Assembly: GCA_048938295.1 (NCBI GenBank)
Contig: JBHLMI010000037.1
Span: 1-22,287, forward strand
Origin: Promethearchaeota archaeon
Lineage (GTDB): Archaea; Asgardarchaeota; Hermodarchaeia; Hermodarchaeales; Hermodarchaeaceae
Direction of reading: 5' to 3'
DNA length: 22,287 nt
Shown here: positions 1 to 22,287 of the stretch, piece after piece
Layout: every line of letters begins with the position of its first letter
Numbering within the stretch: the first letter of the stretch is position 1
Position numbers and translations under genes: made by a program
The notes under the pieces: model-generated
The model's input: only the letters and a program-made list of their open reading frames with translations
Database searches by the model: none
What the model was told of the DNA's origin: nothing

Positions 1-479
1 CCGCTCTTCGCTTTGGGATTTATGAGGGCAGAGGTGAGAATGGCCGCAGGTATCCCTGCGAAGATTCCGAGAGCTGTTAGACCAAGTACTTTTCGCCACT
101 CCGTCAGCTTACTTGGTATTTCCACACGGTCTGTTTCACCTGAGGATGAACTGGAAGTAAAGGAAATCCCTTCATCCTTTAGGATGGACTCCAATTCGGA
201 TTGGGCAGATCGACACGAATTGGGTCCCAGATGCTCAAAGTAGTCTCTGGATATCTCGATTTCTGCTTCGATTAAGCCGTCTTTGAAACCCCGTATATGC
301 ATTTCCAAAATCTTATCCACGCGGCGGACTAGCCCAAATGTCTGTCCGCGCTTGTATAGCTGTAGTACTCCTGGATCATAGAATCCCCGTCGTTTCAGCG
401 CGTCTTTCAGCATAGGTACAAGCTCGGGTGCGAGTTGTGTCATGGGTGCTTCAACCGTTTGAACCTGCCAAATTTCCAT
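1..479 (-). CDS. Hypothetical protein with a C-terminal hydrophobic segment (partial, runs off the left edge)
   Basis: Manual translation from ATG 479: MEIWQVQTVEAPMTQLAPELVPMLKDALKRRGFYDPGVLQLYKRGQTFGLVRRVDKILEMHIRGFKDGLIEAEIEISRDYFEHL...WRKVLGLTALGIFAGIPAAILTSALINPKAK. Open for 159 codons with no stop, so absent from the ORF track. Confidence 0.75.
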   Translation of the reverse strand, partial: MEIWQVQTVEAPMTQLAPELVPMLKDALKRRGFYDPGVLQLYKRGQTFGLVRRVDKILEMHIRGFKDGLIEAEIEISRDYFEHLGPNSCRSAQSELESILKDEGISFTSSSSSGETDRVEIPSKLTEWRKVLGLTALGIFAGIPAAILTSALINPKAKS

Positions 480-591
480 CTTTAAACTTTAACAATCAAA
501 GGGGTAGCTTACAATGATTTTACATTTAACACAGTTCTATTGGTGTGGCTGTATTGATGGAATTCATACTTACTAGTGCGCAAAATGGTCT

Positions 592-1143
592 TTACTCATC
601 CTGAGGCATTCGGTCTCCTAGTTGATAATAGTGAAAGTCGCCTCCGGGGGCCCAGATAACGGGGTGGACTTTCTGCATGTCAAGTTTCCCCGCTGTGAGA
701 CAGTTGGGATTGACATAGGATTTAACAACACGTCCAATAATGCCGTCGTTTTGCTCATAATCTAAGATTTCTGCAACCTTACATTCGATGTTAATCGGAC
801 ATTGCTGAATCATGGGTGCGGTGTTCAACTCGCCATAAAACGTGTCAAAAAGAGTGCTTTTGTCAAAATCCCGTCCAGATTTACTACCACAAACGGCAAC
901 TTCCTTGATGAGGCTTTCCGTAGGCACGTTAACACTGAATGTGCCCTGCTCGTGTATTCCGATTCGCGTATATCGTTTTTTGTATAAGCTAAAGAACAGA
1001 TATCGCCCAAAATCAAATGGGCACATGTATCCAATCACTAGGTAATTGGGTACATCGTTGACGAGAGCACCTACCAATGCAACAGGAAGGGGACCAAACA
1101 TGTTCTTATTAAAAATCTCCTTCTTTTGATATTGGCTAATCAT
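592..1143 (-). CDS. Flavin reductase-like / flavoredoxin family FMN-binding protein
   Basis: Motifs PLPVALVGA, GTFSVNVP, CGSKSGRDFDK, APMIQQCPINIECKV are typical of the family. Start placed at ATG 1143; 1164 and later ATGs are alternatives. Confidence 0.85.
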   Translation of the reverse strand: MISQYQKKEIFNKNMFGPLPVALVGALVNDVPNYLVIGYMCPFDFGRYLFFSLYKKRYTRIGIHEQGTFSVNVPTESLIKEVAVCGSKSGRDFDKSTLFDTFYGELNTAPMIQQCPINIECKVAEILDYEQNDGIIGRVVKSYVNPNCLTAGKLDMQKVHPVIWAPGGDFHYYQLGDRMPQDE

Positions 1144-1208
1144 ATCGAATATCACCACTAGCAAATAGACAAAGGTGCCAAGTTTTCCATATTGGAAAGT
1201 TTGTGAAT

Positions 1209-1952
1209 TTACGGCGTGGGTTTGAAAGCTTCAATCTTTGCGCTTGTTGCGATGTTAAAGGGAACCTCACTCACTATTCGTATGTCGATAAATCCGGCGT
1301 CACGAATAAGTTGAAGGTACTCTTCTTTGAGGATAGCACCGCCTAGGCAACCCGTGTAGGTAGCTACTTCGTCTCGGGTTTCTTGTGGGAGAGAGGCTTC
1401 TAATACGATATCAGAGATGAGCATTCGTCCTCCAGGCCGGAGAACTCGGAAGGATTCTTGGAATACTTTGGCTTTATCCGGGGCGAGGTTGATCACGCAA
1501 TTACTAATAATAACATCTACACTTTCGTCTTCTATAGGAAGTGCTTCGATATCCCCAGATCGGAATTCAACGTTTTTTGCGCCAAGTTTCTCAGCGTTTT
1601 CCCTAGCCTTCTCAATCATGGCCAGCGTCATATCTACACCAATCACGTGGCCCGTTTTCCCAACTTGTCGGGCTGCCATAAATGCATCTAGTCCCGCGCC
1701 ACTACCTAAATCCAATACAACTTCGCCTTCTTTCAGACCAGCAAGGGCGGTGGGGTTTCCACATCCAGCAAAAGATTCTGTCACTGATTCGGGAAGATCC
1801 TCAATTGAATATCCGAGAGTTTTCGCATATTCACTTCGTGTGCCTGACCCGCAACAAGACCCTCTGGATTGAGCTACTTTTGCATAGGTTTTTCGCACTT
1901 CTTCCTTGATTTCTTCATCATCCATTTCAGTGATACGTTTCGTTTCAGTCAT
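1209..1952 (-). CDS. arsM: Arsenite S-adenosylmethionine methyltransferase
   Basis: SCCG, FAGCGNP, VLDLGSGAGLD (SAM motif I), IISNCVINL, YTGCLGGA: the conserved ArsM cysteine positions are present. Likely start ATG 1952 (MTETKR). Confidence 0.9.
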   Translation of the reverse strand: MTETKRITEMDDEEIKEEVRKTYAKVAQSRGSCCGSGTRSEYAKTLGYSIEDLPESVTESFAGCGNPTALAGLKEGEVVLDLGSGAGLDAFMAARQVGKTGHVIGVDMTLAMIEKARENAEKLGAKNVEFRSGDIEALPIEDESVDVIISNCVINLAPDKAKVFQESFRVLRPGGRMLISDIVLEASLPQETRDEVATYTGCLGGAILKEEYLQLIRDAGFIDIRIVSEVPFNIATSAKIEAFKPTP

Positions 1953-1968
1953 TTCAATACACCGAAAA

Positions 1969-2036
1969 TATCGGTTATCCGATATGTTTGTAGGCGTTAG
2001 AACACGGACACATTTAAATGTATCGGGCACCCAATA
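1969..2036. promoter_or_regulatory. Divergent arsM/padR promoter with two palindromic operator-like sites
   Basis: TATCGGTTATCCGATA (1969-1984) and TATCGGGCACCCAATA (2021-2036). A TTTAAA TATA box at 2013-2018 is 25-30 bp before the padR ATG. Confidence 0.75.
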
Positions 2037-2042
2037 ACACTT

Positions 2043-2384
2043 ATGTCAGAAGAAAATAATCCTGATGAATGCTGCCCCCCAGACTGCTGTGATATGCGGG
2101 GTATGCTATCATTTCAGATTCTCTGGGAGCTTGGGAAAATGCCTATGAATGGCCAAGAGCTAGCTGAGCAAATCGGGCTCCGACGTGGCACAAAACCTTC
2201 GCCCGGAACGATTTACCCAGCGCTCAAAGAACTCGCTCAAAAAAACTTGATTAGAGGGGAAAAGAAAGGGCGTGAAGTGACTTATACACTTACCGAGGAA
2301 GGGCGCATAGGATTGGATGTGGCCGCACGGTATTTTTATCGGGTCTTCCGTGAAATACTCGAGGCCAGTCGATCTGCGGAATAG
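2043..2384 (+). CDS. PadR-family winged-helix transcriptional regulator with an N-terminal CC-x3-CC motif
   Basis: PSPGTIYPALKEL...YTLTEEG is the PadR signature. N-terminus ECCPPDCCDMRG. Confidence 0.9.
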   Translation: MSEENNPDECCPPDCCDMRGMLSFQILWELGKMPMNGQELAEQIGLRRGTKPSPGTIYPALKELAQKNLIRGEKKGREVTYTLTEEGRIGLDVAARYFYRVFREILEASRSAE

Positions 2385-2441
2385 TTACCAATCTATTGTG
2401 GGCTTGTAATCTCTGCTGTTCTTGTAGTGGGTTGGTGTTTT

Positions 2442-2509
2442 ATTTAAATATCGGGTACCCAATACATTTAAATATCGGGTACCCAATACTATGTATCGGA
2501 CACCCAATA
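2442..2509. repeat. Tandem array of three operator-like palindromes: a perfect 24-bp duplication plus one degenerate copy
   Basis: ATTTAAATATCGGGTACCCAATAC occurs twice (2442-2465, 2466-2489), then TATCGGACACCCAATA (2494-2509). Same motif as 1969-1984 and 2021-2036. Confidence 0.9.
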
Positions 2510-2526
2510 AATACGAGGTAGATAAA

Positions 2527-2628
2527 ATGACAACCAATAAGAAATGGTGTAAACTCTGTTGCCCAACAGCAAAAATCGCCAATGATGGAAAAGCATTCGT
2601 TAAAGCCCTAATTTACAGTCGACGATAA
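2527..2628 (+). CDS. Small Cys-rich peptide (33 aa, CxxCC), putative metalloid/metal-binding
   Basis: MTTNKKWCKLCCPTAKIANDGKAFVKALIYSRR*. Preceded by GAGGT (SD-like) and the TATA/operator array. Below the ORF-track size cutoff. Confidence 0.55.
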   Translation: MTTNKKWCKLCCPTAKIANDGKAFVKALIYSRR

Positions 2629-2662
2629 ATGGAGAAAATCAATAAAAAAGGGAATGTAAAAG

Positions 2663-3319
2663 ATGACGAAAGTTAGGAACACTCCCTCACCTACTCCAAA
2701 AAGCCAACCACCCCTGCAACTTGAAGTCACCAAAGATTTCTTCCAAGTGCTACAAAAGCGTCATAGTATTCGGAAATACAAATCCTATGATATTCCTGAT
2801 TCTGATTTGGAAAAAATTCTTCAAGCCGCTCGACTCGCACCATCAACAAATAATAGCCAATCATGGCGCTTCATCGTTGTCCGAGATCCTGAAACCATAA
2901 AACTTCTAAGTCAGCCATCTCAGCAACGATTCATTGCTAACGCAAATGCGATTATTGTGGTGCTCGGGGAACGACAAAGCTCATGTTGTCCAGGCAACCA
3001 AGCGCGATGGCATCTTCAAGATCCAATGATTGCAACAGAACACCTAGTGTTGGCTGCAACAGCACTGGGTTATGGCACCTGCTGGGTTGCCGCCTATGAA
3101 TCGCGAAGTGTTGAATTCATTCAACGAATTAAAACAGAACTAGAAATCCCTGAGAACGCCGATATCATTGTTTTAGTGGCAATTGGTGTACCTGATGAAC
3201 ATCCTTCCTCCCGTTCTCGAAAGGCCTTAGAAGAGATTGCATTTGATGGAAAATATGGAATACCTTGGAGCGTTACGAACCAAGAAGATGAATCTAGATC
3301 ACATGCTTCTGCAATCTGA
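2663..3319 (+). CDS. Nitroreductase family flavoprotein
   Basis: KRHSIRKY, AARLAPSTNNSQSWRFIVV, LAATALGYGTCWV. Carries an internal SCCP motif. Confidence 0.9.
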   Translation: MTKVRNTPSPTPKSQPPLQLEVTKDFFQVLQKRHSIRKYKSYDIPDSDLEKILQAARLAPSTNNSQSWRFIVVRDPETIKLLSQPSQQRFIANANAIIVVLGERQSSCCPGNQARWHLQDPMIATEHLVLAATALGYGTCWVAAYESRSVEFIQRIKTELEIPENADIIVLVAIGVPDEHPSSRSRKALEEIAFDGKYGIPWSVTNQEDESRSHASAI

Positions 3320-3908
3320 GCTCATCACGAATGGGTATATTCGCAAATCCAGGAAACGAACCTCCCAGTTTCTTAGAAACAACATTCGGAACGACCTCAA
3401 ACAATTGAAAGCCTACTCGCTGGTAGAAGGCAAGAGCTGGCAGGTTATCATTAGTCGTCACGACAAAGAGCAGTTGACGCCCTTGTTCCTTGGCAATTTT
3501 CTCGATATGGGACATCAGATTTCTTCCGATGCCACATCCTTGAAATTGTGGAAGGACCCCTAACGCTAGGATGAGTACCACATCTGTTCGGAATGGCGTG
3601 TAAAAGAGGAACCCACCTATCCCATTATCATTTTCTGCGATCATGGCAGGGTGTTCAGTCACCTTGAATTGTTGATCAAACATCAGTTGCATCGGATCTC
3701 CCCAAAACAAGGTCACTAACGCTTTAAGGGACTCCGAATCCTCACAGGATGCTTGACGAATTCGATACTCACATTGTTTCCGCGAAGCACACTTGGTGCA
3801 CTTGACGCGTATTCGTGCATCATTTGCACAAACTAGCTCTCCACAATGTGAACAGGAATACTCCGCATGATTTTGGCAGAGAGAACAGGACTCATAGTCA
3901 ATTGGCAT
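3294..3908 (-). CDS. GNAT N-acetyltransferase with an N-terminal Cys-rich zinc-finger-like domain
   Basis: Acetyl-CoA motif VLPQFQGCGIG, TTNDNLPALAFYQRVGF and C-terminal IPIRDEL. N-terminus CxxC-x7-CxxC-x4-C-x9-CxxC. Confidence 0.85.
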   Translation of the reverse strand: MPIDYESCSLCQNHAEYSCSHCGELVCANDARIRVKCTKCASRKQCEYRIRQASCEDSESLKALVTLFWGDPMQLMFDQQFKVTEHPAMIAENDNGIGGFLFYTPFRTDVVLILALGVLPQFQGCGIGRNLMSHIEKIAKEQGRQLLFVVTTNDNLPALAFYQRVGFQLFEVVPNVVSKKLGGSFPGFANIPIRDELRLQKHVI

Positions 3909-3991
3909 CGGACATCACAGCTCTTACAACACTTGGTGTGACTAGTAGAGCTTATCTTCCTCGGTTCCCAATTATCTTATAGGTGAGGTCA

Positions 3992-4222
3992 ATGGGAAAA
4001 CGGAAATTAGAAAAAATCGAAGCCAATGAGAAGCTCTCTTGGGTAGACTGGCTCATCGACCGCAAAGAAACCCTTTCCTTTACAGATGAACGAAATCAAA
4101 AATCTAATTTCATTCCATATACCAGAGAATCACATGGATTTGCTGGTATGCCTGGCGCCTATAGTCCAGGAGTTCTTTGGAAGAAAGCTAAACAACCCCC
4201 AAAACTACGTAAATCAGACTAA
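3992..4222 (+). CDS. Small basic hypothetical protein (76 aa)
   Basis: ATG 3992 preceded by GGTGAGG (SD). MGKRKLEKIEANEKLSWVDWLIDRK... No family recognised. Confidence 0.55.
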   Translation: MGKRKLEKIEANEKLSWVDWLIDRKETLSFTDERNQKSNFIPYTRESHGFAGMPGAYSPGVLWKKAKQPPKLRKSD

Positions 4223-4309
4223 CGGGTTTCTCTCTTCTTTTATTGAGCCAATAGATTCTTTTACGCCAAGCGGATATAGAGCGGACACAACTTTTAGGGA
4301 GAAATTACG

Positions 4310-5035
4310 TTGTCACAGGCCACTGACAAGCTTCCGGAAAAACTCGTGAAATACGGTCATGTTGTCCGTTCAGCCATTTCCTTGCTAGGTGAACGTTACA
4401 CGACGTTTCATGAGCACATTCATGCCGCTCTCACTCATTTGATCCAAGCGAAGAAACAGTTTCGAGCCTATAACAAACAACTCCGTGGCTATATCAGACC
4501 AAAACAACAAAAGGAGCTGTTCGCCACTCTCCGAAAATTCATCAAGGACCAGAAAAAAGCTCCTCCCCCAATAAAGACTACACTCAAGGATTTTTACTCC
4601 CTTCTGAATCAGCTCTCAAAGGCAATTACCAATATCGAAAAGCAACTGACAAAATCCCAATCGATGCTAAATTATAACCAGTTCTTCAAGGAAATCACCG
4701 TGCACCTAAAGGAGTCAATCACGCAGGCAGACCACTCAGAGACCCTACAACAGAAAGTCATCGCCAAATACAAGGAAACTGAACGGTACTCGCCAGCCGT
4801 GTGTGAAGCCTACATTCATGACTGGCTAAAACGGTGCAACGAAGACTACATCGACATCACTTTCCGCGACTGCAAAGAATTAACAAAAGTAGGCTATGAA
4901 GCCTGTCGTGCGCTGTATGAAACCGATAAGATCACTGAAGCCCAGATTGACGATATTCTAGCGGTCACACGAGAAGGTCGAATGAAAACCCAGCAACTCC
5001 TAGTCCTTGTCCAACGTCTTCAGCCCACAAAATAA
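4310..5035 (+). CDS. Hypothetical all-alpha-helical, lysine-rich protein (241 aa)
   Basis: Long ORF with a TTG start after AGGGAG. Amphipathic helical composition. No family recognised. Confidence 0.75.
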   Translation: MSQATDKLPEKLVKYGHVVRSAISLLGERYTTFHEHIHAALTHLIQAKKQFRAYNKQLRGYIRPKQQKELFATLRKFIKDQKKAPPPIKTTLKDFYSLLNQLSKAITNIEKQLTKSQSMLNYNQFFKEITVHLKESITQADHSETLQQKVIAKYKETERYSPAVCEAYIHDWLKRCNEDYIDITFRDCKELTKVGYEACRALYETDKITEAQIDDILAVTREGRMKTQQLLVLVQRLQPTK

Positions 5036-5084
5036 ACACCATAAACAAGATTGTAAAACGAGATAAAAGAGAGAAGCGGGGACC

Positions 5085-5122
5085 CGTGCCCAATCGCCCG
5101 AGCCCCACGAGTTATGGGCACG
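5085..5122. other. GC-rich hairpin between convergent ORFs
   Basis: CGTGCCCA (5085-5092) and TGGGCACG (5115-5122) form a perfect 8-bp stem. Confidence 0.45.
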
Positions 5123-5144
5123 TTCATGAAGCGTAACAGCGGTC

Positions 5145-5237
5145 TTAGTGGCGGCAAGCAAACCAGTAGATGTACTTGACGCGTTCAGCTTCTAACTGTG
5201 TCATGTTCGCGCCCTGAGGATTACGAGTTTTGTGCAT
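5145..5237 (-). CDS. Putative small protein (30 aa)
   Basis: MHKTRNPQGANMTQLEAERVKYIYWFACRH*. GGTGA lies 8 nt before the ATG and TTTTATA (rc of 5274-5280) about 37 nt upstream. Confidence 0.4.
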   Translation of the reverse strand: MHKTRNPQGANMTQLEAERVKYIYWFACRH

Positions 5238-5399
5238 TTTTTGTGTCACCGAAGAAAGCATAAGGTACCGTGCTATAAAAGGCGGACTCACCTTTTGGGC
5301 TCACTTTCAGAGGTCACAAGATGTGACTAGTAAAGGTCGAGTTTGACAAGTTAACAAAGCGCGGAAGTGCAAGAGTTGGGGGGTTCTTGAAGGTCATTC

Positions 5400-6707
5400 T
5401 GTGTACCATTGATAGTTGTAAGAATTTCAGAGCTGAACCAAATGCCTACTGGTAAGCCAGAGAAAGAAACTAAGAGGAAGGCCTACCAGAGTGTATTGAT
5501 TCATAGGGGATATAAATACGAATTAAAGCCCAACAATAGGCAAAAAACATTACTAGCAAAATTTGTTGGTTGTGCCCGATTTGCTTATAATTGGGGGCTA
5601 GAACAACGAATTACACTATTGCAAACTCAGAAGGGGAGAGAACGCTTCACAAATGCCATAAGACAATACCATGAGTTAGTTCAGCTGAAAAGAACTGAAT
5701 TTACTTGGTTGAATGAAGTATCTAAATGGGTCCCACAAGAGGCCCTCCGTGATCTTGAAAAAGCCTTCAAAAATTATTGGAGAGGAAAGAAGAATGGCAA
5801 AAACGTAGGCTTTCCTAAATTCAAAAGAAAGGGCTACCACGACAGTTTTCGGTTATATGCAACCATTCGAGTCTATAGGAAGACAGTTCAACTCCCCCGG
5901 TTGGGTCAAATACGGTTAAAAGAAACTCCACAAATCAAAGGACGAATTCTTTTTGCCACTGTGTCGCGCAAAGCTGATCGATGGTTTGTTAGTTTTAATG
6001 TGGAACAAGTGAGATCTGAAACACTATCAGTAACAGGTCCAACAATAGGAGTTGATTTAGGAATCGTGTTAGCAACCCTTTCTAATGGGATAGTATTCGA
6101 AAATCCCCGAGCTTTATCTCGACGATTACGAAAACTCAGGCGTCTATCCAAACAATTCTCAAGAAAACGAAGAGGATCACAAAACCGTCAAAAAGCCGTT
6201 ATAAGACTAGCACGTCTTCATTGGCACATCAGCAATATTCGAAAGGATTCTCTTCATAAAGTAACATCTTATTTGGCTAAGAACCACAGCCAAACCGTCA
6301 TCGAAGACCTAAGGGTGTATGAGATGTTAAAAAATAAACCACTTAGCTTTTTCCTTGCTGATGTCAGTCTAAGCGAGTTTCGACGGCAACTCGAGTACAA
6401 GACTAAGTGGTATGGAACGGAACTTATCGTCGCTCCTCACTTTTTTCCATCTTCCAAACGATGTTCACGGTGTGGAAATATCAAAAAGACTCTATTACTA
6501 TCCGAGCGTTTGTATAACTGCGAGTTTTGTGGACTGACTCTTGACAGAGACCTTAATGCGGCGAATAATTTGGTCGCCGCCAGTTGGGCGGAGACGGTAA
6601 ATGCCTGTCAAGAGGTGGGAGGTTACAGATCCGACGGATCAGTGCCCACCGATGAAACAGGAACCAAACACCATCAACCATCTTGATGGATAAGTTTTGG
6701 ACAACGG
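5400..6707 (+). mobile_element. Non-autonomous tnpB-only insertion sequence (IS607/IS1341-like); left end not resolved
   Basis: tnpB without an adjacent tnpA. The sequence ends AAGTTTTGGACAACGG (to 6707), resembling the ...AACGG right ends I recall for IS607-type elements. The left coordinate is approximate. Confidence 0.65.
5442..6686 (+). CDS. tnpB: RNA-guided endonuclease TnpB (IS200/IS605/IS607 superfamily)
   Basis: N-terminal HTH (YKYELKPN...GCARFAYNWGL), RuvC-I GVDLG, RuvC-II VIEDL, Zn finger CSRC...CEFC, RuvC-III DRDLNAA. Start uncertain (5409, 5442 or later). Confidence 0.95.
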   Translation: MPTGKPEKETKRKAYQSVLIHRGYKYELKPNNRQKTLLAKFVGCARFAYNWGLEQRITLLQTQKGRERFTNAIRQYHELVQLKRTEFTWLNEVSKWVPQEALRDLEKAFKNYWRGKKNGKNVGFPKFKRKGYHDSFRLYATIRVYRKTVQLPRLGQIRLKETPQIKGRILFATVSRKADRWFVSFNVEQVRSETLSVTGPTIGVDLGIVLATLSNGIVFENPRALSRRLRKLRRLSKQFSRKRRGSQNRQKAVIRLARLHWHISNIRKDSLHKVTSYLAKNHSQTVIEDLRVYEMLKNKPLSFFLADVSLSEFRRQLEYKTKWYGTELIVAPHFFPSSKRCSRCGNIKKTLLLSERLYNCEFCGLTLDRDLNAANNLVAASWAETVNACQEVGGYRSDGSVPTDETGTKHHQPS

Positions 6708-6727
6708 ACCTGTAAAAACTGAACTTT
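6575..6727 (+). ncRNA. Putative TnpB omegaRNA (scaffold about 6575-6707, guide about 6708-6727)
   Basis: Nested stems overlapping the tnpB 3' end: CCGCC/GGCGG (6577/6587), CCTGT/ACAGG (6604/6657), GGTGGG/CCCACC (6614/6645), GATCC/GGATC (6628/6636), CCAAA/TTTGG (6664/6696), CCATCAA/TTGATGG (6671/6683). This is the known position of omegaRNAs. Confidence 0.7.
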
Positions 6728-6849
6728 CTGGTTCATCTTTCGCATGTTTTCATAGAAAGTTTGGAGCATTTAGTAACTAGCCGGCTCCCATGAATATATC
6801 TGTGCCACACTCCTTCTCTCCTTCAGAGTACCATCACAGGTGAACTACT

Positions 6850-7002
6850 TTGACACTCTTTAAGAAGAAAGGAAAGAAAGTGCATTTCGACAGAATCTCT
6901 GTCGGCGAACGCGCAGCTCTTGGCTGCCGCAACCCTCATCCCACACCTGGATATCAACGCGCATACAAGGTTATGACCTCTCGTCGTGGCTCGAAATGGT
7001 AG
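6850..7002 (+). CDS. Putative small basic protein (50 aa)
   Basis: TTG start 6 nt after AGGTGA (SD). MTLFKKKGKKVHFDRISVGERAALGCRNPHPTPGYQRAYKVMTSRRGSKW*. Confidence 0.45.
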   Translation: MTLFKKKGKKVHFDRISVGERAALGCRNPHPTPGYQRAYKVMTSRRGSKW

Positions 7003-7017
7003 CCACAAGCAGAACCT

Positions 7018-7110
7018 GTATCACATACGATGATTACTGTGGGACTGAGTGGTCCCCGGTATCATTCACTCGTTGTGGACCCACAGTGGGTGAATGATAT
7101 ACTCTTTTTT
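7018..7110 (+). other. Structured RNA element with alternative hairpins ending in a T-tract
   Basis: ATCATTCAC (7061-7069)/GTGAATGAT (7090-7098) stem followed by CTCTTTTTT. It competes with a bulged 7030-7065 hairpin and with ACTGTGGG (7036-7043)/CCCACAGT (7080-7087). Confidence 0.45.
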
Positions 7111-7183
7111 CAGTTTGTTCGGAAGACTAGCAAAACCGGGTGCAGTTTTATTCTTCGAGGAGGATGTGAGTCTGTGAGTTCCA

Positions 7184-8203
7184 ATGCGTACCACTACAGT
7201 GCTATTTCTCTGGAAGGTTCCTGAATCCCTCCAAACACGTCTACAACAACGCCTTAGCCAGCTTCCACATCTGAACCTGGTATTCCCTAAGGAAGCCGAT
7301 GAATCAGAATTCCTGAAACACGCCCCATCAGCGCAGATCATTGTTGGATGGCGCCCATCGCTAGAAGTTCTTGAATGCGCAACAAAGCTGAAGCTCTTCA
7401 TCTTCCCGGGTGCCGGCGTGCAACACCTCGTCTCTTGGTTTCACGAGGTTGGTCGCCACCGCGGGATAACCTTGGTAAATGGGCATTCAAACGCGATCTT
7501 TGTAGCTCAACACGTGGTAGCCATGCTCCTCGCCATCCTAAACAATATCATCCCTCATCATAACTGGATGGTGGCTGGTGAATGGCACAAGGGCGATGCG
7601 GATGCCAAAAATATGCCAATGAGTGGCCGGGTCATTGGCTTACTTGGGTACGGAGCCATAAACCAGAAGGTCCATAAACTCCTCTCAGGATTTGATGTAA
7701 CTTTCGCCGCTCTTCGTCGCAACTGGGAAGGCCAAGACAGTTCTCCTCCAACCCCCATTCAAAGATACACGTCGTCACAACTGAATGAGTTTCTCGATGA
7801 AGTTGACACCCTCCTTATCGCACTCCCGTTGACCCCTAAAACCGATGATCTCATCGGATATAACGAGCTCAAGCGATTAGGAAAAAACGGCGTTGTAGTC
7901 AACGTTGCACGCGGAGCCATCGTCAACCAAAAAGCACTCTATCAGATCCTCAAAGAGAGAGAAATCGCCGGAGCAGCGATTGACGTGTGGTATACCTACC
8001 AACCTGAACCCGATGAAAACGGACGCAAATATCCCTATGAAAAGCCCTTCCATACACTTGATAATATCCTACTTTCCCCACATCACGCTGCTTCACCCTT
8101 CGATGACTTGGATCGCTGGGATGAAGTGATTGATAATATAACACGCTTTGCAAAAGGAGAAAGAGACTTCATCAACGTCGTTGATGTCGAGCGTGGATAC
8201 TAA
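7184..8203 (+). CDS. D-isomer-specific 2-hydroxyacid dehydrogenase family protein
   Basis: GLLGYGAIN (NAD-binding), VNVARG (catalytic Arg), AAIDVW, LSPHHA (catalytic His region). Confidence 0.9.
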   Translation: MRTTTVLFLWKVPESLQTRLQQRLSQLPHLNLVFPKEADESEFLKHAPSAQIIVGWRPSLEVLECATKLKLFIFPGAGVQHLVSWFHEVGRHRGITLVNGHSNAIFVAQHVVAMLLAILNNIIPHHNWMVAGEWHKGDADAKNMPMSGRVIGLLGYGAINQKVHKLLSGFDVTFAALRRNWEGQDSSPPTPIQRYTSSQLNEFLDEVDTLLIALPLTPKTDDLIGYNELKRLGKNGVVVNVARGAIVNQKALYQILKEREIAGAAIDVWYTYQPEPDENGRKYPYEKPFHTLDNILLSPHHAASPFDDLDRWDEVIDNITRFAKGERDFINVVDVERGY

Positions 8204-8220
8204 ACTCAGAAGGAGTGCTG

Positions 8221-8424
8221 TTAAGTTTTGCTCGTCGGTTCTGATGAGGTTGTTGTCTTCGGTTTCCTGGTCTTCTTTACTGGTTGCTCAGCCATCTGTA
8301 CGATGACCTTATGAAGCACTGCTAGTCGGAGCACATCACCCTGTTTGAGTCCTGCACTTTCAATTAGCCAGTCAGGAAGTTGGATCATATTATGCTCTAA
8401 TACGTTGGCGTTGAACTCGATCAT
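8221..8424 (-). CDS. AbrB/MazE/SpoVT-like small DNA-binding protein with a basic Thr/Ser-rich tail
   Basis: MIEFNANVLEHNMIQLPDWLIESAGLKQGDVLRL matches the swapped-hairpin pattern (I.LP......GLK.GD.L). GGTGA precedes ATG 8424. Confidence 0.7.
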   Translation of the reverse strand: MIEFNANVLEHNMIQLPDWLIESAGLKQGDVLRLAVLHKVIVQMAEQPVKKTRKPKTTTSSEPTSKT

Positions 8425-8452
8425 GCTAATCACCAGGCACTGTCGCTCTTTA

Positions 8453-8478
8453 ACCCCTGGGATTAGGGGTATAAAAAA
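8453..8478 (-). promoter_or_regulatory. AbrB-gene promoter with an inverted repeat abutting the TATA box
   Basis: ACCCCT-N6-AGGGGT (8453-8470) next to TTTTTTATA (rc of 8470-8478). Confidence 0.45.
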
Positions 8479-8590
8479 ACGCTCCTGCACAGTTCTTACC
8501 TTCTGGAATCTCTGCAGTGTTCGAAATCAAGGGTACCAAGGGAAAAGCTCTTTTCTTGAGCTGTATACACCTGGCATTACGGTGGAGCGC

Positions 8591-9502
8591 ATGAAAGAGC
8601 TGCCATATATTCAAACTAGCGTCTTTGTCGATGATCGCCACCCCTTTGGTGGAAATCAGCTGGCCACCTTCTGGGATATTCCCGCTAATTCCCAAATAAC
8701 AACCGTTGCGATGCAAGGCATTGCGCTAGAAATGAATTTTTCGGAAACCACTTTTTTTGAAAAGCCTACACTGAAAGACTGCGCATTCAAAGTGCGCATT
8801 TTCACTCCCGCTCGAGAAATCCCTTTTGCGGGTCATCCTACCCTTGGGAGTGCCTTTGTACTGAAGCACACTGGGCTAGTGGATCCAATTGCATCTCAGA
8901 CCAACTTAGAGCTCGGAATTGGGAAAATTCCGGTTGAATACATTTCATCAGATATCATCCGAATGATTCAGCCCGCACCCCAATTCCTGACTGAAGTACA
9001 AAATCGGGACGCAATCGCAGCGACACTCGGCCTTCCTGCTTCTGCAATTTCAACCGACTACCCGATGCAATATGTAGCAACGGGCACTCCTTTCCTTATC
9101 GTACCTCTCAATTCACTTGAAGCTGTGCAACAAGCTCAACCTGATGGACCGCTCATCCTGAAAACACTTGAGGATGAATCCACAGCAAAAATAGTGATCC
9201 TTAGCACTGACACCATCCACTCCGATTCAGATGTGCATGTCCGAATGTTTGCCCCAGATGTCGGAGTTCTTGAAGACCCAGCAACAGGGAGCGCAGCCGG
9301 ACCTATCGGTGCTTATGTGGACCATCATGCCCTTCTACGCCGCCCTTCACGAGGTACCCCCATCATCATTGAACAAGGATATGAAATTCGCCGACCCAGT
9401 CAGCTCATCGCTGAAGTAGTCGGAGAAAATATTCCTGAAAGTGTTTTAGTGTCCGGAAAGGTAAAACTCATTGCAAAAGGAACCTTCTTTGTGGAAATGT
9501 AA
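8591..9502 (+). CDS. PhzF-family (phenazine biosynthesis-like) isomerase/epimerase
   Basis: GGNQLA, NFSETTF, FTPAREIPFAGHPTLG, EDPATGSAAG. ATG 8591 follows GGTGGAG. Confidence 0.9.
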   Translation: MKELPYIQTSVFVDDRHPFGGNQLATFWDIPANSQITTVAMQGIALEMNFSETTFFEKPTLKDCAFKVRIFTPAREIPFAGHPTLGSAFVLKHTGLVDPIASQTNLELGIGKIPVEYISSDIIRMIQPAPQFLTEVQNRDAIAATLGLPASAISTDYPMQYVATGTPFLIVPLNSLEAVQQAQPDGPLILKTLEDESTAKIVILSTDTIHSDSDVHVRMFAPDVGVLEDPATGSAAGPIGAYVDHHALLRRPSRGTPIIIEQGYEIRRPSQLIAEVVGENIPESVLVSGKVKLIAKGTFFVEM

Positions 9503-9529
9503 TGCTCCACAGGCTAGAGCTGAAAAACT

Positions 9530-10720
9530 GTGCGAAATTCAATCCGTCCACCTCCTAAAGCTTCCGAATTTTGCGACGAACTCTACCACTATTTCATCAA
9601 CCTTTTTGGTAACCAACGCACCCAGGCTCTAACGATAGCATTAAGCAACCCCGGCGATTTCTTCTACCTCCGCACCAATACCCTTCGAACTACCAACGAA
9701 AAGCTCGTTGATCGGCTTAAAAAAGAGAATGTCACTGCAACCATTGCAGACCATGATGTGAATGCTGTAGCTTTGCCCATTACCCCTACTGGCCCAGTTC
9801 CTCAACATGACGTAATCATTGTTGCAGATAAAGCCAGTAGCGAAAACGTTCTGGTAGGGAGTCACCTCTATCGACCCGGCGTTAAACACTTTGACAGCTT
9901 CGCTAAAGGGGATTTAGTCACAGTGGTCAATCCTAAAGGGCACATAGTGGGTAGTGGCATTGCACAACAAGCCAGTTCGAAGTTGGCTGAACAAAAACAT
10001 GGACTCGTTGTCAAAATAACTAATTCATATTATGATGTCCCTAGTATCGTTGACCTTACAGCTCATCAAGAGGGTCTGTTCTACTCTCAATCCCTTTCCG
10101 CCATGCTGGTGGCGCCTATCCTTTCCCCCAAACCTGGGGAAACGATTATTGATTTCTGTGCAGCTCCCGGTGGCAAAAGTACCCATATCGCCCAACTAGC
10201 CAACAACCAATGTCGACTCATCGCTGTTGATCGCTCGCAGCGACGATTAACCCAACTCATCACCGAAGCAGAACGGTTAGGAGTAACCTGCATCACACCC
10301 TTTGTGGGTCGAGCCAAAGAATTCGTAGCCCAATACCCTACATTACAGGCTGATCGGGTTCTTGTCGATCCGCCCTGTACAGCCCTTGGGGTTCGACCCA
10401 AACTGTATGATGAAACCACGCTGGCTCGTATTCAGAGCACAGCCTCCTACCAACGAATGATCCTCGACTCAGCAGTATCTGCACTTAGTCCAGATGGGAT
10501 TTTGGTATATTCCACATGTACGTTGACGATTGAAGAAAATGAACTGAACATACAATATCTCATCGACACCTATGATTTTACTCTTGAGCCACAAATCCCC
10601 TGTCTCGGTTCAAAGGGGCTAGCGGGGGAGTCCGCAGTGAAAATAATGGTCCAAAGGATTTTCCCTGATACCCATGGGCTCCCTGGCTATTTCATTGCGA
10701 AACTCCGAAAACCAGGGTAG
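9530..10720 (+). CDS. RsmB/NOP2 (NSUN6-like) RNA m5C methyltransferase with a PUA domain
   Basis: PUA-like segment (GSHLYRPGV...KGDLVTVV), DFCAAPGGKS, DPPCT and YSTCT with both catalytic cysteines. Confidence 0.9.
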   Translation: MRNSIRPPPKASEFCDELYHYFINLFGNQRTQALTIALSNPGDFFYLRTNTLRTTNEKLVDRLKKENVTATIADHDVNAVALPITPTGPVPQHDVIIVADKASSENVLVGSHLYRPGVKHFDSFAKGDLVTVVNPKGHIVGSGIAQQASSKLAEQKHGLVVKITNSYYDVPSIVDLTAHQEGLFYSQSLSAMLVAPILSPKPGETIIDFCAAPGGKSTHIAQLANNQCRLIAVDRSQRRLTQLITEAERLGVTCITPFVGRAKEFVAQYPTLQADRVLVDPPCTALGVRPKLYDETTLARIQSTASYQRMILDSAVSALSPDGILVYSTCTLTIEENELNIQYLIDTYDFTLEPQIPCLGSKGLAGESAVKIMVQRIFPDTHGLPGYFIAKLRKPG

Positions 10721-10726
10721 TGCGAA

Positions 10727-11434
10727 TTAAGGTGACCACCCCTCTTTGCCAATGAGGGGTACAAAGGCAACCGCCATTTTTCGGTGCTGCTTGGCATTGC
10801 CTTTCGTATCCTTGGTAACAAGGGTTAATTCTTGCCAGAAATGCTGTCGGCCCACCGGGATTAACATGATTCCTTCTGGTTTCAGCTGGTCAATCAACGA
10901 AGGAGGGATATCTGGAGCTGCAGCCGCCACCATAATCCGGTCAAAGGGGGCCTCCACGGGGTACCCAAGGGTTCCATCGCCTTCTAATACTGTGACGCGG
11001 TCACTGTATCCGGCTCGTTCGAGGTTCGCTTTCGCAAACTCAACAAGTGCTGGTATGCGCTCGATTGTAAACACATGGCCTGATAGCGGCTTCCCTGTGG
11101 GCGAGACAACTTCTGCCACCAAAGCTGCATGATACCCAGATCCTCCGCCAACCTCTAGAACTTTCAACCCTTCTTTGAGCTCAAGGAGTTCAAGGTAAAT
11201 CAAACACATATGGATTGCCGAAATGGTTTGCCCCTCACCGATGGGCAAAGGGGTATCGACATAAGCGTCAGCTCTGAGTTTTTCGGGTAAAAAGAGTTCA
11301 CGGGGGACTACCTGATACGCTCGAATCGTGGCTTCTTTTGTAACTGTCCGGGACGAGACTAATCGCTTCAAAGTAATCTCTTTGTTTTTATCCACCACGT
11401 CCCTATTCGCTGAAGGCGTATCATCACCCACCAT
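10727..11434 (-). CDS. pcm: Protein-L-isoaspartate O-methyltransferase
   Basis: AYVDTPLPIGEGQTISAIHM, VLEVGGGSGYHAA, APFDRI, FVPLIG. Confidence 0.95.
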   Translation of the reverse strand: MVGDDTPSANRDVVDKNKEITLKRLVSSRTVTKEATIRAYQVVPRELFLPEKLRADAYVDTPLPIGEGQTISAIHMCLIYLELLELKEGLKVLEVGGGSGYHAALVAEVVSPTGKPLSGHVFTIERIPALVEFAKANLERAGYSDRVTVLEGDGTLGYPVEAPFDRIMVAAAAPDIPPSLIDQLKPEGIMLIPVGRQHFWQELTLVTKDTKGNAKQHRKMAVAFVPLIGKEGWSP

Positions 11435-11491
11435 GTAACAAGGAATCGCTCATTTGAAACTATTTGTACCTGCCCCACTAAATATCCCACT

Positions 11492-11938
11492 ATGGCACCG
11501 ACAAAACCGACCAAAATCATCGTTCGTGCCCAAGGACACGTGAACGTGAAAGCTACTCATTCATCCACCTTTGAGGTGACATTAGACTCCCATATCTCCG
11601 TTCGCGGTGACTGCATTATCGGAGTGAACGCTTCTCACAGTGCCCAAGACATTGCTAGCCTCCTTGGTGCAGTTCTAAAACAGGTGGATACGCAGGTACA
11701 CACATACCTGTCCGTGGGGGAACTCACCGACCACGTTCAAGGGTTTGGGTCTCCATCTCTTTTACTCACCTCGCCAACATCTCTTGTGTGGCGAACCAGT
11801 GACTTCATTGATGAAAGAACCATTGCTATTCGCTGCGACAAGGCTGCCAAGGATCTCAGCCGACAACTGATTGAATCACTCCAACAACCCAATGCAGTGC
11901 TTCAGGTTGCACTCCTTGTTGTTCCTGGAACTACATGA
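11492..11938 (+). CDS. DUF371 family archaeal protein
   Basis: GHVNVKATHSSTFEVT...RGDCIIGV...RTSDFIDERT...DKAAKDL matches the family pattern. Confidence 0.85.
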   Translation: MAPTKPTKIIVRAQGHVNVKATHSSTFEVTLDSHISVRGDCIIGVNASHSAQDIASLLGAVLKQVDTQVHTYLSVGELTDHVQGFGSPSLLLTSPTSLVWRTSDFIDERTIAIRCDKAAKDLSRQLIESLQQPNAVLQVALLVVPGTT

Positions 11939-12984
11939 AGATCCAACGCAATCTGATCTTCATGGGGTGCGGCTGGTCGAACTGAACGCAAATGTGTGAC
12001 GGTCGCCTTCCAACCCAGGTCAGCAAGTCTGTCTAACACTTTTGATTGTAATGCTTCATCAGATAGCGATGGGCTGGTTACACCATAGAAGTGGATAATA
12101 CCCCCCTTTGGATTCAGCACTGTAACAGCGGCGTCGAGAAACAAAAAAGCCTCATTTGGAAGATTCATGATGACCCGATCTGCTTTCTGGGCAAGCTGCT
12201 CGTTGATGATAACTCGGGCATCACCGACTATAGGCACTATCTCTCCAACCAAGCGATTCAGCTCTAGGCTCTTTTTCAAACATTGGATAGCCTGAGGATT
12301 GACATCAATAGCAAATACTTGTACCGGTTGACGTTTTGCGGCGAGAAGGGCAAAGGGCCCCACTCCGGTGAACATGTCCACAATAACCTCACCAGATTGC
12401 ACTTGGCCTGCTACTCGATCATGCTCTGTACCCAATCGCGGGCTGAAGTAGGTGTGCACTACATCAATGGCGAGTTTGACTCCATATTCGGTGTGCACGG
12501 TGTATGTTTGGTCCCGACCAGCAATCAAGCGAAGTGGGCGCAGACGACACATTCCCGAAACTCCTCCTTCTTTAGCGTACACCGATGATACACGCGAATT
12601 AATCATCATAATCGCCTCGCCAATGCGTGTTTCATAGGGGATTAGTTCTGTATCCAGCTCAACGATAGCAATTTCACCGATGATATCCAAGGAATGTGGA
12701 ATCTTGTCCAGTAACTCATCGGGGAGAATACCTTGCAAGGTTGATTTGAGATCAGTCGGTTTTCGCGAAATGGGTTCGAGCTCCAGTTCGATTTGTGTGA
12801 GCAGCATAGTTTCTTGCTCGAGGGCATGTAATTCGTCGGATGTAAGTTGGTAGCGGAGGGGGAAACACAATTGGCTTGCCTCCTTGGTAATAGGAAACTC
12901 TGGGTCGAGGAGCCCCCGCTCGACTAGCATTACACGCAGCTGTTCTCCCAGGCGCTGGTCCACTTGGATACACACTTTTCTCAT
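11902..12984 (-). CDS. trm5: tRNA (guanine37-N1) methyltransferase, Trm5 family
   Basis: DIIGEIA, HTEYG, YFSPRLGTE, DMFTGVGPF, DRVIMNLP (Trm5 NLP motif). Confidence 0.85.
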   Translation of the reverse strand: MRKVCIQVDQRLGEQLRVMLVERGLLDPEFPITKEASQLCFPLRYQLTSDELHALEQETMLLTQIELELEPISRKPTDLKSTLQGILPDELLDKIPHSLDIIGEIAIVELDTELIPYETRIGEAIMMINSRVSSVYAKEGGVSGMCRLRPLRLIAGRDQTYTVHTEYGVKLAIDVVHTYFSPRLGTEHDRVAGQVQSGEVIVDMFTGVGPFALLAAKRQPVQVFAIDVNPQAIQCLKKSLELNRLVGEIVPIVGDARVIINEQLAQKADRVIMNLPNEAFLFLDAAVTVLNPKGGIIHFYGVTSPSLSDEALQSKVLDRLADLGWKATVTHLRSVRPAAPHEDQIALDLHVVPGTTRSAT

Positions 12985-12993
12985 TGTCGCTGC

Positions 12994-13380
12994 CTACTTC
13001 TTCGTAGGAGACTTATTCGTGTCTGCACTCTCTGATGGTGCTTCACGGAAAATTTTCACTCGGGTTGGAGTAAGGATGACATAGCGGTTTCCAAGTTGGC
13101 CAATGTCGCCATCCACGCTAATGCACACCGCTCGAAGCTGTTCCACTGCACGTCGTAATTGTAATTGGGACTCAGTTCCCTGCTGGACAAGTGGTGACAC
13201 ATCCATCACAACCAAGTTGCCCTTACGGACTTCCTCCGAAATGGGCGTCACGTCCATTAAGCCCGTTAACTCCATGAATCGGACAAACATGGACGCTGCC
13301 TCCAAACTCGTACTTGGTGCAGCTACTTTCAAATCCTCAGCGATGTCTTTTTCTTTTTTCTTTCGACCAAATGGACTCAA
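12994..13380 (-). CDS. sepF: Archaeal cell-division protein SepF (DUF552)
   Basis: EEVRKGNLVVMDVSPL...GDIGQLGNRYVILTP. TTG start after GGAGG. Confidence 0.85.
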   Translation of the reverse strand: MSPFGRKKKEKDIAEDLKVAAPSTSLEAASMFVRFMELTGLMDVTPISEEVRKGNLVVMDVSPLVQQGTESQLQLRRAVEQLRAVCISVDGDIGQLGNRYVILTPTRVKIFREAPSESADTNKSPTKK

Positions 13381-13450
13381 ACCGAATCATCCTCCGATAA
13401 TTCTACAACTCAAGGATGAGTTGAGAGAACTGTAAAAACCCTTCGCCTTG

Positions 13451-13966
13451 TCACACGGAGAGCTCCTTGGCAAGCTTCCACAACTGGTCACCAACGTAGT
13501 GGAGCGTTTCGATGGCGCGCCCTTTATTCACTGCCTTAACCACCTCAGCTGAAAGGAGCATCCGACCCACCGCCAAGGGTACTTGATTTTTTTGGTCAAT
13601 AATCACGGCAAGGTCACCAACATTGAGCTGGTCGTTTAGATTCACAATTCCTGGTGCCATGACATCCGCGCCGTTTGCAATGTATGGCACCGCCCCCATA
13701 TCAACCACAACTTCGGGGAGTTGCACATTCTTAGAGATCAACGCGGGCAATCCGGGATACACTTCATTCTGCAAATCTACAAGCCATAATTCATCCTGTA
13801 CAAAATACAGCTTGGTTCTATCATCTAACACTACCCGCTCAACCGACACTTTTCCCAAAGATGGGTCGCGAAGTGCTTTGTGGACAAAGTTGGGCTGCTC
13901 GGAAAAGCCTTGTAATAGCTGTCGAAGCTCTTTGGCCCGTACCTGGGTGCGGTGTTTAATATGCAT
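13451..13966 (-). CDS. DUF1947/PUA-domain RNA-binding protein (MCT-1/Tma20-like)
   Basis: VVVDMGAVPYIANGADVMAPGI, LHYVGDQLW. Likely start ATG 13966 (MHIKHR). Confidence 0.9.
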   Translation of the reverse strand: MHIKHRTQVRAKELRQLLQGFSEQPNFVHKALRDPSLGKVSVERVVLDDRTKLYFVQDELWLVDLQNEVYPGLPALISKNVQLPEVVVDMGAVPYIANGADVMAPGIVNLNDQLNVGDLAVIIDQKNQVPLAVGRMLLSAEVVKAVNKGRAIETLHYVGDQLWKLAKELSV

Positions 13967-14055
13967 GGATTTGCACCACTTCTCTAAATGAGTAGCAAAC
14001 TTTTTTAAGGTCTCTTCGTCATGCCAACTGCAATTCATAGGCAGGAGCTTATGCC

Positions 14056-14316
14056 GTGTCAGAACATCGTCCAATGGATTTACTAGGTCGGTCTCTTAAC
14101 TCACAAGTCCTTGTGAAACTGAAAGGGGACCGCGAACTACGCGGTCGTCTCCGAGGATATGACCAGCATCTGAACCTCATCCTCGATGATGCCGAAGATC
14201 TCACCGAAAAACCTCCCCAGGAACTGGGCACTGTCATCCTCCGTGGCGACAACGTCATCCTCCTCTCGCCTTCAGGAAAAGTCCCTGACAAAAAGACAGA
14301 GAAAAAGAACAAGTGA
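14056..14316 (+). CDS. lsm: Sm-like (Lsm/SmAP1) RNA-binding protein
   Basis: Sm1 (VKLKGDRELRGRLRGYDQHLNLIL) and Sm2 (ILRGDNV) motifs, upstream of rpl37e. Confidence 0.95.
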   Translation: MSEHRPMDLLGRSLNSQVLVKLKGDRELRGRLRGYDQHLNLILDDAEDLTEKPPQELGTVILRGDNVILLSPSGKVPDKKTEKKNK

Positions 14317-14322
14317 TGAACC

Positions 14323-14508
14323 ATGGGCAAAGGTACACCCTCTTTCGGAAAAAAGAACAAGAAAACCCACATTCGCTGCCGACGCTGTGGTCGTAGATCT
14401 TATCACATTCGGAAGAAACGATGTGCTGCCTGCGGATTCGGTGCTTCCAGCCGTATTCGACAATACCGCTGGGCCCGAAAAGACATCACACGCACACGTC
14501 GCGTCTAA
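14323..14508 (+). CDS. rpl37e: 50S ribosomal protein L37e
   Basis: [28 protein letters not shown]...CAACGFG. Confidence 0.98.
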
Positions 14509-14518
14509 TTCCCTTTAT

Positions 14519-14625
<107 letters not shown>

Positions 14626-14722
14626 TTTTACTATCAAAGTATAGTCAGTTGCAGAGAAAACATTAATACATACTGCGGTATCCCAATGGCTCACACCAAC
14701 GAGCTCGTTTGAGGGTTCTCGT

Positions 14723-15187
14723 ATGTCTCAGGCATATTATTGGAAAACATTAGATGATGGAGGCCTCCTAATCATCGCCCTTGGTATCTTCGGGCTAGTT
14801 CAAGTTTATCTCTCTTATTTGGGCGCTTTCATCTATTCCATAATCTCCTCCATTGTGCTGATTCTCGTTCCCCTCGGTGTAGTCCTTGTTCAAGGGACAG
14901 CCACCGCCATCCTCGCAGAGCTCCTTAGCTCGCGCTTCTTCTCCTACCAAGTTCCCCGTGGCACTCCCTCAGCTAGCCCTAGACGTCTATACCTACGTCG
15001 GTTCGCAATCCTTCTACTCGCTCTGTTGCTCGTCTTAGGCGTCTGGGCCCTTGGTTATTTCGTGTTGTTTACCTACTCCCCTTTCGCTCGCATCGCCTAT
15101 CTGGTCGGATACATCATCGCTAACGTTGCTGCCGCCCTTATTATCCTCATCATTACGATTCTCCTGGACTTCCTTTTCGGCCACTAA
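14723..15187 (+). CDS. Hypothetical integral membrane protein (about 4 TM helices)
   Basis: Two hydrophobic hairpins separated by a basic loop. Confidence 0.8.
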   Translation: MSQAYYWKTLDDGGLLIIALGIFGLVQVYLSYLGAFIYSIISSIVLILVPLGVVLVQGTATAILAELLSSRFFSYQVPRGTPSASPRRLYLRRFAILLLALLLVLGVWALGYFVLFTYSPFARIAYLVGYIIANVAAALIILIITILLDFLFGH

Positions 15188-15225
15188 TCCCCCTTCACAC
15201 TACTCATCAGTCCAATCAAAGGGAG

Positions 15226-15338
15226 TGGTGCCGAGGGCGTGATTTGAACACACGACAACGGGATCTTCAGTCCCGCGCTTTCGGAACAGCAGCTCAGAAC
15301 CCGCAGGTCAGGCTACTCCCGGGCTAAGCTACCTCGGC
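15226..15338 (-). tRNA. trnF: tRNA-Phe(GAA) with a ~36-nt D-arm intron (best fit 22/23, 15280-15315); CCA encoded
   Basis: GCCGAGG/CCTCGGC acceptor stem, CGGGA-CTGAAGA-TCCCG anticodon arm. Extra sequence sits in the D-arm with a CGGG/TCCG central helix. Exact splice sites are less certain. Confidence 0.88.
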
Positions 15339-15343
15339 ACAGG

Positions 15344-15420
15344 TGGTGGGCCGGCCGTGATTTGAACACGGGACCTCCGCCGTGTCAGGACGGCGTCATA
15401 ACCAACTAGACCACCGGCCC
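15344..15420 (-). tRNA. trnV: tRNA-Val(GAC); CCA encoded
   Basis: GGGCCGG...CCGTC-CTGACAC-GGCGG...CCGGCCC-ACCA. Lies 5 nt upstream of tRNA-Phe, so likely co-transcribed. Confidence 0.96.
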
Positions 15421-15497
15421 TAAGCCAGGGTTTTTCCACGGGCTCTGTTTCCGGGCACGCGCCTTAATATCTTTTTCCTTGACACGGACCCAACTCG

Positions 15498-15893
15498 TTA
15501 TCGTAGCGTGCGCACCCATTCCTCATGTAATGATGGCTGATCTGGGGCACCTGGTACAGCTTGGAACTCCGTTTGCAGCTCATGCACAATCTGTGCGACA
15601 CGGCCTTCAGTGGCCACGCAATCGTAGATGCCTTCCTCTAAATCCAGGTTCGCCGGTGGGAAATCGATCCGGTGCATCAACGTGATGAGCACCCCATTGA
15701 GCTCAACACCAATCGCATACAACCGTAAAGCCCGCAGCCACTGCGCTGGATTACCGATCACATCGCCTTCGAAAGGTGCCACGTGATAGACTGGTTCAAA
15801 GGTCACAATCGCCGCTTGACGGGCGAATGCCAGAAACCGTTGGTAATCGTGCACTTCCACAGGGGGAACATGCCCCATTTGTTCAATTTCCAT
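15498..15893 (-). CDS. Hypothetical protein (131 aa)
   Basis: GGAGGT SD before ATG 15893. No family recognised. Confidence 0.7.
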   Translation of the reverse strand: MEIEQMGHVPPVEVHDYQRFLAFARQAAIVTFEPVYHVAPFEGDVIGNPAQWLRALRLYAIGVELNGVLITLMHRIDFPPANLDLEEGIYDCVATEGRVAQIVHELQTEFQAVPGAPDQPSLHEEWVRTLR

Positions 15894-15925
15894 AAGATTC
15901 TACCTCCGATTAGGTGAGCTCTCCC

Positions 15926-16075
15926 ACCCCCTCGTTTCCAATGGAGCCACGACGACTCCAACGTTATTGGGGTGAACGGGAAACATTGATAACAGGTTAT
16001 ATAATTCAACAATACCTTATAAAGCTTTGTATTACTCTTAAAAAATAGATAAAAAGTAATATAAATAAGCTAAAT
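15926..16075. other. ORB-like origin recognition box plus adjacent AT-rich tract (candidate replication origin)
   Basis: Minus strand 15946-15926 reads CTCCATTGGAAACGAGGGGGT (ORB core TCCA-N-TGGAAAC plus G-string). 15981-16075 has 18 G+C in 95 nt by hand count. Confidence 0.5.
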
Positions 16076-16174
16076 GCTGGACAAACCTGGTCTCCGAAAC
16101 TCACGAACCTGTCACCCATACCGAATCTGAATCAAATCACGCCTAACGTCAAAATCTGGCGAAAAAAAGAGAAA

Positions 16175-16280
16175 TGGTGCGGTCGCCGGGATACTCGGTC
16201 AGTCACGGGGTGTCTACTGACGTTCGAACCCGGGTAATCGGCGTGGAAGGCCGATATCTTAACCACTAGACCACGACCGC
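16175..16280 (-). tRNA. trnG: tRNA-Gly(TCC) with a 31-nt T-loop intron at 59/60 (16192-16222); CCA encoded
   Basis: Complete BHB: GGG/CCC, central TTCG/CGAG, bulges AA|C and TA|T, intron stem GTCAGT/ACTGAC. Anticodon loop CT-TCC-AC. Confidence 0.95.
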
Positions 16281-16404
16281 GTCACTCGGCAGGGGTGATG
16301 TCGGCTCGCTTAAGTCTTTCCATTAGCTGGTGAACAGGTTATAGTGCGTGAGAGAAGTAGAGCCAAAACCAATAAAAGGGGTGACGGTTTTTACCTGCTT
16401 TCGT

Positions 16405-16479
16405 GCGCTGTTGGTCTAGTGGCTAGGACTCCAGCCTGCCACGCTGGGTGCCCGGGTTCAAATCCCGGACAGCGCACCA
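16405..16479 (+). tRNA. trnG: tRNA-Gly(GCC); CCA encoded
   Basis: GCGCTGT...CCAGC-CTGCCAC-GCTGG...ACAGCGC-ACCA, 75 nt. Confidence 0.97.
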
Positions 16480-16505
16480 TTCTCCCATTTTTTGAGGTGG
16501 TCAAT

Positions 16506-16853
16506 ATGCGAATGCACGGGAGCCGTCGATGGCGAACCACTGTTTTACAGCACCTCCGGACTTTATTCCTGAGAGCTGAAGCGGTAGCAGCAGCGGATCC
16601 TGCCTTGGCGCAACGGTATGTGCAATCGGCTCGGCGTATCGTAATGCGTACGCGGATCCGGATTCCCCCGGAGTTTCGCCATTGTTATTGCCATCGCTGT
16701 GAGAATTACCTGCGACCCGGTGTGAATGCCCGGATTCGATTGCGTAATGCTGGCAGGAGTAAATTCGTAGTGATCACCTGTTTGACTTGTGGGAACCGAC
16801 GAAAAGTCGTATGGGAATCGGAACGAGGAGTGAAGCATGCCAACCAAAGTTGA
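16506..16853 (+). CDS. rnp4: Ribonuclease P protein component 4 (Rpp21/Rpr2)
   Basis: LAQRYV...RIRIPPEFRHCYCHRC...VITCLTCG. ATG 16506 follows GAGGTGG. Confidence 0.92.
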   Translation: MRMHGSRRWRTTVLQHLRTLFLRAEAVAAADPALAQRYVQSARRIVMRTRIRIPPEFRHCYCHRCENYLRPGVNARIRLRNAGRSKFVVITCLTCGNRRKVVWESERGVKHANQS

Positions 16854-17130
16854 TTTGGCCCGGATTTGGGCAGAAGCAAAGCCAGCAGTCCGCATCGGGA
16901 AAGATGGATTAGATGCTGGGATCATTGAAGAGGTTAATCGCCAGCTGAAGAAGCAAAAGGTCATCAAGGTGAAATTCCTGAAATCCTCGTCGGCTTCTGA
17001 CTATGTTGACAAGTTAGCTGCGCAGTTGGCGGCTAAAACGTCAAGTGAAGTCTGGGGACGCCGGGGATTTGTGGTAGTTCTAGCGCGAACCTCACGGTCA
17101 TATAACAAAGTAACTACGAAAGAATTTTAA
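16837..17130 (+). CDS. yhbY: YhbY/CRM-domain RNA-binding protein
   Basis: PAVRIGKDG...IKVKFL...RGFVVVL, in its conserved position after rnp4. Confidence 0.88.
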   Translation: MPTKVDLARIWAEAKPAVRIGKDGLDAGIIEEVNRQLKKQKVIKVKFLKSSSASDYVDKLAAQLAAKTSSEVWGRRGFVVVLARTSRSYNKVTTKEF

Positions 17131-17199
17131 GGCGCTCATCGACTATCTCAGCCGACTCGTCGGCGGGTCAATTTCGCTATGCGCCGTGGGGTCTTTATT

Positions 17200-17628
17200 G
17201 TGTCTACTGTATATGATGTTCCTGCTGATCAGCTGATTCCTCGTATTGCTGAGGAGCTCAAGAAGGCAAAAGAAGTCACACCACCGAAATGGGCCCAATA
17301 CGTTAAGACTGGTTCAAATAAAGAGAAACCACCAATCAATAAGGACTGGTGGTATATCCGTTGTGCCTCAATCCTCCGTCGACTCTATGTGAAAGGTCCT
17401 AGCGGTGTGACCCGGCTTCGCACCGCCTATGGCGGACGAAAGCGTCGTGGTACCCGTCCCACTCACTTCTCGAAGGGAAGCGGTCACATTATTCGAACGG
17501 CCCTCCAACAATTGGAAAAGGCTGGTCTTGTTGAACACGATAAAGGCACAGGCAGACGGTTATCAAGTAAAGGCTGGTCCTTCCTCGACAAATTGGCACA
17601 CATGATGCGAACCGAGGATGCAGGATAA
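17200..17628 (+). CDS. rps19e: 30S ribosomal protein S19e
   Basis: TVYDVPAD...VKTG...DWWYIRCASILRRLY...GSGHIIRTALQQLE. Likely GTG start at 17200. Confidence 0.97.
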   Translation: MSTVYDVPADQLIPRIAEELKKAKEVTPPKWAQYVKTGSNKEKPPINKDWWYIRCASILRRLYVKGPSGVTRLRTAYGGRKRRGTRPTHFSKGSGHIIRTALQQLEKAGLVEHDKGTGRRLSSKGWSFLDKLAHMMRTEDAG

Positions 17629-17649
17629 CATGGGTTGGAGGTAGCGCTA

Positions 17650-17982
17650 TTGAGTGACGAAGAATTGGATGAGCTGCGAAAACGGAAATTGGCTCAACTG
17701 CAACAGCAGTCTATGGCAGAGGACCAAGTGGCAGCTCAAGAGGCAGAGATTCGTGCCCAACGGGCAGCAATTCTTCGGCAAATCCTCTCGCCCGAGGCGC
17801 GTGCGCGGCTATCTAATCTACGAATGGTGAAACCTTCATTTGCCGAACAAATTGAAAACGACCTCATTCGCCTGGCATCAGCGAATCGGTTACCCGAGAT
17901 TCCGATCACTGACAAGACACTGAAGAGGATGCTTGCACAAGTGGCTGGACGACAGCGTGATACTAAAATCCAATTCAAATGA
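17650..17982 (+). CDS. PDCD5/Tfar19-like DNA-binding protein
   Basis: [15 protein letters not shown]...[21 protein letters not shown] start after GGAGGT. Confidence 0.93.
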
Positions 17983-17996
17983 AAAAGGTGACAAGT

Positions 17997-18152
17997 ATGG
18001 CTCGAAACAAACCCCTGGCTAAGAAATTACGGCTTGGCCGTCAACTGAAGTCCAATGTTGGCGTTCCCGCATGGATTATGGTAAAGACCAACGGAAAGGT
18101 CAGAACACACCCAAAGCGACGAAATTGGCGGCAATCAAAATTAAAACCCTAA
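17997..18152 (+). CDS. rpl39e: 50S ribosomal protein L39e
   Basis: Manual translation [51 protein letters not shown] (51 aa, not in the ORF track). Confidence 0.97.
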
Positions 18153-18174
18153 GCATCACTGGAGGGTATCAACG

Positions 18175-18498
18175 ATGAGTGAAGAAGATAGAACGGTAAC
18201 TGAAGAGCTCGGAGTGCCCGAAGCTGCAGAAGAGATTGTTGTCGAAAGACTTTACACGATTCCCCTAGGCAAGGCGTATGAAACCATTCGGAAACGACGA
18301 GCCAAACGAGCAGTCAATCTTGTTAAAGCCTTTATCATTCGGCATATGAAAGTGGACGACGAAGCCGACCTCTCCATCGACACGGCTCTCAACGAATACC
18401 TTTGGACCCGAGGAATTGAGAAGCCACCACGCCGGGTTCGCGTCCGTGCAACCAAAGATCGTGATGGACTTGTCAAGGTCTTCTTAGTTGAAGAATAA
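18175..18498 (+). CDS. rpl31e: 50S ribosomal protein L31e
   Basis: ERLYTIPL...RAKRAV...LNEYLWTRGIEKPPRRVRV. Confidence 0.97.
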   Translation: MSEEDRTVTEELGVPEAAEEIVVERLYTIPLGKAYETIRKRRAKRAVNLVKAFIIRHMKVDDEADLSIDTALNEYLWTRGIEKPPRRVRVRATKDRDGLVKVFLVEE

Positions 18499-18551
18499 TG
18501 GTACTCCCTTTTCATTCCACAACGGGGTAAACTATCTGTGTGGCTTTCCTT

Positions 18552-19226
18552 ATGAGTGGTAGAATTCAACGACTTGATTTCAATGGTAGTTCCAATATTG
18601 GAGCGTTTTGTCGGGTCACGGATCATTGGGTGCTACAAGGTCCAAGCAATGAGGTGACTACCCAAAGGCTAACTCAACTCTTTGAAAAGGAACCGATTAG
18701 CACTACCATTGGTCAGAGCACTCTCATCGGTATCCTCACAGTCGGGAACAAAAAAGGTCTCCTTGTGCCCCAGATTGTATTTGATGAAGAACTCGAATCG
18801 CTACAAGAACTTGGTATCCCAATCGTGCAATTGGAATCCAAACTCACTGCATTAGGCAATCTTATTTTGACCAACGATCATGCAGCCCTCGTCAGCACTG
18901 CGTTCTCGAAAAAGGAACAGAAGATCATTCGTGATGCACTCGATGTAGAAGTTAATGCAAGCCAGATAGCAGGATCTGAGTTGGTGGGCTCCTTTTGTGT
19001 GGTTACAAATAATGGCTTATTAGCCCACACGGATGTTTCTGAAGAAGAATTAGACTGGTTGGGTTCGTTCTTCTCTGTGGGAACCGACATCGGCACCATT
19101 AACTGTGGGGTGCCCTATGTGTCGATTGGGCTGCTCGCCACACTAAAGGCAGCAGCAGCAGGTTTTGAAACCACTGGACCCGAGCTCATGCGTATCACCG
19201 AAGCCTTCTTTTCGAACACACCTTAG
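18552..19226 (+). CDS. eif6: Translation initiation factor 6 (aIF6)
   Basis: GSSNIG, LGNLILTND, VGSFCVVTNNGLLAH, GTINCG, TTGPEL. Confidence 0.96.
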   Translation: MSGRIQRLDFNGSSNIGAFCRVTDHWVLQGPSNEVTTQRLTQLFEKEPISTTIGQSTLIGILTVGNKKGLLVPQIVFDEELESLQELGIPIVQLESKLTALGNLILTNDHAALVSTAFSKKEQKIIRDALDVEVNASQIAGSELVGSFCVVTNNGLLAHTDVSEEELDWLGSFFSVGTDIGTINCGVPYVSIGLLATLKAAAAGFETTGPELMRITEAFFSNTP

Positions 19227-19295
19227 ATTTGGAAAGAGTTAAAATAGCTCCGACTATTCGGTGGTTCACTGCATACCTCATCGAGGCTGGTAGCC

Positions 19296-19529
19296 ATGTC
19301 AGTGCAAATATATCACCTAGAAGGCACCTACACCCGAGATAAGCGGAATTACCGCTTTTCCCACGAAATCCGTGCCGTCACCGAAGATAACGCCCGAGAA
19401 AAGCTCTACACCCTCTTAGGCTCTTTTCACCGGGTAGGACGGGCTGCAATCAAGATCGAAAACATATCGGTAATTGCACCAGAGGAAGCCGAAAACCTGC
19501 TTATTCGAAAGCAAAGTGGGATCGATTAA
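19296..19529 (+). CDS. rpl18a: 50S ribosomal protein L18Ae (LX/L20a)
   Basis: FSHEIRA...AREKLYTLLGSFHRV...IKI, between eif6 and pfdA. Confidence 0.92.
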   Translation: MSVQIYHLEGTYTRDKRNYRFSHEIRAVTEDNAREKLYTLLGSFHRVGRAAIKIENISVIAPEEAENLLIRKQSGID

Positions 19530-19574
19530 ATCCTGACAGGAGCTTCCAGCAACCCCTTGGGGGAAGAACGAACA

Positions 19575-20018
19575 ATGACAAAAACTCCTCCCAACCCTGA
19601 GCAAACGGCACAGCAATTTATTATGGCTATCCAAGCCCTTGAAGAAGAAATCGCGCGAGGTCAAAGCAATCTCCAGATGATTGAAGTTCAAATGCAACGC
19701 CTGGCAGAAACTACAATGGCAGTACAAGAGTTAAAAAATCACGAAGCTGACGATGAAATCATGGTCAGCATTGGCTCGGGGGTCCAGCTTTATGTGAAGC
19801 TCATTGACCCCAAGCATGTAGTGACCTCAATCGGAGCTGGCTTTGCATCGGAACGGACTCTAAACGATGCGTTGAAGCGGTTCGAAGAACAACAAAAACA
19901 ACTCACCAATATTGCTCAACGACAAACTGAACAGCTGCAAAACGCACAAGCAAAAATTGATGACTATCGTTCTGACCTCAACCAACTTATCCAAACCGCT
20001 CAGCAGCAGCAAAAATAA
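19575..20018 (+). CDS. pfdA: Prefoldin alpha subunit
   Basis: Coiled-coil arms around IMVSIGSG...VVTSIGAGFASE, in conserved synteny. Confidence 0.92.
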   Translation: MTKTPPNPEQTAQQFIMAIQALEEEIARGQSNLQMIEVQMQRLAETTMAVQELKNHEADDEIMVSIGSGVQLYVKLIDPKHVVTSIGAGFASERTLNDALKRFEEQQKQLTNIAQRQTEQLQNAQAKIDDYRSDLNQLIQTAQQQQK

Positions 20019-20053
20019 CTGAAATGATATGCATGGGAGTGGGGGGATAAGCG

Positions 20054-20965
20054 GTGTTTGAAAGACTTCGTAAAGCAGTTGATGGATTCGTCCAAAAGGT
20101 CACCCATAAATCGATTAGTGAAAAGAACCTTGACTCTGCTTTCTCAGATCTTCAACTAGCCCTCTTAGAAAACGACGTAGCTTACGAGGCTACTGAACGA
20201 ATCAACGAGCGCTTAAAAGAGACCTTGACGGGCGAACAAATCGGGCTTCTCCAAAGTAAAAAAGGCGCGATTCGCGAAGCGTTGTATGAAGCGATCTTAG
20301 AGGCTTTGACTCCCAAGGAACCTGTGGACCTGTTTGCTCTGTTAGAGCAACGGAAAAAGGCAGGAGACCCACTCACACTCATGTTCCTGGGCATAAATGG
20401 TACGGGCAAAACGACCACCATCGCCAAGCTAGCCTACCTGTTTCAGAAGAGAGGTTATTCAGTTGTGCTAGCCTGTGGGGACACCTTTCGGGCAGGAAGT
20501 GCCGAACAGCTTCAAACCCATGGCAACCGGTTGAAAATTCGTGTAATCACTCGCCCCTATGGTTCTGATTCAGCATCAGTAGGCTTCGATGCCATCAGCC
20601 ATGCCCGTGCTCGCAAAATCGACGTGGTGCTTATCGACACAGCAGGTCGGATGCAAACTGACAAGAACCTCATGGCCGAACTCAAGAAAATCCACCGGGT
20701 CGCTGAACCTGACCTTGTTATTTTTGTTGGCGACGCGCTTGCCGGAAATGACGCCATAGAGCAGGCAAAAACATTCAATAAAGAAATTGGAATCGATGCT
20801 GCCATTCTCACCAAGGTTGATGCTGATGCAAAAGGTGGCGCCGCACTCTCAATCGCCATCGCTACTGGGAAACCCATCATCTTTATCGGTGTAGGACAGG
20901 AATATCCTGACTTGGAAGCCTTCGATCCTGAATGGTTTGCCCGAAAAATCGTGCCTGCCGATTAG
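20054..20965 (+). CDS. ftsY: Signal recognition particle receptor FtsY
   Basis: GINGTGKTTT, DTFRAG, DTAGR, TKVD...KGG, GVGQ...DL. Confidence 0.97.
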   Translation: MFERLRKAVDGFVQKVTHKSISEKNLDSAFSDLQLALLENDVAYEATERINERLKETLTGEQIGLLQSKKGAIREALYEAILEALTPKEPVDLFALLEQRKKAGDPLTLMFLGINGTGKTTTIAKLAYLFQKRGYSVVLACGDTFRAGSAEQLQTHGNRLKIRVITRPYGSDSASVGFDAISHARARKIDVVLIDTAGRMQTDKNLMAELKKIHRVAEPDLVIFVGDALAGNDAIEQAKTFNKEIGIDAAILTKVDADAKGGAALSIAIATGKPIIFIGVGQEYPDLEAFDPEWFARKIVPAD

Positions 20966-21051
20966 TTCAAAGCCTCTTTTTGTGAGACACAAAGGCTAAA
21001 AAGTAGCAGTGCTTGCAGGTTCAAACGATTTCCTTATGGTATGTGAGAAAA

Positions 21052-21981
21052 ATGGAACTGAAAGGGCGCCATCTACTCAGTCTAAAAGACTTTACTCGCG
21101 AAGAAATTCAGCTTATTCTCGACACCTCGTCAGATTTGAAACGGCAACGCTACTGTGGTGAACTAGGGACCAGCTTGTTGGGACGATCCGTGGGTATGAT
21201 CTTTGAACGCCCCTCCACCCGGACACGCGTCAGCTTTGAGGTCGCCATTAACGAATTATCTGGTGATTCTCTCTTTCTGAGCTCACAGGAATTACAGCTT
21301 AGCCGCGGGGAACCAATAGCGGACACAGCACGGGTGCTCAGCCGTTATCTGCACGGGATTGTCATCCGCGCTACCAGCCATGAGCATGTCGTGGAACTTG
21401 CCGAATATAGCGACATTCCTGTGATTAATGCCCTCACCCCGATGTATCATCCATGCCAAGCTCTTGCAGATTTGCTTACTATCCACGAAAAACTCCATGA
21501 GCTAGAGGGACTCAAACTCGTCTACATCGGTGACGGCAACAACGTCTGCCATTCTCTCATGATTGGTGGGACAACCATGGGATTGGAAATCACCGTTGCC
21601 ACACCACCCGGATATGAACCCAACCCCGAAGTCACGGCATTTGCCCGAGAAAGGGCAGAGGAGAATATGGCACAGCTTGAACTTACCAATGACCCGAAGG
21701 CTGCTGCAGAGGAGGCAGATGTTTTGTATACCGACGTGTTCGTATCAATGGGGCAGGACGAAGAACGCAAGAAACGCCTTGGCGCTTTTCTACCTGATTA
21801 CCAAATAAACGAAACCTTGGTCGAACTTGCAGCTCCCCACAGTATAGTGATGCACTGTCTCCCTGCCCATCGGGATGAAGAAATCACCGATGCTGTCATC
21901 GAAGGTCCTCATAGCGTTGTCTGGGATCAAGCCGAAAATCGACTCCATACCGAAAAAGCTGTCCTTGCCCTGCTTCTCTAA
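21052..21981 (+). CDS. argF: Ornithine carbamoyltransferase
   Basis: STRT, HPCQ, GDGNNV, MHCLP, QAENR. Start at ATG 21052. Confidence 0.95.
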   Translation: MELKGRHLLSLKDFTREEIQLILDTSSDLKRQRYCGELGTSLLGRSVGMIFERPSTRTRVSFEVAINELSGDSLFLSSQELQLSRGEPIADTARVLSRYLHGIVIRATSHEHVVELAEYSDIPVINALTPMYHPCQALADLLTIHEKLHELEGLKLVYIGDGNNVCHSLMIGGTTMGLEITVATPPGYEPNPEVTAFARERAEENMAQLELTNDPKAAAEEADVLYTDVFVSMGQDEERKKRLGAFLPDYQINETLVELAAPHSIVMHCLPAHRDEEITDAVIEGPHSVVWDQAENRLHTEKAVLALLL

Positions 21982-22003
21982 CACGTTTTCGAGGTCAGGC
22001 ACC

Positions 22004-22287
22004 GTGTCTGTGATTTGTTTCTGTTCGCAGCAAGACCTCGCCGCCCAAAACATCAAACGTCACCTTCTCAACCTATTTCCGTTCACAGAAACGCCTGAGA
22101 CATATAATAACCAATCAATCTACAAACTCGATCAGCTCTCCCTTGTCACCATCGAAAAAGACAGCATCTATGCTGACGACCTTGACGATGATTTTTCTGC
22201 TGATCTTTTCATTTTTGCTTCCCGCCATAAATCCGCCGCTTTCCAACCAGCGCTCCTTACCCATATTCCTGGCAATTGGGCTGATGC
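22004..22287 (+). CDS. dtdA: Archaeal D-aminoacyl-tRNA deacylase (DTD2), 5' part; runs off the right edge
   Basis: Manual translation MSVICFCSQQDLAAQNIK...FIFASRHKSAAFQPALLTHIPGNW: S..D.A..N and SRH...LT.H.PGN family motifs. GAGGT SD upstream. Confidence 0.88.
   Translation, partial: MSVICFCSQQDLAAQNIKRHLLNLFPFTETPETYNNQSIYKLDQLSLVTIEKDSIYADDLDDDFSADLFIFASRHKSAAFQPALLTHIPGNWAD

Follow-up and report, generated by a model that had tools for sequence, protein, structure and literature searches.

Gene content of the padR-arsM locus

The window, by which we mean the whole 22,287-nucleotide stretch of DNA that was analysed, stems from an Asgard (Hermodarchaeota-like) MAG and carries between positions 592 and 3908 a divergent padR-arsM pair and the genes on either side of it. 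Matches to Pfam and NCBIfam profiles bore out all of the gene positions given in an earlier note made from the sequence. The features are listed below.

592 to 1143 (ATG at 1143) or 592 to 1164 (TTG at 1164), minus strand: flavoredoxin-type FMN protein (Flavin_Reduct, PF01613)
1209 to 1952, minus strand: arsM, encoding a short-form ArsM of 247 aa, an As(III) SAM-methyltransferase family protein (NF008823)
1969 to 1984, strand not applicable: predicted operator O_M, the perfect-arm palindrome TATCGG-N4-CCGATA, 16 nt 5' of the arsM start codon
2013 to 2019, strand not applicable: TATA box TTTAAAT, common to the divergent arsM and padR promoters, as read from the sequence
2021 to 2036, plus strand: predicted operator O_R, an exact motif match that follows the TATA box and precedes the padR ATG
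2043 to 2384, plus strand: padR, encoding a PadR-family repressor of 113 aa with the tail CCPPDCC (PF03551)
2449 to 2509, plus strand: array of three predicted operators (2449-2464, 2473-2488 and 2494-2509) with two interleaved TTTAAAT boxes
2527 to 2628, plus strand: ORF for a 33-aa basic peptide with C8, C11 and C12, with a GAGGT Shine-Dalgarno sequence 5' of it
2663 to 3319, plus strand: nitroreductase-family FMN protein with the loop SCCPGN (PF00881)
3294 to 3908, minus strand: Zn-ribbon GNAT

The flavoredoxin gene and arsM lie on the minus strand, divergent from padR, and the former, which is downstream of arsM, is probably part of the arsM transcript; the peptide ORF and then the nitroreductase gene follow downstream of padR. 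Genes for ArsR, ArsC and Acr3 are absent from the window, as had been claimed, and its other ORFs that we scanned are housekeeping genes and TnpB. Elsewhere in the genome, contig C18 carries Acr3, C4 a second ArsM and C22 a single ArsR/SmtB protein, and the genome search returned no Grx-type ArsC and no confident LMW-type ArsC. The protein on C22 was considered as the arsenic sensor and rejected, as it is without a CVC-type site and its gene sits before Nuo/Mbh-like genes.

Four adjacent products had been noted as carrying CC pairs, and all four were found: SCCG in ArsM, ECCPPDCCD in PadR, CKLCC in the peptide and SCCP in the nitroreductase. These pairs are also kept in orthologues, with loss of the nitroreductase pair in one genus. 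CC occurs in just ~6.5-7% of the long ORFs of this genome; thus, a run of four CC-bearing products is not due to chance.

A PadR-family protein with a conserved cysteine tail

The padR product matches PF03551 over residues 27-90 (42.9 bits, cut-off 27) and is a member of that family. It is not a member of the ArsR/SmtB family, as it scored 25.8 bits against NF033788 (cut-off 55) and PF01022 was unreported. Its AF2 model (pLDDT 84.7) has the short PadR-s2 architecture, a winged HTH followed by a long C-terminal helix, with predicted helices at residues 17-32, 37-48 and 54-66, a wing at 70-83, the long helix at 85-111, and residues 1-16 unstructured. The best PDB match has an E value of 4e-10. 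RosR-type proteins are among the nearest solved relatives, and Rv3488, a PadR linked to Cd, is matched weakly in both NCBIfam and the PDB.

In an alignment of 24 sequences, C11, P12, C15 and C16 are invariant, and the residues that precede the CC just before helix 1 are free to vary. We found that this CC is invariant in a large archaeal PadR subfamily in which CCPPDCC is the usual form; certain members, found beside other genes, have the proximal CC alone or a C-x5-C tail, and Thorarchaeota members have an additional C-terminal CxC or CxxC. Four clustered cysteines would serve equally well for binding Cd, Cu(I), Hg or Zn, for holding an Fe-S cluster or as a thiol-redox switch, and we infer As(III) or MAs(III) as the signal from the partner gene and from thiol chemistry.

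The tail might bind a soft metal (Cu(I), Cd, Hg or Zn) or an Fe-S cluster, with the neighbouring methyltransferase acting on Hg, Se or Te, for example. Such a sensor would account for four cysteines that fit tetrahedral or cluster coordination, for the extra C-terminal motifs of the Thorarchaeota members and for the weak match to Rv3488. However, the vicinal CC stands alone in several members, and a single chain would then have fewer ligands than a tetrahedral site needs, although the pair suffices for MAs(III).

ArsM is the conserved partner of PadR

The partner enzyme scored 316.1 bits against NF008823 (316.6 in the whole-genome search), above the cut-off of 263, and its top PDB matches are the ArsM structures 5evj, 4fr0 and 4kw7. 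Its motifs SCCG, GCGNP, SNCV and GCLGG align to ArsM structures at positions equivalent to C44, C72, C174 and C224 of CmArsM, and the corresponding Cys33, 64, 152 and 202 are conserved in 60-61 of the 61 sequences aligned (60 PadR-linked orthologues and the window ArsM). It has in common with CmArsM (4fr0/4fs8) and CrArsM (5evj) the SAM-binding core and the four catalytic or arsenic-binding cysteines, but it is a short form, and the C-terminal domain seen in the algal enzymes is missing; its activity is a prediction from sequence. In many of its relatives the N terminus carries additional CC repeats.

PadR has beside it a divergently encoded ArsM with the full set of four catalytic cysteines in 73 of 80 loci, these being the best-matching PadR loci in species genomes out of more than 582; the counts include many loci from related lineages and hence are not independent. 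The pairing spans Thor-, Hermod- and Hodarchaeota, Bathyarchaeia and Methanosuratincola, and among orthologous loci within the family ArsM lies beside PadR in 17 of 17. One genome with such a pair is that of Candidatus Methanosuratincola verstraetei LCB70 (L087). The lack of a neighbourhood link between PadR homologues and arsM had been named beforehand as an outcome that would refute the proposal, and the result, a link over several phyla, is strongly positive. Any other neighbour is common to at most 16 of the 80 loci. In some Thorarchaeota a UbiE/MenG-like methyltransferase gene follows padR, which we put down to lineage synteny.

No classical ars gene and no metal efflux or chaperone gene is among the conserved neighbours of PadR in the 80 best loci. 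The second of these results, together with a partner enzyme that lies above the curated ArsM cut-off, argues against a metal or Fe-S sensor, which we consider distinctly improbable.

One palindrome marks three promoters

The operator motif TATCGGRYACCCAATA has exact matches at 2021, 2449, 2473 and 2494, and a perfect-arm variant at 1969-1984. Written as the 16-bp palindrome TATYGG-N4-CCRATA, it has five copies, all in the three promoters; no copy lies outside these promoters in the whole 2.5-Mb genome, and the number of matches expected in shuffled sequence is 0. The proposal that a single operator-like motif joins the arsM, padR and peptide/nitroreductase promoters is therefore upheld, with five genome-unique sites. 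With O_R flanked by the TATA box on one side and the padR ATG on the other, the padR mRNA would be nearly leaderless, and O_R is the putative site of padR autorepression. The array at 2449-2509 is the promoter of the peptide-nitroreductase unit, and the same triple array is repeated at 10 orthologue loci of the genus (L129-L137 and L150).

In relatives from several phyla, at least one palindrome site is present in 78 of 79 loci and at least two in 61 of 79. The TATA-operator-ATG layout is the same in relatives of padR: most of their upstream sequences have TTTAAAT or ATATAAAT immediately 5' of the operator, and in most of the 79 the O_R equivalent lies at -69 relative to the DMRG codons. A second site adjoining the arsM start, equivalent to O_M, is likewise present in most relatives. 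The comparative evidence shows TATYGG-N4-CCRATA to be the predicted recognition site of the PadR repressor.

The Acr3 gene on contig C18 was considered as a further target, as an 11-nt match to the core of the arsM-proximal operator lies ~30 nt 5' of its ATG. This match has decayed in the closest relative and is missing from six further ones, and we judged it to be chance; neither Acr3 nor the second genomic ArsM is under the palindrome operator.

The regulon extends to unlinked flavoprotein genes

The flavoredoxin matches PF01613 (58.5 bits, cut-off 27), and its best solved relative is the flavoredoxin 3bnk (E 4e-33). The nitroreductase matches PF00881 (93.4 bits, cut-off 23.5) and reached no NCBIfam equivalog, the best being BluB at 59.9 bits against a cut-off of 150.

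A complete Thorarchaeota chromosome has the strict motif at three loci only, which are 0.15-0.5 Mb apart: at padR-arsM, 5' of the nitroreductase orthologue and 5' of the flavoredoxin orthologue. Nitroreductase orthologues (at least 53% identity) have one to three upstream operators wherever upstream DNA is available (10 of 10), compared with 0 of 7 paralogues (~40% identity), which are also without CC. Flavoredoxin orthologues carry the operator in PadR-bearing Thorarchaeota, and none of the 13 from Asgard families that lack this PadR has it. Since the operator is found on unlinked flavoprotein orthologues, and not on paralogues or on the orthologues of PadR-less families, the regulon is real. 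The occurrence of the operator on these unlinked genes is new here. Five near-complete Thorarchaeota genomes without a nitroreductase orthologue yielded no recurrent extra regulon gene, and have single sites only, at the rate of the reversed-pattern control.

These results bear on a further alternative, namely a plain autoregulated PadR whose cysteine tail is structural or irrelevant and whose gene association is inherited synteny only. In its favour, many loci stem from related lineages, so that the counts are not independent. However, the gene pair and the operator are retained from phylum to phylum although every other neighbour differs, the operator accompanies flavoprotein genes to unlinked loci, and the CC is invariant next to residues that vary freely; we regard this alternative as very improbable.

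The 33-aa peptide matched nothing in Pfam or NCBIfam. Its ORF of 32-33 codons is intact in 9 of 9 sequences (the window and eight related species), each with at least two Cys, and mismatches by codon position (0.44/0.35/0.58) have a coding signature; the peptide is specific to this genus. On the comparative evidence the regulon is shown to have as its predicted members padR, arsM, the flavoredoxin gene, the CC-bearing nitroreductase gene and, in this genus only, the peptide. This supports the claim of a single regulon in which arsM, padR and the peptide/nitroreductase unit are joined through a Cys-tailed PadR and its operator, with the unlinked flavoprotein genes also operator-marked. The GNAT, which was considered as a member, falls outside: the motif search of the window and genome found no operator upstream of it, and its ArsN matches are far below the cut-offs (27.4 bits against a cut-off of 125 for NF040501, and 23.3 against 170 for NF040503). 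The earlier interpretation is partly supported: the regulon with Cys-tailed PadR, arsM and flavoproteins stands, and metalloid sensing is a putative part of it.

Flavoredoxins and nitroreductases are typical of regulons that respond to electrophile or oxidant stress. The same PadR and operator could form a general sensor of thiol-reactive stress (oxidant, electrophile or quinone), resembling YodB/QsrR-type regulons or the PadR-like RosR of Halobacterium, in which the tail undergoes oxidation or alkylation, the flavoproteins carry out the detoxification and the ArsM-like enzyme is a side member. The identity of the operator-marked partners, the proximity of RosR-type structures to PadR and a regulon without a classical ars gene all fit such a sensor. 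However, it is ArsM that is the universal core partner, the flavoproteins being regulon members in some Asgard lineages only; the window ArsM retains every arsenic-binding cysteine, and redox sensing leaves the PadR-ArsM pairing across phyla unexplained. We therefore consider a stress sensor unlikely.

A putative arsenic switch outside the ArsR family

The explanation that we favour, and hold to be moderately probable, is a self-contained archaeal regulon under a PadR-family repressor whose tail senses a trivalent arsenical and which controls ArsM and the flavoproteins. The Cys-tailed PadR is thus probably a non-ArsR arsenic switch, albeit a putative one. Several results speak against the arsenic reading: the operator does not cover the Acr3 and second ArsM genes of the genome, classical ars genes are missing among the conserved neighbours, some subfamily members with reduced tails sit beside other genes, one genus has lost the nitroreductase CC, and both the clustered cysteines and the flavoproteins would fit other signals. 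PadR would act as a dimer, as its family does, and its binding would block TBP, TFB or RNA polymerase: the padR site lies between the TATA box and the presumed leaderless start, the arsM site just downstream of the likely transcription start, and three operator copies would cover the peptide/nitroreductase promoter. The flexible N-terminal tail CCPPDCC, with its vicinal CC abutting helix 1, may bind As(III), MAs(III) or Sb(III), and coordination by two to three thiolates would distort helix 1 and the dimer, such that DNA is released, analogously to ArsR and MarR_ars on a different scaffold. Derepression would yield more ArsM, and the two flavoproteins would probably give reducing power for recycling of the ArsM disulfide or for reduction of pentavalent arsenic. 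A role in "detoxification" is doubtful in anoxic organisms.

It is possible, and we suggest it only tentatively, that the Cys-tailed PadR truly senses As(III)/MAs(III) and that the operator-marked flavoredoxin, the CC-nitroreductase and, in this genus, the peptide constitute an unrecognised flavin-dependent branch of anaerobic arsenic methylation. If so, Cys-tailed PadR proteins would add a third structural family to the arsenic-responsive repressors, and in Thor- and Hermodarchaeota and Bathyarchaeia the principal one; the flavin branch would stand in for ArsC and thioredoxin, either by recycling the ArsM disulfide or by reducing pentavalent arsenicals. Arsenic methylation influences how mobile and how toxic arsenic is in anoxic sediments and soils. 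To our knowledge, little is established about its control in uncultured sediment archaea, and ArsR/SmtB proteins, joined recently by MarR_ars, are currently credited with almost all arsenic sensing. The present system is a readable one, with a 113-aa protein, a 16-bp site and a regulon defined by site conservation across phyla; PadR and its operator are candidate parts for an arsenic biosensor, and the two flavoproteins are specific candidates for the reductant that anaerobic ArsM chemistry still lacks.

Comparison with known systems

We found no description of this system in the literature on PadR with ArsM, arsenic or metalloregulators. The earlier note had mentioned a PadR-type metalloid repressor in bacteria, which was not found; the nearest are ChrI of Bacillus cereus SJ1, a chromate-induced PadR-type regulator (PMC2936356), and MarR_ars, an As(III)/Sb(III) repressor of the MarR type which senses via vicinal Cys36-Cys37 and Cys157 and which in Achromobacter (AdMarR_ars) keeps both its own gene and a divergently oriented arsenic gene repressed (bioRxiv 10.1101/2021.08.12.456183). 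MarR_ars is a precedent for recruitment of a non-ArsR winged-helix family to arsenic sensing through a vicinal Cys pair and a third Cys. However, it is bacterial, has the MarR fold and controls arsV, whereas the present protein is archaeal, has the PadR fold, is associated with arsM and flavoproteins, and is predicted to sense arsenic.

With the B. subtilis PadR/LmrR type (PadR-s2), ChrI, Rv3488, RosR and TA0346, the window PadR shares fold, size and a winged HTH with one long C-terminal helix, and, as in known PadR members, autoregulation via a palindrome overlapping its own promoter is predicted. None of these proteins has a CCPPDCC tail or is linked to arsM, and their similarity to the window PadR is distant.

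As(III)-responsive repressors of the ArsR/SmtB family include R773 ArsR, C. glutamicum ArsR1 (N-terminal Cys15-Cys16) and A. ferrooxidans ArsR. Like them, the window PadR is a small, predicted dimeric winged-helix repressor, putatively autoregulated and encoded beside an arsenic gene, and its release by a cysteine-bound trivalent arsenical is predicted. It differs from them in family, in its operator and archaeal TATA-occlusion layout, and in a cysteine site that is a flexible tail before helix 1.

The synthetic tetracysteine biarsenical tag CCPGCC (FlAsH) chelates trivalent arsenic with high affinity and has a two-residue spacer. The PadR tail resembles it in having two vicinal Cys pairs around a Pro-containing turn, but is natural and has a spacer of three residues, or of five in many Bathyarchaeia.

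Gene content and the identity of ArsM

The window corresponds to contig C57 in a MAG of 2.5 Mb and 66 contigs (91.6% complete), assigned to Hermodarchaeota (Asgard archaea) by the names that its close homologues bear. An ORF and family scan found six ORFs within 592-3908, and bore out the gene set and layout described in an earlier note, with arsM and a flavin reductase gene on the minus strand divergent from padR on the plus strand:

592-1143/1164, minus strand: Flavin_Reduct protein (flavoredoxin)
1209-1952, minus strand: predicted ArsM-family methyltransferase
2043-2384, plus strand: PadR
2527-2628, plus strand: 33-codon ORF
2663-3319, plus strand: nitroreductase
3294-3908, minus strand: GNAT with Zn-ribbon, convergent with the nitroreductase gene

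The remaining ORFs scanned include TnpB and the housekeeping proteins eIF6, FtsY/SRP54, Trm5 and OTCase. The two tRNA genes, tRNA-Val(GAC) (15344-15420, minus) and tRNA-Gly(GCC) (16405-16479, plus), bracket an AT-rich stretch. TnpB (5409-6686, plus) is a solo TnpB/IS605 OrfB with HTH_OrfB, OrfB_IS605 and Cas12f-like TNB domains, and the ORFs listed near it include no TnpA; a 241-aa ORF at 4310-5035 (plus) has no family match above cut-off.

As judged from its sequence, the 1209-1952 product is an ArsM-family methyltransferase of predicted activity. It scores 316 bits on the NCBIfam ArsM model NF008823 (cut-off 263), its best matches among solved structures are ArsM proteins, and the four Cys equivalent to the catalytic set are kept in 60-61 of the 61 aligned ArsM sequences (60 PadR-linked orthologues and the window's own). 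It is a short form, lacking the C-terminal domain of algal ArsM.

PadR and ArsM are linked across archaea

In the family to which the window belongs, PadR is present in 17 of 18 genomes, and ArsM adjoins it divergently at all 17 loci. A scan with one genome per species yielded at least 582 PadR loci, the best 80 of which were inspected for neighbours. The module proposed earlier would have been undermined had PadR homologues shown no link to arsM; a divergent adjoining ArsM was found at 73 of these 80 loci, in Thor-, Hermod- and Hodarchaeota, Bathyarchaeia, Methanosuratincola and others. Leaving aside PadR, ArsM and their antisense shadow ORFs, no other neighbour cluster occurs at more than 16 of the 80, and the recurring minor neighbours (aspartyl protease, TBP, a DHODH-like protein) are lineage-specific. 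The seven exceptions have no adjacent arsM, or have a PadR of the C-x5-C variant, with glyoxalase-like and luciferase-like genes next to it.

At two loci from Nitrososphaerales/Gagatemarchaeum (L098, L104), C-x5-C PadR relatives have the same operator type, their neighbours being a gene of glyoxalase type and a luciferase-like oxidoreductase rather than arsM; these relatives may form a sister subfamily that answers to another cue. At three others (L140 and L142 of an Asgard family, L091 of Hodarchaeota), arsM is missing from the locus, and it is the CC-nitroreductase gene that stands divergent to the PadR homologue, with two operators in the intervening DNA.

A shared operator

Exact matches to TATCGGRYACCCAATA start at 2021, 2449, 2473 and 2494, and a variant with perfect arms lies at 1969-1984; shuffles predict zero matches. 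No further copies of the 16-mer were found in the whole 2.5-Mb genome, and the idea that one motif joins the arsM, padR and peptide/nitroreductase promoters holds, with five sites and none elsewhere. At padR, the operator (2021-2036) comes straight after TTTAAAT (2013-2019) and takes up the space between TATA box and gene start, and the ATG lies at 2043; because these elements adjoin so closely, the padR mRNA would be nearly leaderless. The arsM-side operator ends 16 nt upstream of the arsM ATG, and three operators alternate with two TTTAAAT boxes upstream of the GAGGT and ATG of the 33-codon peptide. Among 79 relatives' loci, from the best of at least 582, the order of TATA, operator and start is kept; one or more operator-like sites precede padR in 78 of them, and two or more in 61. 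Strong comparative evidence makes the repressor, operator and regulon structure very probable.

The operator defines a flavoprotein regulon

One complete Thorarchaeota chromosome has the strict motif TATYGG-N4-CCRATA in just three places (reversed-pattern control, 0 matches): the padR-arsM locus, a pair of sites immediately 5' of the nitroreductase orthologue, and a single site 22 nt upstream of the flavoredoxin orthologue. In a 201-genome Asgard sample, all nitroreductase orthologues (at least 53% identity) with upstream DNA have one to three operators, including those in nitroreductase-flavoredoxin operons far from padR; paralogues of about 40% identity have neither operator nor CC loop. Flavoredoxin orthologues bear the operator in PadR-bearing Thorarchaeota and lack it in 13 of 13 cases from Asgard families without this PadR. 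Site and factor therefore co-occur, and in the window's genus the three regulon units are simply brought together at one locus. This operator-defined flavoprotein regulon is a new result of the present analysis.

Three complete Bathyarchaeota genomes carry the strict motif at the padR locus alone, a search of Methanosuratincola found no copy, and in five further Thorarchaeota genomes non-padR sites are no commoner than the reversed-pattern control. The core of the regulon is hence padR-arsM, with the flavoproteins an addition in Asgard.

Cysteine pairs

Only 6.5-7% of long ORFs in the window's genome contain CC. The SCCPGN loop of the nitroreductase is kept in all operator-linked orthologues but one genus. 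The 33-codon ORF, restricted to the window's genus, is intact in nine of nine sequences (the window and eight related species), retains at least two Cys and the C-terminal motif, and behaves as coding sequence, given its mismatch of 0.44/0.35/0.58 by codon position. In one congener (G011), the place between triple operator and nitroreductase that this peptide occupies in the other congeners examined is taken by a class I SAM methyltransferase of 208 aa that carries CxxxxC at its C-terminal end (L132:2258-2884, minus).

A word-index search for relatives of the PadR returned 1114 protein clusters at 90% identity. Among the best 120 of these, 105 carry a CC-x3-CC tail, exactly CCPPDCC in 98, immediately before DMRG and helix 1. 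C11, P12, C15 and C16 are invariant in a 24-sequence alignment, and C10 nearly so. Many Bathyarchaeia PadRs have CC-x5-CC, C-x2-C-x3-CC or the proximal CC alone, and Thorarchaeota PadRs have an extra C-terminal CxC or CxxC. In most Thorarchaeota homologues (P0019-P0120) this pair (DCxC or CxxC) follows a short beta-like extension; Hermodarchaeota PadRs lack it. The AF2 model (pLDDT 84.7) is a short PadR fold with residues 1-16 unstructured, and the closest solved structures are the distant PadR-likes TA0346, RosR and Rv3488.

Vicinal Cys pairs are the arsenic-binding element of ArsR variants. MarR_ars also binds arsenic through such a pair (bioRxiv 10.1101/2021.08.12.456183). We infer that the PadR ligand is a trivalent arsenical, because its universal partner is an enzyme with As(III) as substrate, because its sensor element, a vicinal Cys pair in a flexible tail, is invariant, and because such pairs bind arsenic in both regulator types. 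PadR might instead sense thiol stress, a soft metal or Fe-S. "Detoxification" is a doubtful role under anoxia, since the MAs(III) that anoxic methylation gives is more toxic. The literature searched had no account of an arsenic regulator of PadR type; the nearest are the PadR-type, chromate-induced ChrI (PMC2936356) and MarR_ars.

Genes outside the regulon

A second ArsM (C4:57725-58609; L117:5726-6610), which shares 59% identity and passes the NF008823 cut-off, has neither PadR nor operator and adjoins serine dehydratase genes. Acr3 (C18:4271-5317; L116) stands alone, without an adjacent regulator; operator control was rejected, as the 11 nt that agree with the core of the arsM-side operator, some 30 nt before the Acr3 ATG, are unconserved in relatives. 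The single strong ArsR/SmtB of the genome (C22) lies before Nuo/Mbh-like genes, lacks the CVC site and has no link to the operator. No Grx-type ArsC was found in the genome, and its sole LMW-type match falls below cut-off. The GNAT was rejected as a regulon member or ArsN, having no operator and scoring below the NCBIfam ArsN models. It has an N-terminal double CxxC zinc ribbon and a 26-bp overlap with the nitroreductase 3' end, and its synteny is kept in some congeners.

Follow-up and report, generated by a model that had tools for sequence, protein, structure and literature searches.

Known regulators and the Asgard locus

B. subtilis PadR, L. lactis LmrR and the B. cereus PadRs are single-domain winged-helix proteins (PF03551), they use a hydrophobic pocket for aromatic ligands and bind palindromes in two promoters, the one of their own gene and the one of a detoxification gene divergent from it. 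The operators characterised for bacterial PadRs have the form ATGT-N8-ACAT. In the ArsR/SmtB family (R773 ArsR; C. glutamicum ArsR1 with Cys15-Cys16 and Cys55; A. ferrooxidans ArsR with Cys95-96-102) the binding of As(III) to a cysteine cluster with a vicinal pair frees the autoregulated dimer, vicinal cysteine pairs being the As(III) binding mode of ArsR proteins and of ArsD. Among archaeal regulators, MDR1 (Archaeoglobus) and Phr and LrpA (Pyrococcus) bind at or just past the TATA box, over the start, and block the recruitment of RNA polymerase. Two PadR-type proteins of known structure are also relevant, the single-domain PadR Rv3488 from M. tuberculosis, which was crystallised with cadmium (PDB 5zi8, 7wh4), and the archaeal RosR of Halobacterium salinarum (PDB 6qfd, 6qh0, 6qil), which was solved with DNA, binds a pseudo-palindrome, is stress-responsive and has a large oxidative-stress regulon.

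The locus described here lies in a window of 22,287 nucleotides (the whole stretch of DNA that was analysed), contig C57 of the 2.52-Mb assembly of a Hermodarchaeota-like Asgard archaeon. The sequencing runs listed as holding it are DNA metagenomes from mangrove, soil and sediment, with no RNA run among them. A small padR gene stands divergent from arsM, and five copies of a 16-bp palindrome flank padR. The encoded protein has the PF03551 winged-helix domain and the single-domain fold in common with the bacterial PadRs, and palindromes likewise occupy the promoters of padR and of the divergent arsM. It differs from them in its putative operator, TATYGG-RYRY-CCRATA (107 sites), which is unlike ATGT-N8-ACAT, a consensus that is no requirement for family membership; in a tag of four cysteines (Cys4 tag) where bacterial PadRs use their hydrophobic pocket; and in its archaeal TATA/BRE promoters and its arsM target. 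By analogy, the logic that we propose is that of ArsR/SmtB, a small autoregulated winged-helix repressor of ars genes, on another scaffold and with another cysteine motif (CC-x3-CC), metalloid binding by the Asgard PadR being putative. The ArsR-like trait of controlling an ars gene from an adjacent position is found here as far as position goes, in 35/35 loci. Rv3488 is among the closest solved folds (TM ~0.7) and offers a precedent for a PadR with a soft metal, yet it has no CCPPDCC tag and another regulon, and the NCBIfam Rv3488 model scores the Asgard PadR at 26.5 bits against a cut-off of 140. RosR is of the same fold class, but shares ~24% identity with the Asgard protein, has no cysteine tag and recognises a different DNA motif. 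The placement of the Asgard sites, just past a TATA box and over a predicted transcription start, would resemble that of the MDR1, Phr and LrpA operators, whereas the protein families differ and the Asgard mechanism is read from geometry only.

Experiments have hardly touched the regulation of transcription in Asgard archaea, and at this locus a regulator, its likely DNA site, the promoter geometry and a small regulon can be read from sequence. Searching the literature for PadR together with arsM, arsenite, arsenic methylation or the CCPPDCC string, we found no description of a Cys4-tagged PadR (Cys4-PadR) regulator; PMC6016940 goes no further than a PadR link that a database predicts for a bacterium, and PMC10060404 reports arsM and acr3 as widespread in sediment Asgard archaea and names no regulator.

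Five palindromic sites in an arsM-padR locus

The genes of the locus are:

592 to 1164, minus strand: flavin reductase-like gene (PF01613, 58.5 bits; start codon uncertain)
1209 to 1952, minus strand: arsM, arsenite S-adenosylmethionine methyltransferase (NCBIfam NF008823, 316.6 bits against a cut-off of 263), divergent from padR
2043 to 2384, plus strand: padR, 113 amino acids (PF03551, 42.9 bits against a gathering cut-off of 27)
2527 to 2628, plus strand: small ORF of 33 codons (MTTNKKW.KLCCP...YSRR), first gene behind the predicted triple operator
2663 to 3319, plus strand: nitroreductase-family flavoprotein gene (PF00881, 93.4 bits), syntenic in the nine relatives that reach this far

The flavin reductase-like gene is syntenic with arsM in 9/9 relatives with a long enough contig and, lying downstream of arsM, probably shares its transcript. 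The small ORF, which matches no Pfam family, is an open frame of 32-33 codons in 9/9 relatives covering the stretch, with 154, 126 and 257 pairwise differences at codon positions 1, 2 and 3.

Both a pattern search of the window for TATCGGNNNNCCRATA (TATCGG-N4-CCRATA) and a base-by-base reading of the coordinates returned the five copies that the original prediction had located, at the following positions:

1969 to 1984, no strand: O1, TATCGGTTATCCGATA, a perfect palindrome; predicted operator of the arsM promoter
2021 to 2036, no strand: O2, between a TATA box and the padR ATG (2043); predicted autoregulatory operator
2449 to 2464, no strand: O3, abutting the upstream (BRE) side of a conserved TATA box
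2473 to 2488, no strand: O4, immediately downstream of the same conserved TATA box
2494 to 2509, no strand: O5, over the expected transcription start (probably near 2497)

The pattern has six strand-matches in the window against 0.00 expected from 100 shuffles, the count being six because the perfect palindrome O1 is found on both strands. The perfect arms ascribed to O1 and its distance of 17 bp from arsM were likewise borne out: from the start of O1 to the arsM ATG (1952) is 17 nt, and 16 nt separate the two.

The five copies are the only strict ones in the whole assembly (2,519,385 bases in 66 contigs, 91.6% complete). A weight matrix derived from orthologous sites gives them 22-27 bits, and its best match elsewhere in the genome reaches 14.5 bits, a gap of ~8 bits. 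The genome-wide matrix scan that had been suggested therefore adds no site to the five; strict pattern, relaxed pattern and weight matrix all find no further regulon member, and the regulon in the host genome is this locus only. A single loose match, TATTAGGTAACCAATA, occurs on contig C36, with a mismatch at a fixed position.

Conservation and consensus of the sites

We compared the locus with ten close relatives, in which PadR is 77-83% identical. All five sites are kept in the nine relatives whose contigs span the stretch, and in the tenth, where the contig stops inside padR, both upstream sites are kept; the compared genomes are related to one another, so that such counts overstate independence. 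As far as their contigs extend, the ten relatives also share the arrangement flavin reductase, arsM, padR, small ORF, nitroreductase. Spacing between the sites is also nearly constant from start to start, with O1 and O2 52 bp apart in 9/10 relatives and 51 bp in one, O3 and O4 24 bp apart in 9/9, and O4 and O5 21-22 bp apart in all. Intergenic alignments of 10-11 relatives, A1 (arsM-padR) and A2 (the O3-O5 region), show the ten fixed motif positions to be 99-100% identical, against 78% of the other intergenic columns in A1 and 63% in A2. The ~70 bp from the padR stop codon to O3 are unalignable, and the next 95 bp, with three sites, one TATA box and a ribosome-binding site, are conserved. By this pattern of conservation the sites are phylogenetic footprints.

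Over a wider range of lineages, arsM is divergent from the Cys4-padR gene in 35/35 loci examined (Hermodarchaeota, Thorarchaeota and other lineages), with one to three sites between the pair each time. In these loci the motif is kept upstream of the orthologous arsM and padR genes, a point on which the original prediction had staked itself.

A weight matrix of 107 sites gives the consensus TATYGG-RYRY-CCRATA, in which the spacer follows R-Y-R-Y in 91-99% of the sites, although it had no role in their selection. The relatives have either C or T at position 4 and either G or A at position 13. These two positions are symmetric and vary without covariation (TA 36, CA 28, TG 18, CG 5), so over half the sites would be mispaired as a stem, which points to two independently read half-sites and argues against a hairpin. 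Each site forms a dyad of 16 bp, the centres of its two half-sites being separated by 10 bp, an arrangement that would fit binding by a dimer.

Co-occurrence of motif and regulator across Asgard genomes

Across 400 Asgard genomes, 84 encode a Cys4-PadR and 90 contain the strict 16-mer TATYGGRYRYCCRATA; the motif is present in 79/84 genomes with the regulator and in 11/316 without it, with one site in each of the latter. A reversed-pattern control matches 5/400 genomes. The gene arsM is more widespread, being found in 218/400 genomes, 136 of which have no Cys4-PadR, and only 4/136 of these carry a site; of the three such sites that could be placed, none (0/3) is on the arsM contig. The motif therefore follows the regulator gene padR and not its target arsM. 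No second regulator gene is conserved across the padR loci.

A PadR protein with a four-cysteine tag

The PF03551 domain spans residues 27-90 of the protein, and the N-terminus carries CCPPDCC (Cys10, 11, 15 and 16) directly before helix 1. An AF2 model (pLDDT 84.7) has helices at 13-32, 37-48 and 54-66, strands at 70-83 and a final helix at 85-112; it places Cys10 and Cys11 in the flexible N-terminus and Cys15 and Cys16 in the first turn of helix 1. By its modelled fold the protein is of the single-domain (subfamily 2) type. The top Foldseek matches of the model are TA0346, Rv3488 and LmrR (probability 1.00, TM 0.63-0.75), with RosR also among the nearest solved folds. By HMM and fold, the protein belongs to the PadR family and not to ArsR/SmtB: PF01022 (HTH_5) has no match in it at E<=0.01, and the NCBIfam metalloregulator model NF033788 reaches 25.8 bits, below its cut-off of 55.

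Homologues number more than 1,100 in the protein collection. The relatives found through the protein bear the names of Hermodarchaeota, Thorarchaeota and Promethearchaeota MAGs, which marks the host as an Asgard archaeon. Among the 120 homologue clusters listed, all full-length members have CC(P)PDCCDMRG or a close variant before helix 1. Across the family there is little or no variation either in the CCPPDCCDMRG motif or in the residues of the recognition helix (PGTIYPALK).

Promoter geometry

The promoter elements around the sites are:

2013 to 2018, plus strand: TATA box TTTAAA of the padR promoter, nearly invariant in A1
2443 to 2448, plus strand: TTTAAA directly before O3, peculiar to the window, with no conservation in the A2 columns
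2467 to 2472, plus strand: conserved TATA box TTTAAA of the putative small-ORF/nitroreductase promoter; CATTTAAATAT is invariant in 10/10 A2 sequences
2515 to 2519, plus strand: Shine-Dalgarno sequence GAGGT, 7 nt before the small ORF and invariant in A2

The padR promoter has the layout TATA box, 2 nt, 16-bp site, 6 nt, ATG, and O2 does lie, as predicted, between the TTTAAA at 2013-2018 and the ATG at 2043. This layout recurs widely: in 27/33 loci exactly 2 nt lie between a TATA-like hexamer and the padR-proximal site that follows it, and 6 nt separate the end of that site from the ATG in 21/33. The gap of 24 nt between TATA box and ATG is the usual archaeal distance from TATA box to transcription start, so the padR mRNA is probably leaderless, and O2 would then lie at about -22 to -7. 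No Shine-Dalgarno sequence precedes the padR ATG at 2043. From this placement we infer that O2 occupies a repressor position.

Three copies had also been said to follow a TTTAAA box directly. This is literally true in the window (2013-18, 2443-48 and 2467-72), but only the first and the last of these boxes are conserved; the one at 2443-2448 is conserved in 0/9 aligned relatives and is probably not a promoter element. The box at 2467-2472 is flanked on both sides, O3 ending 2 nt upstream of it, over the BRE, and O4 abutting it. With the padR promoter as the analogue, we infer a transcription start ~24-25 nt past this box, near 2497, beneath O5. The arrangement supports the reading that O3-O5 serve a promoter of their own, that of the small ORF and the nitroreductase gene.

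On the arsM side, O1 lies just upstream of a GGTG ribosome-binding-like element before the gene. There are two candidates for the arsM TATA box, the conserved ACAAACATAT beside O1 and a conserved block at ~1996-2006, neither of which is placed with confidence.

Site-bearing genes beyond the window

A scan of relatives for further regulon members, which the original prediction had suggested, brought out the nitroreductase gene and, in rare cases, other genes. In Hermodarchaeota genus g2 (L055, L056) the nitroreductase orthologue is on another contig than padR and has one to three sites before it. Thorarchaeota nitroreductase orthologues are unlinked from padR and have sites in 17/17 genomes, one or two in number (0-1 mismatch), usually abutting and within 100 bp upstream. 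These placements support the nitroreductase gene as a core member of the putative regulon even where it is unlinked.

Other genes with sites form a short list. A second arsM (L072) has three sites, and an Lrp/AsnC-type gene is also beside sites there, an ACR3 arsenite pump gene (L065; TIGR00832, 421 bits) has two, and an Oxidored_FMN (old-yellow-enzyme-type) gene has sites in two Hermodarchaeota genomes (L057, L058). Sites are also carried by a DUF2284 gene (L069), a domain that is fused to ArsM in NCBIfam NF041536, and by an HD-domain gene and a hydrolase gene as single or rare cases. The extra sites of ~60 Thorarchaeota genomes (216 further matches) lie outside this gene-level reading, so the list is a lower bound. 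As a general target ACR3 was rejected, with sites in 1/19 PadR-positive Thorarchaeota genomes checked and none before the host's own ACR3. In the host genome, neither its own ACR3 (contig C18) nor its second arsM (contig C4) has a site.

The link to arsenic rests mainly on arsM. The other regulon members are mostly flavin oxidoreductases (nitroreductase, flavin reductase, old yellow enzyme), which are also typical of electrophile- and thiol-stress regulons.

Proposed regulation, signal and alternatives

We hold with high confidence that TATYGG-RYRY-CCRATA is the operator of the adjacent PadR. The footprints, the co-occurrence of motif and regulator (79/84 against 11/316 genomes) and the geometry of the padR promoter all support the claim from which this analysis started, that the palindromes are the cognate operator for padR autorepression and for arsM. 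A PadR dimer would sit on each site, with one winged helix per TATYGG half-site. At O2 it would fill the space from the padR TATA box to the start of the probably leaderless mRNA and so repress its own gene, and at O1 it would cover the arsM core promoter and repress arsM together with the flavin reductase gene. O3, O4 and O5 lie on both sides of the one conserved TATA box and cover the expected start; they may act as a triple lock and give the tightest repression on the small-ORF/nitroreductase unit. Bound at core promoters, PadR would hinder the recruitment of TFB or RNA polymerase, and since this is where its sites lie it is very likely a repressor. For release, a thiol-binding metalloid, most plausibly As(III) or methylarsenite, would bind the CCPPDCC cysteines and free the DNA of repressor, which would switch on arsM, the nitroreductase gene and padR. 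We lean slightly towards an arsenic species as the signal, because the Cys4 tag is invariant and the partnership with arsM universal. Asgard arsM loci without Cys4-PadR have other small DNA-binding neighbours with CC...CC tags, AbrB/MazE-type proteins in four cases (L120, L121, L122, L127) and in one a PadR whose CC cluster is C-terminal (L124), and these support, in a small sample, the tag as a probable sensing part; a further locus of this kind has a classical ArsR (L126). Taken as a whole, it is likely that Cys4-PadR has its operators in the five palindromes next to its gene and acts as a core-promoter repressor of arsM, padR and the nitroreductase unit, one that may respond to arsenic.

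Regulator and operators could be as described and the signal not arsenic, the Cys4 tag sensing electrophiles, oxidants or Sb, Cd, Hg or Cu, with arsM as one detoxification target among several. Such a signal would suit a regulon with several flavin oxidoreductases (nitroreductase, flavin reductase, Oxidored_FMN) in which ACR3 is rare (1/19), and a protein that counts among its nearest PadRs by structure Rv3488, which binds Cd, and RosR, which regulates the response to oxidative stress. However, arsM is the one partner common to 35/35 loci and exceeds the curated cut-off for arsenite methyltransferases, sites are also found at a second arsM, an ACR3 gene and a DUF2284 gene, and CC-tagged regulators of other folds also adjoin arsM; we regard a non-arsenic signal as rather unlikely. 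A different departure keeps the regulator and gives it a dual function, with repression at O2, O4 and O5 and activation from O3 and possibly O1. O3 does lie on the BRE-proximal side of its TATA box, a position used by some archaeal activators, yet it ends 2 nt from the box and overlaps the BRE, which favours occlusion, and the Thorarchaeota nitroreductase genes have two plain abutting copies close to the gene, so that activation from these sites seems improbable.

Two further readings would take the palindromes away from PadR. They could be bound by another transcription factor, the link to padR being one of position only, and the Lrp/AsnC-type gene beside sites at one locus (L072) would be a candidate of this kind; but the motif tracks PadR across the 400 genomes, nearly every locus has it inside the promoter of padR, and the loci have no second conserved regulator gene, which makes another factor very improbable. 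Alternatively the repeats could be structural, forming RNA or DNA hairpins (a terminator or processing site of padR) or being remnants of a small mobile repeat, as their palindromic form and the three copies just past the padR stop codon might suggest. The hairpin or terminator reading was rejected on the absent covariation of positions 4 and 13, which leaves over half the sites mispaired; moreover, no T-tract follows the sites, and they are confined to promoters of a recurring gene set and absent elsewhere in the genome. The chance that the repeats are structural is next to negligible.

Should the Cys4 tag of PadR sense arsenic, Asgard archaea, the closest archaeal lineage to eukaryotes, would have an arsenic switch other than ArsR and one that offers a compact biosensor part, and the regulon would flag a flavoenzyme that is consistently co-regulated with arsenic methylation. 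A broader proposal, which we put forward as speculation and consider unlikely, is that Cys4-PadR is a new type of As(III)/methylarsenite sensor replacing ArsR at arsM in Hermodarchaeota and Thorarchaeota, that the nitroreductase is an unrecognised enzyme of arsenic chemistry, and that Cys-pair tags on PadR and AbrB/MazE proteins represent modular, repeatedly evolved metalloid sensing in Asgard archaea. If true, the nitroreductase might act on the redox state of methylated arsenicals or assist the ArsM cycle.

Putative operator copies outside the padR–arsM pair

In our genome, operator-like sites were confined to the padR locus, with none elsewhere. Single copies of the 16-bp putative PadR operator were present in two other genomes of its genus:

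L057:2019-2034, single operator copy
L058:367-382, single operator copy

Each copy lies directly 3' of a TTATATA box and ~90-100 bp upstream of an old-yellow-enzyme-type gene (PF00724, 135.6 bits), which is represented in our genome only by a paralogue sharing 32% identity.

Genes near the putative triple operator and arsM

A conserved small open-reading frame follows the triple operator:

window 2527-2628, small open-reading frame of 32-33 codons, downstream of the triple operator

Its GAGGT ribosome-binding site is invariant, the start codon is ATG or TTG, a CCP motif is conserved and the product ends in YSRR. Differences by codon position (154/126/257) fall mostly at the third. It matched no Pfam family and is restricted to the Hermodarchaeota genus with the linked nitroreductase. 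A GNAT acetyltransferase gene (window 3294-3908, minus strand), whose product carries a cysteine-rich, zinc-ribbon-like N-terminal extension, is convergent with the nitroreductase gene; this synteny is kept in several relatives, and the gene is without an operator site. At one Thorarchaeota locus, a 48-aa open-reading frame (L014:3774-3920, minus strand) was called between arsM and the operator region, and it matched no Pfam family.

Other arsenic genes and candidate regulators

Two further arsenic genes are present in our genome:

C18:4301-5257, ACR3 arsenite efflux gene (TIGR00832, 304 bits)
C4:57863-58540, second arsM (NF008823, 312 bits)

The ACR3 gene is solitary, with no ArsR-like gene among its neighbours and no PadR site upstream. 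The second arsM is divergent from L-serine dehydratase-like genes and also lacks a PadR-type site; an 18-bp perfect palindrome unlike that site, TGATACGATATCGTATCA, lies at C4:57801-57818, 44 nt upstream of its ATG, and could serve a different regulator as operator.

Within the family, only G098, a genome of the same genus as ours that is 83% complete, yielded none of Cys4-padR, arsM or motif copies; the module may have been lost there, or may merely be unassembled as a unit.

In Asgard genomes without Cys4-PadR, a gene for a ~95-aa protein immediately precedes arsM at four loci:

L120:1021-1332, ~95-aa protein gene
L121:1196-1474, ~95-aa protein gene
L122:2416-2703, minus strand, ~95-aa protein gene
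L127:2596-2877, minus strand, ~95-aa protein gene

These proteins combine an N-terminal CC-x7-9-CC tag with a domain of the AbrB/MazE type, which in two of the four matched PF04014 (31-33 bits). They may be arsM regulators of a second cysteine-tagged type. At one locus from another Asgard family, a PadR gene is divergent from arsM:

L124:2479-2868, padR gene (PF03551, 52 bits)

Here the cysteine cluster (CCPEGD...C.C) is C-terminal, not N-terminal.
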